Virus record (IMG/VR): IMGVR_UViG_2700988850_000001 | Span: 11,773-75,772 of that record | Length of the DNA stretch: 64,000 bases | Direction: 5' to 3' (one strand) | Source of the DNA: a virus | Taxonomy: Duplodnaviria; Caudoviricetes | Part shown: positions 1 through 64,000 of the stretch, in pieces | Numbering within the stretch: position 1 is the first letter of the stretch | Layout of the letters: each line of letters starts with the position of its first letter | The notes under the pieces: model-generated | Told to the model about the DNA's origin: nothing | Seen by the model: only the letters and a program-made list of their open reading frames with translations | Databases searched by the model: none | Translations under genes and position numbers: made by a program

Positions 1-1
1 A

Positions 2-466
2 CTGTGGAAGAACGTTACGGGGGATACCCCCACGTTCGGCAAGAACAACTTCCTTCGCTCCACCCAGCCGGGTACCTACACCACGAACTCGCGCACCATC
101 GCGAAGGACTCTTTCCCGACTGAGACGTGGGGCGAGAGCACTGACCAGAAGATTCTTCAGCCCGGCGAAGTCCTGGCGAAGATCACCTCCGGTCCGGACG
201 CTGGCAAGTACGGCGTGTTCTCGATGGACACTACGGGCGTGACTGATGGTCGTTCGAACCCGGACAACATCGTCGGCATCAACAAGAGCTTCTACCCGTA
301 CCAGCTCATGGACCGGGACGTGGAAGTTGCGAACGTTTACTACGGCATTGTCTACCAGCCGTGGTGCACCGTTCGCGATGCTGCCGGTAAGCGCATCCCC
401 ATGCCCAACTCGATCGCTGACGCCTTCGGCGCGCGCCGCGATCTCAATATCACCTTCCAGTCTTAA
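2..466 (+). CDS. Head decoration protein (lambda gpD-like), 5'-truncated by window edge
   Basis: Frame of ORF 215..466 is open back to base 2 (LWKNVTGDTP...KILQPGEVLAKITSGPDAGKYGV). The PGEVLAKITSG..GKY pattern and the position directly before the major capsid gene fit a decoration protein. Confidence 0.65.
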   Translation: MWKNVTGDTPTFGKNNFLRSTQPGTYTTNSRTIAKDSFPTETWGESTDQKILQPGEVLAKITSGPDAGKYGVFSMDTTGVTDGRSNPDNIVGINKSFYPYQLMDRDVEVANVYYGIVYQPWCTVRDAAGKRIPMPNSIADAFGARRDLNITFQS

Positions 467-478
467 GGAGCACCAGAC

Positions 479-1708
479 GTGGACCACTACGGACCTTCCG
501 GCATTGCAGCCGCGCTGGGTGGCATGAATGGTGCTGCTCAGTTCGGGATGCAGCCCGGTGTGCAGAACTTCGCACAAGCTTACCCCCTCGATCGACTGAT
601 CCGCAAGGAGGTGTCTCTCGGTTCCATCCGCGAGATTGGTCCTCCCGAGGATCACATCGGCCTGAAGTACTTCCCGTTCCATGCGGTTCAGACCGACGAC
701 TTCATCTTCAACTACCTGAAGGGCGACAGCCAGGGTGGCCTTGCCCCGGCTCGCGCTCAGGATGCCGAGTCGGAGCTGGCACAGAAGGATCTGTTCCTTT
801 CCGGTTCGGGTCGCGGTGCGGTCATTGACTGGGCGATCAAGGATCACTACGACGCCACGGACATTCTGACTTACCGTCAGCTCGAGGCGGTCAAGGCTCA
901 GATTCAGGAAGGCGCTCCGCTGCCGACCCTCCTGGCTGGCACCGCTGCTGCCGAGTTCCCGAACATCCTTGCTCGCGACGCCGATCGTCGGATGCGCTTC
1001 TTGCACAACCGAATCGAGCACATGATCTGGACCTCGGTGATCGAGAACCAGTACAGCTACAACGACGGCAAGGTCAACTTCGTTCAGCCGTGGGGTCGTC
1101 CTGCGGATCAGACGAACCAGGCTCCCGAGTCGGGTCCTTACACGGGTACCACGCACAACCCGATCAAGGACTGGCTGCACGTCGATGAGTTCATGTACGA
1201 GCGCCACGGCGTCAACATCAAGCGTGCGATCATGTCGCGCAAGATGGCGAACCGTATGGTGAACTCGGAGTACTTCACCGCTCGCGCAGGTCTGATCACT
1301 CAGCCGGGTTCCACTCCGGTTGACCTGAACTACCTTCTCGACGGCTGGGGTCCGCAGGCTGCACTTAACGCAGTCACGGGTGCGACTGGCATCTCTGTTG
1401 AGATTAACGATTCGGTTTACCGGACTCGTCCTCTCGGAAGCACGGTCCACACCAACCAGCGCTTCATCCCGGAAGATGTTATCGTCTTCCTCCCGGATGA
1501 GTCGCAGATCGCTCAGTACGATTCGTCGCCGCTGGGTCTCGGCAAGGTCGTCACCTCTCCGCACGCGGAGGGCAACTTCCAGCCCGGCTTCTACGAGTGG
1601 GAGCAGAACACGGTTGACCCCTGGGGTACCAGCCGTGGTACGGGAATCAAGGCGTTCCCGATCTTCCCGCACATGGAGCTGACCTACACCATGAAGGTCG
1701 AGCTGTAG
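479..1708 (+). CDS. Major capsid protein (lambda gpE-like family)
   Basis: 409 aa, AAGGAG RBS, highly biased codons, C-terminal RFIPEDVIVFLP..LG..VTSP..E pattern of gpE-like capsids, position after decoration gene. Confidence 0.8.
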   Translation: MDHYGPSGIAAALGGMNGAAQFGMQPGVQNFAQAYPLDRLIRKEVSLGSIREIGPPEDHIGLKYFPFHAVQTDDFIFNYLKGDSQGGLAPARAQDAESELAQKDLFLSGSGRGAVIDWAIKDHYDATDILTYRQLEAVKAQIQEGAPLPTLLAGTAAAEFPNILARDADRRMRFLHNRIEHMIWTSVIENQYSYNDGKVNFVQPWGRPADQTNQAPESGPYTGTTHNPIKDWLHVDEFMYERHGVNIKRAIMSRKMANRMVNSEYFTARAGLITQPGSTPVDLNYLLDGWGPQAALNAVTGATGISVEINDSVYRTRPLGSTVHTNQRFIPEDVIVFLPDESQIAQYDSSPLGLGKVVTSPHAEGNFQPGFYEWEQNTVDPWGTSRGTGIKAFPIFPHMELTYTMKVEL

Positions 1709-1716
1709 GAGGAAGC

Positions 1717-1884
1717 ATGGCAAAGGTGAATCCGTCTGGCACTGTCACTCTTGTGACTGGTGTCGGCCACGGTACATCGAAGGGCAACGGGACTGGTAAC
1801 CCGAAGCGATCCGCTCCACTCGCTATCACTGGCGGTGGCACCGGAACGCTGAAGGTCATCCCGAAGCGAGACAAGCCGGTATAG
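1717..1884 (+). CDS. Small Gly/Thr-rich hypothetical virion protein (55 aa)
   Basis: AGGAGG RBS then MAKVNPSGTVTLVTGVGHG...KRDKPV*. Translated by hand; below the ORF-track cutoff. Confidence 0.6.
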   Translation: MAKVNPSGTVTLVTGVGHGTSKGNGTGNPKRSAPLAITGGGTGTLKVIPKRDKPV

Positions 1885-1893
1885 CATTACCGG

Positions 1894-1925
1894 AAGCCGG
1901 GGCAGGAAAATCCTGCCCCGGCTTT
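1894..1925 (+). terminator. Intrinsic terminator-like hairpin after capsid genes
   Basis: aagccggggcagga-aaa-tcctgccccggctt, 14-bp stem. Confidence 0.65.
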
Positions 1926-1944
1926 GCCACTACCAGGAGGAACA

Positions 1945-2229
1945 ATGGCAGAGAGCAACGATCAGGAAGTCGCGTACCTGAACGCGGACCCGATTTACAC
2001 CGACTACTCGAACGACGTTGACAAGCCCATCAACGTGACCGCTGAGGTGAAGGACTGGAACCTGCCGCTTCAGTACGCCAACGGCGAGGTGCCTGCCGAG
2101 CTTCAGGAGTCCGAGGAATCGGACGAGCAGGAGAAGAAGGACGAGCAGGACAAGGGTGACGACAAGCCGAAGGCTGCTCCGGCACCGTCTCCCGCTGCTG
2201 CTCCGAAGCCTGCGGCTTCCGACAAGTAA
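1945..2229 (+). CDS. Acidic hypothetical virion-associated protein
   Basis: AGGAGG RBS before ATG 1945 (MAESNDQ...); acidic and Pro/Ala-rich C-terminus. Confidence 0.65.
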   Translation: MAESNDQEVAYLNADPIYTDYSNDVDKPINVTAEVKDWNLPLQYANGEVPAELQESEESDEQEKKDEQDKGDDKPKAAPAPSPAAAPKPAASDK

Positions 2230-2238
2230 GGAATCATC

Positions 2239-2748
2239 ATGGCGCTAAGGGATGGATACTGCGAACCGGCTGATCTGCTTCTGTCTGGACAGAAGATGAT
2301 TGCCGGTACCCCGGAGCAGTACATCGCCATGGCGTCTGATGAGATTGACGCCTTCATCGGACACCTTTACCGGACTCCGATAATGGTCAATGTTCTTGAC
2401 GCCGAGAAGCGTCAGGACTCGTTGGTCTTGAAGGGCGTCTGCTCGCAGCTCGCCACCGGACGATACCTTACGGGTGCGTCGTCCGGTGGCGAGCAGTCGC
2501 GCACACACGCTTACGGCGAGTACCTTCTTCGGTTCGCGTACAACCGCCTCAAGCAGATCGCATCAGGCGCGATCGAACTCACGTCAGCCGAGAAGATTCC
2601 TCAGATGGAGGAGGACAAGACGCTGCGTGGTCCGATCATCATGCAGAAGCATGAGGTCAGCCTTGTCGATGGGTACTACGACACGTTCAACCCTGAGGGC
2701 TTTATTTCGCCGAGACAACCCTCTGACCTTGACTGGATGGGATTCTAA
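2239..2748 (+). CDS. Head-to-tail adaptor (Mu gp36/DUF1320-like)
   Basis: YCEPADL..ASDEIDAFIGHLYRTP..LKQIASG pattern; synteny after capsid. Confidence 0.65.
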   Translation: MALRDGYCEPADLLLSGQKMIAGTPEQYIAMASDEIDAFIGHLYRTPIMVNVLDAEKRQDSLVLKGVCSQLATGRYLTGASSGGEQSRTHAYGEYLLRFAYNRLKQIASGAIELTSAEKIPQMEEDKTLRGPIIMQKHEVSLVDGYYDTFNPEGFISPRQPSDLDWMGF

Positions 2749-3239
2749 TGCTCGCCCTGGTTGCCGACTATGCCGGTGGCTGGGCGCTGCGCGACCTTGA
2801 GAAGATCGACGCGGGGCTGAGTCCGGCTGGCATCGCCCCGTTTCTCAAGGCACTTGTCAATCAGTTCCAGTCGTCCGCGAGGGACCGCTTCGCGACAGAG
2901 GGTGCGGACGTTGGCGGATGGGAAGAGCTGAAGGAGTCTACGCTCAGAATACGTGAGGAGCTTGGATTCCCGCCTGGCCCAATCAATGAGCGGACCGGGC
3001 GACTTAAGCAGTACGTCGTGGAGAACCAAGGCGAGGTGCTTTATGATGGAATCGGTACCCAGCTTCAATGGCCCTCACCCGCACCAGGTGGAGGTACAGA
3101 CCTTGCCTACTCGTACGGGACCGCGCAAGCCGGTAGCAATCATTGGAGAACTCCCGCCCGTCCTGTCGTCGCACTCACCTTCGATGACATGGTGGCAATC
3201 AATCTTGCTCTCGGAAGATTCGTCGGAGGTATTCTGTAA
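2748..3239 (+). CDS. Virion morphogenesis / tail completion protein (Mu gpG-like)
   Basis: RF.TEG...W..LK.ST...R...TGRL..YGTAQ.G..PARP pattern; TAATG coupling. Confidence 0.6.
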   Translation: MLALVADYAGGWALRDLEKIDAGLSPAGIAPFLKALVNQFQSSARDRFATEGADVGGWEELKESTLRIREELGFPPGPINERTGRLKQYVVENQGEVLYDGIGTQLQWPSPAPGGGTDLAYSYGTAQAGSNHWRTPARPVVALTFDDMVAINLALGRFVGGIL

Positions 3240-3748
3240 TGGCAATCGAGGGGAACGAAGTCATGTTCCCGAACAACGTGGTCAATGTGACTGCGGCTCG
3301 AATCGAAGACACCTTTGACCTTGACGGTTACGTTGTTCGCAGGCCGCTGACGACACTTGATCCCGATGAGTCTATCGGCGTAGTGGCAGCGACATGGGTG
3401 CCGACCGGAAAGCCTGAGATGGGTCAGCGCGAAAATCCCTTCGAGAACTTTTCGCAGGGGTACAGCGTAATGATTCAGGCTTTGATTGTAGACGGCGACG
3501 AAGAGCGTGCCATTGCCAGGCACTCAATTCTCTCAACCCGTGTGCGTCGTATGCTTTACAGAGACCCGGTGCTTCTGGGAACATTCCTGGATAGAGATGC
3601 TGGGTTGAAGGTAATTGCAGATGGGGTGACCGAGACCATCTCCAAGCTGGAAGTAAGGTCTCAGAGGTTCCTCGTTCACAAGGAAGAGGGAAGCTCTCGT
3701 TACCTGAGCATCCTTGAGTTTTACTTCGAGACCCAAATCCAACTATAA
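3239..3748 (+). CDS. Probable tail terminator / head-tail joining protein
   Basis: 169 aa, TAATG-coupled, located just before tail tube gene. Confidence 0.5.
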   Translation: MAIEGNEVMFPNNVVNVTAARIEDTFDLDGYVVRRPLTTLDPDESIGVVAATWVPTGKPEMGQRENPFENFSQGYSVMIQALIVDGDEERAIARHSILSTRVRRMLYRDPVLLGTFLDRDAGLKVIADGVTETISKLEVRSQRFLVHKEEGSSRYLSILEFYFETQIQL

Positions 3749-3759
3749 CAAGGAGAGCA

Positions 3760-4101
3760 ATGTCCGACGACCTGACAAAGCTTGACGATCGCATCGCCAA
3801 GCTTCGCGAAGAGCTTCAGGAAAAGAAGGACGCTCGGGCGAACGCCGAGAGCGAAGCCTTCGAACGGCACCTGCGTGACGAGAAGCTGAACGAGATCAAG
3901 AAGCTCGAAGCAGCGATCGCAAATGAGGATGCAATTGCTGCCCTCGTTTCGCGAGCCGGTGCCAAGCAGGAAGAGCCTGAGCCTGTCTCGCAGAAGGAGC
4001 AGGAGGAAGTCAAGACTCCTGTCGCCAATGCCCAGGCGATCAGCGCACTGGCTGCCCGAGCGTCCCAGACTCCCGAGCAGAAGAACGAAGAGGAGAACTA
4101 A
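3760..4101 (+). CDS. Hypothetical coiled-coil protein
   Basis: AAGGAG RBS, 113 aa, charged helical sequence. Confidence 0.6.
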   Translation: MSDDLTKLDDRIAKLREELQEKKDARANAESEAFERHLRDEKLNEIKKLEAAIANEDAIAALVSRAGAKQEEPEPVSQKEQEEVKTPVANAQAISALAARASQTPEQKNEEEN

Positions 4102-4104
4102 GAA

Positions 4105-5121
4105 ATGGGTTACTCGTCCCTCGGTGGCGTAACCATTTTCCGTACCCAGACGGCCAAGGGTGTTACGGCTGCGGACATTGATACCGAAGGTATGGCTGTC
4201 CGACTTCTGTCCGGAGCAATGGCAGGCAACCGCGAGCTTCTTATCCCCGACCCTGAGATGGGCGGAAACCGAGATGTGAGCGACGGACTCGGCGGACCGA
4301 TTTCTTACGGTACCGACTACGAGTTCAACCTCCGGTTCAACTTCATCGCGACCTTCCTGAAGGCTGCGCTGGGTAGTGCGGTGACCGCTGGTACCGCAGC
4401 CGAAGGTTTCACTCACACCTTCACCCCGACCGACACGTCCGAGCTTCCGTACCTGACGATCTTCGAGCGCATCTCCGATGGTCTCGATTACAGCATGTAC
4501 ACGGACTGTGTTGTCAACACCTTCCATCTCGAAACCGATCCCGGTTCGTACCTTACGGGTACCGTCGGCATCATCGGTCGCGAGCAGGTCGCTGGTGTCC
4601 CGGACATTCCGACCACGGGACTTTACGACAACACCACGATGACCGTGGGCACCAACGTTCTCGTCAAGTACAATGGTACGGACGTTGCTGCGAAGTCGTT
4701 CAGCATTGATATCAACAACAACTTCGAGGACGACGACTTCCGTCTCGGCTCCTTCTTCCTGAAGGACCTGACCCCGAAGCGTCGCGAAGTTACCATGTCG
4801 ATGAACCTTCGTCACGAGAACAAGGACAAGATGCGCCAGGCGCTTCTCGGTTCTCCCACGGCTACCACGCCTCAGGGTATCACGACGAAGTTCGGACTGT
4901 CGGTCGAGATCACCACTTACGAGAACATTCCGGGGACCACTCCCCCGAAGCGGTACTCGTTGACGCTCACGATTCCGCAGTGTATCTTCGAACCTGCGGC
5001 ATTCGAGCCGTCCGGTGATGATGTTCTGGAAACCGAGTTCTCCGTGCGCGCTGTCCGCCCGAACCCGGCAACTCCCATCCTCACCGCAGTCCTTGTCAAT
5101 GGCAAGGAAGAGATTGCGTAG
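4105..5121 (+). CDS. Major tail tube protein
   Basis: 338 aa Thr/Gly-rich beta protein with THTFTP..LPYLT and FSIDINNN motifs typical of phage tube proteins; precedes chaperone and tape measure. Confidence 0.75.
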   Translation: MGYSSLGGVTIFRTQTAKGVTAADIDTEGMAVRLLSGAMAGNRELLIPDPEMGGNRDVSDGLGGPISYGTDYEFNLRFNFIATFLKAALGSAVTAGTAAEGFTHTFTPTDTSELPYLTIFERISDGLDYSMYTDCVVNTFHLETDPGSYLTGTVGIIGREQVAGVPDIPTTGLYDNTTMTVGTNVLVKYNGTDVAAKSFSIDINNNFEDDDFRLGSFFLKDLTPKRREVTMSMNLRHENKDKMRQALLGSPTATTPQGITTKFGLSVEITTYENIPGTTPPKRYSLTLTIPQCIFEPAAFEPSGDDVLETEFSVRAVRPNPATPILTAVLVNGKEEIA

Positions 5122-5209
5122 TCATTACGCAATCTGAGTGGGGGCAAGGAGGAGAGGCCTTGCCCCCACTCAACACCTCTCTATTTTAACGGACCTAGAA
5201 AGGGCCACA

Positions 5210-5776
5210 ATGACTACCACGCAGGATATCTCTTCTTTCGACGGCGATCCCCACGTCGAGGCAACCCACCAGAACATGGTGGACGCTGGCGTAAGGGTCG
5301 AGACGCCGCAGATCGTTGACTACTGGTCGTTCTCCACGACCGAGCGGTTCATGCTTCCCGATGGTGTTCAGTACATCGAGTTCAAGAAGATGACCGAGGC
5401 GGACAAGACGGAGTTCCAGGCCAAGACGAACCGCGACATTCGCGTTCAGTCCACGACCAAGGATATCAAGCTCCGCATGGACCCCGGTCTCGAGCGTCGA
5501 GTTCTTCTGGATATCTGCGTCACCGGCTGGCTGTTCTACCGCCCGTCCACTCGTCCGCAGGACAACGGCGCACTTGTTCAGATCGGCTGGGACAAGCGCC
5601 TCTGGGCTGAGTGGCTGACCAAGGCTGACCCCGAGATTGTTCAGAATCTCGAGAAGGCTATCCGCGATGCGAACCCGTGGATGCGCCAGCAGGCTACCCC
5701 GGAAGAGATCAAGGCTGAGATCGCCAGCCTGCAAGAGCAGCTCGAAGAGGCGGAGCTTCTCGAACTGGAAAAATAA
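5210..5776 (+). CDS. Tail assembly chaperone (gpG-like)
   Basis: ORF between tail tube and tape measure, ending at the slippery sequence G GAA AAA TAA. Confidence 0.75.
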   Translation: MTTTQDISSFDGDPHVEATHQNMVDAGVRVETPQIVDYWSFSTTERFMLPDGVQYIEFKKMTEADKTEFQAKTNRDIRVQSTTKDIKLRMDPGLERRVLLDICVTGWLFYRPSTRPQDNGALVQIGWDKRLWAEWLTKADPEIVQNLEKAIRDANPWMRQQATPEEIKAEIASLQEQLEEAELLELEK

Positions 5777-6048
5777 CCTTCCGCGAGCAGGCTTCGCAGT
5801 ACGCTCGCGGTGAGAAGATCGAGAACACGCACCCCATCATCAAGCTGTTTCACCGCTGCAAACTCTACAAGACACTCCCCTGGGCAGGTGGTCTCATGGA
5901 CCAGGACCCGATGATCTTGGACATGTTCGATGTCATCAATGGGGAGATTGCTCGAGAGGAAAATGCGCGACAAGAGAAGCAGCGCAAGGAGATGGAGCGC
6001 AAAAAAGGTTCCGGCAAGAGCCTCGCCGGACGCCGGAACCGCAGGTAG
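5767..6048 (+). CDS. Tail assembly chaperone -1 frameshift extension (gpGT-like)
   Basis: -1 frame from GGAAAAA (5767-5773) is open to TAG 6046-6048 and reads KITFREQASQYARGEK...LPWAGGLMDQDP..., with the LP.AGG..DQ motif typical of these extensions. Confidence 0.75.
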   Translation, partial: GKITFREQASQYARGEKIENTHPIIKLFHRCKLYKTLPWAGGLMDQDPMILDMFDVINGEIAREENARQEKQRKEMERKKGSGKSLAGRRNRR

Positions 6049-6092
6049 GAACAGGAGCTATGCTTTACAGCATAGCTCCTGTTCCTTTATTC
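6047..6092 (+). terminator. Strong hairpin with T-rich tail upstream of tape measure
   Basis: ggaacaggagctatgct-ttac-agcatagctcctgttcc followed by tttattctt. Confidence 0.55.
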
Positions 6093-6128
6093 TTCGCAAG
6101 TTAGATCAACTGACTCGAAAGGTCTAGA

Positions 6129-9100
6129 GTGGATACTCTCGGTAGTGAGTACAACATCCTTATTCGCGTGATTGCCAAGCAGGCTCGCGCTGAGGTTGCT
6201 GCCCTCCGTGCTGAGATTGCCGCACTGACTAAGGCTGGCGCAGGTTCCAATGCCGCTGCCGCTGCCGGACTTGGACCGGCTGGCACTGCGGCAATGAAGC
6301 AGTCGGCAGCGGCGACTACCGCTGCAACCGCTGGAACCTTGGCTTACACCAATCAGGTGAAGGCTGCGTCGGCTGCAAGTGGTGCATGGGCAGTCAAGGT
6401 GCAGGCGGCAAACAGTGCAGTTCTTCGGGCGCACGCTGCACTCGCCAATGCAACGGACGCGCTCCGTGTCGCGGAGCTTCGTCGCAAGGCAGTGCTCGCG
6501 AACCCGAAGGCGTCTGAGCTTCAGATCGCAGCGGCAGAGACTTCTCTCGCCACTGCGCGTCGTCGTGTCACTGTTGCCACTGACGCAGTTGCAACAGCGG
6601 AAGGTCGGCGCACCGCAGTCCTTAACGCTTCGAGTGCAGCGGCAGCGAAGGCTGCGGCTGCGGAAGCTGGTCTCGCAAGTACCAACACGCTGAACCGCAT
6701 GCGCGCCCTGGGTGCCGCGACTACCTGGTCCGGCAAGCAGATCAGCATGTTCTTCACCCTACCCCTGGCTGCGGCTGGTGCCGCTGCCTTCAAGTGGCAG
6801 ATGGACAACGAGAAGGCTGCCACCCATCTGGCTAAGGTCTACGACGGACTCGCGTCCGACATTGACTCGAACCTGGACATGGATGGTGTGCAGTTCAACG
6901 GCTCGAGCCTGGACAAGTTCTTCACTGCGCTGTCGGAGAAGATGGGCCAGGCAAAGAGTGACGTCATTGAGATTGGCGCTATCTGGGCACAGGTTGGCGT
7001 CAAGGGTAGCCAACTTGCAGCGGCAACCAGGCTCACCACTGAGGCGATGGTTCTCGGTGACATGGATGCCACCCAGGCTACTGACGCCTTGGTTGCTATC
7101 CAGGCGCAGTACCGACTTGCATTCGGCGACTTCGAGAAGGAAGCGAAGGCCGTACAGGATGCAGTGGCGAACAACATGCCGATCCCAGAGTTCCAGACTC
7201 TGACCTCGGTTCTTGCGCAGCTTAACATCATCGAGAACCAGACCGGTGCCTCGATGCAGGACCTTGTTATCGCGTTCTCCAAGACGGCAGCTAACGCTCG
7301 CCAGGCTGGCATTGACGCCAAAACTCTTGGCGCTCACATTGCAGCCCTGGTTCCGTCGATGGGTTCTGCGGCAAACGCGGGTACCGCACTCAAGTCGATC
7401 TACGCTCACATCTTCCGTGCGCCTGAGATTGAAAAGTCTGCTGCGGCAATGGAGTACCTGGCTACGAACGCTGGCCTCACGGCTGATGCGTTCATGTCGG
7501 CGGACTTCAAGGGCAAGGGTCTCGGCGTTGGTCTCGAGCAAATGGCTGATGCCTACGCCAAGCTGAACGGTGCGCAGAAGCTTGACTTTGCGCAGAAGGT
7601 CTTTGGCATCCACCAGTACGGTCGAGCCATGCAGCTTCTTGATGATATCTCGCTGCGAGCTGGCGCACCTGACGGTGGACTTGCTGGGATTGTAGATCGG
7701 TTCAATGATCTCGATGAGGCTGGCAAGCGTGCACTGATCATCGAGAAGTTCTCCGACGCGACGGTTACCGCTCGCGCCGGGTTCGATGCGCTTAGTGAGT
7801 CCGAGCAGCGTGCCGCTATTCAGACCGGCATGACTGCCGATGAAATCGCGGACCACATGCGGAAGCTTGAGAAGGCTACCAGCGAGGGGGCTGAAGGTCT
7901 CAGCTACTACAGCAAGGCGCTCGAGGGCGCGACCGACCAGAAGAAGACTTACGATACGTACTTCAAGGAGCTTAAGACTGTCCTTGAATCCAATCCGCAG
8001 AAGTTCAAGCAGATTGGCGTAATCCTTCAGAACGCAATGACCGAGGCGATCATCCCGATCATCCCGGCATTGCTCTGGATTGCAAAGAGCGTAGCCAAGG
8101 TCGCTGTCGCCTTTGGTAACCTCAGCCCGGAAATCCAGAAGATCATCATGCTCTTCCTTCTGGCTATCGCGGCTGTTGGCCCACTGGCTACAGTGTTCGG
8201 TTCCTTTATTCTTATGGGTTCCGTGCTGGGCCGAGTGTTCGGTTCGCTCAGCAAGATGGTTAAGTTCCTCGGGTTCCACTTCCTGGGACTTGGGGATGGT
8301 GCAAAGGCTGGCGCTGAGGGCGTCGCGAAGAACACCAGCTTCATTAAGAAGCTCCTTCGTGGCCTGACCTTCTGGCGTGCGACCGATGCAACAAAGAACC
8401 AGACTATTGATGCTGCCGCTGAAGCTTCGCGTACTGCCACCGCGCAGTCTGGAGCAAGTGCTCGAGTCGGTATCGGGCAGTGGGAACAAGCTGCCCGTGC
8501 AGCAGCAGCCGGTGGTGGTACTGCTGCGGAAGCTGTGAACCAGGCTACTCAAACCCAGGTGCAGAAGGCTGGCATAACGAAGCGAGTCAAGGACTCGTGG
8601 GGAGAGATGGTCAAGCGCGCTGAGTCCACCATGGCTGGCGCATCCTGGCGTACTCGTGCCGAGATCGCAGAGCAGCAGCGCCGCGCTCAGGTGATCGCCA
8701 CTTCTCCCACCGTCGCGGCTGAGGCCACGATGCAGGGCAAGCGCACAGCTATCGCGAAGTCCTACTCGGACGTTATGACGAAGCTTGAGACAAGTCGTAA
8801 CGCTCGTCGTGCGGCAGCAACGGTTGCAAGTTCTACCGTTGTCGATGCTGCCGATGTTTCGGTCGAGGCCAAGCGTAACGTTATCGCCGCTAAGTACGCC
8901 GCACTCTCGGGCAAGCTCGAGCATGCGCGTAATGCACGGCGTGCCGCCTCCGCTGCCGCCAGCTCTGTCGCACTTGATGCTGCGGATATTACCACCGAGA
9001 CTCGGCGTGCGATGATCGCAACTCGGTACGCAACCTTGATGGGCAAGCTCGAGGCTTCTCGAAACGCTCGTCGGGCCGCTGCCGTTGCGGCAAGCTCAAC

Positions 9101-12100
9101 GGTTGTTGATGCTGCCGATGTTACAATGGAGACCAAGCGCTCCGTCATTGCATCCAAGTACGCGGCTATCATGTCGCGGCTCGAGGTTCGACGCAACGCC
9201 ATGCGGGCAGCCTCGACCACGGCAAGTTCTGCTGCACTGAACGCTGCCGACCTTGGCGTCGAGACTCGCCGTGCGATGATCGCGACTCAGTACGCGACGA
9301 CCATGGGTGCGCTCGAGGCAAGTCGAAACGCTCGACGTGCTGCGGCTGCTACGGCAAGTGGTGCCGCAATCACCGTTGCCGACACGACACTTGAACAGCG
9401 TCGTGCTGCAATCCAGGCGCGCTACGCCACGCTTTCCGCAACACTGGAAGCGCAGCGCCAGTCTCGCCGGGCCGCGACCATCGCTGCCGGTACCCCTGCT
9501 GCGCTTGCTGCACAGAAGGCACAGGACGCTGCAATCGCTGGCGCTGCTGCCGGTGGAGCCGCAAAGACCAAGGGCAAGGGTGGAATCTTCGGCTCCCTGG
9601 CAACGGGTGCCATGGCAGCGTTCTCGCTGCTGAAGCCTTCCACTCTACTTAAGGGTGCGCGTGCTATCCCGTCGGCTCTTGGTGCTATCCTCTTGAAGGC
9701 TGGCAGCGCGTTCAAGGTTCTCGGCAAGCCCATCAACGCCCTGAGCAAGCTTCTCGGCGTGAGCGGTCCTATCGGTTGGGCGATCATGGGTGCTATCACC
9801 TTGATCACCGCATTCCCCGGTCGAATCATGGAAGCTCTGCGCGGAGCTGGCGACAAGGTTGTCGAGCTGTGGAACAACGTCTTCGGTGGAGACAGCAAGG
9901 TTCCGCTCCTCGCTCGCCCGTTCGTCTTTGGCCTTGAGGTTATCAAGTCTGCACTGCTGGCACTGCCGCGCATTGTCGTCGGCGTGTTCAACATGGTCGT
10001 GGAGCTGATCGGCAAGGCGGCGAAGAAGGTGTACGAGTTCTTCTCGTACATCAACCCCTTCGCTCACCACTCGCCTTCGCTGGTGGAGAACGTCACCGAA
10101 GGCATGGCGATCGTTACCAACGAGTTCGGCGACGCTAGCAAGTCTATCCAGATGAGCATGCGTAGCGCGTACGGCATGATTGCAAAGTTCGGCACCGCTA
10201 CTCGTGGACTGCGCATGCAGGTTGCCGGACGCGAGGATGCCAAGAAGCGTGAGGACATTCGTCGCGCCGCACCAGAGACCGAGCCTGCCTACAACATGAT
10301 GCTTGCTACGCAGGCACGCCTTGAGGAGAACCTGAAGGCTGTCAACGCGCAGATCAAGGCACAGGAGAAGGTGCTCGAGTCTGCCAAGGGTGTTGTCGAG
10401 GCGTACGACAAGCAACTCGACGGAATGAGCAAGCAGCTTCAGGTTCTCGAGAAGGCCGCGACTGCCGCGTCCAACTCGCTGAACGCCGCGCAGGATCGAC
10501 TCGACCGATACTCCAACGCGCAGCTCAAGGGCATGCGCGCCATGGAAGATCAGATGTTCGAGAACGAAATGGCGCAGAAGCGTTTGCAGCTTGCACTCAT
10601 GGACATGGGCGCTGATGGTGTGGACGATGCAACCGAAGCCTTTGCAAAGTTGCAGGGTCAGATCGAAACCGTGTCCGGCATTCGCAATGAGCTGCGCATG
10701 GCTGGCGCTGGTTCCGATATCACGTCTGTGTTCACTGACCAGATCAATGATCTTATGGGTCAGCAGCAGCAGACGAACATGGGTCCGATCGAAGAGATGC
10801 GCAAGGAGCTTGAGCGACTTGAGCAGCAGGCAAAGCGCATGGACCTTGTTAGCGCATTGCAGTTCGATCCGCTCAACCGTCAGATCGACCAGCTAAAGAG
10901 CAACACGGAGGAACTTTCCTTCGAGGCAATTACATCCGGTATCCGAAGCGGTCGTGCTGAGGTTGCCGGATATACAGCACTTCTGGACCAGGCTAACGCC
11001 GCTGTCGATAATCAGCGTGCGTCGATCGAGCGTGTCCAGGAAGCGCGAGACCTTGCGAGCGAAGCTGTTGATCGCGAGCAGGTCAAGCTTGACGGCATCA
11101 AGGAAACGTACGACCAGGTTCAGCAGGCGCTCGCAGACGTGGGCACTGCACTTGATCAGTACAACTCTGATATCGCCAACACGATCCAGTACCTTGATGA
11201 GCTGGCTCGCGCTGCCGAGGAAGCGAAGAAGAAGCAGGAGGAGCTTGCCGATAGCCTTGCAGCACTCGAGGGTGCTGAAGGTATGGATGTTCCAGGCGGC
11301 ACTTACAATGTCGATGAGGACCTGCCGTCTATTGACGACATGACCAAGGAGCTTCAGGATAACCTGACCAACTCCTTTGGCGGGTTCTCGATCACCGAGC
11401 CGCTGAAGAACCTCGGTCGTTCGATCGGAGATTTCTTCCGCAACCTGTGGAACGATTACATCTGGCCTGGCATTCAGGCTTTGCCGGGTGCGCTGATCAA
11501 CTTCTTCATGGGCCTTCCGGGAATGCTGTTCTCGGCAATGAGCTACCTCGGTGGCTGGGCAGCTGGTGCACTTGTTCGCATCATCTGGGAAGCCCTCAAG
11601 GGTCTCTTCAACTTCTCTCAGTGGATCGTTGAGATGGTTGACAAGGCCTTTGGTGCGGTTGTCGAGTGGGTCAAGAGCGGCGGCATTGGTCGCATGTTCA
11701 GCGCAGTTGGCAACTGGTGGAGTGGGATTGACTGGGGCAAGACCGCCGGTGATCTGTGGGATGGACTCTGGGGCGGCATCACTGGCGTCTTTAAGAACAT
11801 CTGGGGATTCATCTACGACAACATCGTTCGCCCGTTCATTGACGGCATCAAGGATGGCTTCGGTATCCACTCGCCTTCGACCGTCATGGCCGAGATTGGC
11901 GGATACATCATCGAGGGCCTTATCAATGGCCTCGAGGCTATCGTCGGAAAGGCTATCGACTTCTTCGTTAGCCTCCCAGGACGACTACTCGACGCCATGG
12001 GCGATATCGGAAGCTTCCTTGCCGACAAGTGGAACAAGGCATTCGAGTGGCTGAAGGAGCGGCTGCCCGATCAGGTCAGCGGTGTGCTCACGTTCTTCCA

Positions 12101-15100
12101 GGAACTCCCCGGCAAGGTTATCAACGCACTTGGTGATGCTGGTAGCTGGCTGCTTGGCGTGGGCGAGAACATCATCCACGGTCTTATCAACGGTGCCGGA
12201 AACATCCTCAGCAAGCTGGGGGACTTCTTCCTGGACAAGGTTCCTGGCTGGATCAAGGAACCGTTCAAGAAGGCTCTCGGCATTCACTCGCCGTCGCGAG
12301 TGTTCGCTGAGTACGGCGTCAACGTCGGACAAGGCTTCGTTGACGGCGTAGCGTCCATGTCCGGCGCGGTCTCGGATGCCACGGCAGCCATGGCCGACGC
12401 TGCCATGCTGGACACGATGCCCACGGTCGCGCTTGGCGTGGACGTGGAATCGGACACGGGTGCAGCAAGTGTCAAGGCTCCTACCTCGACTCTTGCGCAG
12501 CAGGTCGAGATCGACGTGACCAATGCTCAGGTTGCCTGGGATGCTTACGTGGCTTACATGATGGGGTCGGCTAACACGTTGGCTGTGTTCTACTCCACCA
12601 CGTACTCCAAGATCGGTGCGGACAATGCTTCGCAGATGAACCTTATGGTGACCACGCAGCTTGCTGCGCTGGATACTCTGAACACGAAGTCCACCGCCAC
12701 ACTTACCGCGATGAGCGTGGCACAGCTTGCGATCATGACCAAGCTGGTCCAGGACATTCTGGCTCAGATCACCTTGATGCGGGACACGATCGACGTTCTG
12801 TTCAAGGACACCAACACTCGCGTCACCAACTCGTTCCAGAACCTTGCGACGAACCTGAATGATATCTTCGCAAACCAGATCAAGCCGATGTTCGACTCGT
12901 TCGAGCCGATGCTCGGCACTCTGGAAGGTTGGTTCGAGAACACGGTCGCCAACATCGGGACCATCTGGGATGGAGTCAAGGAGCCGGTTGCAAAGCCGTC
13001 CCGCTTCATCATCAATGATGTGTACAACGGTGGCGTAAGGGTTGCCTGGAACAACGTCTCCGGCTGGCTGGGTCTTGATAGCCTGCCTGAGTTCGTCGCG
13101 CCGTTCCAGACTGGCGGTCTTATTGCACGCGACTCTCTGGTCAACCCGAACTCTCCGGTGAACATCGCTCGCGGTGGAAACCTTACGGGTCCGGCTGACG
13201 GAGACCGCAAGCTGTTCGCAGGCCAGGGTGGCGAGTATGTGTTCAGCCGCAAGATGGTTGCTGCTGCTGGCGGCACCCGTACCCTTGACGCATTCCGATC
13301 CGCTGTCATGGCGGGGAAGAACCTCGAGGGTGGCGGCTCGGTTCTGGGCTTCCAGACTGGCGGTACGATTCCTGGTGCCGCACTGTACGCACAGGAAATG
13401 GCGCGCAAGACCTTCACTGGTCAGCCTTACCTGTACGGCGGTGTCGGTCCTGACGGATGGGACTGCTCCGGTCTTGTCGGTACCGTATGGGCTTGGCTCA
13501 CTGGACAGCCGAACCCGTACCAGCGGTTCTTCACCACGGAGGCGGACTTCTCTCGGTTCGGTTTCGAGCGTGGCCTGAATGGATACTTCACCATGGGTGT
13601 CCACAACGGCGGTGGCGGAATGCTTTCGCATACTGCCTCGACACTTCTCGGCACGAACATCGAGTCGGGTGGCGCGCACAACTCTTCCATCTACGGTGGA
13701 CCGGCAGCGGGCGCGGATCATCCGCAGTTCGAGAACCAGTACACCTTGAAGGAGATTGGCGGCGTATTCCAGAGCGGCGGCATGGGCGGCGGAAGCGCAG
13801 CGTCGATGCTGGACCGTGTTACCGCAGAGTTCAAGAAGGTCATGGACCCGATCAAGGGTTCCGTGCCTCAGCTCGAAGGTAGCATCGCCGCGCTGGCCGG
13901 TACCGGCTACCAGAAGTACTACGACGACGTTAGCAAGTTCCTGTACGGCAAGGCCAGCGAGTACGATGCTGCCCACCCGGCACGCGGGAACATGCCTTAC
14001 GACGGCTCCGGTGTTGAGCAGTGGCGCGGTATCGTGCAGAAGGTTCTGCGCGAGAAGGGCCTGCCCCTTAATCTGGATGAGAAGGTTCTCTACCAGATGA
14101 TGACGGAATCCGGTGGTAATCCCAATGCCATTAACGATTGGGATATCAACTGGCAGAACGGTACGCCTTCCAAGGGTCTGATGCAGGTTATCGACCCGAC
14201 GTTCCAGTCGTACAAGGATGCCGGTTACGACAACATCTGGGACCCGGAGTCGAACATCCGCGCCTCGATCAACTACGCCTTGGCGCAGTACGGTTCGCTT
14301 GAGAACGCTTACCGTGGCGTCGGGTATGACCGGGGCGGGTGGCTCCTGCCCGGCGAGAACCAGAAGGTCTTCAATGCTACCGGCAAGCCGGAAGCTGTTC
14401 TTACGAACGAGGACTGGAACGCGATCTACGAAGCTGCCAACAACCCTGTTGACGCTGACATGATCACGGAAGGTGTTGTCTCCGCAACGCAGCAGATGTT
14501 CGGGTTCTCCGCACTGGATAACCTTGCTGAAGCTGTCAGCGGTGCCAACGAGAAGTGGACCCAGAACATCTACGGTGCAACCAAGGATACTTCCGAAGCT
14601 GCACAGGATGTTGCCACCAACACTGGCAAGACTCTCGCAGTGCTGGATGATTTCACCAAGATCGGTGGAGACATTGCAACGGGCCTGACCGAGCTGGGCA
14701 AGATTGCCTTTGCTATCGAGGCAGCGTACAACTCCGAAGATCAGAACTTCCAGACGTGGGCACCTGTGGTCACGATGGTCGGTGAGCTGCTGGCGAAGCT
14801 GCCTGACGCCAAGGCTGACTACGTTCCGTGGGCTGGATTCGATGTTGAGTGGACGACTGGAATGCGCTTCCAGAAGTTCGGCAACGACGTTTCCAACATC
14901 GGCAAGGGTCTATACAACGTCGTCAAGGATGTTCTGCCTCCGCTCTTGAAGAGCACGGCGACCATCGGTTCGGCTATCGAGAAGTTCGCAATCGAGCAGG
15001 GTCCGGTTATCACGGCAGCCATTGCCATGTTCCCGACCAACCCGGTAGGTGCTGCCATTATGGCTGTGCCTGCTATACTCCAAGCTATCTTCACGATCCT

Positions 15101-15434
15101 GCCCATGGTTATCAGTGCCATTGTCGAAATCGTGCCGACGCTGATCAAGTCCATCATGCGGTTCTTCTCAAGCTTCATGCCGGACTCGGTGTTCTCGTAC
15201 GAAGATATGGCAGCTGCTGCCGAAGCTGTCACCAAGAATGAGCAGGCAATCAAGGACGGAACCTACCTTGCCAGCCGTGGCGTTAACCAGCCTGGCTACG
15301 CGATCGAGAATCCGGCCAACCAGAATGTGAACATCAACATCTACGGAGACTTGGTTATGCCGAACGTCAAGAATGGCGATGACGCTGACAGCTTCATCAA
15401 CAACGTGACCGACCTTGCCGGTGGTGGTGCATAA
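6129..15434 (+). CDS. Tape measure protein (3101 aa) with NlpC/P60-like and lytic transglycosylase domains
   Basis: Ala-rich helical sequence, three HSPS motifs, PYLYGGVGPDGWDCSGLV (NlpC/P60 catalytic Cys) and ESGGNPNAINDWD..SKGLMQVIDPTF (SLT). Confidence 0.93.
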   Translation: MDTLGSEYNILIRVIAKQARAEVAALRAEIAALTKAGAGSNAAAAAGLGPAGTAAMKQSAAATTAATAGTLAYTNQVKAASAASGAWAVKVQAANSAVLRAHAALANATDALRVAELRRKAVLANPKASELQIAAAETSLATARRRVTVATDAVATAEGRRTAVLNASSAAAAKAAAAEAGLASTNTLNRMRALGAATTWSGKQISMFFTLPLAAAGAAAFKWQMDNEKAATHLAKVYDGLASDIDSNLDMDGVQFNGSSLDKFFTALSEKMGQAKSDVIEIGAIWAQVGVKGSQLAAATRLTTEAMVLGDMDATQATDALVAIQAQYRLAFGDFEKEAKAVQDAVANNMPIPEFQTLTSVLAQLNIIENQTGASMQDLVIAFSKTAANARQAGIDAKTLGAHIAALVPSMGSAANAGTALKSIYAHIFRAPEIEKSAAAMEYLATNAGLTADAFMSADFKGKGLGVGLEQMADAYAKLNGAQKLDFAQKVFGIHQYGRAMQLLDDISLRAGAPDGGLAGIVDRFNDLDEAGKRALIIEKFSDATVTARAGFDALSESEQRAAIQTGMTADEIADHMRKLEKATSEGAEGLSYYSKALEGATDQKKTYDTYFKELKTVLESNPQKFKQIGVILQNAMTEAIIPIIPALLWIAKSVAKVAVAFGNLSPEIQKIIMLFLLAIAAVGPLATVFGSFILMGSVLGRVFGSLSKMVKFLGFHFLGLGDGAKAGAEGVAKNTSFIKKLLRGLTFWRATDATKNQTIDAAAEASRTATAQSGASARVGIGQWEQAARAAAAGGGTAAEAVNQATQTQVQKAGITKRVKDSWGEMVKRAESTMAGASWRTRAEIAEQQRRAQVIATSPTVAAEATMQGKRTAIAKSYSDVMTKLETSRNARRAAATVASSTVVDAADVSVEAKRNVIAAKYAALSGKLEHARNARRAASAAASSVALDAADITTETRRAMIATRYATLMGKLEASRNARRAAAVAASSTVVDAADVTMETKRSVIASKYAAIMSRLEVRRNAMRAASTTASSAALNAADLGVETRRAMIATQYATTMGALEASRNARRAAAATASGAAITVADTTLEQRRAAIQARYATLSATLEAQRQSRRAATIAAGTPAALAAQKAQDAAIAGAAAGGAAKTKGKGGIFGSLATGAMAAFSLLKPSTLLKGARAIPSALGAILLKAGSAFKVLGKPINALSKLLGVSGPIGWAIMGAITLITAFPGRIMEALRGAGDKVVELWNNVFGGDSKVPLLARPFVFGLEVIKSALLALPRIVVGVFNMVVELIGKAAKKVYEFFSYINPFAHHSPSLVENVTEGMAIVTNEFGDASKSIQMSMRSAYGMIAKFGTATRGLRMQVAGREDAKKREDIRRAAPETEPAYNMMLATQARLEENLKAVNAQIKAQEKVLESAKGVVEAYDKQLDGMSKQLQVLEKAATAASNSLNAAQDRLDRYSNAQLKGMRAMEDQMFENEMAQKRLQLALMDMGADGVDDATEAFAKLQGQIETVSGIRNELRMAGAGSDITSVFTDQINDLMGQQQQTNMGPIEEMRKELERLEQQAKRMDLVSALQFDPLNRQIDQLKSNTEELSFEAITSGIRSGRAEVAGYTALLDQANAAVDNQRASIERVQEARDLASEAVDREQVKLDGIKETYDQVQQALADVGTALDQYNSDIANTIQYLDELARAAEEAKKKQEELADSLAALEGAEGMDVPGGTYNVDEDLPSIDDMTKELQDNLTNSFGGFSITEPLKNLGRSIGDFFRNLWNDYIWPGIQALPGALINFFMGLPGMLFSAMSYLGGWAAGALVRIIWEALKGLFNFSQWIVEMVDKAFGAVVEWVKSGGIGRMFSAVGNWWSGIDWGKTAGDLWDGLWGGITGVFKNIWGFIYDNIVRPFIDGIKDGFGIHSPSTVMAEIGGYIIEGLINGLEAIVGKAIDFFVSLPGRLLDAMGDIGSFLADKWNKAFEWLKERLPDQVSGVLTFFQELPGKVINALGDAGSWLLGVGENIIHGLINGAGNILSKLGDFFLDKVPGWIKEPFKKALGIHSPSRVFAEYGVNVGQGFVDGVASMSGAVSDATAAMADAAMLDTMPTVALGVDVESDTGAASVKAPTSTLAQQVEIDVTNAQVAWDAYVAYMMGSANTLAVFYSTTYSKIGADNASQMNLMVTTQLAALDTLNTKSTATLTAMSVAQLAIMTKLVQDILAQITLMRDTIDVLFKDTNTRVTNSFQNLATNLNDIFANQIKPMFDSFEPMLGTLEGWFENTVANIGTIWDGVKEPVAKPSRFIINDVYNGGVRVAWNNVSGWLGLDSLPEFVAPFQTGGLIARDSLVNPNSPVNIARGGNLTGPADGDRKLFAGQGGEYVFSRKMVAAAGGTRTLDAFRSAVMAGKNLEGGGSVLGFQTGGTIPGAALYAQEMARKTFTGQPYLYGGVGPDGWDCSGLVGTVWAWLTGQPNPYQRFFTTEADFSRFGFERGLNGYFTMGVHNGGGGMLSHTASTLLGTNIESGGAHNSSIYGGPAAGADHPQFENQYTLKEIGGVFQSGGMGGGSAASMLDRVTAEFKKVMDPIKGSVPQLEGSIAALAGTGYQKYYDDVSKFLYGKASEYDAAHPARGNMPYDGSGVEQWRGIVQKVLREKGLPLNLDEKVLYQMMTESGGNPNAINDWDINWQNGTPSKGLMQVIDPTFQSYKDAGYDNIWDPESNIRASINYALAQYGSLENAYRGVGYDRGGWLLPGENQKVFNATGKPEAVLTNEDWNAIYEAANNPVDADMITEGVVSATQQMFGFSALDNLAEAVSGANEKWTQNIYGATKDTSEAAQDVATNTGKTLAVLDDFTKIGGDIATGLTELGKIAFAIEAAYNSEDQNFQTWAPVVTMVGELLAKLPDAKADYVPWAGFDVEWTTGMRFQKFGNDVSNIGKGLYNVVKDVLPPLLKSTATIGSAIEKFAIEQGPVITAAIAMFPTNPVGAAIMAVPAILQAIFTILPMVISAIVEIVPTLIKSIMRFFSSFMPDSVFSYEDMAAAAEAVTKNEQAIKDGTYLASRGVNQPGYAIENPANQNVNINIYGDLVMPNVKNGDDADSFINNVTDLAGGGA
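8740..9490 (+). repeat. Six 44-aa (132-bp) tandem repeats inside tape measure
   Basis: KLE.SRNARRAA unit starts at 8781, 8913, 9045, 9177, 9309 and 9441. Confidence 0.85.
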
Positions 15435-17980
15435 TGGCACGCATCACTTACCGGCCCACGACCGTTGTCAACTACGGCAACACTGGGCCGACCGGCGGTA
15501 GCGGTAACATACTTGGCGACGGCAACGACAACACCTTCCAGTCGTACTACGAAGGCTCGGGTTCTATCGCAGTGTTCCCGAACTTCAATGAGTCCTTGAT
15601 CCCGGTCAACAAGTCCGTCATTGCAGTGCGCGTCGCGCATCGTATGACGAACGAGTTGGCCGGGGGCTTGGGCCTGTTTAACGGCTGGCCCGCCTCGTAC
15701 TTGCGTATCAACAACACGCGAGTCAATGAGACTTACAACTACAAGCAGGATGGATACAGTAACGGTCGCCGTACCGTTATGGGTCCGCCTCTGTACAAGT
15801 CTCAGACAGGCGGCTGGGATGTTGCCGACCTCAACCGCATGGGTGCCGATGTAGGCGCAGCGGTCGGAACCATCGGCCCGAATAAGAAAAACCGTTGGTG
15901 TGTCGCTACCGACGTGTGGATCGCAGTGGTGACGGACGAGCCGGTACCCGTACCGACTTCTCCGTCCCCTGCGAACAACGAAACCATCTCAACTTCGAGT
16001 GTGAACTTCTCGGCTCAGGTTCCTGCGCCGCAAGAGGAGCAGTCTGTCCGCGCAATCTTCCAGGTTGCGCGTGACAGCGCCTTCACTCAGGAGGTCAAGA
16101 CTTTCGTTGGCGGGTTGAACGGACTCGAGACTCCTACTTCTCGCAGCTACTACCAGTCGATTCCAGGCAAGGATTCCTACACCGGCCTTGGTCCGGGCGA
16201 GTGGTACTTGCGAATGAAGGGTCGCGACTACCGTGGCGTGGAATCCGCATGGGGTGCCGCCACCAAGTTCAAGATCACTCACGGTGCCCTGCCGACCCCG
16301 ACGCTGGCAGAGCCGCAGCCCGGCGTGGTCTCCTCGAACCCGTACGCCATGCGCACCGCAACCTTCACCAACCTCACGACCGAAAACTCGGGCGCTCGCA
16401 AAGTGGGCGCAGAATGGCAGTTCGCTAAGGACAGTGCATTCACCAACAGTGTAGTGAGCTGGCAGAATCGGCAGGGAAGGTTCGATTCGGGATCGGTAAG
16501 CTACAACCCGTATCCGAACCCGGAGACCAAGCCTGGGCTGTACGGTCCAACCGTAAGCCTTGAGGACCCACCTCAGCGTCTGTCGCAGGGACTTACGTAC
16601 GCTCGAGTCCGTGGTGTGGATGAGTGGGGTCAGGTCGGACCTTGGAGTCAGACGTACAGCTTCGAGGTCCGGCACATCCCGGTTCCAGCAGACGCTACCC
16701 CCAAGCTGGGTAACGACTTTGATCCCTCGACCATGCCGATCACGTGGCGGTTCACCGACCCTTGGAACCAGGACACCCAGACGGCTTACCGCATCACGAT
16801 TAAGGACAGCTCGAACACTGTCGTTTACAACAGTGGTAAGGTGCTGTCTACCTATGAGCGTGCACAGGTGACGTTGCCGCAGTCGCTCATGTTCCAGACC
16901 CTCAAGTACACGCTTGAACTGTGGGACATTGACGACGTGAAGTCCACGGCAATTGACGAATACACATTCGTCATGTCGAAGTCTCCCGTGATTACCTGCC
17001 CCTTCCCTGCGGATGCTGAGCAGATCGTCACGGGCGAACCGACCATCACTTGGAGCGTAGCCTTCTCTCGGGCAGGCGTTACGCAGAAGAGCTTCCGGAT
17101 CGTGTTCCGTAACATCGCGGATAGTTCAGTGGCCTTTGATACCGGAGTCATCTCCGGTACTGCCACTACCTGGACTCCACCGCGACCGATCCTGAAGAAC
17201 CTCAGCGGATACCAAATGTCGCTGACTGTTACGGATAGCAAGGATCTTAGCTCCACACTTATCCGCAACTTCTCCACCAACTTCATTCGACCTTACGGAA
17301 CTCAGGCGTTTGCGGATGCGTCGAACTACCTTGATGGGGGATACGTCAATGTCATTTGGTCTGGGGAACTTGATCCGTACTTCGCAGAGTGGCGCATCTA
17401 CCGGCGCAAGGTTAACGCAGAGTCTCCTGCTGAGTGGGACCGCGTTGGTACTGTTGACTCTCCCGACCAGTTGTCTTACAACGATTGGACGGTTGCTGGA
17501 TCAGGAGAGTTCGAATACTCCGTCACACAAGTCGCATACCGATATGGCTCACTGGTAGAGTCCGAGCATGAGACTTACCCTGTCGCCGTCTACATCCACT
17601 CGGAAGATTACTGGCTGATCGTCCCGGATGATGAGTCGCGGAACATCCGACTGTTCTCGGTGAAGGGTGACAAGTACACGGAGCGTCGTCAGCAGAACGA
17701 ATACGATATCATTGGTGGCGGTACTCGCCTCAGTCAAGGCCCTCGCATTGGCATGAGCGGTACCCTCTCCTGCTCGATTCGTCACAGTACGAAACTCACC
17801 GCCAGCGAACAAGTCGCAGTCCTCCGTGAACTTATGTTCATGAACGGCTGGGTACTCATGCGCGATCCGTTCGGCAACATCACCAAGATTGGCATTAAGG
17901 ATATCAGTGTCGATCGCATCCCAGGCGTTGGCAACAACGAGTATGCGGACATTGAGATTCCTTACGTGGAGGTTATGTAA
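15434..17980 (+). CDS. Minor tail protein with FN3/Ig-like modules
   Basis: 848 aa immediately after tape measure; repeated Y.R.RG.D..G..S.W beta-sandwich motifs. Confidence 0.75.
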   Translation: MARITYRPTTVVNYGNTGPTGGSGNILGDGNDNTFQSYYEGSGSIAVFPNFNESLIPVNKSVIAVRVAHRMTNELAGGLGLFNGWPASYLRINNTRVNETYNYKQDGYSNGRRTVMGPPLYKSQTGGWDVADLNRMGADVGAAVGTIGPNKKNRWCVATDVWIAVVTDEPVPVPTSPSPANNETISTSSVNFSAQVPAPQEEQSVRAIFQVARDSAFTQEVKTFVGGLNGLETPTSRSYYQSIPGKDSYTGLGPGEWYLRMKGRDYRGVESAWGAATKFKITHGALPTPTLAEPQPGVVSSNPYAMRTATFTNLTTENSGARKVGAEWQFAKDSAFTNSVVSWQNRQGRFDSGSVSYNPYPNPETKPGLYGPTVSLEDPPQRLSQGLTYARVRGVDEWGQVGPWSQTYSFEVRHIPVPADATPKLGNDFDPSTMPITWRFTDPWNQDTQTAYRITIKDSSNTVVYNSGKVLSTYERAQVTLPQSLMFQTLKYTLELWDIDDVKSTAIDEYTFVMSKSPVITCPFPADAEQIVTGEPTITWSVAFSRAGVTQKSFRIVFRNIADSSVAFDTGVISGTATTWTPPRPILKNLSGYQMSLTVTDSKDLSSTLIRNFSTNFIRPYGTQAFADASNYLDGGYVNVIWSGELDPYFAEWRIYRRKVNAESPAEWDRVGTVDSPDQLSYNDWTVAGSGEFEYSVTQVAYRYGSLVESEHETYPVAVYIHSEDYWLIVPDDESRNIRLFSVKGDKYTERRQQNEYDIIGGGTRLSQGPRIGMSGTLSCSIRHSTKLTASEQVAVLRELMFMNGWVLMRDPFGNITKIGIKDISVDRIPGVGNNEYADIEIPYVEVM

Positions 17981-19725
17981 TGGCTAACAAGCCTACGCCT
18001 TACATTGAGAAGGCATTCCTTCAGCCAGTCGTTGACATTATCCGGCGCATCGAAATCTATGAGTACGACGGGCGTACGCCATGGAAGCCGGAGTTGTGGG
18101 ATCGACTTCTGATCGACGGTTCTGTCACCGCTGATCACGACTCGGAGAACCGACGGTCCTTCGAAGTCACGCTCGATAACCTGGACAACGAACTCGACCC
18201 GGAGGCTGGCAACCTCTGGTTCGATAAGGTGTTCAAGGTTATGTACGGCATCGAACTGAATCAGAAGCCGCGCAAGCCGAAGATCCTTATTGCGGAAGAG
18301 TACCAGTCCACGGGACAGGCGCTGCTGTTGAAGGCAGCCCTGTCCCGTGCAGGGTTCAAGTTCGTGCACTACAATCCGCAGGCAGACTTGTACAGCGATG
18401 TTGAGCAGTTCGATATCATCGTGAGTATCAGCTCCGACTACACCCGCAAGCTGGCACTTCTCACCGAGGCGTTCAGCAAGGGTAAGTCCATCATCACCTT
18501 CGGTCTCAATGCTACGTCTGCACAGCTCCCCTACCTTATCGCAGGCGCAGGATTGAACATGTCCACCGATAGTGGAGTCCGGTCTATTGCACCGAATACT
18601 TCCCTGGTGAGCGAGGTGACAGTCGGCTGGTCTCAGTGGAACCTTGTCGGTCCTCAGTCGTACCGCAAGATCGACACGCCTCACGCGGAGGCGCAGGTCT
18701 TGGCGTGGCAGACGGATGCAACCAACGGCATCTCGCCTGGTGTTGTAGCTCGCTCAGCCTTCGGAGGCTCGCGGTGGATGCACGTGATGCAGAACAAGTT
18801 CGGCGCGTCTGACTTCAACTCCACCAACGACGCCGACCAGTTCGAGCAGTTCCTCGCGGCGTCGGTTGACTGGGTTGACACCTTCGTTCCACAAGCCAAG
18901 TGGGAAACGCAGATCGGTGAGTTCATCTCCGACAGCATCGGGTACGCCGACGACTTTGGCGATACCATCAAGGTGACCGGACGCGACTACACCAAGCGCT
19001 GTCAGCTCTCAAAGCTTGTTGCGGCGACCATGTTCACTAAGGATCAGAAGGTCGAGGAGGTCATCAAGACCCTCGCGCTGAACTGCAACATTGACAAGTT
19101 CAATCTGATCACGACGAACAAGACGCTCGGCAAGGATATGACTTACGAGCGCGACACGGATCGCTGGTCGATCATGAAGGAGATCGCTACGGCGCACAGC
19201 TATGAGCTGTTCTTCGACGCCTCGGGATACCTTACCATGACCGAGTTCAATGATCCACTTCTCACTCCCCCGACGCTGGTACTTACTACCGGCGTCGGGG
19301 GTAACCTCGTGTCGCGAGGACGTAAGACTTCCGACTCGCGACTGTTCAATCACATCGTCGTAGTGGGCGAGAGTTCCGACTCCTCCAAGCTGCCGGTGTG
19401 GGCTGAGGCGAAGAATGAAAACCCGAACTCGGCAAGCAACATCCAGACCATCGGCGACCGTGTGATGGTGTACACTTCCAGTGCCATCACTGAGACGGGA
19501 CAGGCGATGGAACTTGCCAACTCGTACCTCAGCGTGGCGGCACTGGAAGAGTTCGAGCTTAACTTCTCGAGCGTCATGTTCCCGTGGATCGAGCCTGGCG
19601 AAATCCTCGAGATGCAAGACGACGAGACCTGGGGTCCAGGACGATTCCTGATCGGACAGTTGACATTCCCTCTCGACCTTAGCCCGATGAGCGGAACCGG
19701 AAAGCGGGTGACGAAGGTAGCATGA
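17980..19725 (+). CDS. Minor tail / baseplate hub protein
   Basis: 581 aa; DGSVTAD..RRS, VTGRD, ELFFDASG and FNHIVVVGE patterns of actinophage tail hub proteins. Confidence 0.7.
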   Translation: MANKPTPYIEKAFLQPVVDIIRRIEIYEYDGRTPWKPELWDRLLIDGSVTADHDSENRRSFEVTLDNLDNELDPEAGNLWFDKVFKVMYGIELNQKPRKPKILIAEEYQSTGQALLLKAALSRAGFKFVHYNPQADLYSDVEQFDIIVSISSDYTRKLALLTEAFSKGKSIITFGLNATSAQLPYLIAGAGLNMSTDSGVRSIAPNTSLVSEVTVGWSQWNLVGPQSYRKIDTPHAEAQVLAWQTDATNGISPGVVARSAFGGSRWMHVMQNKFGASDFNSTNDADQFEQFLAASVDWVDTFVPQAKWETQIGEFISDSIGYADDFGDTIKVTGRDYTKRCQLSKLVAATMFTKDQKVEEVIKTLALNCNIDKFNLITTNKTLGKDMTYERDTDRWSIMKEIATAHSYELFFDASGYLTMTEFNDPLLTPPTLVLTTGVGGNLVSRGRKTSDSRLFNHIVVVGESSDSSKLPVWAEAKNENPNSASNIQTIGDRVMVYTSSAITETGQAMELANSYLSVAALEEFELNFSSVMFPWIEPGEILEMQDDETWGPGRFLIGQLTFPLDLSPMSGTGKRVTKVA

Positions 19726-20516
19726 CGAAGAACTTTGGTAACTTCAACACAGCCGAAGAGCTGGTCCGTGCAATGCGGCAGATTGCGCAAGACGAAATCA
19801 GCAAGGCTCGTCCTGCACTTCGTAGCGCGGAGGTAATCTCGTTCGTGGAGAACGAGAAGGCTGTCATGGTCAGGTTCGTGGGTGAGCCGGAGGCGGTGAA
19901 GGTCCCGTACAACAGTGTGGCACCGAGCTACGCTGGGCAGTACGTGCGAGTCGGGGGAACGCAGGGCGACCGTGCGGTGCAAGAAGTCATGGGAGACAGC
20001 GACGACCTCGCTCGCATCAAGACTCTCGAGGATACTTCGAAGGCGCGTGACCCTGACTTCCTGTACCACACCATCGTTGCAGACTGGACCCCGGCAAGAG
20101 CCGCCACTGTTCGCGTGCCTTTCGTCGGGTTCGTTGAGACCTCGAAGTTTGTGGACAATCCAATCAGCATTGATCCGTCTGGTCTTGTGACCTTCAATGA
20201 GGATGGGTACTACAAGATTCATTCCAAGATGGGATTCAATACCGGATCGTCCGGCGCTGAATATGTGCATGGATGGTTGCAAAAGATTACGCCTGGTGGC
20301 TCTTGGGATATTGACCAAGATACATACGATGCACGCGGCATGGACGGCGAGCGAGCGGAGGGTGGCATTCACCTGTTTGGCTTCTCGCACTTTCTAGCGG
20401 GAGAGCAGTTGTCTGTAAACATCTACACTTCTGCTGGTCGTACACTTTTCAAAACCAAGACCAACCTTTATGTCGAAATGAAGAAGCGAGGACCACGGTC
20501 AGTCGCTCCGTCGTAG
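19722..20516 (+). CDS. Minor tail protein (OB-like N-terminus, beta-sandwich C-terminus)
   Basis: 264 aa, last gene of the tail module, overlapping start. Confidence 0.6.
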   Translation: MTKNFGNFNTAEELVRAMRQIAQDEISKARPALRSAEVISFVENEKAVMVRFVGEPEAVKVPYNSVAPSYAGQYVRVGGTQGDRAVQEVMGDSDDLARIKTLEDTSKARDPDFLYHTIVADWTPARAATVRVPFVGFVETSKFVDNPISIDPSGLVTFNEDGYYKIHSKMGFNTGSSGAEYVHGWLQKITPGGSWDIDQDTYDARGMDGERAEGGIHLFGFSHFLAGEQLSVNIYTSAGRTLFKTKTNLYVEMKKRGPRSVAPS

Positions 20517-20526
20517 GCTGTTATGT

Positions 20527-20556
20527 TTGACACGTGCGTAATGGTCGGTCTATTCT
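20527..20556 (+). promoter_or_regulatory. Sigma70/SigA-type promoter for lysis cassette
   Basis: TTGACA-18 bp-TATTCT in the intergenic gap. Confidence 0.55.
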
Positions 20557-20592
20557 CAGGTGTTCGTAAGGTTCTCTGACCAAGGAGGAATT

Positions 20593-20853
20593 GTGCAGGA
20601 AGAAGAAACGTTAGGCTGGAACGATCGGGTTCCTGAGCCTGCACTTGTCCGTGGCGCACTCGTAGCAGTTTCGGCAGTTGTTGCGGTTGTCGTCGGCCAT
20701 GAAGTCGATGTTGCGTGGGTAGACTACGTGACGAATATCTACGCGGCATTGTCTGCACTTGTTGCTGGCATTGTCATTCGACGCAAGGTCACCCCCGTTG
20801 AGGTGTCGAATGCGAACGTGCAGGCGGCACTTTACTCTGACCCCCCGAGGTAG
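20593..20853 (+). CDS. Two-TM membrane protein, putative holin
   Basis: AGGAGG RBS before GTG 20593; EPALVRG...IRRKVTP with two hydrophobic segments; directly before endolysin. Confidence 0.6.
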   Translation: MQEEETLGWNDRVPEPALVRGALVAVSAVVAVVVGHEVDVAWVDYVTNIYAALSALVAGIVIRRKVTPVEVSNANVQAALYSDPPR

Positions 20854-20855
20854 CA

Positions 20856-21845
20856 ATGGCGTACATTGAAATCCTCTCCCCCAATAAGCACTACAAGGGG
20901 TTCAAGAAGAACATCATCGTTCTTCACACGAACGAGCCTGGCCCCTACGCGCCTGGCAAGTTTCCTGGTACTGCCGAGTCTCTTGGCCTGTACCTTAAGG
21001 ACCCTTCTCGTCAGGCAAGCTACCAGCTTATCGTGGACCGCAACGGCGACGTGTGCCGAAGTGTGCGGGACACCGATTGCGCATGGGCGGCGGGGCCGAT
21101 TGCCAACAACGAAGGCCTTCACATTTGCGTGAACGGCTGGGCAGCTCAGACCCGCGCAGAGTGGTTGCAGTACGATAAGCAGCTCAACCAGACGGCGGTT
21201 GAGATTGCACGCTGGTGCAAGCAGGAAGGCATTCCCGCAAAGAAGCTTACCCCCGCAATGTTCAAGGATGCGGAGTGGGGCATCGGCGGACACGGCGACG
21301 TTGCGCTTGCGTGGCGAGAGACAGATCACACTGACCCAGGAGCAAACTACCCGTATGATGTGCTGATTCAGAAGGTGCTTGCCATTCTGAATCCCGCACC
21401 GCCTGCGGGCAATGCCGGAAACGGAGCAGCAAAGATGAGCGATGAGATGATCCAGTTCATGGGTCCGAGTGGTGACGGCTGGATTGAGCTTGCACCACAG
21501 AAGGACCCCCAGGGCAAGTCGTTCTCGATCTTCAAGTTCCTTCAGGGCAAGGAACCGAACGTCAAGAAGCAGACGGTTGTCGAGGCAATCGCTACGCTTA
21601 TCTTTGAGGCTACGCTTCGCATCCGCCCGTACCGGGGCAAGGATGCAGACCGCGTACCTGAGACCGTCCTTGGTCACGCGGCAACGGCAGCCGGTACCGG
21701 CCTTGACAACCGCGAACTGCTGTTGCAAGTGCTGCTGAATCAGCAGGCCATTGCTGAGAAGGTCGGCGTTGCCCTTCCGGACATAACTCTACAGGGTCAG
21801 CCGGTCCCCGGAGAGCTTCTTGGAGAGCCTGCACGTAAGGAGTAG
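20856..21845 (+). CDS. lysA: Endolysin (lysin A), N-acetylmuramoyl-L-alanine amidase
   Basis: IVLHTNE, ASYQ, AWAAG, GGHGDV and HTDPG Amidase_2 zinc motifs. Confidence 0.88.
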   Translation: MAYIEILSPNKHYKGFKKNIIVLHTNEPGPYAPGKFPGTAESLGLYLKDPSRQASYQLIVDRNGDVCRSVRDTDCAWAAGPIANNEGLHICVNGWAAQTRAEWLQYDKQLNQTAVEIARWCKQEGIPAKKLTPAMFKDAEWGIGGHGDVALAWRETDHTDPGANYPYDVLIQKVLAILNPAPPAGNAGNGAAKMSDEMIQFMGPSGDGWIELAPQKDPQGKSFSIFKFLQGKEPNVKKQTVVEAIATLIFEATLRIRPYRGKDADRVPETVLGHAATAAGTGLDNRELLLQVLLNQQAIAEKVGVALPDITLQGQPVPGELLGEPARKE

Positions 21846-22129
21846 TGATGCCGGACCAGGAGTTCTTCGGAATTTCTCTTGGCATTCTTACTCCGAGTGC
21901 GCTCTGTGGCCTGTTCGTTCTGTTTATCCTGACCGGAAAACTCGTGCCTAAGTCCACAGTGGACTCACGAATCCAGGATAAGGATGATGTTATCGCCGAG
22001 CTACGAACTACAAGTACAACTCGGGAGAAGCATGTCAACACTCTACTTGAGCAGAACAGCCTTCTTCTTCGAGGAGCTGAAACAACTCTGCACGTCGTTG
22101 AATCCCTCCCTCGCGTGGATGGGGGATGA
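21845..22129 (+). CDS. Membrane protein of lysis cassette
   Basis: N-terminal TM segment, GKLVP motif and coiled coil. Confidence 0.6.
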   Translation: MMPDQEFFGISLGILTPSALCGLFVLFILTGKLVPKSTVDSRIQDKDDVIAELRTTSTTREKHVNTLLEQNSLLLRGAETTLHVVESLPRVDGG

Positions 22130-22130
22130 G

Positions 22131-22361
22131 ATGGAGTGGCCTTGGAGCAGGAAGAGGAACAGAGAACGGGAGCCGAGCAGGGAAGTTCTTGAGGCGCGGG
22201 CTGAGCGTAAGCAAGCTCAGTCCGCCCTCGAGGCCACGGCTGCAAACACTTCTTCGATCATCAACATCACGGAGAAGTTGGAATCGTCCAGACGGCGGAA
22301 CCATTACGGAGAAGCTATTGAGCTGGCGTGGATCAGGAAGAATGGGCATGCCACACCGTAA
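22131..22361 (+). CDS. Small lysis-cassette protein
   Basis: MEWPWSRK...RRRNHYGEAIE, a pattern commonly seen after actinophage holins. Confidence 0.55.
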   Translation: MEWPWSRKRNREREPSREVLEARAERKQAQSALEATAANTSSIINITEKLESSRRRNHYGEAIELAWIRKNGHATP

Positions 22362-22749
22362 GAAGGCGAAGGCTGTTAAGGTCGTTGCTGTACTCGGCGG
22401 CGTGGCCGTCGTGCTCACAGGCAACTCGCAACTCGTTGGCAACATCTTCATCACAGCGATAGCGGTTCTGTCGTGGACCTTCTGTCTGATCTACGTGACC
22501 CAGTTCGATTGGCGACACACCTTCGCTGGAAGATCAATCCTGTATGACCAGCTAGTGCTTGCCGCGCTTTCGACACATGTGGCAGCATCCAACTGGGTTG
22601 ACTACCCGTTCAGGGATCAGATAAGACCAGTGCTGTATCTTGTCTCGATGCTGGCGGTGCTCAACCTCCTCGTCACCTTCCTTATCTACGAGTATGGCTG
22701 GGGATCGCGTGAGAAGGAAGAAGAACAAGAGGCAGCTCGACAGAAGTAA
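22348..22749 (+). CDS. Multi-TM membrane protein (putative holin)
   Basis: About four hydrophobic segments; last rightward gene. Confidence 0.6.
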   Translation: MPHRKKAKAVKVVAVLGGVAVVLTGNSQLVGNIFITAIAVLSWTFCLIYVTQFDWRHTFAGRSILYDQLVLAALSTHVAASNWVDYPFRDQIRPVLYLVSMLAVLNLLVTFLIYEYGWGSREKEEEQEAARQK

Positions 22750-22791
22750 GAAAACCCCCGGTACCTAATGAAAGGTACCGGGGGTTTTCTT
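22748..22791. terminator. Bidirectional terminator between convergent arms
   Basis: aagaaaacccccggtacct-aatgaa-aggtaccgggggttttctt, with A/T tails on both sides. Confidence 0.85.
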
Positions 22792-22794
22792 ATG

Positions 22795-23037
22795 TCACAT
22801 GTTGCGCAGTTGCTCTTCCATGAGGAACACTGTCAGGTTCTCAGTTGAATGGCGCGTGTTCTTACTTATCGCGAACATGCTGTGAACCATTGCGACCGTG
22901 CCCTCAGGGTTAGCCTGGCAGAGTGGAGTGTGCAACGCTTGCCGCATGGCCTCTACTGATGCCGTGAAATTGGCAAGTGCGTCGTCGAGCTTTTCCTCAA
23001 GGAACTCGAGCGGTTGCTTGTCGGGATCGGCAGCCAT
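22795..23037 (-). CDS. Hypothetical protein
   Basis: 80-aa ORF tightly packed in the leftward operon. Confidence 0.55.
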   Translation of the reverse strand: MAADPDKQPLEFLEEKLDDALANFTASVEAMRQALHTPLCQANPEGTVAMVHSMFAISKNTRHSTENLTVFLMEEQLRNM

Positions 23038-23038
23038 G

Positions 23039-23224
23039 TCAGAACCTCGAAGTGGTGTGTTGAGTCGCCGGGGAGATGGACTCTTCCAGCTGGTTCAGAT
23101 TAACAGTCAGACGCTTCAACCCTTTCGCAAGGGTTACCACCTTGTCGGGACCAATGTTAGCGATGATCCACTCGCCGCTACTGGAACCCTTGACCTTGAC
23201 TCGATCGCCAGTTTCGAAGCCCAT
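23039..23224 (-). CDS. Small SH3/KOW-like hypothetical protein
   Basis: F..GDRVKVKG start, 61 aa, AAGGGG RBS. Confidence 0.5.
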   Translation of the reverse strand: MGFETGDRVKVKGSSSGEWIIANIGPDKVVTLAKGLKRLTVNLNQLEESISPATQHTTSRF

Positions 23225-23228
23225 GACA

Positions 23229-24440
23229 TTACCCCTTCAGTGAGACACTTGGATTCGGGTCGCTGTACGTCATGCTGAACACTTCCTTGAGCTGGGCACT
23301 CTTCTCGTCGCCAAGCTCATTGGACTTGATCAGTGCATCTACCGACGACACGTTGACCTTTGCAATCGTCTGCATCACCTCAGGTCCGACGATAAGACCT
23401 ACCTGCCTGGTGTCAACCTGACGAGATGCCTTGCTCTTGTACTCGACCGTGAAGTTGTCAGTCTCCCAGCGGTCGATATCCATTTCCTGAGCGCGTCGGT
23501 CGATGATCTTCTTGATCTCACCAGCCGCATACTTGTTTGCCTTCTCGGCAGCATTGGCTTCGTAGAGCGCACGCAGCAGATCATCGTCGGTTTGATGCGA
23601 CCAGGTGCCACCATTCTCTGCGTTCTTCTTCAGAGTCTTGCAGGTAGCCTTGAGCGGGCAGTACGTGCAACCGTCGTGGATAGTTTCTTCCACGTCCTTT
23701 TCATCCATGGCAAGGATGATGTTGGCCGTCTCCCGTATATCCTTCCAGCTCTCACGGCATTCCTCTACCGTGTACTTGACCTGGACCTCGCCGTACCGGA
23801 GCATGTCAGACATGACCCAGATTTCGTCAGCGTTCGAGTCCTTGAACTGGATGGACGCCGCCACCGCATACATCTTGAACTGAAGCTTTTCCTTCACGTC
23901 CGAGTTGCTGAGGTTCTTGCGGTAGCTCTTGTAATCGACAACGCGGATGATGTGCTTCCAGTTGTCGCCAGCCTGAGGAGTCGGGCTAACTTCGCCCGTG
24001 ACAACGTTCTCCCAGAACTCGTGGCAGCAGTCCCAAACGTAATTGTACTTCTTGAGACCGTCGTTCGTCTTGATCATAATGTGCGACTTGAGTTCGGTGG
24101 AGATGACCCGAACCCTGGCGAGATTGTCGCTACGCTTGAACCAGTTCTTCAGCATCGACACGCCGTCCTTGTAGCGTTCGTCGTGGCGATCTGAGAACTT
24201 GAACACCTCCTTGAATGCCTCGTGGAAGAACTCGAGGAGGAGCTTCTGGCTAGGCTCGTGCGTTTTCTTAATGTGCACAGCTTGCACGTACAGCTCGAGA
24301 GCCAGGTGGCAGGCGGTACCAGTGTCGGCAGGTCCGCCATTCTCTGAGCGAGGAACGCGCTTGATGTACTCAGCCCAGTACCTCTTGCTGCACCCAATGA
24401 AGGATTCAAACCTCGAGGCACTGATGGAATAGAGCTGCAA
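23229..24440 (-). CDS. RecB/Cas4-like PD-(D/E)XK exonuclease
   Basis: SASR..C.KRY, GT.CH, VVDYKS, QFKMYA and C..CP....C Fe-S-type motifs. Confidence 0.85.
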   Translation of the reverse strand: MQLYSISASRFESFIGCSKRYWAEYIKRVPRSENGGPADTGTACHLALELYVQAVHIKKTHEPSQKLLLEFFHEAFKEVFKFSDRHDERYKDGVSMLKNWFKRSDNLARVRVISTELKSHIMIKTNDGLKKYNYVWDCCHEFWENVVTGEVSPTPQAGDNWKHIIRVVDYKSYRKNLSNSDVKEKLQFKMYAVAASIQFKDSNADEIWVMSDMLRYGEVQVKYTVEECRESWKDIRETANIILAMDEKDVEETIHDGCTYCPLKATCKTLKKNAENGGTWSHQTDDDLLRALYEANAAEKANKYAAGEIKKIIDRRAQEMDIDRWETDNFTVEYKSKASRQVDTRQVGLIVGPEVMQTIAKVNVSSVDALIKSNELGDEKSAQLKEVFSMTYSDPNPSVSLKG

Positions 24441-24455
24441 CTTATCTCCTGTGGG

Positions 24456-24656
24456 TCATTGTTTCTTGTTTCGAGTTTGTAGTTTTCCACCCCAGATACC
24501 GAAGCGCTCGTCCATTCGAACCTGGTAGTCGCTGCACTCGTCTCGCACTGGACACGACATGCAAAGCTTCTGCGCCTCTAGCCTGCGCTTAGACTGGCCT
24601 CGCTCCGCGAAGAACGCATCTGGGTCTAACGTGCCACCGCAGCTAGCGTCTCGCAT
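24456..24656 (-). CDS. whiB: WhiB-family transcription factor domain (probably expressed as a frameshift fusion, see findings)
   Basis: (W)MRDASC...C..C.....C...GIWGG: four Cys plus G[IV]WGG. Confidence 0.85.
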   Translation of the reverse strand: MRDASCGGTLDPDAFFAERGQSKRRLEAQKLCMSCPVRDECSDYQVRMDERFGIWGGKLQTRNKKQ

Positions 24657-24673
24657 CCACGGTTCGTCTTGAG

Positions 24674-24976
24674 CTAGGAAGTCTGCGTAGAGGGTGCGCT
24701 CTCCTTGGGCTTCCCACTGGCCTTCACCGCAGGTGCAGTCTGAACCGGGTGAGGAAGGCTTCGGCTCTGGGTAACGGGGAGAACAGGGGATACTCCCTCG
24801 CTGCTTGACGATGAGTCCGCAGATTCCAGAGCAGACAAGTCTTTTGGGTTGGTCACCTCTTCCGGTGTGACTGCCTTCGGTCGGCAGTCCATGAAGTTCA
24901 CGCCCGGAAGGGGGATGCGTTCGTTGTCGTAGAAGTGGACCAGAGGTTGTGGCTGCGGGTCCATGGGGTCTGACAT
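24674..24976 (-). CDS. Hypothetical protein; 0-frame partner of the WhiB frameshift
   Basis: GAGG RBS and ATG 24976; contains in-phase C CCA AAA. Confidence 0.55.
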   Translation of the reverse strand: MSDPMDPQPQPLVHFYDNERIPLPGVNFMDCRPKAVTPEEVTNPKDLSALESADSSSSSEGVSPVLPVTQSRSLPHPVQTAPAVKASGKPKESAPSTQTS

Positions 24977-25037
24977 GCGGTTTCCTCTCTATGGATCAGG
25001 GGTCAAGCATTACGGTACCACGCGGTACGCTGAAAAC

Positions 25038-25748
25038 CTACGAGAACAATCCCACATCATCCTGCAATTTGCGGACTGCCTTCTTCCAGTTGTTCTCGTC
25101 AAGCTCCATTGCGATCGCATTTCTTCCGATCTCCTTGGCTGCCCTGACTAGCGAACCGCTTCCGCCGAATGGATCGACAACCAGGTCTCCCTCGGATGAT
25201 GAGTGCCGGAGGAGAATCTGTAGAAGTTCTACTGGTTTTTCGTGGGGATGGATCAGTGTGTTTGCCGGAAGCTGGCCCACACGGATAACGCCAGGGCGCC
25301 GTTTGTCAGTACGAATCCTCTTCCCTTTCTTGAGGAAGAGGATAACCTCGTATGAGGTGCCCCATGAGTTAGTATCCCCCATGCTCGCGCCATTCTTCTC
25401 CCAGATGAGCATGTTCTTGTACGTGAATCCATGACGACTAAGGTCATGCGCAACGCCGATCCAATGGTCAAGGACATGCCATGAGGTGAAGATGTATAGG
25501 TCGCAATCATCCGACGTTTTGGGTAGCAGAGAATCCATAACCTTGTTAAATACTTCGATTGCCACCTGTGGGTCTGAATCGTTAGCAATCTTCCGCGCAT
25601 ACTCCTTGCCCTTCTCGGTGACCGACTGATTGCTGATCGCGTCAATCCCGAAGGGCGGGTCGGTGATCACACAGTTCACCGACCCGCTCGGGAGAATGGC
25701 GCACAAGTCAACGGCATCGCCGAGCCAGATATCGTGCACCGTTTCCAC
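25038..25748 (-). CDS. DNA N6-adenine/N4-cytosine methyltransferase (beta class)
   Basis: TDPPF catalytic motif, HPHEKP, and DPFGGSGS SAM-binding motif in beta order. Confidence 0.9.
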   Translation of the reverse strand: METVHDIWLGDAVDLCAILPSGSVNCVITDPPFGIDAISNQSVTEKGKEYARKIANDSDPQVAIEVFNKVMDSLLPKTSDDCDLYIFTSWHVLDHWIGVAHDLSRHGFTYKNMLIWEKNGASMGDTNSWGTSYEVILFLKKGKRIRTDKRRPGVIRVGQLPANTLIHPHEKPVELLQILLRHSSSEGDLVVDPFGGSGSLVRAAKEIGRNAIAMELDENNWKKAVRKLQDDVGLFS

Positions 25749-25751
25749 GTT

Positions 25752-25907
25752 CTACCTCCACTTGAATGTGACGCAACCGGCAACCTTCTTTGCTCGCCGC
25801 ATTGCAATGATCGACTTGATCAGGCTGTCCCCGTAGTAGACGGAAACGTCCGTGTAGCCTTCATCCTCGAGAGGAAGCCAGGCCAGCACCTCATACTTCC
25901 ACCCCAC
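25752..25907 (-). CDS. Small hypothetical protein (51 aa)
   Basis: Hand translation MGWKYEVLAWLP...FKWR* fills the gap exactly; TAGTG coupling. Confidence 0.5.
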   Translation of the reverse strand: MGWKYEVLAWLPLEDEGYTDVSVYYGDSLIKSIIAMRRAKKVAGCVTFKWR

Positions 25908-26746
25908 TAGCTGAACACCGCCTTCTTGTAAATGTCATCCAGGATCATGTCGAACACGCGGCGTCCGTCGATCCTGAAGTCTGCGTACCGATTGTGGACC
26001 AGGCTGTCCGAGTAGTACTTGAGCTGGTTGATGGTGTTCCGCCACCGACTCAGGTAGCGCACCAGACCCTCGCCGCCCTGCGTAAGTTCCGGGTACATCT
26101 TGACGGCGTTGATCAGTCCGAGTTCATGGATCACGTCACGTGCAAAGGTGAGTGGATCACTCACGCTGAACATGTCCACGTAGTAGGGGAGACGCTTGAG
26201 CAAGGTGGTGTTGGGATCGGACGATCCGATGATATCACCTTGTGCGCAGATTTCCCAGACCCTTCCCTTCCAGTCTCCCCACCATCCGTCAGCGGGAGCG
26301 AAGCTGATACCCTCGCCGCCTGGGTCCGGGCCGACGATATGCCCTGGCTGGCGGTGCGGGTTGGCGATCAAGTAGATACCCTTGATCTTCAGCATGGTGT
26401 CGCGTGCCACCCGGTCACCATCGTTCGCCATGCGAATGAGATGCTTGATTGCCTTCGTGACGACCGTGCCACCCTGGCTGTAACCGGCAACGAAGATTGC
26501 CTGCCTGGTGAATCGGTTGTCGATCAGGATTTTGACAAGCTTGTTCACGCCGATCATGTAGGAAGAAGAGTAGGTGGGCTCACCAGACTTCAACCCGAAG
26601 GCTGCCGGGTACGGCAGCGAGAACTCTTGGAACTCGTTCGGCAGCTTGCTCGAGATGTTGGACAGCATCCCGACTACCTTGTCGCTAGGCGACCCGCTGG
26701 AAACTTCCCCGGTCCCCGAGACTGCGATGAACAGATTGTTTTTCAT
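25907..26746 (-). CDS. lysB: Lysin B-like cutinase / mycolylarabinogalactan esterase
   Basis: SGTG, GYSQGG nucleophile elbow, ANPHRQ, GDII and C-terminal H..Y. Confidence 0.8.
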   Translation of the reverse strand: MKNNLFIAVSGTGEVSSGSPSDKVVGMLSNISSKLPNEFQEFSLPYPAAFGLKSGEPTYSSSYMIGVNKLVKILIDNRFTRQAIFVAGYSQGGTVVTKAIKHLIRMANDGDRVARDTMLKIKGIYLIANPHRQPGHIVGPDPGGEGISFAPADGWWGDWKGRVWEICAQGDIIGSSDPNTTLLKRLPYYVDMFSVSDPLTFARDVIHELGLINAVKMYPELTQGGEGLVRYLSRWRNTINQLKYYSDSLVHNRYADFRIDGRRVFDMILDDIYKKAVFS

Positions 26747-26912
26747 TCTCTTCTTTCTTGTAGAGGAAGTCAACTGTGACTGCACGGTACCCGAGAGCCT
26801 TGCCTGTGTGCTGCGGCTTGTGCCCCCACTTGGACGGCGCGAATTGAAACACGAAGGTGAGAATCGCTAGGCACAGTGCCAGCAACACCAGGACAAGGCC
26901 CCCGTTACTCAT
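26685..26912 (-). CDS. Small membrane protein
   Basis: N-terminal TM segment; ATGA overlap with the upstream gene. Confidence 0.5.
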   Translation of the reverse strand: MSNGGLVLVLLALCLAILTFVFQFAPSKWGHKPQHTGKALGYRAVTVDFLYKKEENEKQSVHRSLGDRGSFQRVA

Positions 26913-27322
26913 GTCAAATCCTTCCCCTCAAGAATCTCTGCAATGCGAGGCCCCACCCAGCCTTCCGGCTTGCCAATCTTCGAGACCAGCGGCTCACCCT
27001 TCCAGACGATGGGGCCATGCTTGCCGTTGATCTTGTCGTCGTTGGAGCGAGCAACTTCGGCTGCGGCTGCCCTGGTCATTTCCAGGCCGAACTTGGCGAC
27101 AGCATTTCCATAGGCGACCACGATGATATCCAGGAGCGCATCGAGTTCTTCAACTTCGTCATCTTCGGCGACGGCATTCCAGTATTCCCTGATCTCTTCG
27201 CTCAGCATATCCAAGCGCTCGGCGTCAAGTTCTTCCGTGTACTCCTGCTCCGATTGTCCCGACACCACCATGAACTTCTCGGTAGCTTCGATCAGTCCGA
27301 TGGGGTTGTTCTGCTCAGTCAT
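26909..27322 (-). CDS. MazG-like / PRA-PH nucleotide pyrophosphohydrolase
   Basis: EE..E...E.LDAL.D..V...V..SN..K...KI.KPEGW..P pattern. Confidence 0.75.
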   Translation of the reverse strand: MTEQNNPIGLIEATEKFMVVSGQSEQEYTEELDAERLDMLSEEIREYWNAVAEDDEVEELDALLDIIVVAYGNAVAKFGLEMTRAAAAEVARSNDDKINGKHGPIVWKGEPLVSKIGKPEGWVGPRIAEILEGKDLT

Positions 27323-27519
27323 ACGAGTTCTTCCTCTTCCATTTCCTTGGCGTACTTGTCTGCCTGCATCTGGGCGATGCTACCGACGTGATCGGCAGCC
27401 ATGGTGATGAGCGTTGCTACTTCTGGATTACCGAGTGGGCTGTTCGCACTGATAGTCACCCGCACATCTACGCCGGTGAACTTATCCTCAGCCCTTACAG
27501 ATACGTTCATGGTCTCCAC
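27319..27519 (-). CDS. Hypothetical protein
   Basis: 66-aa coupled ORF. Confidence 0.5.
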   Translation of the reverse strand: METMNVSVRAEDKFTGVDVRVTISANSPLGNPEVATLITMAADHVGSIAQMQADKYAKEMEEEELV

Positions 27520-28064
27520 ACATTCGAGTTGGCCTTGCGTTCTCTACGTTCCTTCTCGCGTCGCTCCATGAGTTCCAGAGCTGCGATACCTTGGGCCGTC
27601 AGGCCGTAGGTTCCAAAGTGGGAAGGCTCGTTATCCTTGATGCCGTACTTCAGTTCGATCAAGACGAACGAAAGTGCATCCGGACCCTGGTCAATCATCA
27701 CGGACTCGACCCGGATCACGTCGCGATCGTCCTCAATGAGCACCCCCTGCAACGCGTCCTCCGTCCCCTTCTGTAGGTTGGTGGCATCCGCTCCGTTGCG
27801 AGTTGAAGTGCGAGAGTCGGTAGTGACTTTGTACCCGTAGACCTGTCGCGAGAACGAGAATCGCAGGGCGTAGTCGCCAGGAAGAACTCTCGCGCCGAGC
27901 AAGGTAAGCTCGTCCTTCACCGCGTTCTGGTAGACGACCAGGTTCTTATTGGGTCCGACTGAACCACTCAGCTTCTTGGTTCCGGGGACGCGTCGGATGG
28001 ATACGTCACCGATTGCCCAAGGCTCAGGGTTGAGGGGGAGTGCATACGCGACAATGTTAGACAC
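27507..28064 (-). CDS. RusA-like Holliday junction resolvase
   Basis: DATNLQKGTEDALQGVLIEDDRDV matches the RusA D..N..K...D.L......DD..V motif. Confidence 0.8.
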   Translation of the reverse strand: MSNIVAYALPLNPEPWAIGDVSIRRVPGTKKLSGSVGPNKNLVVYQNAVKDELTLLGARVLPGDYALRFSFSRQVYGYKVTTDSRTSTRNGADATNLQKGTEDALQGVLIEDDRDVIRVESVMIDQGPDALSFVLIELKYGIKDNEPSHFGTYGLTAQGIAALELMERREKERRERKANSNVWRP

Positions 28065-28416
28065 CGAGCACCGTCGCAAGCTTCGCAAGGTTCTGCTCGC
28101 CCCAGATTGTGGGGAGTAGCTGGTACTCTTCGCTCAGTGTGCACACCACCATCTTGAGCTTGTCTGCAACCCAGAGTTCCAGTCGCGCTCCACGGCTAGC
28201 CTCCCACCCTTCGAGAAGAATGATGCCGTCGCAATCGAGCATGGACTTGAGGTCACGCTTCAGGTACCACTCCCAGTCCTGAGAGAAGTCGTCAGTCAAC
28301 TCGTGAGGGCTGACAATCTCGTGATGCCTTGATCGCAGCTCCTCGGCCACCTCTTGGAATCGGGGGTAGTTATGCCCTTCGATCCCAGTCATGGGACCTG
28401 AGATGTAGTACTTCAT
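28057..28416 (-). CDS. DUF4406 / nucleoside deoxyribosyltransferase-like protein
   Basis: YISGPMTG...N...F..CD.I.LL.GWE.SRGA.LE. Confidence 0.8.
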   Translation of the reverse strand: MKYYISGPMTGIEGHNYPRFQEVAEELRSRHHEIVSPHELTDDFSQDWEWYLKRDLKSMLDCDGIILLEGWEASRGARLELWVADKLKMVVCTLSEEYQLLPTIWGEQNLAKLATVLGV

Positions 28417-29528
28417 CCGTTCTTAACCTCTCGCCGTGGAACAACCCAACACTTGTATTCATCCTCACCCTCGAATCGGACGGCGGAGAGGGGCCGGTCG
28501 ATTGAGTAGTTGATGGTGACCAAGATGCCGGGGGCTTTGCCTACTGCGTTCACGAAATACTCAGGTGTGAACTTGAACTTGATCGGCTCGTGAATGCACT
28601 GGCCTGGCAACTCCAAGGCGTCGTCAATGCTATTGACTCCCGCCTCGTCTTGCGTGTAGAAGGAAATCTCCTCGTTGCCAATCGTAACCCAGAGGTCGGT
28701 CTGCCTGTCCTTTGCGATGACTGTCATAATGCGCTGGACAATTTCGACCATCTGCTCACGGTTCGCAAGGATGGTGTTCTCAGTCTCTTGGCTTGTGACC
28801 TTCGAGACTGGCGGGTAGTTCTCGCCCAGCAGTACACACTTGATCTGCGTGTAATCATTGGGCGCGAGGCACAGGAAGTTTCCGTCAACCCGTCCTCGAG
28901 TCTCGTCCATCTGCGACAGCAAAGGTGCGAGCACTGCCATGGGGACGAGAACGCTGTCCTCTTCCATGTTCAGTGCCAGCGGAGCAGTGACCAGCTTGTA
29001 CCCGTCGGTCGCCACGATGGATTCACCGTCAAGGTAGACGGAGGACGTAGCCTGAGATTCCTTGCGCGAGACTGCCCAGGCTACCTGGTCAAGTCGAGCA
29101 CCGAATCCGTTGAGCGGGCTGGTCTCTTCGTAGTCGAAGTCCTCCCACTCCGGGTACTCGCGGTCAATGAGTCCGACCGATGCGCGAGTTCTTCCCGAGG
29201 TAATTCGAATCTTGTTTCCCTCGAGCTTAAACGTGCACTTCTTTCCCGACCCGATAGGCAGGGCGTTGATGATACCCGATGTGACTGCGGAAGGTACGCG
29301 CCACGTCGTGGCCTCCCCTTGGATGGAGAGCGGGTTCATCCACTCCTTGTAGAACACGCCACCATTGGTGGCATGGGCGACGACCTGACCGCCACCCATG
29401 CCGTCCGGCAGAATCTCAAGAAGGATGCCAGCATACTTCTCAATCTCGGTGCCCTTCATCGGGGCAATCCGCGCAGCCTTCTTGAGAGTATCTGCCAGAG
29501 CTGCCGTCTCAAAGACAACTTCAGTCAT
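28413..29528 (-). CDS. dnaN: DNA polymerase III beta sliding clamp
   Basis: 371 aa with three-domain repeat; ATNG, EYP, VATDGYKL, NYP, and C-terminal VVPRR. Confidence 0.82.
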   Translation of the reverse strand: MTEVVFETAALADTLKKAARIAPMKGTEIEKYAGILLEILPDGMGGGQVVAHATNGGVFYKEWMNPLSIQGEATTWRVPSAVTSGIINALPIGSGKKCTFKLEGNKIRITSGRTRASVGLIDREYPEWEDFDYEETSPLNGFGARLDQVAWAVSRKESQATSSVYLDGESIVATDGYKLVTAPLALNMEEDSVLVPMAVLAPLLSQMDETRGRVDGNFLCLAPNDYTQIKCVLLGENYPPVSKVTSQETENTILANREQMVEIVQRIMTVIAKDRQTDLWVTIGNEEISFYTQDEAGVNSIDDALELPGQCIHEPIKFKFTPEYFVNAVGKAPGILVTINYSIDRPLSAVRFEGEDEYKCWVVPRREVKNG

Positions 29529-30148
29529 CCGGCAACAGCTCCAACCTCACGAAGCGCACCGAGAAGCTGCACGGACTCCACGATATCCTGAAGAACTCGG
29601 TGCGACTTCGTGGGCGCGAGGAGCTTCATGGCCTTCTCGTAGAGCTTCGGGTTGATCACCTTGGTGTGCTCGGAGATGGAGGAGAAGTCGATGTTCCGGT
29701 AATGGAAGTATCCATTGAACTCTTCGGTGCCAAAGAAGTTCAGCCACTCGCGGTCGAAATGGATCGAGCTACCGCACAGCGGGTGACCGCGTTCCACGTC
29801 GTTCGACTTGAGCCAGTTGATCGCGTCGTGCATCACCGTGTACAGATGATACGGACCGAAGTCGTTACCGTCTCCGAGAATGTCCTGCTTGCTGAGGTCC
29901 ATTACCTCGGCGAGAAGTCCACTGTTCACGTGCATGTCGTACGCAACGTTTCCAGACTTCCAGTCCTCCGAGCCGGGAGCGCCACGAAGGAAGCTGTACG
30001 ACTGGTCAGTCAGGCAGACAGACTGAAAGGCGTCGATCATCTCAAGCTGAGGAGAGTACAGCGCCATGCCCAGCTCGAGAATGTGACCCTCGGAAGGCTT
30101 CAGGCCAGTGGTCTCGAGGTCGAGCAAGATGAATCCGTTGAAGCTCAT
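29525..30148 (-). CDS. orn: Oligoribonuclease (Orn-like DEDDh exonuclease)
   Basis: DLETTGL, MH..SGL, GSSIHFDR, FHYRNID.SS and HR.L.DI.ES are Orn-specific motifs. Confidence 0.85.
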   Translation of the reverse strand: MSFNGFILLDLETTGLKPSEGHILELGMALYSPQLEMIDAFQSVCLTDQSYSFLRGAPGSEDWKSGNVAYDMHVNSGLLAEVMDLSKQDILGDGNDFGPYHLYTVMHDAINWLKSNDVERGHPLCGSSIHFDREWLNFFGTEEFNGYFHYRNIDFSSISEHTKVINPKLYEKAMKLLAPTKSHRVLQDIVESVQLLGALREVGAVAG

Positions 30149-30297
30149 TTACCATTCTCCTTCTTGAGGTGGACTATCCACCTGCGGCCGACCTTCTCGG
30201 CCTTTACGATTCCGTCCCGACACCATCTGCGGGCGGTGTATTCAGTGATGTGGTACCGCTGAGCAAGTTCCTCTACGGTGATCGTCTCACGTGGCAT
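30145..30297 (-). CDS. Excisionase/MerR-like winged HTH protein (50 aa)
   Basis: Hand translation MPRETITVEELAQRYHITEYTARRWCRDGIVKAEKVGRRWIV, HTH_17 pattern; absent from ORF track. Confidence 0.7.
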   Translation of the reverse strand: MPRETITVEELAQRYHITEYTARRWCRDGIVKAEKVGRRWIVHLKKENGK

Positions 30298-30401
30298 TCT
30301 TCTTGCGCTCCTCAACAATATCCAGGAGCCATGATGGAAAGATGTAAGTCTCGCCGTTAACCACAGCCGACTGCTTTCCGGTGCGCTCGATCTTGTCCAG
30401 G

Positions 30402-31904
30402 TTAAGCTGCATTCTTCTGTCGTTTCCTCAGGTCCTCAAGCATGCTCTTAACAAGCTTCTTCTCGAACTCCTTCTGCTCGACAATGTTTTCGAACAGATT
30501 CTTTTTGACCTTGAGGATGCTCTCGACCCTGGACTCCACAGTGTCGCGAGCCTGGTAGTCGAAGATCTGTACCGACTGGGTAGTGCTCTGACCGATGCGG
30601 TTCATCCGGTCAACCGCCTGCTGGTTAAGAAGCGGGACAAACAACTTGTCGAGGAACTGACCATGCCTGGCTGCCGTCATGTTAAGTCCGATGCCCGCCA
30701 CCTGGGTCATGCAGACGATAACTGCGGGGCCGTCCACTGCCGCCCACTCCTTGACGATGCCCTGACGCTGGTCGTTGGGTACGTCGCCGTGAAGTGCGAA
30801 CACAGGAACCTGCGTTGCCTTGCCGTTCACTGGAACATTGGCGAGCGCCACGTTCAGGCGATCAATGTAGCAGTGAAGAACTGATCTGAACTGCGTGAAC
30901 ACCACGATCTTGTGGCCGTTCTCGCAAATCTCTACCGCATCCTCGGTAGCCAGGTCCAGCTTTGCGGACTTGTCCAGCCCGTCCTCGCGAACGGAAGCCG
31001 TGGTACCGCAAATCTGCTTGAGCCTCAGGAACTTGGTCATGGGGTTCTCGATAGCATCAGGGTCGCCGCTGCCGGTGTCGAGAAGAAGTTCAGTAGCCAC
31101 CTGGTCGTACAGCTTCTTCTGCTCAGGCAGCAGGTCAACCTTGCGGGTGATGTACTGGACCTCAGGAAGATCGAGCACTTCATCCTTGGTCCGGCGCAAC
31201 ATGATAGCTGCCATGTCTCGCCGAAGCTCTTCCTCATTCTTCGGGCCAACAATCTGCTTGCCCTGCCAGCCTCCGAACGCGCAATACTTCTGAGTGAATC
31301 CCCAGTACGTACCCCACTGTCCGGGTTGAATGCGATCGAGAAGAACCCACAACTCGCTGACGTTATTCAGGAGCGGTGATCCCGTCAGCATGAAGCTGCG
31401 CTGCGTACGCAAGGATTGAAACGCCTTGGTGCGCTGGGATTTGTGGTTCTTCAGGTAGTGCGCCTCGTCCGCGCAGACGATATCGAAGCCGAACTTGTTA
31501 ATCTCTGCGAGGTGAGCCTTCACCTGTTCGTAGTTCACGATCAGGACTCTAGAGCCTTCGATCTTTGCGAACTCTTCGAGCTGCTGCTTCCGAACCTTCG
31601 GAGTGCCGTCGAGCTTCACATAGTCGATGCGAGTGAACTTCTCAATCTCGTCTGCCCAGTTGGACTTGAGGCTGACGGGGCAGACGACAAGCATCTGAGA
31701 ACGGACGCCGTACTTCTGATGCATCTTCTGGCAGTGAATACCGAACACTGTCAGAGCTGTCAGGGACTTGCCGAGACCCATATCGTCGGCCAGGAGGAAC
31801 GACTGCATATTCCAAAGGCGACGGACGCCCTCGGTCTGGTGCTCATAGTAGTCAACGTCGTCCTTGATGAACGGCTCGAGCGACTTCCTGTTATGAAGCC
31901 CCAC
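30402..31904 (-). CDS. SNF2-family DNA helicase
   Basis: LADDMGLGKS, DEAH, LTGSP, GLN.T.A and QA.DR..RIGQ. Confidence 0.92.
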   Translation of the reverse strand: MGLHNRKSLEPFIKDDVDYYEHQTEGVRRLWNMQSFLLADDMGLGKSLTALTVFGIHCQKMHQKYGVRSQMLVVCPVSLKSNWADEIEKFTRIDYVKLDGTPKVRKQQLEEFAKIEGSRVLIVNYEQVKAHLAEINKFGFDIVCADEAHYLKNHKSQRTKAFQSLRTQRSFMLTGSPLLNNVSELWVLLDRIQPGQWGTYWGFTQKYCAFGGWQGKQIVGPKNEEELRRDMAAIMLRRTKDEVLDLPEVQYITRKVDLLPEQKKLYDQVATELLLDTGSGDPDAIENPMTKFLRLKQICGTTASVREDGLDKSAKLDLATEDAVEICENGHKIVVFTQFRSVLHCYIDRLNVALANVPVNGKATQVPVFALHGDVPNDQRQGIVKEWAAVDGPAVIVCMTQVAGIGLNMTAARHGQFLDKLFVPLLNQQAVDRMNRIGQSTTQSVQIFDYQARDTVESRVESILKVKKNLFENIVEQKEFEKKLVKSMLEDLRKRQKNAA

Positions 31905-32085
31905 TGATATCCGCCTCCTTTATCTTCCAGCCTCGCTCGCCGCCATGAAAAACGATCGAGTAAACCTTGTGCCTCTTACCCGTGTCCAGTGATAGCTCAC
32001 TAGCCACTCGAAAGGCGTCCTTCCAACGAAAAAGCGCGATACCGGAACCCAAGGCAAGAACATCGTCAATCCAGTTGTGGGCCAT
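31891..32085 (-). CDS. Hypothetical protein
   Basis: Short coupled ORF MAHNWIDD...; start uncertain. Confidence 0.45.
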   Translation of the reverse strand: MAHNWIDDVLALGSGIALFRWKDAFRVASELSLDTGKRHKVYSIVFHGGERGWKIKEADISGAS

Positions 32086-32120
32086 AACCTTTCGGTCCGC
32101 ATCCCACCAGAGCTTATCCC

Positions 32121-32699
32121 TCAGCCCCAAGCCTGCTTGTGCTTGCATCCGTCACATCCTCCCGTGCCAGGCTCGCGAAGCATGCGATCTTCCAGCGAGA
32201 ACACGAACATGTGGCAACCCTTGCAGCGGAAGTATCCCTCGTTGTTCGGGTCCGGCTCGATGTTGTACTTCTCCATGTCACGCTCTTGAGTGCTCGGTGC
32301 CTGTAGATTCGACAGGGCTTCACGCGCCTCGTCGTGCGTGATTTTGTGCTCGCCGTTCTCGTCGTCCATGACGCTCGGTCCGGCAGACCACGGAGTGTCG
32401 CCACCATTCCAAGAGCGACCATGCTTGAACATCAGGCATCCGATAATGACGCCGGAAAGGTTGTAGCCCACCTCGCCGCTTTCGATAGTCATGGTGACGA
32501 TATCGTGCAGCGTCTTGAGCTGATCGACGTTGAGTCCGTCGATGAAGTTGTGAATGACAGCCTTGGACATTTCATCCTCGAGCTTGTGTCGCTCGGCGTG
32601 ACGCTCAGCGCCTTCTCCGAAGACCTTCATCTGCGCCCGCATGGCTGCCTCGATCATGGCCTGGATTTCTTCGGGCATTCCGTTTTCGTCGTCGCTCAT
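32121..32699 (-). CDS. Hypothetical protein with C-terminal CxxC/CxxC zinc finger
   Basis: CKGC and CDGC; AGGAG RBS. Confidence 0.6.
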   Translation of the reverse strand: MSDDENGMPEEIQAMIEAAMRAQMKVFGEGAERHAERHKLEDEMSKAVIHNFIDGLNVDQLKTLHDIVTMTIESGEVGYNLSGVIIGCLMFKHGRSWNGGDTPWSAGPSVMDDENGEHKITHDEAREALSNLQAPSTQERDMEKYNIEPDPNNEGYFRCKGCHMFVFSLEDRMLREPGTGGCDGCKHKQAWG

Positions 32700-32721
32700 G
32701 TCGTCTCCTAAGTTTGTTTGA

Positions 32722-32757
32722 GAAGAAGGGCGGGGTCAGGAAACCCTGACCCCGCCC
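32722..32757 (-). terminator. Intrinsic terminator
   Basis: gggcggggtcagg-aaac-cctgaccccgccc with a TTCTTCT tail on the minus strand. Confidence 0.7.
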
Positions 32758-32789
32758 GATTACTTAGTCACACTGTGACCAAGTGTCTA

Positions 32790-33380
32790 TCAGAACGGCG
32801 GCTCGTCGTCGTCGTCCGGTGCACTTGCAGCAGGCTGCGAGGCAGGCTGCGAGGCAGGCTTGACTGCACTGGGCATCTTCGCTGCCGAGACAGTAGATGC
32901 GGCAGGCTTGTCCTCCACCGCATTGAACGCCTGCTCGGGCTGCGAAGGTGCCGGAGAATCCGAACCGTACTGACCGACGCCACGCTCCTCGCGAATGTCT
33001 TCGAAGAGGTTGTTGTTGCCGTCGTTCCACGCCTGAGCGATCTTCAGGTTCTCACCATCGAGACCCTGAGGAACGATGTAGGCGTTGCCGCCAGCCGCCT
33101 TCGGCTGCTGGTAGACCAGGGCAATCGGAAGCTTCTTGCCGATGTAGCGCTTCAGGTTGTCCTTGATCGCGGCGTTGAACCACATGACGCCGAGGTGAAA
33201 CTCTTCCGTGCTCAGGTCGAGAACATCCACGACCACAGCCTCAGCGGCGTCGTCGTACTTCGTCTTGATGCCCTGCTTGAAGTCGAGCACCTTCACCAGG
33301 AGAGGTCGATTTGCAATGTCCGACGGCTTCAGCTTGTCGCCACCGGCCTGCATTTCGAAAGTCTCGAGGGTATCCGTCAT
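32790..33380 (-). CDS. Putative ssDNA-binding protein
   Basis: Globular N-terminus, low-complexity linker and acidic DDDDEPPF tail typical of SSBs. Confidence 0.55.
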   Translation of the reverse strand: MTDTLETFEMQAGGDKLKPSDIANRPLLVKVLDFKQGIKTKYDDAAEAVVVDVLDLSTEEFHLGVMWFNAAIKDNLKRYIGKKLPIALVYQQPKAAGGNAYIVPQGLDGENLKIAQAWNDGNNNLFEDIREERGVGQYGSDSPAPSQPEQAFNAVEDKPAASTVSAAKMPSAVKPASQPASQPAASAPDDDDEPPF

Positions 33381-33422
33381 TTCTGTTTTCTCTTTTCCTG
33401 TTTGCAGTTGCACTGGGCCGGA

Positions 33423-34085
33423 TTAGTCCAGTGCGGTAAGGCCACCAGCTGGTGAAGGCGCTGGCTTTGATGGGGCCTGAGAAAGAATATCTGTCCATTC
33501 GCGATAGAGTGGAAGATACTCAGACACCCAAGCTTCCTGGTTCGTCTCACTGCCGCGCTTGATCGAGAGCTGCGAGTAACGGGTACCGTTTCTCGACTTA
33601 GCTACCTCGAGATGCAGCGAGCAAAGGTTGACGAACAGTGGAGTCTGGTGTACCTGGTGGTACTTGGCGTACCTGGCTACCTCCTTGACGGAGGAGCCTG
33701 ACACGCTGAGGATGTGGACCTTGCCTTCGATCAGAAGGATCATGTCCCACGAGTTCGAGCAGGCAATCGTTCCAGGATCAGTGTAAGGCTGCTCACTGAC
33801 ATTGGTTCGATAGTTGCAAGTCGAACAGAGTGTTGGCTTGTTGGGGCTGGGGAAGTTCTGATTCGGGTGAGGGTGCTCACCATCGTTTGACTTGCACCCT
33901 ACTACAACCTTGGGATTGTCCGCGTACTTCAGGAACAGTACACGCTTGCGAACCAGTCCGATAGGAACCGCGTCCTCAATCTTACTTCCCAGTGTTTCCC
34001 GACTCTGCGAGTTTGCTATCTCAAACTCCCCAGCTCTGTGTGCAATCTTGAGAGGTATTGATTGCGGGAGCTGAACCAAGTCCAT
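33423..34085 (-). CDS. Hypothetical protein (possible ssDNA-binding/recombination factor)
   Basis: 220 aa, Cys motifs, own promoter-like sequence upstream. Confidence 0.5.
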   Translation of the reverse strand: MDLVQLPQSIPLKIAHRAGEFEIANSQSRETLGSKIEDAVPIGLVRKRVLFLKYADNPKVVVGCKSNDGEHPHPNQNFPSPNKPTLCSTCNYRTNVSEQPYTDPGTIACSNSWDMILLIEGKVHILSVSGSSVKEVARYAKYHQVHQTPLFVNLCSLHLEVAKSRNGTRYSQLSIKRGSETNQEAWVSEYLPLYREWTDILSQAPSKPAPSPAGGLTALD

Positions 34086-34171
34086 GTTTGCTGTCTCCGT
34101 TTTGTCCGGTGAACATACGATAACACAACGCTATGCAACATGTCCACATGGTCTGACCTGGGCGTATTGCC

Positions 34172-34492
34172 CTATCGGGTTTGAACGTGCCGACTCGTAT
34201 AGAAATTGACCTTACGCTTTCGGCACCACCGAATGAGTTCTTCTTCTGTGACCCTCCACTCGGCAGCTTCATTCAGTCCTCGAATGTTAATTGCCCGAAG
34301 CATCATGGGGTCTTGCTTCTTCATCTCGCGTCCGACATAGAATAGAATCTTCTCGCGAAGATGCTTCTCGCTTATGTCGAACATGTAAGCGATCTGATCC
34401 ACCGTGTACATGAATGTCTTGAGTGGAAGCTCGATCGCGTCGGCCATGAGGTCGGCCCTCAGATCGGCGATCTGTTTCTTGCTGGCAGGCAT
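34172..34492 (-). CDS. MerR/excisionase-like HTH DNA-binding protein
   Basis: MYTVDQIAYMFDISEKHLR...WRVTEEELIRW. Confidence 0.6.
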   Translation of the reverse strand: MPASKKQIADLRADLMADAIELPLKTFMYTVDQIAYMFDISEKHLREKILFYVGREMKKQDPMMLRAINIRGLNEAAEWRVTEEELIRWCRKRKVNFYTSRHVQTR

Positions 34493-34610
34493 TGATTCAA
34501 CTCCTAGAAGAAGCTAAGGGACCGGACACAAGTCCGATCCCTTAGCGGCACTCTGACCCACAGAGTGCGGTCATAGTACCATGATCCTCGGAACTTGTCG
34601 AGCTATGTAC

Positions 34611-34949
34611 TTACAGCATGCCCTGTCTGCGCATCTCGCTGAGCGTCATAAACTCGTACGGGTTCTTCATGTCCTCCTTACTGGGGAGGGGTAGACGAAC
34701 CTCGTCGGGACTTCTGACCATGTGAATGAGCCACTGCTCGGGGGTCATGTTGCCCTTCTCGTTGTTGCAGTTGGCGCAAGCTGGGCGCATGTTTCTGGAT
34801 TTATTCTTGCCACCCTTCGATAGTGGCATCCAGTGGTCCATGGTCTCGCCACCGCCAGTGCAGTAGGTGCCACGCAGGAAGCAGGACGTTCCATACTTGG
34901 CGTATACCTTCCCCCGCCTGGCTGGCGTCACCGACTTTCGTCTGCTCAT
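34611..34949 (-). CDS. HNH endonuclease
   Basis: DHWMPLSKGG...N.RPAC..CN..K. Confidence 0.85.
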   Translation of the reverse strand: MSRRKSVTPARRGKVYAKYGTSCFLRGTYCTGGGETMDHWMPLSKGGKNKSRNMRPACANCNNEKGNMTPEQWLIHMVRSPDEVRLPLPSKEDMKNPYEFMTLSEMRRQGML

Positions 34950-34950
34950 G

Positions 34951-36691
34951 TCATCGCCTGTGCCTCTCTGATCTGCGAACGCGCTTGGATTCTTCCTTCA
35001 TCTGCTCGAGGCCCTTAGTCAGCCCGTCCACGGTAAGAGTCATGAACCTGATCGGGTTCCGCTCAATGATAGCGAAGCCCATCTTCTCCCACCGATCGAA
35101 CACGGCACCAATAGCACCGACACTTGGGGGATTGTCCGGGTCGATTACAAGTGACACGAACTTCGGGGTGCACAGTTCGCTGAACTCGCCGGTCATGTAG
35201 CGGTTCACGACTTGACGCACCTGATCTTCCAGCTGCCCGCTGCCGCGTCCCCGTGCGTTCGGTTCGAACGACCTACCCGACACCCGGAGTCCGGCTACCT
35301 CGGTACCGTCTGGCGTGGTGAACGGTTTCTCTTCGACTACGCGATGAGTGGATGCCCCCCCAGCCAGAAGTTCGACTGCGACGTCTTGTCGATAGGTCTC
35401 GAGGAACTCGAAGATTCCTGACTTGTAGGGCTTGTACTGGGGGTTTTGGTAGGGGGTCCGAGTGATCCCGCTCGCCTCGCACATCTTCGTGATGCGATGG
35501 TGGCAGTCGCACGGGCAACCCTCGTAGTCAGTGCATACCTTGCACGGTTTACCGCTCGGTGACTTCGGAGAAGTCCCCTCATGAAAGCCCACACTACAGA
35601 ATCCACTGACCATCTTCCTCTTGGTTGCCACTTAGTTAGCCTTTCCTACGAATGCCATTGCCCACTCCACGAACCGCTGAGTCTCGACAGTATTGTCTCC
35701 TTGCTGAATCGCAGAGGAGTAGACGTGATCCATGCAATACTTGGCGATCCTGCCGTCCTGATACACGTAGATGTAACCGGCGTTCTTCTTGCAGCGCGCC
35801 TTCTCGAGTGCCGCATCGCGCTTCGCCTTCATCATGGCGTCATACTCTTCGTCCCCCTTTCCCTCCTTGTTGTTCTTGTAGGTTGCATACAGAGGCAGGT
35901 GGCCGTACTTGATTCCATCGCAGGCGTGCTTGGTTGGGTAGTCCTTCTGGTGGCCTGGGTAGTAACCCACCTCAACCTTTTTGTGCGGGCTGGGAATCTT
36001 GGCAATCCAGGGGCAGGCTGCCAGCATCCCGGCTCGATCAGTGAGCATGCCCTTGATGTTGAACATTGCCTTGGGTCGTGTTTCTTTCAGCTTGGTCACG
36101 TGTTGCTCCATTCCGGCGTGCCGAACACTGCCGCCTCTGTGTACTTGACATTGGCCTTCATCCACTCCGCACCTTTGAGTCGAGCGACAACCCGGTACGT
36201 GGTATTGGATAGCCAGATCTTCCGCTTCTGACCCTTGGCGATCGAGCTGGTACCAAAGGAACAGTTGCCGATGTTGATGTAGTAAGTCGTCAGCGCCTGG
36301 ATGATTTCCAGCGCATCCTTCTTGTTCACCTCAACGTAGCAGTTGTACGCTTTGCTGAGGTACTTGTCATACGGATTCGGAATCCAGGGCATTACAGAAG
36401 TCCCATCGCTCGGAGCCTGAGTTGTCCACGTTCCTCTGCGGTCAAGAAGCCCAGGCCGGGGATCAGGTAGTCTCTCGGGTACAGGTAGACATTCTTCTTG
36501 ATGCTCCCGTCCCTCAGGATGTGCTGCGCCTTCCGGGTCGGGCATCGCATGCACACTAGAACCTGAATGAATCCACCACGGGGACGCTCAACCGTGTGGT
36601 ACTTCCATGCGTGCATGAGTGCACGGCACGTCACGTACTTGTCGGGAATGTCATTGATCGTCGGCTTCTTCGGCCTGGACTTCTTGCTCAT
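34951..36691 (-). other. Four coupled hypothetical genes (34951-35631, 35632-36111, 36096-36392, 36392-36691), several Cys-rich
   Basis: Abutting leftward ORFs from the track; no family recognised. Confidence 0.55.
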
Positions 36692-37497
36692 AGCTCTACA
36701 CCTTCTCGCATCTGTTCGAGAGCAACAGCCGTGTAAGTTTCTGTGGTCTTGGAGCTTGCATGACCCAGGAACTCTTGCACTACACGAATGTTGTTTGTTT
36801 TGTTGTGCATTGCAGTAGCTACCGTGGCCCGCCCATCATGAGTGGCGGAATCGCCGAGACCGGCCTTACCTGCAATGTCCTTCCAGCGACGCCGTGCCGT
36901 CCGATCAGACAGCGGCACAAGCATTTCGCCGGGTCCAGCCTCGCTAATGCGGTCACGAAGGTCTTCCCAAGCCTGGCTCGAGATGGGAACCTCGCGAGTC
37001 TTATCCCCCTTGCCGATCACCGTGATCACGCGCTCGTCAGTGTCGATGCTATAAGTTGAGAGTGATCGCACCTCACTGATGCGGAGACCGCACCTACCTA
37101 GCAGTGTTACAAGTGCTCGGTCGGTAGGCGTCTCGCACACGCTGACCATCTTGGCAACGGCGTCCATGCCTCCGCTAAGCGGATGGGGTTTCGGTCTCGG
37201 AGGTCGGGGCGGGGAGTAGTCCTCCAAGATCGTCCCCATCCCAGCCCACTTCCCGTAGGTCTTGAACGTCGCCAGTCTCCTGATTACTGTTCTCGGCGCT
37301 GAGTCCTTCCTTGTCGTCGTCAAGTACTTCGAGGCTGCCTCCTCGAAGGTTGATGACGTGTCGCCTGACGTACGAATCCAGGCTAGCAACCCACTCAGAT
37401 CGCTTCCGTAGGAACGGGTAGTGTGTGAACTTCGTCCCCTCTCGGACAAGTATTCGAGGAACCTGGCGATAGAGTCGATGGTAAGAGTCGTCTCCAT
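36688..37497 (-). CDS. Tyrosine recombinase (XerC/D-like, no arm-binding domain)
   Basis: AGGAGG RBS before ATG 37497; SAM-like core-binding domain (F.EYL..RG.S.HT.RSY); catalytic R (GLRISE), K (GKGDK), HxxR (HDGR), H (LGH) and Y (TETY). Confidence 0.9.
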   Translation of the reverse strand: METTLTIDSIARFLEYLSERGRSSHTTRSYGSDLSGLLAWIRTSGDTSSTFEEAASKYLTTTRKDSAPRTVIRRLATFKTYGKWAGMGTILEDYSPPRPPRPKPHPLSGGMDAVAKMVSVCETPTDRALVTLLGRCGLRISEVRSLSTYSIDTDERVITVIGKGDKTREVPISSQAWEDLRDRISEAGPGEMLVPLSDRTARRRWKDIAGKAGLGDSATHDGRATVATAMHNKTNNIRVVQEFLGHASSKTTETYTAVALEQMREGVEL

Positions 37498-37795
37498 TTG
37501 CGAACGCCTCCTGGGCGATTCGATCTCTAGCCTCCACGATGGACTGCGCTTGAGCAAAGGAGATATCCCAAAACTCCTTGGTCGCCGCCAGTTCATCACG
37601 GGTCATGTCGGATAGCTTGGCCGATACAACCCTGTTCTGTGCTCGCATTCTCACGACCACATCGTGTCCGGCCTCGCCACTGAAGTATCTGTTCTCCTCA
37701 TTCTTATTGATGAACAAGGTGAAGCTGATGTGGTTCACATCCAGAAGCGCCCTGGTGTAGTCGGCAAGCTTTGCTCTGATCTTTCTCTGTGCCAT
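37175..37795 (-). CDS. Hypothetical protein overlapping the recombinase 5' end
   Basis: 206-aa ORF starting right after the upstream stop. Confidence 0.5.
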   Translation of the reverse strand: MAQRKIRAKLADYTRALLDVNHISFTLFINKNEENRYFSGEAGHDVVVRMRAQNRVVSAKLSDMTRDELAATKEFWDISFAQAQSIVEARDRIAQEAFANGDDSYHRLYRQVPRILVREGTKFTHYPFLRKRSEWVASLDSYVRRHVINLRGGSLEVLDDDKEGLSAENSNQETGDVQDLREVGWDGDDLGGLLPAPTSETETPSA

Positions 37796-37797
37796 GT

Positions 37798-40750
37798 CTA
37801 CACCCTGTTAATCTTCCGGGGTGACCACCCCTTGGGAATCTTGTACGCCCGATCCTTTGCGCAGCAATCGGGGCACAACCAAGACTCGGTTCTCGTCTTG
37901 AGGCAGGCAGGGTTCTCGCCCATCTCCAAGAAGGAAACCTTTTTCACGATCAATAGATCACGGTCGGTTGGCTTGCTGCACTCGGTGCACTTGTATTCGA
38001 ACTCTATCATCGCCGGTTCCGTGCTCTCTGTTGTTGCATTGCTTCTTGGTACAGCTTGCTCAGGTTGTCCATGCCCTGGTTCAGCTTCGTTGTATCTACC
38101 TTTGTGAAGCCGGATCGTTTAGCTGATACACCCTGAGATTGCCCCATAGGTTCTTCTGCCTTAGAGGTGGGATGGAACCGCCTCCTTGAGTGAGTTTGCA
38201 GTCTCGGCGCAACTCAGACACCTGGTTGTGTATGCGATGGACCACTTGTCATAGATGCTTAGTGCATGCACCTCTGGGTGGAAAGATGATGTGCATTCCT
38301 TGAGGGTGAATATTCCATCATCCTTGGCGAACTCATCTTCGAACTCCGACATGACGATCCCGTACAAGTCTCGCATCGAGAACGGGTACTCGACCAGTCC
38401 GCACAGTCGCTGTGCCGACTGTCTGCCGGGTTCGGGTGGAAGTTTCAGCCACACTTCGCGCAGGTCTGTCGAGTGCCTGGGTTCCCGTGGAATCTTTGTG
38501 CCTATTTCGTGCGAGTCTGCTGTCGCCTCAGTCAAGAGTTCCACCTCGGCGAACAATCCTTTGCGCGGAAGGACTGGAACAAGCATGCTGTCCGGGTCGT
38601 AGTACGCAAACAGTAGCGTCTCGATCTTGTTCTTCAGTACATAGGAAATCTCGTCGCTGTACGGGGAGGCGTGACGCATCTGGTTTGGATTAATGGTCGT
38701 GACATTAAGCACCCCGTCAACTCGCATGATCTGAGCATCGAACAAGTTGCCATTACCTGTCGTGATCCTCAGCTTTCCGCCGTTGAGTACATCAACCCGT
38801 CCGCTCTTATCTTCGAACGCCTGCTTCATGTAGAACTCTGCGAGAGTGACGCGCCTACTCTCTGCGTTCTCCTCTTCAAGTGGTCTTACCATTCTCCACC
38901 TACTCTCATCTAGAAAGGGGCGAGAGTGCCAAGATAATATGCCACCCCCACCCCCTCTGTCTAGTACCAGGGTACCTATTCGATCCTGGTTAGTCAACCC
39001 GCTTCGTGTGCCGCCACCTCGGCAGCGATCTGCTCGATCACAGACACGTCTACCTTGTAGACCTTCGCGAGCGAAGGGAACGGAAGCTTCGCTCCGATGC
39101 CCCGGCGAATCGAGACAAGCTGAGTCTCGTCCAACCCATGGTTGCCGTTGGAGCTTGCCTGAGGCTTGGGTTCCGCCTTCTTTGCCGGAGCCTTCTTCGC
39201 CCGTTCCTTCTGCTCGTTGCGCAGAGCCTTGTCTCGCTGCACTGCGAGGTTGTCCGATCCCATCTGCCCCTTGGTTCCGGGAGGCATCGGAACCTCTTCG
39301 CCAGCAACGATTGCCTTGTATCGCTTCATGGCGAACTTGGCAATCTCGTCGCTGCTCTCGACCTCAGGCTTGACCATCTCGAAGAGTGCGACAGCGAAGG
39401 CTCGAGCTGCACCACGCTTCTCGTTCCATACCTTGTGATCGTCAGCCGTAGCGTCATCGCCCGGCTTACCTTCCACCACATCCTTCACAGCGGCATCCAT
39501 GTGGGACCACAGTCTGCTGATGATTGTCATGCTTACCTTTTCTCTACTCTCACCTGTCAGTGGACATGAACTCTTGAGGTGCTTGTCTCGAACCTCGGCA
39601 GCCTTCTCTCGGGTCGGGTGCGCCGTGTTCCAGTGGCATCCGTGTGTGCCGCACTTGAATACCCAGGGATTGCGTTCGAGTTCAGCCTTGATAACAAGGC
39701 TGTTATCCATATCCCTCGGGTATATGTCCGGCCATTCAGCCGGGGGCGTCATACTTCCTCGATGATAAGGATGGTTGCCTTCGTCTCTTGATCGGTCTTG
39801 ACTTCCTTCGGTACGTACGTCAGTCCACTGTTCGGGTCCAGGATCACCACCGGGTAGTTACCCGTGCCCTTGTGTGCGAACTCCTTGCGCACCATCTCGG
39901 TGAAATCAAATCCCTGCAAGGGTCTTCCATCCTTCTCTGTTGTACCAATCGCAGGCGTCAAAGCCTGCGTACTTCTCGGCCACCCGATCAATCTCTTTGC
40001 GAGCGTCGCGGCCAGTCGCCTTACGCTGCGCCTCGAGCGACGCGTGAACGTCTCGGTTTCCATCTTGCATGTGCTCGAGCCACAGCAAGATGGTGTGATC
40101 TTCCTGGGCCATGACGCTTGTAACCTTGCGTGTTCGAGTAACTGTTCTCTCAAGTCCTGCCATGTTTTCTCCTGGTACTAGTCTGACTTCAAAGAGAAGC
40201 GGCACCGTAGTGCCGCTCTCCTTGTGGATCAGAAGCCGGGGTCGTCCTCGTCGTACTCGGTGCCCTCGATATCCTCGGACTCGTCCTCAAGCTCGAGGTC
40301 TTCCGCCTCCGGATCAGCGCCCGCCTCGGCGATAGCCTTCTCACGACGGGACACGTCGTGGAAGTGGCCCAGGTCCAGGCCCTCGTGGTCGATTTCGTTG
40401 TGAAGATCGAGGGCGTCCTCGCTCGACAGCTCGTTGATATCGGCCACGCGGTACGCGTGATTGTCGAGAAGGTGGCGCTTCACATTCTCGGCAGTGACCG
40501 GGTTCAGTCGCTTGGCCCTGAGCTTCGCAGGCTTGCGCTCCGGAGCCTTCCAGTCAGCGATGCGATCGGAGGTAACCAGCTCGGTAGCCGACTTACCCTT
40601 CTCGCGCAGGATGTACATGCCGCCGTTTGCCTCGACGACCTGGTACTCCTTGGCCTCGCCTTCATTGCCCTCGTCGTCCCGAAGAACGATGGTGCAAATC
40701 TTGCCCTTGAAATCCTCGAGGTCGTTGAGGATGCTCTCTGCCGTGGTCAT
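37798..40750 (-). other. Cluster of hypothetical genes (37798-38010 zinc finger, 38161-38997, 38994-39752, 39906-40163, 40229-40750 acidic)
   Basis: Packed leftward ORFs with RBSs; no family recognised. Confidence 0.55.
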
Positions 40751-40833
40751 TTTAATCTCCTCCGTGGGTCCTTGGGTGGTGCCCGTTACCGTTACGCTAT
40801 CACGATAGCGAGCACCACCGCAACCCAATGCAA

Positions 40834-42768
40834 TCACATTAGGCGTTTGCCTAGATGCTGCACGACACGCGGATAATCCTCGTGCCCGTGTACTGCCACA
40901 GTATCGAGTCCGTGAGCGGTCGGGGAGTCCGTGCAGATTCCCACGCCGAGAAGCGTGATCCCCTTCTGCTTGCACAGTCTGATCTCACTCTGTAGCACGG
41001 GAAGTTCTTCCCTTGTTCCAGCACCAGGCATGGCACCGTCGGTGAAGTACATGATGATTTTGTCCGTGGCTCGAGACTTCTCAATCATCTTCCGGTAGAA
41101 CTGCAACGAGTGACCGTCGAAGTTTGAACCGGCGTTGCCCATGAGACGGAGGCGATCCTTGGTTGCCGAACTCCACGGGTCCTTGACAGTCTTGACCGTG
41201 TGGATATCCATGGTGTACCCACCAGCCGCATGCCCCGTGTTGTGGGTGTAGATAGAGAACTTGATACCGAGTCGCTGGCATACCTCAGCCAGTGCGTACA
41301 CGGATTCCTTGAGCATCTGTAGCCGGTTCTTATTCTGACCGTAGACGCCAGAGGAAGTCGAGCCTGAGATATCGAACCCGATCAGGACTTCGTAGTCCCG
41401 CTTGTCCGGCACCTTCTTGGTCTGGAACAGTCGCCCGTCCTTCGGATTCCATGCACGCTTCCCCAGCGACGACGATGCAATGCGCCCCGCCTTCTGGTTG
41501 CGATGGTACTCAACCCGTGCATTGATACCGAACGCGATGCGAGCATGGTTAACCGCCTTGCCTAGCACCCGCTCGGATGGAATCTCCATATCACCTTCCC
41601 ACTTGTCGCCATGGCAAGGTCCAGCGTCAGCTTCATGCACACGGATGTGATCAAAGCTGCCGGGGATGTTGTCAAGGTGCTCGAGGTTCATCACCACCCG
41701 ATCCATGGCGTGTGAGAAGTTGGGGTCGTGGTCCTGCGGGAGACCGCTTCCGCCACCCTCACCATCCTCGGCCTGCGTCACTTCACCCTCGCCTGCACCG
41801 TGACCCAGGATTCCCTTAAGGATGCCACCGAGAAGCTTCATAAGCTCCTCGAACTCCTCACGTTCTTCGTCGGTCATTTCCTCTACAGGCTTTCGGTTCT
41901 CAGTGAAGAACCCAAGCTCACGCAGCTCGGCGAGAAGTTTCGCCGATGCAATCAGCGTTGCCTTCGCATCGGCGTGGTCGGCAACGTCACTCAGGATGGA
42001 CTGAACCTTGGGCGTCTCGACAGCATCCACCGCGTCGTCGTCAAGGTGCCCTCGAAGATTGAACCCTTCCATGCTGAACAGGCACCCGATCATGACCTGC
42101 TCGTCTCGACTACGGTCACCCCAGAGCAGGTAGCTTCCGTCATCCATGGGGGTGCCGTTGCGCAGAATGTCCTGGCTTGTTGCTCGCATACTCAGCCGCA
42201 AGGCTGGTTCGAGCTTGTAGCTGGCCGTGTTGATCCGGTGATCTTCCAGCGGCATGTTCAACATGCTCAGGTGCGGATGAATCTTGCTAGCCAGCGAGAG
42301 TGAGGTTTCACACTTCGAGCTGTCAGTCCGCCTCCACAGCTCCTGGATGTGATCATTGTACTCGGGAAGAATCGGTCGGATTAGATCGTAGATATCACCG
42401 ATGCCGTAGTACGAGAACTGATGAAAGCTTCCGTGCATGATGTGCGCCAGCTCGTGGTGCAGGTGCGTGGTGACTTCATCCCGACTCTTGCATGCCCGGC
42501 AGATCAAGTGCCCGTCATATCCACGTGCGCCACACAGATTCATCTGGTGCTTGATCCTGTCGCCGAGCGAGGCGGGCGGACGAATCTCGATCTTGACTCC
42601 ATCCGTCTGAGTCTTGGTGGACGGAACTACATAGACCCGCCTGCCCGCCTTGCTGCTGGCGTACCGAGAAAGACCGGGCGTCATCTTGCGGAACTCAGAG
42701 TAGGCACGGCGTGCTCGCGCTTCGGCGTTGCGCTTTGCCTGTTCGGTGGCCGGTTCAAGCATGGACAT
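40834..42768 (-). CDS. VWA-domain protein (CobT-like) with N-terminal HExxH motif
   Basis: TDG..I, HELAH, ED.RI; MIDAS DISGS...TDG. Confidence 0.82.
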   Translation of the reverse strand: MSMLEPATEQAKRNAEARARRAYSEFRKMTPGLSRYASSKAGRRVYVVPSTKTQTDGVKIEIRPPASLGDRIKHQMNLCGARGYDGHLICRACKSRDEVTTHLHHELAHIMHGSFHQFSYYGIGDIYDLIRPILPEYNDHIQELWRRTDSSKCETSLSLASKIHPHLSMLNMPLEDHRINTASYKLEPALRLSMRATSQDILRNGTPMDDGSYLLWGDRSRDEQVMIGCLFSMEGFNLRGHLDDDAVDAVETPKVQSILSDVADHADAKATLIASAKLLAELRELGFFTENRKPVEEMTDEEREEFEELMKLLGGILKGILGHGAGEGEVTQAEDGEGGGSGLPQDHDPNFSHAMDRVVMNLEHLDNIPGSFDHIRVHEADAGPCHGDKWEGDMEIPSERVLGKAVNHARIAFGINARVEYHRNQKAGRIASSSLGKRAWNPKDGRLFQTKKVPDKRDYEVLIGFDISGSTSSGVYGQNKNRLQMLKESVYALAEVCQRLGIKFSIYTHNTGHAAGGYTMDIHTVKTVKDPWSSATKDRLRLMGNAGSNFDGHSLQFYRKMIEKSRATDKIIMYFTDGAMPGAGTREELPVLQSEIRLCKQKGITLLGVGICTDSPTAHGLDTVAVHGHEDYPRVVQHLGKRLM

Positions 42769-42780
42769 GACGCCCCCTTT

Positions 42781-44388
42781 CTAGTGGTTGCTCTTGTTAA
42801 CTTCGGACAGGATCATCTCGCGTGCCTCAGGCTCGAGATAATCCGCAGCCGCCAGCCGGAAGGCTTCGGGCATGGAGAACAGTCGCAGTGCTCGTGCCAC
42901 CTTGATGTTCTGTCGGATACCCCACGTCACCGGAAGGGCACCGTCCTCGCCGAGCTTGCGCAGCTCGGCAGAGATCTTCATGAGCGTGGACAGCTCGGAG
43001 GAAGGTAGGTCGAACCCGTCCAGCTTGCACCGCTTGAGAATGATTTCCTTCTCAAGCTTCTCCGTCGGGTAGTCCACGAAGATGTGCATGAGTCGGGAGC
43101 CGTCAGCATCGGAGATAACTTCCGCGCCAATGTTGCGGGCATCCCACGCCGGGTTCATTGCCATGCCCAGGTAGCTGAACTTGTGCCGGTCTACGACCTG
43201 ACCCTCGTTAGCATCAAGGACTAGCTGCTTGGCGTTGTCTGTCATGGGTCGGATGAACTGCCAGACTTCCGGGCCACCGACGTTCGGCTCGTCCAGCACC
43301 TGAACACAAGGCTTGGCCCACGCTCGAGGGATGCGGCCCTCCACGAAGTAGGTACCCTTGCCTTCTTCGTAATGCGTCTTGCCTTGCAGGTCGTCCAGCT
43401 CAGTTGACTTGGTGATACTCACCCGCTCGAACGGGAGACCCATGAGCCAGGCGAGCCAGCGGAACGCCTCAGTCTTACCCGTGCCAGCCACGCCGTGCAG
43501 TGCGGGAGTCTCACCCAGGTCCCAGATCGCACTGATCTTGTAGAGCAGATTGTCGTGGTCCTTGTACAGCTCAGGATGGTTCTCGTCCCCGGTCTGAGGA
43601 ATCTTTGCCAGCTCGTCCGGGTCGTTGATGAAGAAGTCCCGGTCGAAGATGGGGAGCATTACACTCTTGGTGTGGCTGTCGTTCCAGATTTCACGCCACG
43701 CCTTGATGCCACAATCCTTGTCCTCCTGTGTCACAGGCTTGTCTGTGCTGTAGTCTTGCGGGTCCTGGACGGGTGCCTCAGGCTGCGGAACATTCGCCCC
43801 GAACTTGTCGAGCTTAGGGAATGCAGGCTGCAATTCAGGGAACAGGATCGCGTCACCGAGAAGGTTGTCGATGTGCTCGTCAATGTTCGGGGCGTGGATC
43901 ATCTCGCCTTCGGTGCACGCCTCGGCAACCTTGCCAGTCTTGGCTTGGGAAACTAGGATGCCACGCTTGGCGCAGTACCCATAGTTCATGCCGAACTCTT
44001 TCTGCACCACCTTGGAGTCAACGTGGAAGTGGCAGCTCCGGCACGAGTGGGGCGCACCCCACTGCTCGCGACTTGACTGCTGCCCCTCGGGGGTCGGCAT
44101 GGTCGGCATGGGAAGTGCGACGGCGAGCGACGGCGAATCCTTTGCCGAGCGAGGGCGCGGCTTGCCGTGCGAGTCACAGGTGCGAGCGACCTGCTCCTTG
44201 ATCTTTGAGTTCACCTTCGGATCACCCTCGGGTGAACCGAGGAGCTTGCCCTTCAGGGGGCAGGTGTCAGCCTTGAGAATGGTTCCGTAGGCAGACACCT
44301 GCCCCTCGAAGCTTAGAGCCGCGAGCATGCTCGGACAGGTTGCACACGACTTAGCCGGTGCGGTGGTCTCCTCTTGTACCTCAGTCAT
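42781..44388 (-). CDS. MoxR/CobS-like AAA+ ATPase with Cys-rich N-terminus
   Basis: Walker A GVAGTGKT, Walker B VLDE, AMNP sensor; several CxxC motifs N-terminally. Confidence 0.85.
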   Translation of the reverse strand: MTEVQEETTAPAKSCATCPSMLAALSFEGQVSAYGTILKADTCPLKGKLLGSPEGDPKVNSKIKEQVARTCDSHGKPRPRSAKDSPSLAVALPMPTMPTPEGQQSSREQWGAPHSCRSCHFHVDSKVVQKEFGMNYGYCAKRGILVSQAKTGKVAEACTEGEMIHAPNIDEHIDNLLGDAILFPELQPAFPKLDKFGANVPQPEAPVQDPQDYSTDKPVTQEDKDCGIKAWREIWNDSHTKSVMLPIFDRDFFINDPDELAKIPQTGDENHPELYKDHDNLLYKISAIWDLGETPALHGVAGTGKTEAFRWLAWLMGLPFERVSITKSTELDDLQGKTHYEEGKGTYFVEGRIPRAWAKPCVQVLDEPNVGGPEVWQFIRPMTDNAKQLVLDANEGQVVDRHKFSYLGMAMNPAWDARNIGAEVISDADGSRLMHIFVDYPTEKLEKEIILKRCKLDGFDLPSSELSTLMKISAELRKLGEDGALPVTWGIRQNIKVARALRLFSMPEAFRLAAADYLEPEAREMILSEVNKSNH

Positions 44389-44426
44389 TATTCCTCATTC
44401 CCCTGTGGGTCAGGTCGCTGGTTCTA

Positions 44427-44455
44427 ATAGTAACACATTACTTGGGCGCTGTCAA
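44427..44455 (-). promoter_or_regulatory. SigA-type promoter upstream of AAA/VWA operon
   Basis: Minus strand TTGACA-17 bp-TACTAT. Confidence 0.7.
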
Positions 44456-44496
44456 CTAGGACTAGACGCCCGATGTTGGGAGACCAAGCCCCGTTC

Positions 44497-44991
44497 TTAG
44501 TTGCACGCATCCATCTCGGCAGCAGTCTTGGCGTTGTCCATGCACTCCGTGAAGGAGTTCCAGTCGTTGCCAATGTTGTCGAGGTCGTTGCCAAGATCGT
44601 TGAGCGCGCCGAAGAAGATTGCCATTCCCCAGATGCCGAGGATCACGGCGAGCACCGAGGTGATCACTCCGAAGATCGCAGTCTTCTTGTTGGTTGCCTT
44701 GTTCTTCCGGACGCGAGACCATCCGGCCAGTCCGAGGATCAGGCCAGTGACGCCGACGGCGAAGGCGATGAACCCGGTGAGCGGGACCATGCCGAAGAGC
44801 ATGCCGACGATGCCGAGAATCAGGGCAGCAAGGCCCAGCCCGTTACGCTCCGGGTTCGGGGAGGTCGCCCCCGCAACGTAGCCTCCCTCCTCGGTGTGAA
44901 ATGTCTGGTGCATCGGAGGCAGCGAAGGTGCCGTGTACCCATGGGTCCGGTCGTCCGGGAACTGTGCGCCGGGATTGTGTGGCTGAGTCAT
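44497..44991 (-). CDS. Membrane protein (DUF4190-like)
   Basis: NGLGLAALILGI...GLILGLAG..R..K..A.NK..AI.G with three TM segments. Confidence 0.7.
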   Translation of the reverse strand: MTQPHNPGAQFPDDRTHGYTAPSLPPMHQTFHTEEGGYVAGATSPNPERNGLGLAALILGIVGMLFGMVPLTGFIAFAVGVTGLILGLAGWSRVRKNKATNKKTAIFGVITSVLAVILGIWGMAIFFGALNDLGNDLDNIGNDWNSFTECMDNAKTAAEMDACN

Positions 44992-47900
44992 TGTTCTTCT
45001 CCTTCTCTTGATGCATGAGCCTCGCCTTGAGGCTCACTGCAATAGATACCACCTTGTCAAGGGTCTCTCGCAATTCGACACCCTCTGTCTGACCTTGCGC
45101 GAGATACACGCACAAGTCCATAGCCTCGTCGTATGCATCCTTGATTGCGTTGCGCCCGTTGTGCGGCTGCAATGCGGTGCCATACTTCTTGAGGCCAAAC
45201 TCTTTGCGTGCCTTCATGTCGGCAATGAAGGCTGCCTGGATATCCGAGTGTCCAGTTTGAGCTGCACCAAAGGTGCGCAGGTACATGCCAGCGATCACGA
45301 TATCGTGACAGCTTATGTTGTCGTTGTGTACGGGGTCCGGCTCGGCATCGGGTGCCTGCAAGCCTTCACGGTCGTCACTCACGAGTCGGTCCCCTTATCG
45401 TAGCCTTCCTCGTAGCCTTCCTGCCGTCCCTCGGCAAAGCCTTCCGAGTTCGCCTCGTCGATCCAGTTCTCGATCTTCTTAGCCTTGTCCTCGATCTGCA
45501 TGTCGGACTTGATCAGCTCGATGATGTTCGCCTGCGTGACTGCCATGTTAGTTGCTCTTTCCTACGGGGAGGGTTACCTTGACCATCTCGGGGCCGCGAA
45601 TCCACAGCTCCGAGATGACTTCATCTTCGTTGTGCACGGTGATCACGGACATGCTCTCCATGTCCTTCGTGGTCAGGCGACCGTACTCTTCCTGCCACTT
45701 CTCTACGGCAAGTCGATTGCCTTCACGTGCTGCGAACTGGCGCTTGGTCTCGCCGTCCTTCAGGTCGTTGCTCGTCACGTTCTCGAGCTTGATCCGGACG
45801 CTCGAAGTTCTTGATTCGGCACCCAGGCTGAACCGCATGGGTGACGTAAGCGTTACTGTTGCGTGGTCTGGTTCCTTCTTCATTCTTTCCCCTAAGTATG
45901 TCCAGGTAACGTCCGAGGTGTATAGCATCTTCCAGTTTTATCCTTTGCCCGTGCCCGAAGTTGATCAGCGTCTTCGGTTTGAGCGAGTATCCGGTGACCT
46001 GGTGGATGCCCTTGGATATCGTCAGCCAGCTGAGTTGGCGCTCAGCTTTGACTGATATCATCCTGTCCCGCAGCGCATCTTCTATCGGGAACCTGTCGTC
46101 CGATTCCATCTTCACGGATTCGTCGTACATGAACTGTACCTTGAACTCGTTGGCTGAAACCTTCTTGATGTATGACCTGAATCCGTTGCGCCTCGCCCAC
46201 CTTGCGGCAGATGTGCGGCACTGATTGTAGTTCGGCAGTCCAGTGTCCTTGACCCAGACCCGGACGACCGTGCCGTTCGTAGCGGCTATCTTGTGCCAGA
46301 TTCTGGTGGACTTGCGTGCCTGCTTCGGTGGATCACCCAGGTGCATCTCTCACCTGCCGTCGCTCATGCTCGGTCTCCCGTGGATCGACCGGGATCGGAA
46401 GCCTTCTCAGGCCCGCCGGTCTTGTTGGTCGTCGCCGTCTCGCCAGTGTTGACGTTGGTCAGTCGTGGCGAATCGAAGGTGTACTCCTTGAGCGCGCCTT
46501 CGACCATGGTCTCGATCGTGACCCGCTCGCACCCGTGCTGGTAGAAGTGGATCGAAGTTGCCACCCCACGAATGCCGGTCTGCTTGTCGAGGTACCGCTC
46601 ACCGAGAATGATATCGGTGTCGTAGTTGACCTTGCTCTTCTTCTTCAGTCCCATTTCAGTTCTCCTCCACGTACAGCACTGCAATGACTTCGGTGGTCGT
46701 GTGTGTGATCAGCCATGCCACCACATCCCACTCGATCTTCCCGTAACGATCGCCGTACTCCCTGACTGCACGCTTGCGCGCCATGTCCTCAGCCTCGATC
46801 CGAAGCTTGTTCAGGTCACCCTGAGGAAAGGACGGCAGCCTGACCGTGACCGTGACGATCGGGTTGTCCTTCATGAACTTCCGAAGCCAGTTCCGGGAGT
46901 TCATGCGGGCATCGACATGCCTGATCTTGGGTCCGCGTGCAGCCATTGAAGTATCCTTCTCATATGTGCCCGCCCCATCTACCGGGGAGGGCGAAGCGTG
47001 TGCCCGCGCAGCGTGGACGACGGGAGCAATCCGCCGTCGTCCACGCCTCGCCGGGTGGATGGTCTGTGGGTCAGGGCTGGTCCAGCCTGTTTACGTCGTG
47101 ATCGTAGTACGTATTGTCTACGCCAAGTTGTTCCTGCGCCTTGTCGTGAGCTTCGTCGGGATCGTGGGCCTCGACAACGGCCCGCCTGTAATCACGGAAG
47201 TAGAAGATCACCTCGTACTGTGCCATATCAGAACACCTCTTCCGGGGGAAGCTTGTGGTCGAGGGGCTTCTGCTCCTCGTAGATCTTCTGGTACTGCTCG
47301 ACCGGCTCGGTCGGGTAGTCTCCCAGGTCAGGGTTCGGCGCATAGATATCAGCAAGGCGAGACTGGAAGTCTGCCTCGAGTGCCGCCGCCTGTGCAGCTT
47401 CCCGTGCCGCCTGCTCGGCTCGGTAGTCTACATACTTGCCGTGAGCTTTGGTGACCACTGTATCGTGCAGCTCGGACAGCTTGCCGATGGTCAGTAGTAC
47501 GCCGAGGATCACGACCGGGATTAACAGGAACGGGAAGAGCAGGCAGGCGAACCCGGTCAGTGTCACCGCGAACACAGCGCCCAGCATGCTGAGCAAGTTC
47601 TCACCGTCAGAGTTCGCAGCTACCCCGATGCTGTGACCCTTGCCTAAGGTATGCTCCCGTTGGAACTCCTCATTGTCCATGTGATGATATGTCATGGCAT
47701 GTACACGCCCTTCATATCATTTACCCAATTGATGTGGGCAATGTTCCGCTTCTCGCAGTCCGGCCCGATGCCATACCAGATGGACCTTGCATCTGTGAGC
47801 TGCTTCCCGCAGTTGCCGCAGCATCCCTTCTCCGTGGCGAAGTCGAACGCTGCCTGGTACGGATTGGCTACGATCAAGCCGATCAGTTCCGACAACCGTT

Positions 47901-48909
47901 CTCCGGCAACCATGCGATTGTTCTGGAACACTAGCTCGCCCGACTTCTTGTAGATCAGGCGATTCGTTCGCACATCCCCGTGCTGTGTCTTGACAACCAG
48001 GTGGTCCTTGTAGGTGCCACGCTTCGGTCGAGTCACATGGAAGAACACGTACTGCTTCGGCCCGTCGGTCACGTCCGGTGTCACTGCATACCTACCATCC
48101 CGGATCAGGTTCACGATCTGGAAGGTGACGATTGCTTTCTTCGGGGAGTTCGGGTCCATGTCCGGCTGCTTCTTGAGGTAGGTGATGATGCGGGATGCAT
48201 GCGCTCGAGACTCGGCAGGTTTCATCTGCCCCTTGTATCCCTTGCGCTTGATTAGGTCCTCGATGTACTGCAACTGTGCAGCAGTCGGCAGCAAGTCCGA
48301 CATGGTTACCCGGCGTGATGCCTGGGCGACGTTACTTCTACCCGAACAGTTCCGAACACCGCTCGTGTCTTGATGGTATCCCTTGCAGTGATAGCAACGA
48401 ATCGCCATTGTCTAACCTCCAACTGTGTTGCTGGGCAATGGTACTAGACTATATTAGCCTAGCGTCCCATGTCAAGTGGGTCATTAATGAGTGGGGACTT
48501 GGAGCGCAACCCCTGTGTATCCAACGCTCCAAGTCCCCACGATCAGGGTAGCCTCAGGCTACGGGAGGATACCGGCGATCTGGTACTGCGCCTTCTCGAC
48601 AGCCTCTTCGACACTGGACGCCTTGACCGTGACCATGAGCGGCTGCTCGCGGTGCGTCTTGGTGTCGTGCGAGAAGTGCGTGTTCTCGATCTCACGGGGG
48701 GAGTGGTAGCCCGACGCGTGAGCTTCCCCGCGCTTCTGATCCTCCGTCTTGGTGATCGCCTGGTAGGTGCGCTGGACGCTGACGCTCACCTCGTAGGAAT
48801 CTTCCACCACGTCACCGACCTGGGGAACGGTGCCCAGTACGACTGCCGGTCGAACGTCCGACTTCTTGTCGGTCGATGCACCGTTGGAAGATGCTGCTGC
48901 ACGTGCCAT
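44843..48909 (-). other. Cluster of about ten small hypothetical genes, including an HTH-containing ORF (45723-46346) and a Cys-rich ORF (47692-48408)
   Basis: Packed leftward ORFs; promoter TTGACA..TAGTCT near 48447-48476. Confidence 0.5.
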
Positions 48910-49078
48910 GTCTTATTCTCCTGTGGGTCTGGTACTAGTGTGAGTGTTTAGAGAAGCCGGGTGCATTGCGCATCGAGGCGTTTCTATGCACCCGGCTTCT
49001 CGTTGAAGGGCCACCTGATCCGGTCGATAGCCTGACGTTTAGTCCCGTCAGGTTTGCACCGAATGCTGCGCTGCCCTT

Positions 49079-49209
49079 GCGCGTTGTGAGGGAATCGAAC
49101 CCTCAGTGAAGCCTACGTGTTCTTCACTGTAGCAGACAACCCTGGCGCCCAATGATCTTGCGATCGAAGGGAGTTACTATCCCAGTCCTTGTCACCAGCT
49201 ACACAACGC
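49079..49209 (-). ncRNA. tRNA-like structured RNA (non-canonical cloverleaf)
   Basis: Acceptor GCGUUGU/ACAACGC, T arm GAGGG-UUCGAUU-CCCUC and two further arms, in a 440-bp non-coding gap. Confidence 0.6.
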
Positions 49210-49350
49210 TGCCCCGTGGTCTGACTCACACAGAAGATGTTCGACCTGCCTCAACACAGGTGTTGCATCTAACGTGTTCGACAAGAGTCTGACCTTGGAG
49301 CCGGGTGAGGTGAGCAGCCGCCAGAACTATTCACCTCACCCGGAGTCTTG

Positions 49351-50280
49351 CTAGGCCTTGTACGCGCCCTTGATACCCTGCGCGTTCTCGCCCGGCTGGA
49401 TGCCCTCAACGGTGCAGTTGGTCGGGTTGCCCTTGCTGTCCTTGGGGAACAGGCGAGCCGAGATTGCACCAGCCGACGGGCTGTCCTCGCCGTACTCCTC
49501 CGACTTGGTGTTCTTGATCTCGCTCACCGTGAGGAAGGTGCCCGACTCGAGACCGTTGAACGCGTTCAGGATGTGCGCCGCCACGTCACGCCGGGTGCCC
49601 TGGAAGGGCTGCCCTGCCGGACGACCCGGCTTGCGCGGACCCTTGCCTGTCGCGATCTTGACCGCGTGCTTGACCACGATCGAGACCTCAGGCTCGTCGC
49701 CGCGAGTCTCCGGGTCAGCCTGCGACCAGTCCAGGTACGCCTTGGCAGCGTCGATGGTGTCGTCGTCGCTGATCTCGGAAGCCCAGTCGCCCAGTCCCTC
49801 GGGAACCAGGGGACCTTCCGCCAGGTCCACCGCGAGACGGAGAGCCTGGACGCGATCGGCGAAGACCTTCTCCTGGCTGACGGTCGGCTTGGCAGCGCCG
49901 CCACCCGAAGATGCACGCGGCGTGGTCTCGAGAACCGCACCGTTAATCAGGTTCCAGGCAACAGCCTGGGTGATCGGAGTGTCCGTCTCGGGAGAGAGCG
50001 CGTCCTTCATCTGGTCAGCGATGAAGTTCTTCGCCTTGTTCTTGAACTTGGCGCCGCCCTCGATATCACGGTACGCCTCCTTGACCGGCTGAAGCTGCGC
50101 CGGAGCGAGCGAACCCGTCTCGTGGTCAGCGTCGGCAGCGACAGTCTTGGCGACGTTCTGGAACTCTTCGACGAGAGCTTCCAGGCGCTCCTGCTCGGCA
50201 GCCTGCTCGGCCTGCTCCTGCTCGGTCAGCTCGACTTCGGCAGCTTCGGGAGCGTCGATGGTTGCAGTGTTCTCAGACAT
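49351..50280 (-). CDS. Acidic hypothetical protein, probably highly expressed
   Basis: AAGGAG RBS before ATG 50280; strongly biased codons; TTGACA promoter near 50367. Confidence 0.7.
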   Translation of the reverse strand: MSENTATIDAPEAAEVELTEQEQAEQAAEQERLEALVEEFQNVAKTVAADADHETGSLAPAQLQPVKEAYRDIEGGAKFKNKAKNFIADQMKDALSPETDTPITQAVAWNLINGAVLETTPRASSGGGAAKPTVSQEKVFADRVQALRLAVDLAEGPLVPEGLGDWASEISDDDTIDAAKAYLDWSQADPETRGDEPEVSIVVKHAVKIATGKGPRKPGRPAGQPFQGTRRDVAAHILNAFNGLESGTFLTVSEIKNTKSEEYGEDSPSAGAISARLFPKDSKGNPTNCTVEGIQPGENAQGIKGAYKA

Positions 50281-50450
50281 TTCGTTCTCCTTGTGGGTCA
50301 TTGTGCTGGGGCCGCATCCCCGGTTTGTTTGATGCCTCCACTGTATCAGAACTGTGTGAGGTGTCAACACGATTCGTGGGAAAATGTGATCGGGTTTCCC
50401 CGACCGCTCACCCCGCCTGGTTGACGGGATGAGCGATCGTAGAACACCGC

Positions 50451-52425
50451 TCAGACTGGTCGGGTTATGAACCGGGCAAACAACCCGGCGACCAGGCAGA
50501 ACAAGCCTGCCGCGATACTCTGCGAAGAGTTCACGATGCCTAAGTCTGGCACCATTAACACTCCACCTACGCCCAGCAAGAATGCCAGGCTGAACGCTAC
50601 TACCATGAACACTCGGGCAAGGCGTACTACCATCGGCTGCGCTTCCGGTATGCCGGATTGTGCATGCGCTCTACCATTTCGAGATGCTCTCGCCATGCCT
50701 TGCTGTCCTGCTCATTCCAGAATGTATTCCAGGCGCACACTGCCGAGACTATTCCGGCGAAGATTGGCAGGAAGCCTATGGCAAATCCCATGATGACAAG
50801 CCACGCGCCTACGCCGATCCCGACCGCTGCGCCTACTGCGCACAGTGTCGTGATGACTTTGTATATCATCACTCACCCCGCATCAAGATGTTCAGCTCAT
50901 GCTTGAACTCGTGGACGTAGGTGTCTCGGATGCTGGTGATCCGAGTTGCGTACACCTCAGGCATGATGCCCCAGCTCAGCAAGATGGGTTCCATGCCCCA
51001 GTCACTCGAGTCGAAGGCGCTGAGGTGCCCATCGCACAGCCCGTCGAAGCCCTTGTTCTCGGCTTCCCATAGGTCGTGGGCATTCATCCACGCCAGGTTC
51101 TTCAGGAACCTGTCGAGGTCACCGTCGAGCACGGACTTCTCGCCCTTGCTGATGACTGTCTGAGCTGCACGCATGATGTTCATACGTACCGGCTGAACGT
51201 GTGACATTAGAATGGCCGCCTTCCTAGATGAATCCAGCTGACTTCTACCCTGCTGGTGTTGGTTGCACGGGTGCAGGGCTGCCCTGCCTTTGCGTTGCAG
51301 ATGGGGCAGTCACGCTCAGCGCGCGCCTTCCGATCTATTTCTTCCCAGCTTGGCATGCTACTCCCCTGCCTCTAGTTCGATTCGGTAAGTCAGGCCGCTA
51401 CTCTCGAAGGTCACGACACCATCTGCCTCGAACGTCATAGGGGTCTCGGTCCGAAGTCCCTTGGTCTCCACCATGGCGAGGGCAACCTTCATGGCCCACT
51501 CGGTGAACTCCCCAAGGTTCTCGAAGTCTTGCTCACCTACCCGTATGTTCTCGACATACGTTATTGCCTTAACCTTCATGTCTAGCCTCACTCTCTGGTG
51601 GTCGTGCCGCCATGCTGGTTGCACGGGGACTTCATGCTGCCGTACTTGTTAGAGAATCCGCCATACTCAGGTGCGTAATACTGAATCTCTACCACGCACC
51701 CGCATTCAAGTTTGACGTCATCTTCCCAGTCGTCGGACATTTGTTCCCGTCCTTTGCTCTGGTACTAGTCTATCATAAGGCATTCAGAATGCCAACCCTA
51801 TCCCCGGATATACCGGGGATAAGATTCGAACTCTGACTGCTAGCGTCGGGTGTAGATGCGCTGAGTTGCGCGACGCTGGTTCTTCCGAGCACGGGCTACC
51901 TTCCACGCTTGGTCCAGCGTGGCCCCCTCGGTGCAGTAGATGACGATGAACTCGCTCTCGTCCACCTGAGACCGGCGCTCGCCCTGCTGCTGTAGGTACT
52001 CGACCGCCCGGTTACCGGCCTTCGTGCCGATGAACTTGTCAGATGCCTTCTCGATTGCGACAGACATATCTTGCCTCCTATTCTGGGATGCGACCGACCA
52101 GGCAGTATGCCCACCCGATTACGTCGCCGTTGCTCGGGTCGATGATAGACCAAGACTCGCCGGTATGATCCGTGCCGCCATGGACGGTACGGTACCCGTC
52201 GAAGTCCTCACGCAGCATGGTCATGAGGCAGCGGCGCGCGCTGCTGTAGTGCTGGAAGTTGCTCTCGAAGTTGTTCCATCGCCGAAGGTTGGCCGGTGCA
52301 TGTGCCTCGACAAAGATCGAGTAGACTGCTGGCTTCTGATTCGGGAACTCATGCCGCCCGACCCTGAAGGTTTCGGCGCTGTCCGCCTCGGCACCTTCAA
52401 TGGGAACGCTGACTCTTGTTGCCAT
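50451..52425 (-). other. Cluster of small hypothetical genes (two membrane proteins 50451-50872; 50869-51207; 51358-51579; 51588-51740; 51840-52067; 52078-52425)
   Basis: Leftward ORFs; 51588-51740 translated by hand. Confidence 0.55.
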
Positions 52426-52426
52426 G

Positions 52427-52747
52427 CTACACCCCACTCACAGAGTAGTTCACGTTGGTACGGACAACCTTGATGCGACCACGAACCGGGCTGTCGTAGT
52501 AGTACGACTCACTGCCCATGGAGATGCGCTTGACCCTGGCATCGGGATGCTGCGCTCTCGCGAGACGCCTTGCCTCGGCAGCCATGCGGGTAGACCGACT
52601 GCGCATCTGGTAGCCGTCGTACTCGATAGCCTCGACGCGAATAGTCTTGTACTTCTTGTCGTACTCACCCTGCAAGATCGAGTCCACGTGATTCCCCGGT
52701 ACTACCGGGTTGTCAGCTTCTGTTTCGATTCGCTGTACGGATAACAT
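52427..52747 (-). CDS. Cassette ORF 1, hypothetical (106 aa)
   Basis: ATG abuts repeat R1. Confidence 0.7.
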   Translation of the reverse strand: MLSVQRIETEADNPVVPGNHVDSILQGEYDKKYKTIRVEAIEYDGYQMRSRSTRMAAEARRLARAQHPDARVKRISMGSESYYYDSPVRGRIKVVRTNVNYSVSGV

Positions 52748-52842
52748 CTTGCCTCACTCTCGGTGGATTGTTCTAAGTCTAGCCTGACACTCTGAGAATG
52801 TCAACACGTTTCACGGGCTGCCCGTGAAACATGCAAACGCGC

Positions 52843-53199
52843 TCAGACTTCCCGGTAGATGTGGCACTCACCCTCGAGGAAGTAGTCCCCGTTCTGGTGG
52901 AACACGTGAATGAGTCCCTGCTTCATGCCGACACGCTGCCCGGTGTTCGCGTACAGAATGGCATTCATTCTGTGCGAAGTCGTACGGGTATTGTGCCCGC
53001 GACTGTTGAGGATCACCTTGCCCGGCTGAACATAGGCAATGGTGCTGCTGTGGTGACGGATCGCCACGATGGACGACGGACTTCCTGGATCACGACGCGC
53101 CCAGGTCTGGTACGCAATCTTCTTCCAGTCCTCACCTGTTTTCTCGGTGAGCTTCAGCAGATTCTCGTGAGTCATGCTGGGGAGCTTCAAGTTCGTCAT
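52843..53199 (-). CDS. Cassette ORF 2, hypothetical (118 aa)
   Basis: Exactly bounded by R2 and R1. The track's MRLD prefix is repeat sequence. Confidence 0.75.
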   Translation of the reverse strand: MTNLKLPSMTHENLLKLTEKTGEDWKKIAYQTWARRDPGSPSSIVAIRHHSSTIAYVQPGKVILNSRGHNTRTTSHRMNAILYANTGQRVGMKQGLIHVFHQNGDYFLEGECHIYREV

Positions 53200-53297
53200 G
53201 TCTAGCCTCACTCTCGGTGGTCTGGTACAAGTCTAGCCTGACATTCTGAGAATGTCAACACGTTTCACGGGCTGCCCCGTGAAACATGCAAACGCGC

Positions 53298-53672
53298 TCA
53301 GATACTTGGGCGAGGCGTATGGTCGCTGGCGCTCACTGCCAGTCGAGCAGCCATGCTGGCACCGATCTGGACAGTTTCTTCCAGCGTCGCGTGCCGAATG
53401 TAGATCACCGGGTGGTGCTGCTCGTCCTCGGGTCCGGCGTACGGACGCCGGACGACGTACTTGACCTCAGTTGCCCCGGCGTAGTTCACCTCGTCGTACT
53501 CGAGGGTTCCGCCCTGGAAGTTCGCGAACCGATCCACGTACTCCTTGACGAAGTGCCAGTCTCCCGTCACACGGTCGATATGGCTGCCGTTGTGATACAC
53601 GTTCACGACGTAGTGTTCTTCCAGCGTCGCGATTCCCGCGTAGCTGCCCGTGTAAGTCGGTTTGATGATCAT
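53298..53672 (-). CDS. Cassette ORF 3, hypothetical (124 aa)
   Basis: Exactly bounded by R3 and R2. Confidence 0.75.
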   Translation of the reverse strand: MIIKPTYTGSYAGIATLEEHYVVNVYHNGSHIDRVTGDWHFVKEYVDRFANFQGGTLEYDEVNYAGATEVKYVVRRPYAGPEDEQHHPVIYIRHATLEETVQIGASMAARLAVSASDHTPRPSI

Positions 53673-53774
53673 GTCTAGCCTCACTCTCGGTGGATTGATC
53701 TAAGTCTAGCTGATATTCCCTAGAATATCAACCCGAATGCTGTGACATTTCTGGCACAGCACCAGGCAAACACG

Positions 53775-54260
53775 CTAGGGATTCTGGGTCAGGCGATACC
53801 TGTACTTGGCTGGGGTAGTGCTGTCCTCGGACTCGTACACGTCCCAGTGAGTGAACGCCGGGTAGAAAGTGCAGCCCTGTTCTGTGTGCCGGGTGAGGGC
53901 GCGCAGAATCTCGAACTGAGCTTCCTTGCGAGACCCACCGAAGATGGTCTCAACCTGGAAGTCCGGGTCGTCTGCATAGTCCGGGTCCATGCGCTCGGAC
54001 TTCTCCACGAACCACAGGTCTGCCGAATCTTCCTCGGACAGTAGTTCGATGGATGCCGTGGCGACAGGCTCGCCGTTCCGGTCAAGTATCACGTACTCCA
54101 CGAACGAATCTGTTTCCAGAGTCGGACGCGCAGTGTCGCCGGACACTCTGCATTTTTTCGACAGTGCCAGTCGTGCCTGTCGAAAGTTCTCCCGGTACAG
54201 CTCTGCCAGCGGCATGCTGTCTGGGGACAGATCGTTGATGGTGACTTTCCAAGCCCTCAT
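53775..54260 (-). CDS. Cassette ORF 4, hypothetical (161 aa)
   Basis: Exactly bounded by R4 and R3. Confidence 0.75.
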   Translation of the reverse strand: MRAWKVTINDLSPDSMPLAELYRENFRQARLALSKKCRVSGDTARPTLETDSFVEYVILDRNGEPVATASIELLSEEDSADLWFVEKSERMDPDYADDPDFQVETIFGGSRKEAQFEILRALTRHTEQGCTFYPAFTHWDVYESEDSTTPAKYRYRLTQNP

Positions 54261-54357
54261 GTCTAGCCTCACTCTCGGTGGTCTGGTACAAGTCTAACCT
54301 GACATTCTGAGAATGTCAACACGTTTCACGGGCTGCCCGTGAAACATGCAAACGCGC

Positions 54358-54771
54358 TCAGGCTATTTGGGTACAGAACCAGTCGAACATTTCCGGCGTA
54401 GGTTCGCCGGGAAAGTGTGCCGCATATTCCCAGGCACCGTCTGACAGTGAACCGCTGGCATCTGGTTTCGTGTGTCCCCAGACCTCGAGGAAGTAATGCG
54501 GGCTGCTGCCGAACACCAGTCCTCGCGATATGCGAACACTGAACGAGTCGCAACGGAAAACGATCTTCCCATCCTCGAGTGAATGCCAGTCCTGGATATC
54601 CAGCGACACTTCCATTTCGTCAGTGTTCATCTGGTCCAGCAGGAATCCCACATTGTTCGCCCGGAACTCGAGAAAGAACTTCTCGGTGAAGTCCTCCCAA
54701 ATTACGTTGTCGCGCCGGGATACTGCCGGGTTCTGGAATGTGACGGTTATGCCGTCTGCCGTATATGGCAT
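54358..54771 (-). CDS. Cassette ORF 5, hypothetical (137 aa)
   Basis: Exactly bounded by R5 and R4. Confidence 0.75.
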   Translation of the reverse strand: MPYTADGITVTFQNPAVSRRDNVIWEDFTEKFFLEFRANNVGFLLDQMNTDEMEVSLDIQDWHSLEDGKIVFRCDSFSVRISRGLVFGSSPHYFLEVWGHTKPDASGSLSDGAWEYAAHFPGEPTPEMFDWFCTQIA

Positions 54772-54864
54772 TTCTAGCCTCATTTCTCGACGGAAATGGC
54801 ACTCTCATTCTGAGAATGTCAACCCGTGCCCAGAATGCTGCCATTCTGGACCAGGCAAACGCGC

Positions 54865-55176
54865 TCAGTCCTCGGTGTTGACCTCGATAGGCTGCCAGTC
54901 GTGGTCAGCCGGGTTGCTCAGGATGAATGCGGAAAGTCCACCCGCATATTCCCGATCCACCAGTCGCAGAATCTGCGCCTGGTTGAGTCCCTGAATCTGC
55001 TCGCATTCCTCGTAAGTGCAGCAGTCCAGGCACCAGCCGACCATTTCGTCCAGCTGGTTAGGGAAGTACTCGATAATTTGGGCGTAGCTGCCCGGATTCC
55101 AGCACTCGACCAGTCCTGTGACCCGAATGGGTTTCACGGCAGCCAAGCGGAGCACATTCTGATTCTTGAATGGCAT
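54865..55176 (-). CDS. Cassette ORF 6, hypothetical (103 aa)
   Basis: Exactly bounded by R6 and R5. Confidence 0.75.
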   Translation of the reverse strand: MPFKNQNVLRLAAVKPIRVTGLVECWNPGSYAQIIEYFPNQLDEMVGWCLDCCTYEECEQIQGLNQAQILRLVDREYAGGLSAFILSNPADHDWQPIEVNTED

Positions 55177-55279
55177 TTCTAGCCTCACTCTCGGTGGATA
55201 TTGCAAGTCTAGCCTGACATTGCTGAGAATGTCAACCCAAATGCTGTGTCATTTCTGGCACAGCACCAGGCAAACGCGC

Positions 55280-55618
55280 TCAGCTACCCGGCATCGGCCA
55301 CGGCACACCATTCTTATAGGCGTCCGTGCAGATTCCTCCGGTGTAGTCATTGAGCCAGAACGTCATGTCCAGGCTCTGGAAATACTTGGGGTAGCACACT
55401 GTCGTGTCGATAGGCTCGCCACAGATGCCATTCCCCATGGTTTCGCAGTCCCACAGGTCAGAATCTTCCTCGATTCTGCCGATCGGCGCCTCGTAGGTTG
55501 TGGTAGCGGCAAGTTCTGCGCCCTCGAACCCTCGAGTGTCCAGCTGGTCTGCGACGAACAGACTCCCGGCGATAGATGCGCCGATGCCTATTGCTGCCAC
55601 GTATCCGGCAAGTTTCAT
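55280..55618 (-). CDS. Cassette ORF 7, secreted or membrane-anchored Cys-containing protein (112 aa)
   Basis: N-terminal hydrophobic segment; WDCETMGNGICG motif; bounded by R7 and R6. Confidence 0.75.
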   Translation of the reverse strand: MKLAGYVAAIGIGASIAGSLFVADQLDTRGFEGAELAATTTYEAPIGRIEEDSDLWDCETMGNGICGEPIDTTVCYPKYFQSLDMTFWLNDYTGGICTDAYKNGVPWPMPGS

Positions 55619-55711
55619 TTCTAGCCTCATTTCTCTGTGGAAATGGCACTCTCATTCTGAGAATGTCAACCCGTGCCCAGAATGCTGCCATTCTGGACCA
55701 GGCAAACGCGC

Positions 55712-56152
55712 TCAGACTGCGCAAATTTCGAACATGATGGATCGGTCCAACTTGGACATTTTGAACCGGGTGTTGCCGTGCGGGACTGTGACCGTGGTCA
55801 GATTCCACCCCAGAGCAGTCAAGTTCTGGACGGTCTCGGTCAGTCGCATCTGAGCGACGTGACGAGTTCCCTCGTAGACAATCTTGTCCGTGAAACCGTC
55901 CGGCGTCCGGTCGATTCTGACCAGCTGGGCACGGTAGCTCTCAGCGTTGAGATAATGGTTCTCGAGCCGACGCGAGGCGTCTGCTACTGCGTCCAGCAGG
56001 TTGTTGAACGTTTTGTTGGCGACCTTGCCGTCGATAGCGATATGCCAACGGCAGGACTTCTCGTAGAACTGAATCAGCCCGTCGATTGTCTCGTACGTTC
56101 CGTCAGTCCCGCGAACCAGGTCACAGGTGCCGATCTGGAATTGATGACGCAT
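55712..56152 (-). CDS. Cassette ORF 8, hypothetical (146 aa)
   Basis: Bounded by R8 and R7. Confidence 0.75.
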   Translation of the reverse strand: MRHQFQIGTCDLVRGTDGTYETIDGLIQFYEKSCRWHIAIDGKVANKTFNNLLDAVADASRRLENHYLNAESYRAQLVRIDRTPDGFTDKIVYEGTRHVAQMRLTETVQNLTALGWNLTTVTVPHGNTRFKMSKLDRSIMFEICAV

Positions 56153-56240
56153 TTCTAGCCTCACATTCTGTGATGTGGAAACAGACAGTGGATACTGTCA
56201 ACCCGTGGGCAGAATGATTGCTCATTCTGCCCCAGGCAAA

Positions 56241-56597
56241 CTATACCCGACCGTTCTGGCGGTCGAACTCTCGCATAATGCGAGCCTGTTCCTCGAGCAT
56301 TGCCGCGATTACTTCCGACCGGCGACGTTCGATCCGATCCTGCTCGCGCAGAATGCGGGTCTGTTCCTCGCGAATTTCTGCCTCGAGGTTTTTGTTGTAC
56401 CCGTTGCGCCCATCGAAACCGGACTTCTGGCGCTCGGTTACCGTGCGTCCCACACCCGAACTAATTTTCGGGTCGCGGGCATTTTTGCGGGCTGCGAGTC
56501 CGAACTGGCGAGTACGAATACGCGCACTATCGGGGAGAGACAGCCTGGCCGTCGGGTCGATGACGCGACGCCGCTCCTGGAAAAAGTCGTCCAGCAT
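56241..56597 (-). CDS. Cassette ORF 9, Arg/Glu-rich hypothetical (118 aa)
   Basis: Bounded by R9 and R8. Confidence 0.7.
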   Translation of the reverse strand: MLDDFFQERRRVIDPTARLSLPDSARIRTRQFGLAARKNARDPKISSGVGRTVTERQKSGFDGRNGYNKNLEAEIREEQTRILREQDRIERRRSEVIAAMLEEQARIMREFDRQNGRV

Positions 56598-56745
56598 TTC
56601 TAGCCTCATTTCTCGAGATGAAATGGAATGATCTAACTCTAACACACCGCCTAGGCGGAATGTCAACTCATTACCTAGAACGGAATCTAGGTAATCAGGT
56701 GACACTACGGATCGGCCCGTAATGATGGGCCATTCCCGTTGTGTC

Positions 56746-56795
56746 GAGAGACCGGAAACGGTTTCCCGTTTTGGCGAAACCGTTTCCGGTCTCTC
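56746..56795 (-). terminator. 20-bp hairpin downstream of ncRNA copy 1
   Basis: gagagaccggaaacggtttc / gaaaccgtttccggtctctc. Confidence 0.6.
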
Positions 56796-56814
56796 TCGCT
56801 ACTCTGTGACTCAA

Positions 56815-57072
56815 CCGGTGCTCTCGTAGCAGACATGAGCGCCCTAGCTGACCGGGCATGTCGTTTACCGGAGAAATGCAGTCACATTTCACGTCGCGCT
56901 CCCACGGGATCTACTAGCGTGATTATCCGACCTAGCCTCTACAGATCCACCATAGAGTTTCAGTCGGCGCACTACTAGCGCACCAGAACCAGGGTAAACG
57001 CTAACCTATTTTCTGACTCGCAACGGAGACCCCAGGCTATGGTGTCGCATTTTCCGTTGCGTTTCGTTGCTG
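56815..57072 (-). ncRNA. Structured ncRNA, copy 1 of an unrecognised family
   Basis: Paralogous to 57228-57485 with compensatory stem changes; own promoter at 57079-57108. Confidence 0.7.
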
Positions 57073-57161
57073 TGGTCCACACTACCACGGTTGCCCGCGA
57101 AATGTGAACTCATTTTCGGGTAAACCCACGTCCTAGAATCTAGTCCGTTTCGGGTTACCCG

Positions 57162-57212
57162 GTCTCACTCGAGAATGTGAACCCGTTTCCGGGTCACTGT
57201 CTCGAGTGAGAC
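57162..57212 (-). terminator. Long hairpin downstream of ncRNA copy 2
   Basis: gtctcactcgaga ... tctcgagtgagac. Confidence 0.55.
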
Positions 57213-57227
57213 GTTACGGAATGTGTT

Positions 57228-57485
57228 CTCGAGGTGCTCTCGTAGCAGGGTTTAGCGTCCTAGCTGCCCGGACAACCCGTTTACCTCGAAATGCGAACAC
57301 ATTTCGCCCGTGCGAACCATGGGATCTACCGACGTTTCGCTCTAGTACTAGTCTCAACCGATCCACAGTTGAGCCGTTCGTAGAGTGCACTATCGGCGCA
57401 CCAGAACCAGGCACAAACACTAGCCAATTTACTGCCACAATCGGCGTCCAGGCTGGGACACGCGGCCGATTGCGTTTCGATCTGA
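57228..57485 (-). ncRNA. Structured ncRNA, copy 2 of an unrecognised family
   Basis: Same motif order as copy 1; own promoter at 57490-57520. Confidence 0.7.
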
Positions 57486-57879
57486 GACGACCCTACCACG
57501 GTTGCCCGTGGGAATGTCAACTCATTCGCGGTTCACTGGTCAGTCGGTCCGACGGTTGCCTCGCTGCCACGAATGGCAGGACATTCCGACCTCGTACACG
57601 TGGAACGTGTAGTCGTGGGTCAGGGGAGCGACTAGAGGCCCGTACGGGCCTACCCACGAGGGGAGCGTCGGAACGGTTTCCCATTCCGGCGTCTGTCGTC
57701 TGACTGTTGTCGGCACCCATGGCTACGTGCGAACACGTACCCATTTCGGGTGACTGACCAGAACCGCTATTGAGATGTCATAGGTCCGAAATGCGATTCG
57801 CATTTCGTCGGCGACTGTTCCCGCCTCGCTCGGTACTGCGTTGAGCGTGGCACCAGTCTAAACACATTTTCCGACAGAT

Positions 57880-59010
57880 GCAAAACTCGCAGGTCAGGGC
57901 CCTGTTTTGGCGCGAAATGACACGTCATTTTGGGCCAAAAAACGATCGTTGCAGGCGGTTTTCGTCTAGGCGTCGCAAACCTGTGACCAGGGACTTTCGA
58001 TTAGAAACATTGCGAGTGTGTGAGGGTGTGACGTGTGACGAAACAGAATCGACTTGTTTTCGCAGGTCAGGGGGCGAAAAAGCCCTACTCATTAGCGGGG
58101 CGAACGAGGTCGTTTGTGCTGGTAGACGCGTTTTTGAGACGTCATTTCGTCACACGGGACCGGTTGACTCGCGAACGGGTCGGTAACATCCCACAAAATG
58201 CCACGTCATTTAGGTTTTTCGATTCGAAAATGCGACGTCATTACGTTCGAACGTGTGACCGATAATCGCGGTTATCGGCCACGGGCAGACCAGCGGAAAC
58301 CCGTCGTGACCAGGCATTTTCGATTAGGAATAGGACAAATGGGACGAACATTTGTTCGAGGGGGTCACACACACATCGCGCCCTTACCCCTCGCCGCGCG
58401 CAGAAAATTTCGTAGAAAAAGATAAGTACTGCTCTTAGGCGCTGACGATCCCGCGATCAGCAGATCACGCGATCCTACGATCCGCAGATCAACCGATCCT
58501 AAGATCAAACGATCCTCACGATCCGTAGATCACCAGATCACTCCCGCGTGAATCCCCCATGACCTTATGAGACGTCAGCCATGCCTCCGGCAAAACCATC
58601 TACTAAGTATCCAATAATTACAAGAACTAGTGAGGGTAACCTAACTAAATCTAATAACCCCTAAATAACCCCTAAATAATACCTATATATATCTATATAT
58701 ATACTACGTATATATGCAGGTCAGAGTATGTTTTCACCCCCCGTGCCGCTGATTAGTTTCAGGGACGCTCGATCGGCGACACCTTGTAACCCTCGGGGAC
58801 TTCCCCCGCATGGCCGCCGACCCAAGTACTGGGCCCCCCTAAGGGGGGGTCTGAGGGGGTCTCTTCGTCATGCCCTAAATCCTAAATACCTAAATACCCC
58901 AAAACCATGTCTGACCTGCGAAGATGGCCCGATTTATTAGGTTGAACAAATACGGTATTTAGGGCACAGGATCGGGCGTGCCCTAAATCTGCCCTAAACC
59001 CTTGTAACCC
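57880..59010. other. Putative replication origin or packaging/terminus region
   Basis: No credible ORF; GATC array, AT-rich TATA tract, CCCTAAAT and GCAGGTCAG repeats; next to primase/helicase genes. Confidence 0.55.
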
Positions 59011-59018
59011 AAAGCAAG

Positions 59019-59058
59019 TAAAACCCCGGCCACCTAGAGGAAGGTGACCGGGGTTTTA
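59019..59058 (-). terminator. Intrinsic terminator ending the primase operon
   Basis: taaaaccccggccacct-agagga-aggtgaccggggtttta. Confidence 0.75.
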
Positions 59059-59080
59059 AGTCTAGAGGGGAGGCTGAGAC

Positions 59081-60023
59081 TTACGAATCCGCAAGTCGCA
59101 GCGCGTAGGCGGTTTTGCCGTTCTGCGCGGTGACAGGCATCATGATGAACTTGCCTTCAAGTAGCGCATCGAGGAGAACGCCTGCCTTGATTTCCAGATC
59201 GGACTTGGCCGACGAGGGTGCGGTGTCGGGTTTCGGGGTGGGCTTGGGTGCGATGAACTGGACGGCGAAGTTAGACTTCTCTAGCGCGCTAGTGAAGTCA
59301 GAGAACGTGGGGTAGTGGATGATCGAACTACCTTGGATGCTAAGATCTACATGACCATTTACGAAGTCCATGCAACCCTCGCCTTGCAGTTCCCCATTAA
59401 GGGTGACGATGAACTCCTGAATGCTATTGCCTTTCACAGTGTGTACTCCTTGTCTTCGTCGGGTGCATAGAAGTGGATCGAATGGTTAGGCATAGTGAGG
59501 CTTGACATTATCCAGTCAATAAGTTCCTCGTCCAAAGAGATTCCGCGGGTCGGGAAGTCGATAGAGCGGAAGCTGACCATTCGGCGATCCCTTGATGGAT
59601 CGGTGTCAGGGTCATTGTCAAAGAAGAACTCACCCTCTTCGATGATGATTCCGTGCGGGCCCTTGATGCAGTAGTGCGGACCAGGGCCTAACTTGTCGAA
59701 CATGTCGGGAGACATTTCCAAATCGGGATATTCGATGATCACGAACTTCTCCTCTGCTTCTTGAGTATGTACTGACGATCGGCGTGATGCTTGGTCACGC
59801 GCTCTTGGATTGTCGTCTCCACCTTCTGGTCAAGGTAGGAGCGCTTGGAGCTGCGCTCTCGACGCCAGCGAGTGGTGGTGGCGACGTACCGGCACATCGG
59901 CCCACGGCACCCCTTGTTATAGCAAGACGGGGTACCGTGGGTGCGACCCTCGAAAGCCGGGTCGTTAAGTTCCTGGTCGCATTCCAGGTTGGTAATCTGC
60001 ATCTTCATCTGGAGAAGGTTCAT
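59081..60023 (-). other. Three small hypothetical genes (59081-59437, 59434-59742, 59739-60023 with HG....Y..GCR...CR motif)
   Basis: Coupled leftward ORFs. Confidence 0.55.
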
Positions 60024-61942
60024 GCTGGGATGTATGCCCTTCCCTTGATGGGTGCACCACGACCACCGTTGTGTGGAGGATTCTCCATGGTATTGATCTG
60101 ACCAAGCTTGACAAGGTTGTCCAGGTGGCCGAGCAGTTCCTTCGAGTCGATACCCTTTCTCTTGAAGTGCTTCGCAACAGTGCCGACTCCGGTCCACTTC
60201 TTGCCGGAGTCGAACCGCTCCTGAAGGAACTTAAGGATCATTTCTTCCTCGGCAGAGGTGAGCGACTGCGTAACAGTCTTGTCAATACTCATGTATGATT
60301 CCAGCAGGAAGTCGTACATGCCACAGGCTCGCTCAGCCGACTCGATCGAGACAACCTCTTCCATTGCGTTGATCGCGAACAGAAGGACGAGCTTCTTGAT
60401 CACGAACGTGATACGCTTGATCGAACCGGGAGCCTCGGGGCGTGACCACTGAACCAGGTGCTCCTCGTGGAAATCCTCGAAGTACGCCCTAGCGTCGTCA
60501 CCCCACTCGATCTGAAGTCCATCATCCCCATGTGACTTCGACCACTCGTGAATATCCTTGAGCATGTCGGCAGGCTCCGACATGTCAATGCGAGTGGTGG
60601 AGATAGCTGGCGGCTTCTTGTAAGTGCCATTGACGAAGATGAAGCGGTTCAGGAAGCCTGACGCGGCATCGTCGCCATTGAGAAGCTTCTTGAGCATGTC
60701 AGGCTGGGTGCCGGTTGAGACGCAGCAGAACGGTCGCAGGGCTACATCCTTGCCACCAGTCTTGGACATGTTCGAGACTGCCTCGTTGCCGTCATAGAGT
60801 TCCTGCAAGGTCTCCTTGAGGGTGGACCCAAGCCTCTTGGACCTGCCAGCAATGTCTGACATTTCCTCGTAGCTTACGAAACCCTTAACGTCACCCGCAG
60901 AAATGGCAGGGCCATTCTTGTTCGGACGATGCTCACCCTTAAACTCGGAGACAAGAACCTCGCCGGATGCGGCTCTGGGGAATACGTACACCCCATCCTT
61001 CGTGGCGTGGGTCTCGTCGTAGGGGAGCGCGAGCCGAAGCGTGGAGTCCAAAGCTCGCTTCGCCTTGGACTTTCCCGATCCGGTAGCACCGACCGCGCAG
61101 ATGTACAGGTTCGAGTAGTAAGGATACTCTTCTTCCATGTACACGTTGCGACCGACTGCGAGGCCGAGCGCCTGCAATGCATGCCAGAAGTGAAACTCCT
61201 CGGGCGCAGTGTCCTTGCTGGCCTCACTCATGTAGCTGTCGAGAAAGGTTCCAGTGGCTACGAACTCTTCCCAGTTGAGTCGAGGGAACAGGTTGTCGAT
61301 GCCGGTGGAGTCATCTTCATCTTCAACCTCCATTCCAGTCTCGATATCAACAACGGGAGCCTTCGCCTGCTCCTCAAGCTCCTTGGCACGCGTGGCGCGC
61401 TCCTCGGGTGAGTAGCCGACAAGGTACCCATTCTCATTCTCGAACGACCAACCGTACGACTTGCCAATCTCGCGGCGAAGATCATGGAAGGACTGAGGGT
61501 TCGTCTGATAGTCGGGAATGTTGAAGTGGTACGATGCGATGGTCCAGATATCGCCACCCTTGCCGCACGCCATGCAGTGCCACAACTTCTCGATCCGGTT
61601 GTACCAGGCTGACGGGTTGTTATCCACGTGACCAGGGATAGGACAAGAGATCATAATGCTCTCGTCCTTGAAGCCCTCAGGTTCACGCTTCTTGCCGACC
61701 CACTTGTCGTATGCCTCAGCGAAGGAGATGCGGTCGATCAGGTCATCGAGAGCCTTATCCGACTTGGCGATGTGTTCCGGAAGAACATCCTTGTCAACAT
61801 CGGTGGGGATTGCCTCAGACATGTCCGGCATGGCTGCCGAAGGCTGAGGCTTGGGGCTGCTATTGCCCTTCTTGGCTTCCATCCGCTCCTTGGCTTCATG
61901 AGCCTCCTTGAGCCTGGATAGAAATTTGCTATTGTCTGTCAA
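60020..61942 (-). CDS. Primase-associated protein: CHC2 zinc finger + DUF3987-like P-loop helicase + winged helix
   Basis: CP...H.D.NPS...WHC..CG.GGD; GATGSGKS; GTQP; SGFLNRF. Confidence 0.8.
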   Translation of the reverse strand: MTDNSKFLSRLKEAHEAKERMEAKKGNSSPKPQPSAAMPDMSEAIPTDVDKDVLPEHIAKSDKALDDLIDRISFAEAYDKWVGKKREPEGFKDESIMISCPIPGHVDNNPSAWYNRIEKLWHCMACGKGGDIWTIASYHFNIPDYQTNPQSFHDLRREIGKSYGWSFENENGYLVGYSPEERATRAKELEEQAKAPVVDIETGMEVEDEDDSTGIDNLFPRLNWEEFVATGTFLDSYMSEASKDTAPEEFHFWHALQALGLAVGRNVYMEEEYPYYSNLYICAVGATGSGKSKAKRALDSTLRLALPYDETHATKDGVYVFPRAASGEVLVSEFKGEHRPNKNGPAISAGDVKGFVSYEEMSDIAGRSKRLGSTLKETLQELYDGNEAVSNMSKTGGKDVALRPFCCVSTGTQPDMLKKLLNGDDAASGFLNRFIFVNGTYKKPPAISTTRIDMSEPADMLKDIHEWSKSHGDDGLQIEWGDDARAYFEDFHEEHLVQWSRPEAPGSIKRITFVIKKLVLLFAINAMEEVVSIESAERACGMYDFLLESYMSIDKTVTQSLTSAEEEMILKFLQERFDSGKKWTGVGTVAKHFKRKGIDSKELLGHLDNLVKLGQINTMENPPHNGGRGAPIKGRAYIPA

Positions 61943-61944
61943 GT

Positions 61945-62982
61945 CTACTCCCCGCCAAGCTTGGCGATGTGATCAGACAGGCACTCGGAGATTGCGTTCA
62001 GAATGACAGTGGTCTCATTCTCGTGACCAAGGTTCTGACGCGCCTGCTGAAGAATCCCATTGATCTTATCCTCGGCAGCATGCGCCCAGTACCGAGGATT
62101 CTTGGCGTGGATAGTCTGAGCCGACTGACGCTTCTTCGGCTTCTTCTTTGCGGTGGCAGGTTCGGTGTGCATGACCAGGACAGGACCCTCTGGGGTATTG
62201 ATGCGCTGGGCACCATTCGCCTTCATGAAGTCCTGAAGTTCCTGCATCTTGTCCGGGTCTGGTCCACCGTCAGCCGTAACGATAGACCCACTCTTATCGC
62301 GCACATGCACCTGACCGGAACCTTGCTGGCGCATCTGGTCGAGCAAGTGCTCCTGAGTCTTGGTCAGCTCAGTGGCACCAGCATGGTAGACGCCGGTCAT
62401 GCCGGTAAGGTCAGTGACCGTACCGTTGTTCTCGATGTGCACCGACTGAGGCAGGGCCTTGGTGGTGAGTACCTCATCGGCGAGCGTCCTGGTTTCCATG
62501 TAAAGCTGCTCAAGCTCAACGGAAAGTGGCGGCATGTTGCGAGCGACGGGAGGATTGGTGAACTCTATATCTTCCAGCCTGGATGCCTTATCCCAAGCGT
62601 AGTACCCGTTAACCCTGCCGAGACTCTTGAAGGTAACGTCACCACTCGGCAGAGTAATGAAGTACTTGTCACTCTTCTTCAGTTCAGCGGGGTAGTGTCG
62701 GTACGCCATGATCATCACGTCAAGTCCGACTGCACGCATCGAGGTTCCACGTCCAGCCTGGTACTGCTGAAGTGCGAGCACTGTGCTCTGGTGCTCGATC
62801 CTCAAGATTCTCTGGTACGCATTAACAAGACTCTCTGCCCAGGACTTGAACATCGACTCCCACGCGTCTGCGGGAAAGGTCACATGCAGATTGGTGGAGT
62901 GCTCAATGAGCGTAAGCTTCTCCGGATTGAAAGGATCGCGCCGGACCTCGGTCGAACGAAAGTGGGTGTAGGTGTCGCTCAC
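61945..62982 (-). CDS. Hypothetical protein
   Basis: 345 aa, AGGAG RBS. Confidence 0.6.
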   Translation of the reverse strand: MSDTYTHFRSTEVRRDPFNPEKLTLIEHSTNLHVTFPADAWESMFKSWAESLVNAYQRILRIEHQSTVLALQQYQAGRGTSMRAVGLDVMIMAYRHYPAELKKSDKYFITLPSGDVTFKSLGRVNGYYAWDKASRLEDIEFTNPPVARNMPPLSVELEQLYMETRTLADEVLTTKALPQSVHIENNGTVTDLTGMTGVYHAGATELTKTQEHLLDQMRQQGSGQVHVRDKSGSIVTADGGPDPDKMQELQDFMKANGAQRINTPEGPVLVMHTEPATAKKKPKKRQSAQTIHAKNPRYWAHAAEDKINGILQQARQNLGHENETTVILNAISECLSDHIAKLGGE

Positions 62983-63117
62983 TTGCTCTCCTCATTCTTG
63001 ATCGCGGCTGCGATACGTTCTGCCTCGATCAAGTCGAGTCCGGTGTTTGTTCCCATGTTGCGCACTTCTTCAACCTTCTCCGCGCTAGGCGGAATGATAA
63101 TCTCAGGCGTGTCCATC

Positions 63118-63981
63118 TCAGTCCTTCCAGGGTGACTTGCCGTTGAGCAGAGCCACGGGATCAGGGTGCGGAGCCAGTACCGTGTGTGGTGCGGTCTGGT
63201 CCAAAAAGAAACAAGGGTCTTTCGGGTTTTTCTGATTTACCCCGAGCGGGAGTCTCATGAGATTCCCGTAGGACTTGCCTTCCATCGAATCCTGTTTGGG
63301 ATACACCTCGATGGAGAGATTCGAGAACCCAGTCACCGGGTCCTCATTGTCGAACTTGTAGTGCCCATCGCCGGGAACAAACTCCCCGTCCATCTTCTTT
63401 CCAAGCTCTGCCATGACAAGCAGGGCACCGGCACGAGCGTCCTGGGACTTGATCGTGCCGGTGAACCCATAGACGTGTACGCCTTTGTTGCCAGAGTAGG
63501 CGCAAGCTACTTGCAGACCAAGCTCCTTGGCGATTGTACTTGATAGCAGCTCAGCCATAGTACGAAGCTGCAACTTGTACCATGCTCGTCCAGGATTTCG
63601 TCGAACCAGCCAGTCGGCTCTTGGGGCTGATTCGTGGACTTTGGTTTGATTGACAAACCAGTCATCGAGTTCAGCTTGTCCATCGAGACCTTCGGGAACA
63701 GAACATAGGTCAGGCCGCTCAACCCAAGTTCCAGTTTTCTCGAGATCAATGTCGAATGCAAAGAGCTTGACATTGGAATCCTGATCGCAGAGATAGTGCC
63801 CGTAAGTTTTGGTGCCCGCGAGGTGCTCACGAAAATCACCCATCTTCCAAGGTAGCGGAGTTCGATCCAGTCTCGGATCTTTTACCACCGGACGATAGCT
63901 ACCACCCGAGTCTTGGACGGCCTTTGCGTCACGGCGCTGCACGAATTTGGTAGGGAGAAGTCGTGCAAGATCAAGCTCCAA
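63118..63981 (-). CDS. Archaeo-eukaryotic-type primase-polymerase (AEP) catalytic domain
   Basis: FDID, SGNKGVH and EVYPKQ...GNL.RLP motifs. Confidence 0.8.
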   Translation of the reverse strand: MELDLARLLPTKFVQRRDAKAVQDSGGSYRPVVKDPRLDRTPLPWKMGDFREHLAGTKTYGHYLCDQDSNVKLFAFDIDLEKTGTWVERPDLCSVPEGLDGQAELDDWFVNQTKVHESAPRADWLVRRNPGRAWYKLQLRTMAELLSSTIAKELGLQVACAYSGNKGVHVYGFTGTIKSQDARAGALLVMAELGKKMDGEFVPGDGHYKFDNEDPVTGFSNLSIEVYPKQDSMEGKSYGNLMRLPLGVNQKNPKDPCFFLDQTAPHTVLAPHPDPVALLNGKSPWKD

Positions 63982-64000
63982 CTCGGGTACCTCCTTGGGG

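Follow-up and report, generated by a model that had tools for sequence, protein, structure and literature searches.

The window analysed here, the whole 64,000-nt stretch of viral DNA, carries a WhiB-type regulator with an extra four-cysteine module that most likely depends, for its full-length form, on a −1 ribosomal slip at a conserved slippery site; this layout is kept in related phages and absent from public annotations. We consider it highly probable, on comparative sequence grounds, that the locus is one gene expressed by programmed −1 ribosomal frameshifting.

Layout of the locus and its WhiB domain

The WhiB frame is the −1 frame of an upstream reading frame, hereafter ORF A, and is open from stop to stop over 24995..24456 (179 aa). 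The features of the locus are as follows.

24674..24976, minus strand: ORF A (0 frame), start ATG 24976, 100 codons plus TAG 24676..24674; codons 1–45 would be common to the trans-frame product, and codons 46–100 form a Ser/Pro-rich tail without constraint
24656..24456, minus strand: ATG-started WhiB ORF, 66 aa
24456..24659, minus strand: WhiB domain in the −1 frame, from Trp 24659..24657 to the stop 24458..24456, containing the internal ATG 24656, four Cys and GIWGG
24720..24833, minus strand: four-Cys module in the −1 frame, C-x-G-x-C ... C-x-C-G-E-G
24842..24848, minus strand: putative slippery heptamer C CCA AAA (P site CCA to CCC, A site AAA to AAA)
24456..24976, minus strand: whole putative recoded gene, 0 frame 24976..24842 and −1 frame 24842..24459
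24981..24990, minus strand: Shine–Dalgarno (SD)-like AGAGAGGAAA, preceding the ORF A start
24854..24863, minus strand: SD-like GGAAGAGGUG, its 3′ end 5 nt before the heptamer; possible upstream stimulator
24815..24836, minus strand: stem 1 hairpin, GUCUGC (24836..24831) with GCGGAC (24820..24815), 5 nt 3′ of the heptamer
24770..24766, minus strand: CCAGA, candidate pairing partner of the stem 1 loop UCUGG

A sequence-only reading of this DNA had claimed that the WhiB frame stays open far upstream of its ATG with no ATG, GTG or TTG, that the conserved Trp of the domain lies before that ATG, and that the upstream ORF holds C CCA AAA in X XXY YYZ phase. All three observations were reproduced. The first ATG/GTG/TTG of the WhiB frame is at 24656, 64 codons past the heptamer and one codon after the conserved Trp, to which position 1 of the PF02467 profile aligns, and the heptamer lies in phase at 24848..24842. 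The −1 frame has 130 open codons from the heptamer, running through the four-Cys module and the WhiB domain and reading PKRLVCSGIC...DCTCGEGQW...EPWMRDASC; it thereby contains the extra Cys motifs that the slip was said to add, while the 0 frame continues as Ser/Pro-rich sequence, also as described. The gene lies between an N6/N4 DNA methylase (PF01555) on one side and a PD-(D/E)XK Cas4-like nuclease (PF12705) on the other. Pfam and PHROG searches with ORF A of the window (E ≤ 0.01) returned no match.

Against PF02467, the read-through frame scored 59.3 bits (cut-off 23.6), with profile positions 1–57 on residues 113–171, and the 66-aa ATG-started ORF, which holds all four cluster cysteines, scored 58.9 bits. 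The cluster cysteines C70, C96, C99 and C105 (C...C-x2-C-x5-C) and the G117–G121 turn are invariant in alignments A1 and A3. Also invariant in the −1 part are W64, F79, F80 and W119, the aromatic patch AP1–AP4; PMC13013590 describes the corresponding W3, F17, F18 and W60 of Mycobacterium tuberculosis WhiB1 as serving sigma-A region 4 binding. The Trp omitted by a start at 24656 corresponds to AP1 (WhiB1 W3), at the sigma-factor interface, and only a product whose translation enters the frame upstream of ATG 24656 would include AP1. The module residues C6, G8, C10, G35, C38, C40, G41, E42 and G43 are invariant in alignment A1; in L023, a soil contig, C38 is displaced. A Pfam search with the four-Cys module and the 0-frame ORFs yielded 0 families, a look-up of the module in the ESM Atlas gave no usable match, and an AlphaFold2 model of the −1 part built from a 9-row alignment reached a pLDDT of 38.3, too poor to show the module fold.

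A two-frame layout conserved in related phages

The loci examined for the two-frame layout number 20, with 18 distinct sequences among them; their sources are phages of Rhodococcus, Tsukamurella and Gordonia, records in IMG/VR and a pair of soil contigs. In 20/20, the homologous site is occupied by an in-phase X XXY YYZ heptamer, each time directly before a conserved P-(K/F)-R..C-x-G-x-C, so that the alignment of relatives proposed in the sequence-only reading found both heptamer and phase kept. Four loci spell it CCCAAAA, with L001, L023 and L024 identical to the window, and the 16 others have CCCTTTA (C CCU UUA in the RNA) at the homologous site. As background, the 47 long ORFs of the window contain 16,184 codon positions, only 12 of which hold an in-phase XXXYYYZ heptamer. 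AAA makes up 8.1% of 791 Lys codons in these long ORFs, and for TTA the share is 1.0% of the window's 1,467 Leu codons and 0/123 in the long ORFs of the relatives. Both spellings thus use rare codons, which points to selection on the nucleotides themselves. Moreover, the letters differ between lineages while pattern, phase and place stay constant, which supports a slip site; two spellings at one homologous site amount to a rare natural "covariation" argument for it. A second long −1 extension in the window, after an in-phase CCCCCCG (20841..20847), was rejected: it is simply the following gene, which starts from an ATG of its own at 20856.

The site contains a homopolymer run, C3A4 or C3T3, at which RNA polymerase could in principle slip during transcription and restore the frame. 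Productive transcriptional slippage, however, requires some 7 or more identical bases in a row and the runs here are of 3–4 bases; nor would it require the X XXY YYZ phase, yet that phase is kept in 20/20 loci. We regard this explanation as very improbable.

Codon substitution patterns switch frame at the heptamer. The nearest relative of the window is Rhodococcus phage Perlina, at 68% nucleotide identity. Upstream of the heptamer, synonymous and non-synonymous codon differences between the two number 9:22 in the 0 frame and 5:28 in the −1 frame; from the heptamer to the ATG (192 nt, ungapped) the −1 frame has 15:17 and the 0 frame 4:28, with 14, 12 and 25 mismatches at −1-frame codon positions 1, 2 and 3. 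After the heptamer, dN/dS (NG86) relative to Perlina is 0.34 in the −1 frame and 1.41 in the 0 frame, and it is on this 0-frame value that we call codons 46–100 of ORF A unconstrained. Across 12 pairs, which are non-independent, the −1 frame has the lower NG86 dN/dS over the overlap in 10; one pair is a tie, and the remaining one, L002 with L004, favours the 0 frame (1.23 vs 0.85). The −1 frame is therefore under selection from the heptamer on, and these comparisons indicate purifying selection over the 64 codons upstream of ATG 24656, with invariant Cys and Gly.

A variant strain follows the same pattern. Its substitutions at 24720 and 24726 leave the −1-frame amino acids unchanged and alter those of the 0 frame, and 6/7 substitutions within the WhiB stretch are synonymous. 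Upstream of the heptamer, its 24929 G>A is silent in the 0 frame and makes a TGA in the −1 frame, and Perlina has a −1-frame stop 15 codons upstream of the heptamer; the −1 frame is thus open by chance in that part of the window. A homopolymer miscall in a single assembled record could also have split one frame into two, as could a recent indel that inactivated a gene once encoded in a single frame. In place of the raw reads suggested for an indel check, independent assemblies were compared: metagenome contigs from 4 runs in 2 studies show 0 gaps across 801 bases over the site. As the two-frame layout is found in 20/20 loci from independent isolates and assemblies, and a single-frame homologue was not found in the protein searches described next, we consider this explanation effectively refuted.

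The sequence-only reading had named homologues encoding the fusion in one frame as the outcome that would overturn it. None was found, with the caveat that in L023/L024 the −1 frame has, by chance, an ATG 72 codons 5′ of the slip site. A profile of the module searched against 1.84 billion protein representatives recovered no single-frame fusion of module and WhiB, its 2 matches at E ≤ 0.001 being a 2,830-aa repeat protein and a chimeric-looking 112-aa fragment. A search for the module protein as a single ORF likewise found none; its 13 matches each covered 45–57% of the query, the WhiB part. At the nucleotide level, tblastn located the module in 95 records of phages that infect three host genera. 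An IMG/VR scan with the window protein alone gave 2 loci, neither with the layout, and a scan with the alignment gave 9 loci, 8 with the layout; L016, an IMG/VR locus, was rejected as a carrier, being an ordinary WhiB with its own start. The exact DNA pattern of the slip region had 0 matches in IMG/VR. A scan of GTDB species genomes gave 1 unrelated match, with no prophage copy seen. A metagenome scan returned 79 loci, of which only L023 and L024 have the module; among the others with a match extending upstream of the Trp, the five inspected (L025, L032, L034/L035, L075 and L087) proved to be ordinary WhiB genes without it.

The 0-frame part is conserved over a shorter stretch. ORF A and the 0-frame ORFs of the relatives have in common an N-terminal motif, (F/Y)xD(F/C)R..A..PE, always directly upstream of the −1 part. 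In the window, this N-terminal part is shorter than in the Gordonia and Tsukamurella relatives, the heptamer is spelled CCCAAAA, and a Met stands right after the Trp. A tblastn search with ORF A, a short and low-complexity query, found no match among phages, Perlina included. The 0-frame ORFs of L004, L002 and L019 match phrog_6890 ("endonuclease") at 1e-65 to 7e-42; that name has no Pfam support, and ORF A has only the short N-terminal motif in common with members of the family.

Initiation signals and RNA structure around the heptamer

We computed SD duplex energies against an anti-SD 12-mer. Before ATG 24976, AGAGAGGAAA forms a duplex of −10.3 kcal/mol at a spacing of 5, and the 20 nt before ATG 24656 reach only −2.6 kcal/mol, with no SD. 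In 14/20 loci, hereafter stub-type loci, the WhiB frame has no ATG, GTG or TTG until 33 residues past the Trp, within the domain, and the GenBank records among them annotate a 33-aa WhiB stub or nothing. A Met codon directly follows the Trp in all three CCCAAAA lineages (the window, L001 and L023/L024), and a GTG stands just after it in L019/L020; in these lineages, a short WhiB may be made by internal initiation.

These starts bear on the annotation of Perlina, which has two separate genes, a 100-aa protein and a 66-aa WhiB from the ATG corresponding to 24656, and which would make the open −1 frame meaningless. The ATG does exist, the short ORF scores almost as the read-through frame does on PF02467 with its cluster cysteines complete, and Met or GTG recurs at this place in the lineages just named. 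Such a start is nevertheless absent in the 14 stub-type loci, it is preceded by no SD in the window, and the short form would lack the AP1 Trp. The purifying selection on the codons upstream also speaks against it: a short isoform could coexist with the long one, yet alone it cannot explain the conservation. We judge the two-gene reading improbable.

Immediately 5′ of the heptamer, GGAAGAGGUG forms a duplex of −12.5 kcal/mol, against a background mean of −4.65, with 7.5% of 1,500 random 24-mers reaching −9. An SD-like or G-rich stretch lies 4–15 nt upstream of the heptamer in 13/13 loci tested, and L023 is without one (−3.0). Such a stretch may be a by-product of coding or codon choice. It would also suit direct initiation of a four-Cys WhiB in the −1 frame, from a non-canonical codon close to the heptamer and with no frameshift, and in Perlina the −1 frame must indeed be entered no more than 15 codons ahead of the heptamer. 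However, the sequence from the SD-like stretch to the first Cys contains no ATG, GTG, TTG or conserved near-cognate codon, and the lack of the stretch in L023 counts against its serving as the initiation signal. Initiation of this kind would also leave unexplained the in-phase heptamer in its two spellings, as well as the conserved 0-frame N-terminal motif that always directly precedes it. We give this reading a similarly low probability.

A −1 slip joining the upstream ORF to the Cys-rich module and WhiB domain, as the sequence-only reading had it, is strongly supported by the comparative evidence, namely the conservation of heptamer and phase, the two spellings, the switch of the synonymous phase and the absence of a single-frame homologue. 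The accompanying H-type pseudoknot is not supported, though neither is it refuted. Its elements, the stem GUCUGC/GCGGAC 5 nt after the heptamer and the loop UCUGG with CCAGA, were found in the window as described. Stem 1, at −7.1 kcal/mol in the window, drops to −1.9 kcal/mol in Perlina, which also lacks the loop partner; it is broken in L001 and kept in L023, where the loop pairing shows one compensatory change. The pseudoknot was assessed by energy, shuffles and comparison, with tools that do not themselves fold pseudoknots. At the site in the window, the fold has a z-score of −1.21, with 25 of 200 shuffles as good, z-scores across the sequences run from −1.60 to +1.37, and RNAalifold recovered only 3 conserved pairs over 10 sequences. 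Fold energies against shuffles and RNAalifold thus gave no conserved or statistically unusual structure 3′ of the heptamer; the pseudoknot is broken in Perlina, folds no better than shuffled sequence and is partly kept in L023.

Proposed expression of the regulator and comparison with known systems

In the frameshifting model, ribosomes would start at ATG 24976 behind its good SD and read 45 codons. At C CCA AAA, a fraction would slip back one base, tRNA-Pro re-pairing from CCA to CCC and tRNA-Lys from AAA to AAA, the A-site codon AAA being rare in this genome; base 24842 would then be read again and translation continue in the −1 frame. The slipped product, of ~173 aa, would combine the N-terminal motif, the four-cysteine module and a complete WhiB domain with its aromatic Trp, and non-slipping ribosomes would stop at TAG 24674 and release the 100-aa protein. 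We infer both the slip and its efficiency. It is plausible that the amount of phage WhiB is tuned through the proportion of the two products, and that recoding sets its dose as the sequence-only reading had suggested. By analogy with other Wbl proteins, the phage WhiB would act on the host primary sigma factor.

A bolder extension is that the slip is a regulated sensor. In both spellings the A-site codon is very rare (AAA, 8% of Lys; UUA, 0–1% of Leu), and UUA is the bldA-type developmental codon of Streptomyces. Frameshifting could increase under a shortage of the matching tRNA or under translational stress, and the long WhiB would then report the translational state of the host, with the four-Cys module as a second metal or redox input and the 100-aa protein competing with the long form as OrfA does with OrfAB in IS911. 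We offer this as speculation that is rather unlikely to hold as a whole.

WhiB is the most common regulator family of actinobacteriophages, and in tailed phages the −1 frameshifting of tail chaperones and of some capsid genes is textbook knowledge; we know of no case of programmed −1 frameshifting in tailed phages for a transcription regulator. If the frameshift is real, dozens of public annotations would be corrected (33-aa stubs, missing genes, the "endonuclease" label and a PHROG family built from stubs), a previously unseen four-Cys module joined to a WhiB domain would be revealed, and a natural system would be at hand for how recoding sets or senses a phage regulator targeting the host sigma factor. 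A literature search found no paper linking WhiB/Wbl proteins to frameshifting, although the supplementary tables of PMC8612146 and PMC13013590, which lie outside that search, may list truncated forms; the word frameshift has 0 occurrences in the Wbl survey PMC8612146. Like the Wbl proteins (PF02467) of PMC8612146 and PMC13013590, the product has four Cys, DPD-FF, GIWGG and the aromatic patch including the N-terminal Trp. Unlike them, it carries an extra invariant four-Cys module and a short N-terminal motif before the domain, and its expression would depend on recoding.

Among frameshifted genes, the tail assembly chaperones of tailed phages reportedly undergo a G/GT-type −1 frameshift (Xu, Hendrix and Duda, 2004). 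The window gene resembles such a pair in that an in-phase X XXY YYZ heptamer, lying towards the middle or end of a short ORF, leads into a start-less −1 ORF, in the two predicted products with a common N-terminus and in a layout kept despite sequence divergence. It differs in lying between a DNA methyltransferase and a Cas4-family exonuclease instead of among tail genes, and in its predicted product, a transcription-factor domain recognisable in the downstream part. With PF01555 and PF12705 as neighbours in place of major tail and tape-measure genes, membership in the G/GT tail chaperones was rejected.

In IS3-family elements such as IS911, a −1 slip at A AAA AAG between OrfA and OrfAB fuses a small upstream protein to a start-less functional domain, the non-shifted product may act as a modulator, and an upstream SD-like element is a known stimulator at slip sites of this bacterial type. 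The window gene differs from IS911 in having no transposase, in its heptamer, C CCA AAA or C CCU UUA, and in its unconstrained 0-frame tail. Escherichia coli dnaX, which makes tau and gamma, uses a −1 slip that truncates the protein and requires a strong 3′ hairpin. Common ground with dnaX would be a bacterial-type −1 mechanism, an A-site Lys codon and an SD-like element on the 5′ side of the heptamer; the proposed slip differs in that no conserved 3′ structure was found and in that the shift would extend the protein.

Layout and conservation of the two-frame WhiB locus

The window belongs to a virus record 75,772 bases long, and among named phages Rhodococcus phage Perlina stands closest to it, with 67.9% nucleotide identity across the WhiB region. 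We reproduced every sequence statement of the sequence-only reading (the ORFs, their frames, the position of the conserved Trp and the phase of the heptamer), giving the following layout.

Features of the WhiB region
25748..25038, minus strand: DNA methyltransferase gene (PF01555), flanking the two-frame region
24995..24456, minus strand: WhiB frame, 179 codons open stop-to-stop, the −1 frame of ORF A
ATG 24976 to TAG 24674, minus strand: ORF A, the 0 frame, 100 aa by ORF reading, overlapping the WhiB frame
24848..24842, minus strand: slippery heptamer C CCA AAA in X XXY YYZ phase inside ORF A, by sequence reading
24440..23229, minus strand: Cas4-like PD-(D/E)XK nuclease gene (PF12705), flanking the region on the other side

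ORF A had no family match in Pfam or PHROG. In the WhiB frame of the window, the earliest ATG, GTG or TTG is the ATG at 24656, one codon past the Trp (24659..24657) that occupies position 1 of the PF02467 profile.

Perlina shares the two-frame layout, and its 20-nt stretch starting with CCCAAAA is identical to that of the window. The −1-frame protein gave full-length tblastn matches in Tsukamurella and Gordonia phages, and the module alone (the four-Cys segment between heptamer and WhiB domain) matched 95 phage records, comprising 88 from Gordonia, 6 from Tsukamurella and 1 from Rhodococcus. We compared the window with loci from GenBank (L001, which is Perlina, to L005 and L017–L020), IMG/VR (L008–L015) and a metagenome scan (L023 and L024, two soil contigs 3 bases apart). 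All 20 loci, representing 18 distinct sequences, have an in-phase heptamer immediately 5′ of the −1-frame motif P-(K/F)-R..C-x-G-x-C. Four of them (the window, L001, L023 and L024) spell it CCCAAAA and the remaining 16 CCCTTTA. The spelling has changed between lineages, with pattern, phase and place held constant. Within the window's 47 long ORFs, XXXYYYZ heptamers in phase are depleted about five-fold, occurring at 12 of 16,184 codon positions versus ~63 expected with uniform bases. Lys is seldom encoded by AAA there (8.1% of 791 codons), UUA is absent among the 123 Leu codons counted in long ORFs of the relatives, and these rare A-site codons may themselves favour slippage. The window contains no tRNA genes.

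Selection on the overlapping frames

Between the window and Perlina, the 0 frame 5′ of the heptamer shows 9 synonymous and 22 non-synonymous codon differences, and the −1 frame 5 and 28. From heptamer to ATG (192 nt, ungapped), the −1 frame shows 15 synonymous and 17 non-synonymous differences and the 0 frame 4 and 28; mismatches by −1-frame codon position number 14, 12 and 25. For this pair, Nei–Gojobori dN/dS in the overlap of the two frames is 0.34 for the −1 frame and 1.41 for the 0 frame. Across loci, dN/dS is lower in the −1 frame for 10 of 12 non-independent pairs, with L019/L020 tied and L002/L004 the sole pair with a higher −1-frame value (1.23 vs 0.85). In variant contigs, changes at 24720 and 24726 leave the −1-frame protein unaltered and replace a residue in the 0 frame. 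Invariant −1-frame residues (numbered within the −1 part) include C6, G8, C10, G35, C40-G-E-G, W64 and the WhiB cysteines; C38 is invariant except in L023, whose third Cys lies elsewhere. Together, the synonymous pattern, dN/dS ratios, variant sites and invariant residues argue that the WhiB frame between heptamer and ATG is translated, and the 0-frame tail 3′ of the heptamer appears to evolve freely.

Upstream of the heptamer, −1-frame stops occur in every pair, in at least one of its members. The openness of this frame in the window is due to chance: Perlina has a stop 15 codons 5′ of its heptamer and a closely related strain, seen in public metagenome contigs, carries 24929 G>A, silent in ORF A and creating a TGA in the −1 frame.

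Ribosome entry and candidate stimulators

The ATG at 24976 is preceded by a strong SD-like sequence, AGAGAGGAAA (−10.3 kcal/mol, spacing 5), and the ATG at 24656 has no SD (−2.6 kcal/mol). Between the last −1-frame stop and the first Cys, there is neither a canonical start nor a conserved near-cognate one. The first canonical start of the WhiB frame is the Met of C-M-x-C-P, 33 residues past the Trp, in 14 of 20 loci, where the annotation is a 102-nt 'WhiB' stub or missing altogether. In the window, L001, L019 and L020, the codon immediately after the Trp is Met or GTG. The Met codon is common to all three CCCAAAA lineages (window 24654–24656, minus strand; L001:3036; L023 ~1199), GTG stands there in L019:1423 and L020:1444, and Thr or Lys is encoded at this position in the other 14 loci. 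A short WhiB isoform made by internal initiation, beside the frameshift product, is conceivable; a start at 24656 would drop W64. L023 and L024 have a −1-frame ATG 72 codons upstream, and their conserved N-terminal motif (DDFTEFRP) lies in the other frame, the one with the stronger SD.

Four covering contigs from two studies showed no indels at the site. Neither a word-indexed search nor a module profile run against 1.84 billion representatives found a homologue carrying the module within a single called ORF: the former gave 13 matches, each covering only 45–57% of the query, the WhiB part, and the latter 2 matches at E ≤ 0.001, namely a 2,830-aa repeat protein and P0015. The latter protein is a 112-aa fragment whose ends resemble an assembly artefact and whose flanking stretches are of a type that commonly arises in assembly or by contamination. 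It is the only module-like protein in that library (..PCGEGQWAAQG..FANFLAE..EW..) and hints at a further CCCAAAA-type lineage.

The conserved in-phase heptamer, selection on the −1 frame and the lack of a single-ORF homologue in these searches support the proposal of a WhiB frameshift. Slippage of the ribosome by −1 at the heptamer would be the simplest route into the WhiB frame and would explain the heptamer's conservation; from these comparisons, WhiB is probably expressed in this way.

The H-type pseudoknot proposed alongside the slip fared differently. Stem 1 (GUCUGC/GCGGAC, 5-nt spacer) has −7.1 kcal/mol in the window and −1.9 at the same place in Perlina, which also has no partner for the loop, and no fold was better than shuffles (z-scores −1.60 to +1.37), leaving the pseudoknot unsupported. 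L023 keeps stem 1, with loop UCCGG and CCGGA 64 nt downstream, one compensatory change from the window's UCUGG and CCAGA (72 nt downstream); its MFE fold is without stem 1. RNAalifold on 10 sequences gave 3 pairs.

In 13 of 13 tested loci, an SD-like or G-rich stretch lies 4–15 nt 5′ of the heptamer, with duplex energies of −8.4 to −12.5 kcal/mol (background mean −4.65, with −8 reached by 12% of random 24-mers). L023 lacks it (−3.0), and in the Gordonia group it coincides with Gly-Gly-Arg codons. The window (24777–24797, minus strand) and Perlina (L001 ~2895–2912) share a 5–6 bp hairpin ~44 nt past the heptamer, GGGAG/CUCCC (−10.1 kcal/mol) and GGAAG/CUUCC (−10.3), respectively, with one G:C to A:U difference changed on both sides. 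Classical stimulators sit closer to the slip site than this.

Predicted product and relation to known systems

A product of 173 residues is predicted, the first 45 from ORF A and the other 128 in the −1 frame. Its C-terminal part is a bona fide Wbl domain, with four Cys, DPD-FF and GIWGG. According to PMC13013590, Wbl proteins bind sigma-A region 4 through an aromatic patch (W3, F17, F18 and W60 in WhiB1); W64, F79, F80 and W119 of the −1 part match these residues. The four-Cys module had no Pfam family, no Atlas neighbour and no usable AlphaFold model; that it binds metal is a guess. A short motif within the N-terminal 45 residues recurs in the relatives' longer N-terminal parts, which belong to phrog_6890. 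Those of L002 (968–1213), L003, L004, L005 and L019 contain a thrice-repeated T-A-F segment of ~40 residues (TAFxxH..QTAF..TAFELE), wholly absent from the window and Perlina.

Database labels at these loci deserve comment. The relatives' 0-frame ORFs (L004:938–1357, L002:968–1390, L019:959–1408) constitute phrog_6890, labelled 'endonuclease', as are the RefSeq copies; this seems unfounded because these ORFs have no Pfam match even at E ≤ 1. The 33-position profile phrog_11832 ('unknown function') matches −1-product residues 97–121 (E 3.6e-8; window 24486–24560, minus strand), and truncated 33-aa WhiB stubs called in relatives look like its source.

Literature searches, limited to text outside supplementary tables, found no paper linking WhiB/Wbl to frameshifting; 'frameshift' does not occur in the accessible part of a survey of WhiB genes in actinobacteriophages, nor 'WhiB' in the main text of the PRFect paper. 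A frameshifted WhiB would be of real interest to specialists in recoding and phage annotation. The mechanism proposed for it is that of classical bacterial and phage −1 programmed ribosomal frameshifting, exemplified by the G/GT tail chaperones, IS3-family OrfAB and dnaX.

Follow-up and report, generated by a model that had tools for sequence, protein, structure and literature searches.

Two tandem paralogous non-coding elements with a conserved, strand-specific RNA structure at the head of an actinobacterial phage gene array

The early gene array of the phage investigated here is headed by two tandem, paralogous, non-coding segments which share a conserved, strand-specific RNA structure. Both lie on the minus strand of the window, i.e. 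the whole 64,000-nt stretch of phage DNA that was analysed, and each comprises a body of about 260 nt whose ends are predicted. We consider it very probable that the two segments are real genes of a structured, complex-folded non-coding RNA and that this RNA represents a new family. Our preferred explanation goes further: the paralogous genes would supply an RNA with a complex fold which probably acts in trans, binding a partner, from the start of infection. Taken as a whole, this statement falls in our judgement a little short of an even call; the trans-acting, partner-binding mechanism considered by itself is put forward tentatively and is somewhat doubtful.

Paralogy and non-coding nature of the two copies

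An earlier note on this DNA had described two diverged copies in tandem on the minus strand, and both were found (copy A, 57486-57224; copy B, 57072-56806). They are embedded in a series of further elements, listed here in the order in which the minus strand is read:

57490..57520, minus strand: promoter-like element P_A (TTGACA at 57520-57515, a 19-nt spacer with the palindrome CCACGG..CCGTGG, and TGg-TAGGGT at 57495-57490)
57224..57486, minus strand: conserved body of RNA copy A (predicted 5' end near 57483; 289 bits to model R1)
57162..57212, minus strand: long hairpin after copy A (13-bp outer stem and an inner stem, -37.5 kcal/mol, without a U tract; a terminator or a processing/stabilising hairpin)
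57118..57160, minus strand: second hairpin, between copy A and P_B (-21.3 kcal/mol)
57079..57108, minus strand: promoter-like element P_B (TTCACA at 57108-57103, an 18-nt spacer, and TGg-TAGTGT at 57084-57079)
56806..57072, minus strand: conserved body of RNA copy B (predicted 5' end near 57072; 294 bits to model R1)
56746..56795, minus strand: long hairpin after copy B (stem of about 21 bp, -41.1 kcal/mol, without a U tract; noise matches to Rfam 'miRNA' models fall here)
56701..56745, minus strand: second hairpin, between copy B and the promoter of the first array gene (-25.8 kcal/mol)
56636..56666, minus strand: third promoter-like element of the same type (TTGACA-19-TAGAGT), aligned with P_A and P_B, which would drive the first gene of the array
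56241..56597, minus strand: first small gene of the array (118 aa, Arg-rich, with a homologue in phage Perlina; context only and not specific to the RNAs)

When copy B was compared by BLAST with the whole 75.8-kb virus record, it matched itself and one other place, copy A, with 71% identity over 298 nt. A covariance model likewise found exactly two places in the record. All nine ordered motifs which the note had read from the copies are present in both and in the same order, whereas none of the 166 other loci compared possessed more than three of the nine. Against the rest of the window the RNA bodies showed marginal similarity only, with the P8 hairpin (see below) matching a palindromic -35 region.

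The resemblance of the copies is not that of small protein-coding paralogues. All six frames were compared, and no shared frame is free of stops in both copies; in addition, the frame is shifted between A and B by indels of 1, 2 and 4 nt. Conserved small ORFs, which had been raised as a possible cause of the similarity, can be set aside in view of these stops and indels. The conservation is organised in blocks and does not follow codons. Two 16-nt blocks are invariant between the copies, and about 90 unpaired or junction bases are identical in A and B.

The common fold and its compensatory changes

A model of 59 base pairs is 100% paired in both copies, and 13 of its pairs are changed on both sides. 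None of 500 shuffles reached this level, and six versions in which the partners were slid by 1-3 columns gave 0-1 pairs changed on both sides. RNAalifold independently arrived at 69 pairs, 11 of them compensatory. The five compensatory stems proposed earlier are real: P1, P6, P10 and P10a show changes on both sides, and in P9 the two variants (CGAGGU/ACCUCG vs CCGGU/ACCGG) can be read directly in the sequence. G-U and U-G pairs, including a swap of UG to GU in P6, are compatible with the minus-sense strand only. Because of these wobble pairs the structure is specific for that strand, which is also the strand of the promoter-like elements. What is expected of a structured non-coding RNA, namely strand-specific compensatory changes that keep the helices, was thus found. 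The covariation draws on two full sequences and a partial list of differences from relatives, a set too small for statistics of the R-scape type, and within this set P2, P3, P4a and P8 are invariant.

In the model fold a 5' hairpin, P1/P1a, would present a conserved AGCCU loop. The central domain would consist of one long interrupted helix formed by P3, P4a and P4b, with a conserved GGUGC bulge, arranged around the P6 hairpin (loop UGGAU); the P8 hairpin is predicted as a separate element. P9 would close a 3' domain containing P10/P10a (loop GGNCAGCUA) and P11 (loop ACGAG). Pseudoknot pairing between GGAUC and GAUCC is possible, both sides being invariant, and competes with P3/P4a. Further possible pseudoknots in the model are P2, which crosses P9, and GGUGC/GCACC. 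The P4b helix was absent from the earlier note. Two other pairings were discarded. A hairpin P5 (GGUGCGC/GUGCAC), suggested by folding, has three of its seven pairs broken in the relative described below, and the long-range helix P4b fits better. A kissing loop of 6 bp between L8 and L10a, which pairs in both copies, was dropped since two substitutions in the relative both break it.

This relative, about 93% identical, was found in public silage contigs, one of which spans both copies. Inside the two RNA bodies 28 substitutions are known, and the 15 that fall in model helices all keep pairing. They comprise six double compensations (C-G to G-C in P11 of both copies, A-U to G-C in P6, G-C to A-U in P9, and C-G to U-A as well as A-U to G-C in P4b) and three single changes which preserve wobble pairing. 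The two changes on the 5' side of P4b were read by hand from a loose contig end, which agrees with the full-length contig at seven of seven overlapping differences. Copy B of the relative has only 7 substitutions and no broken helix. These compensations lend independent support to the predicted fold.

It might be argued that no functional RNA is involved at all and that the region is duplicated non-coding DNA with protein-binding palindromes, or a decayed small gene, the structure being incidental. The region is indeed rich in palindromes of the AATG..CATT type, also around the -35 boxes, and P8 resembles such a site. The folding energies of the single sequences are unexceptional and no better than those of shuffles (z = -0.44 and -1.07). 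However, this explanation would have to accommodate 13 both-side changes between the copies and 6 in the relative without a broken helix, wobble pairs that make the structure strand-specific, and conservation in blocks without a shared frame. We regard it as very improbable.

Since the helices vary by compensation while unpaired and junction bases are fixed, the RNA would work through its three-dimensional fold and not through long antisense pairing. Few bacterial or phage RNAs exceed ~200 nt and combine many conserved helices with invariant junctions; those whose function has been solved are ribozymes, riboswitches, RNP scaffolds and, recently, RNA-only cages. The present RNA could itself be a ribozyme or a self-assembling RNA: the core might process itself out of a longer early transcript, or palindromic loops (GAUC in L6, AGCU/CUAG in L10a) might drive the formation of homo- or hetero-oligomers. 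A length of ~260 nt, ten or more helices, possible pseudoknots and the two invariant 16-nt blocks are typical of demanding tertiary folds, both conserved hairpin loops contain 4-nt palindromes, and GOLLD, ROOL and OLE are described as RNA-only multimers (10.1101/2024.12.08.627333). On the other hand, palindromic tetranucleotides in loops are common by chance and there was no likeness to ribozyme or large-RNA families of Rfam, so that catalysis or assembly seems quite improbable to us.

Cassette layout and genome context

Each copy had been proposed to possess its own promoter. Like elements do lie ahead of each copy and can be aligned with the promoter of the first array gene, but a simple sigma-70 scan calls none of them. 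It misses them because the spacers are 18-19 nt long and the -10 box is TAGNGT. The three tandem elements have AATGAGTT(G/C)ACATT ... GTG(G/T)TAG(G/T/A)GT in common, and in the relative the indels in the P_A spacer cancel out (-1 at 57504, +1 at 57509). Transcription of the copies is predicted from this promoter-like sequence. One public run labelled RNA-Seq, which probably is DNA, holds two 151-nt contigs on parts of copy A and its flanks; none of the runs holding the stretch was identified as RNA.

The long downstream hairpin attributed to each copy is present in both cases with the energies given above. It is the first of a pair of hairpins, and such a pair follows each RNA as it follows the genes of the array. 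Unlike these 3' hairpins, the terminator at the end of the upstream operon is canonical and U-tailed. As the hairpins lack U tracts, read-through into the array, whose genes downstream of the RNAs encode 118-150 aa, is possible, which would favour a role in cis.

In our preferred explanation each gene is an autonomous minus-strand cassette composed of a sigma-A-type promoter-like element, the RNA and a very stable 3' hairpin. The product would be a stable RNA, synthesised as soon as infection begins, which would act in trans as a decoy, sponge or scaffold by binding either a small ligand or a protein of the host or the phage. The presence of two copies could serve a higher dose or two specificities. 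A bolder proposal, to which we give a small though appreciable chance, is that a new class of large pseudoknotted phage RNA is itself the effector, either as a sponge or decoy which, early in infection, captures an immune signal or a protein of the host, or as an RNA-only assembly or ribozyme, with two specificities diversifying between strains via compensated stems. If true, it would add RNA to the mostly protein-based repertoire of host takeover and counter-defence of phages in Actinobacteria.

Alternatively the copies may be cis-acting leaders, the structured RNA transcribed from P_A or P_B deciding on read-through past the hairpins into the early array as a riboswitch, an attenuator or by put-like antitermination. 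The elements are in sense orientation directly upstream of the array, and hairpins without U tracts may not stop the polymerase alone. The 3' end of copy A (CUCGAGAA) could pair without a mismatch with UUCUCGAG, which lies in the 3' arm of the hairpin of this copy, and CGAGAG..CCGG in copy B matches CCGGUCUCUCG; the 3' end of each RNA therefore resembles the 5' arm of its own hairpin. Riboswitches and T-boxes are known to occur as complete regulatory units arranged one after the other, and HK022 possesses two put RNAs. However, the complementarity was found post hoc and involves palindromes (CUCGAG, CCGG), and alternative pairings of 6-8 bp could hardly compete with hairpins of 13-21 bp and -37 to -41 kcal/mol. 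Moreover, the first gene is preceded by a promoter-like element of its own, of the same kind as P_A and P_B, none of the riboswitch or T-box models matched, and Rhodococcus phage Perlina runs the same array without such a leader. We consider a leader function unlikely.

On one side the cassettes are bordered by the first gene of the early small-gene array, on the other by an origin-like, non-coding hub of 1.5 kb just downstream of the primase and helicase genes. Within the hub, GATC occurs about 12 times at intervals of 8 bp; an AT-rich stretch and four exact CTGACCTGC boxes are present as well. Perlina, the nearest named phage, keeps the adjacent hub and the start motif of the array, and the covariance model found no RNA copy anywhere in its genome. 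The promoter-RNA-hairpin cassettes with which the early gene array begins are therefore accessory. The phage itself is an actinobacterial phage of the soil/silage type, and a host in the Mycobacteriales is suggested by a LysB-like cutinase and by helicase matches to Rhodococcus, Gordonia and Tsukamurella phages.

This neighbourhood could be explained if the RNAs were associated with replication and cooperated with the hub as primers or in copy control, similarly to the RNA-based replication origins described for extrachromosomal prophages of cluster A parABS mycobacteriophages (Wetzel et al. 2020, PMC7157519). As in the cluster A regions described there, an actinobacteriophage non-coding region of a few hundred nt with no ORF common to relatives lies in a replication-related setting, transcription being reported in that case and predicted in ours (PMC7157519). 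In addition, the 3' half of P6 in copy A has 11 nt (GGATCGGTTGA) in common with one GATC unit. Unlike the cluster A phages, however, the present phage carries a tyrosine integrase and no ParB (ParB_N, PF02195, was absent from the complete virus record; the control was positive in 11 of 14 genomes), and the cassettes would be transcribed away from the AT-rich/GATC region. The RNAs are dispensable for this type of origin, given that Perlina has the hub but lacks them. Model R1 scored at best 6 bits, with 151 of 272 positions unaligned, on positions 26000-27600 of Alma, the one compared of the five origin regions in PMC7157519, and BLAST found no match in phages or plasmids (see below). A role in replication is thus improbable in our view.

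Between the body and the hairpin each copy has a tail which is not conserved but is of comparable length in A and B (~16-17 nt after P9); no part varies more in the relative than the tail of copy A, where 4 changes fall at 57218-57224. Such a layout would suit guide-RNA-like decoys, in which the body is a scaffold for a host RNA-guided nuclease (TnpB, IscB, Cas12-like) and the 16-20 variable nucleotides before the hairpin are a guide; phage sgRNAs subverting Cas9 are the subject of a report (10.64898/2026.06.01.729453). Nevertheless, the tails have no match elsewhere in the phage genome (14 nt, up to 1 mismatch), there was no Rfam match of the omega-RNA or tracrRNA type, and the phage possesses neither a reverse transcriptase nor a TnpB/Cas12f-type domain (PF07282 was absent from its record, a test which covers phage-encoded nucleases). 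We think decoys of this kind extremely improbable. With regard to a retron msr-msd or a DGR template, RVT_1 (PF00078) was absent from the record and the differences between A and B are not adenine-specific.

Searches for related RNAs and comparison with known systems

The family had gone unrecognised in the earlier note, and among the 4227 models of Rfam 15 none matched at the gathering threshold anywhere in the window. At E<=10 there was noise only, i.e. matches of miRNA precursors to the hairpins and a 13-16-bit match to a 21-nt pseudoknot motif and sX8. A cobalamin riboswitch was considered on account of the CobS/CobT-like genes of the phage and the AGCCUGG loop. AGCCUGG lies in the loop of the 5' hairpin, the B12 box being expected in the 3' half of a cobalamin aptamer, and RF00174 and RF01689 gave no match at E<=10 with permissive filters. 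No Rfam match was obtained for the T-box leader (RF00230) either; the UGGUGC bulge belongs to the central domain and is separated from the hairpin by ~170 nt.

No other members came to light when viral, metagenome, genome, phage and plasmid collections were searched with patterns, BLAST and covariance models. In its distant mode blastn gave no match in 50,697 phage records and none in plasmids. Exact 16-mers hit 32 and 7 loci in viral contigs, which corresponds to chance (best model score 7.7 bits). The 47 viral and 79 genome loci found with two-block patterns were rejected, having at most three of the nine motifs, and the model rejected all 4 genome loci (0 viral) obtained with a further pattern of this type. 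Three-block patterns yielded 0 loci in metagenome, viral and genome contigs; a degenerate version yielded 3 viral loci, which were rejected. The first strict pattern would miss even the 93% relative, and pattern scans therefore catch near-identical blocks only. The single match of R1 among 151 genomes drawn evenly from the class of a Streptomyces genome (15.7 bits) was rejected, being located inside a coding frame, D-aminoacyl-tRNA-deacylase-like by eye, and 5 further genomes gave no match with the model. Neither viral nor genome contigs yielded relatives of the helicase, primase or integrase of the phage. Judging from the sequences searched, the RNA is so far known from one phage lineage only. 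PMC10690425 lists more than ten thousand candidates for structured RNAs of viruses, taken from IMG/VR; a term search of its main text gave no example from an actinobacterial phage, and the present motif may be among its supplementary candidates.

The system is experimentally approachable, since the phage is related to cultivable Rhodococcus and Gordonia phages; it is also compact, a single genome offering two natural variants and public data further ones. It suggests that actinophages can accommodate, in their early gene arrays, RNA cassettes organised in the same way as the protein-gene cassettes. Such RNA cassettes would escape annotation pipelines or be annotated wrongly as small ORFs, which is apparently what occurred in the equivalent non-coding hub of Perlina.

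Several known systems share features with the two cassettes. GOLLD and ROOL are large, ornate non-coding RNAs of phages and prophages, ~600-800 nt long, whose function is not known. Like them, the RNA described here is phage-borne, larger and more intricate than typical sRNAs and seemingly encoded by standalone genes, and it has conserved unpaired blocks between covarying helices. It differs in its length of ~260 nt, in the lack of any Rfam match to these families, in having no adjacent tRNA genes (ARAGORN found none in the window) and in occurring as two tandem paralogues in one lineage.

In HK022 two paralogous put RNAs are located just downstream of early promoters; put is ~70 nt long, consists of two stem-loops and is present in one copy per operon. 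As with put and with lambda nut, paralogous RNA elements lie here just downstream of putative early promoters and ahead of operons with hairpin terminators. Unlike put, they are two multi-domain RNAs of 260 nt in tandem, each with its own promoter-like element. Tandem riboswitches and T-boxes are similar in that a structured domain of 200-250 nt followed by a hairpin is repeated in series upstream of genes. In the present case, however, no riboswitch or T-box model of Rfam matched even at E<=10, each unit and also the downstream gene has its own promoter-like element, and no convincing antiterminator was found.

Finally, the early region of T7 is headed by tandem strong promoters and contains RNase III hairpins. 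The arrangement described here is comparable, as three like promoters are predicted in series ahead of early genes and the long perfect hairpins without U tracts between the units are putative processing sites. It differs in that the segments separating the T7 promoters do not represent conserved structured RNAs.

Two putative RNA copies and their cassettes

The 64 kb studied are the right-hand part of a complete 75,772-bp IMG/VR virus record. Structural genes lie on the plus strand, and a long leftward block encodes primase and helicase, an SNF2 helicase, a PD-(D/E)XK nuclease, a tyrosine integrase and a LysB-like cutinase; a DNA methylase, RusA, an exonuclease, a sliding clamp and a CobT/CobS-like pair complete the gene content. 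The CobT-like protein (644 aa, phrog_5298) adjoins the CobS-like AAA+ ATPase (535 aa, phrog_5424, Pfam AAA_5) at 40834-44388 on the minus strand; such pairs are frequent in phages and their role is unclear. Among named phages the closest relative is Rhodococcus phage Perlina (helicase 53% identity), with more distant helicase matches in Gordonia, Tsukamurella and Rhodococcus phages. Because of these relatives the host is probably a mycolic-acid actinobacterium.

Two paralogous putative non-coding RNAs were delimited:

57486-57224, minus strand: RNA copy A
57072-56806, minus strand: RNA copy B

The copies can be aligned end to end with 71% identity (BLAST). No third copy was found in the virus record by BLAST, and the covariance model matched it in exactly two places. 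Both copies contain all nine motifs described in the earlier note, in the order given there; among 166 other loci compared, the highest count was three of nine. The indels in the alignment measure 4, 2, 1, 2, 1, 1 and 2 nt and no frame is open in both copies, every shared frame having stops in at least one. The plus-strand ORF at 57206-57703 (165 aa), antisense to copy A, depends on the sequence of that copy to stay open; over copy B the corresponding frame has stops, and the ORF is likely to be spurious.

The earlier note had also assigned each copy its own promoter and a long downstream hairpin. A promoter-like element does precede each copy, and on the 3' side of each lie a hairpin of very high stability (-37.5 and -41.1 kcal/mol) and, after it, a second, weaker one. 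The element consists of AATGAGTT(G/C)ACATT and TG-n-TAG(G/T/A)GT on either side of an 18-19-nt spacer that holds a palindrome, and recurs before the first gene of the early small-gene array headed by the RNA cassettes. This threefold repetition, together with spacer indels that cancel out in a natural relative (see below), suggests that the elements before the RNAs are promoters. A generic sigma-70 scan did not call them because it was limited to spacers of 16-18 nt and expected a TATAAT-like -10. The -35 boxes lie within imperfect palindromes, (G)AATG-N6-CATT(C), at 56654, 57096, 57169, 57508 and 57911, a form shared by the P8 hairpin of both RNAs; a phage regulator might use these palindromes as its operator at the DNA level.

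The family, unrecognised in the earlier note, has no match in Rfam 15 at gathering thresholds, and searches at E<=10 with the 2-kb region or each copy alone gave noise only. No match was obtained by blastn against 50,697 phage records and 72,556 plasmids. Viral, metagenome and genome contigs scanned for exact-block patterns returned chance matches only, and the covariance model had no credible hit among 156 actinobacterial genomes. Since exact blocks are required by the scans and the model was built from two sequences, distant members may be missed in these searches, as may close ones if the collections leave out records very near the window. The literature searched, including the main text of the viral structured-RNA survey PMC10690425, does not describe the RNA.

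Fold model and natural variants

RNAalifold predicted 69 pairs, 11 of them compensatory, from the two copies. A model of 59 pairs was derived from a listing of all helices possible in both copies and from natural variants.

Helices of the 59-pair model (columns of alignment A3)
P1: 13-21 / 47-55
P1a: 26-27 / 44-45
P2: 75-78 / 212-215
P3: 82-86 / 171-176
P4a: 88-90 / 166-168
P4b: 96-101 / 160-165
P6: 120-127 / 133-140
P8: 188-194 / 199-205
P9: 209-210 / 260-261; out-of-register extension CGAGGU/ACCUCG (copy A), CCGGU/ACCGG (copy B)
P10: 216-220 / 242-246
P10a: 221-224 / 234-237
P11: 247-250 / 256-259

All 118 cells of the model are paired in the two copies. Of the 59 pairs, 13 are changed on both sides between the copies (P1 3, P1a 1, P4b 3, P6 2, P10 3, P10a 1). 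None of 500 shuffles reached any of five measures, and sliding the partner by 1-3 columns left 0-1 both-side changes and 36-45% pairing; these controls are indicative only, since the two sequences are related and the structure was partly derived from them. Because the model contains several G-U pairs and a UG-to-GU swap in P6, the helices exist in the minus sense only. P2, P3, P4a and P8 are invariant and hence unproven. P2 crosses P9 and would therefore form a pseudoknot; in a nested alternative the same GUUU pairs with a 5' AAAC. The GGAUC/GAUCC pairing of the earlier note is possible in both copies but invariant, as is GGUGC/GCACC. Folded singly, the two sequences show no remarkable energies (z = -0.44 and -1.07).

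A word index identified six public runs containing part of the stretch, four of which were compared in detail. The whole of 56500-57700 is spanned by one silage contig, which is about 93% identical, with 80 substitutions and 10 gaps; this relative therefore has the tandem pair of copies too. A second silage run, a wastewater run and a bovine-gut run supplied shorter contigs that cover parts of the stretch. Among the silage-contig differences listed (40 of 78, all at or below 57389), at least 26 substitutions fall within the RNA bodies. Two further substitutions, 57395 and 57393, were read from the wastewater contig, where they lie in a loose end of 30 letters that agrees with the silage contig at 7/7 listed differences in the overlap; both were placed on the model by hand. 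In this combined set 15 substitutions fall in model helices and all 15 keep pairing. Three are single changes to or from wobble pairs (56986, 57304, 57299), and six double changes are compensatory.

Double compensatory changes in the relative
57245/57237, copy A: P11, C-G to G-C
56829/56821, copy B: P11, C-G to G-C
57369/57357: P6, A-U to G-C
56869/56817, copy B: P9, G-C to A-U
57395/57330: P4b, C-G to U-A
57393/57332: P4b, A-U to G-C

Loops, junctions, the variable segment and the 3' tail account for the remaining 13 substitutions. The bovine-gut contig also has the P11 double change; in it 57332 is changed and 57330 is not, its coverage there excluding the P4b 5' strand. Copy B differs from its counterpart in the relative at 7 positions and the flanks are equally similar, so that the pattern of change, rather than its rate, is informative. 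Two candidate elements were rejected: a hairpin GGUGCGC/GUGCAC, which loses 3/7 pairs in the relative, and a kissing of hairpin loops L8 and L10a, which loses two.

The origin-like hub, the array and Perlina

Between the terminator of the primase/helicase operon and the RNA cassettes lies a non-coding hub of 1.5 kb (57530-59080, minus strand):

59058-59019: U-tailed terminator of the primase/helicase operon
58874-58898 and nearby: TTTAGGG-type repeats
58653-58715: 11-nt repeat and (TA)n stretch
58444-58541: about 12 GATC at 8-bp spacing
57889, 58062, 58716, 58911: four exact CTGACCTGC boxes, nowhere else in the window

The hub resembles a replication origin or a control region. Within it, a promoter-like site TTGCAT-17-TAGACT (57883-57855) is followed by about 300 nt dense in hairpins (57530-57885, minus strand), several of the GAAATG..CATTTC type. 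No ORF there bears the array start motif, and the segment may give rise to a third non-coding transcript, not related to the two RNAs. The array (51500-56700, minus strand) comprises small genes in repeated modules of hairpin, TTGACA-17-TAGACT, short leader and start motif GAGGCTAGA(A/C)ATG (9-10 copies), and its intergenic units of 67-103 nt are repeated whole at 61-97% identity. RNA and array gene cassettes are of like construction.

Perlina has the same layout: primase, helicase, small genes, U-tailed terminator, non-coding hub and small-gene array. Its hub, partly common to both phages, contains an (AT)n stretch, TTTCTAATCGAAA repeats, a GCCGATAAC..TTATCGGTCAC palindrome and CTGACCTGCGA boxes; no GATC array was seen by eye in the equivalent stretch. 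Six short plus-strand 'hypothetical protein' CDS annotated there (record 66487-67737) are probably not genes, because conserved repeats and an AT-rich stretch occupy the region. The array start has a GAAATGAGGCTA-N-AAATG motif, as here, and Perlina has a homologue of the first array gene. Whereas the RNA cassettes intervene in the present phage, the Perlina hub is directly continuous with the first array promoter, and the covariance model found no RNA in the whole Perlina genome. The cassettes are therefore an accessory insertion, or were lost in Perlina.

What suggests a role of the RNAs in replication is their closeness to the hub, together with the fact that cluster A mycobacteriophages offer a precedent for origins based on RNA (PMC7157519). 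Such a role is quite improbable; those defining features of such origins that were tested were not found here.

What the RNAs may do

We are confident that these are two genes for a new, complex-folded RNA. About 90 unpaired bases are invariant, set between helices free to vary in sequence, and no extended complementarity of the RNAs to anything in the phage was found; this argues for a fold recognised by a partner and against an antisense regulator. An accessory trans-acting RNA would bind a factor of host or phage origin, or a small molecule, a mechanism we put forward tentatively. It would fit the RNAs' own promoter-like elements, their duplication, their position heading the early region and their absence from a close relative. 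The main rival, a cis-acting leader, is favoured by the lack of U tracts in the RNA hairpins, whereas the neighbouring operon has a canonical terminator, and by the resemblance of each RNA's 3' end to the 5' arm of the hairpin that follows it. We consider it unlikely, however: the alternative pairings are weak compared with the hairpins, the downstream gene has its own promoter-like element, and Perlina manages without such a leader. A ribozyme or a part in RNA assembly is highly improbable, and we give very little credence to a guide-RNA-like function.

Judged by its sequence and modelled fold, the RNA, which is narrowly distributed, is a new RNA family, and its general kind, the large structured phage non-coding RNA of unknown function, is already known.
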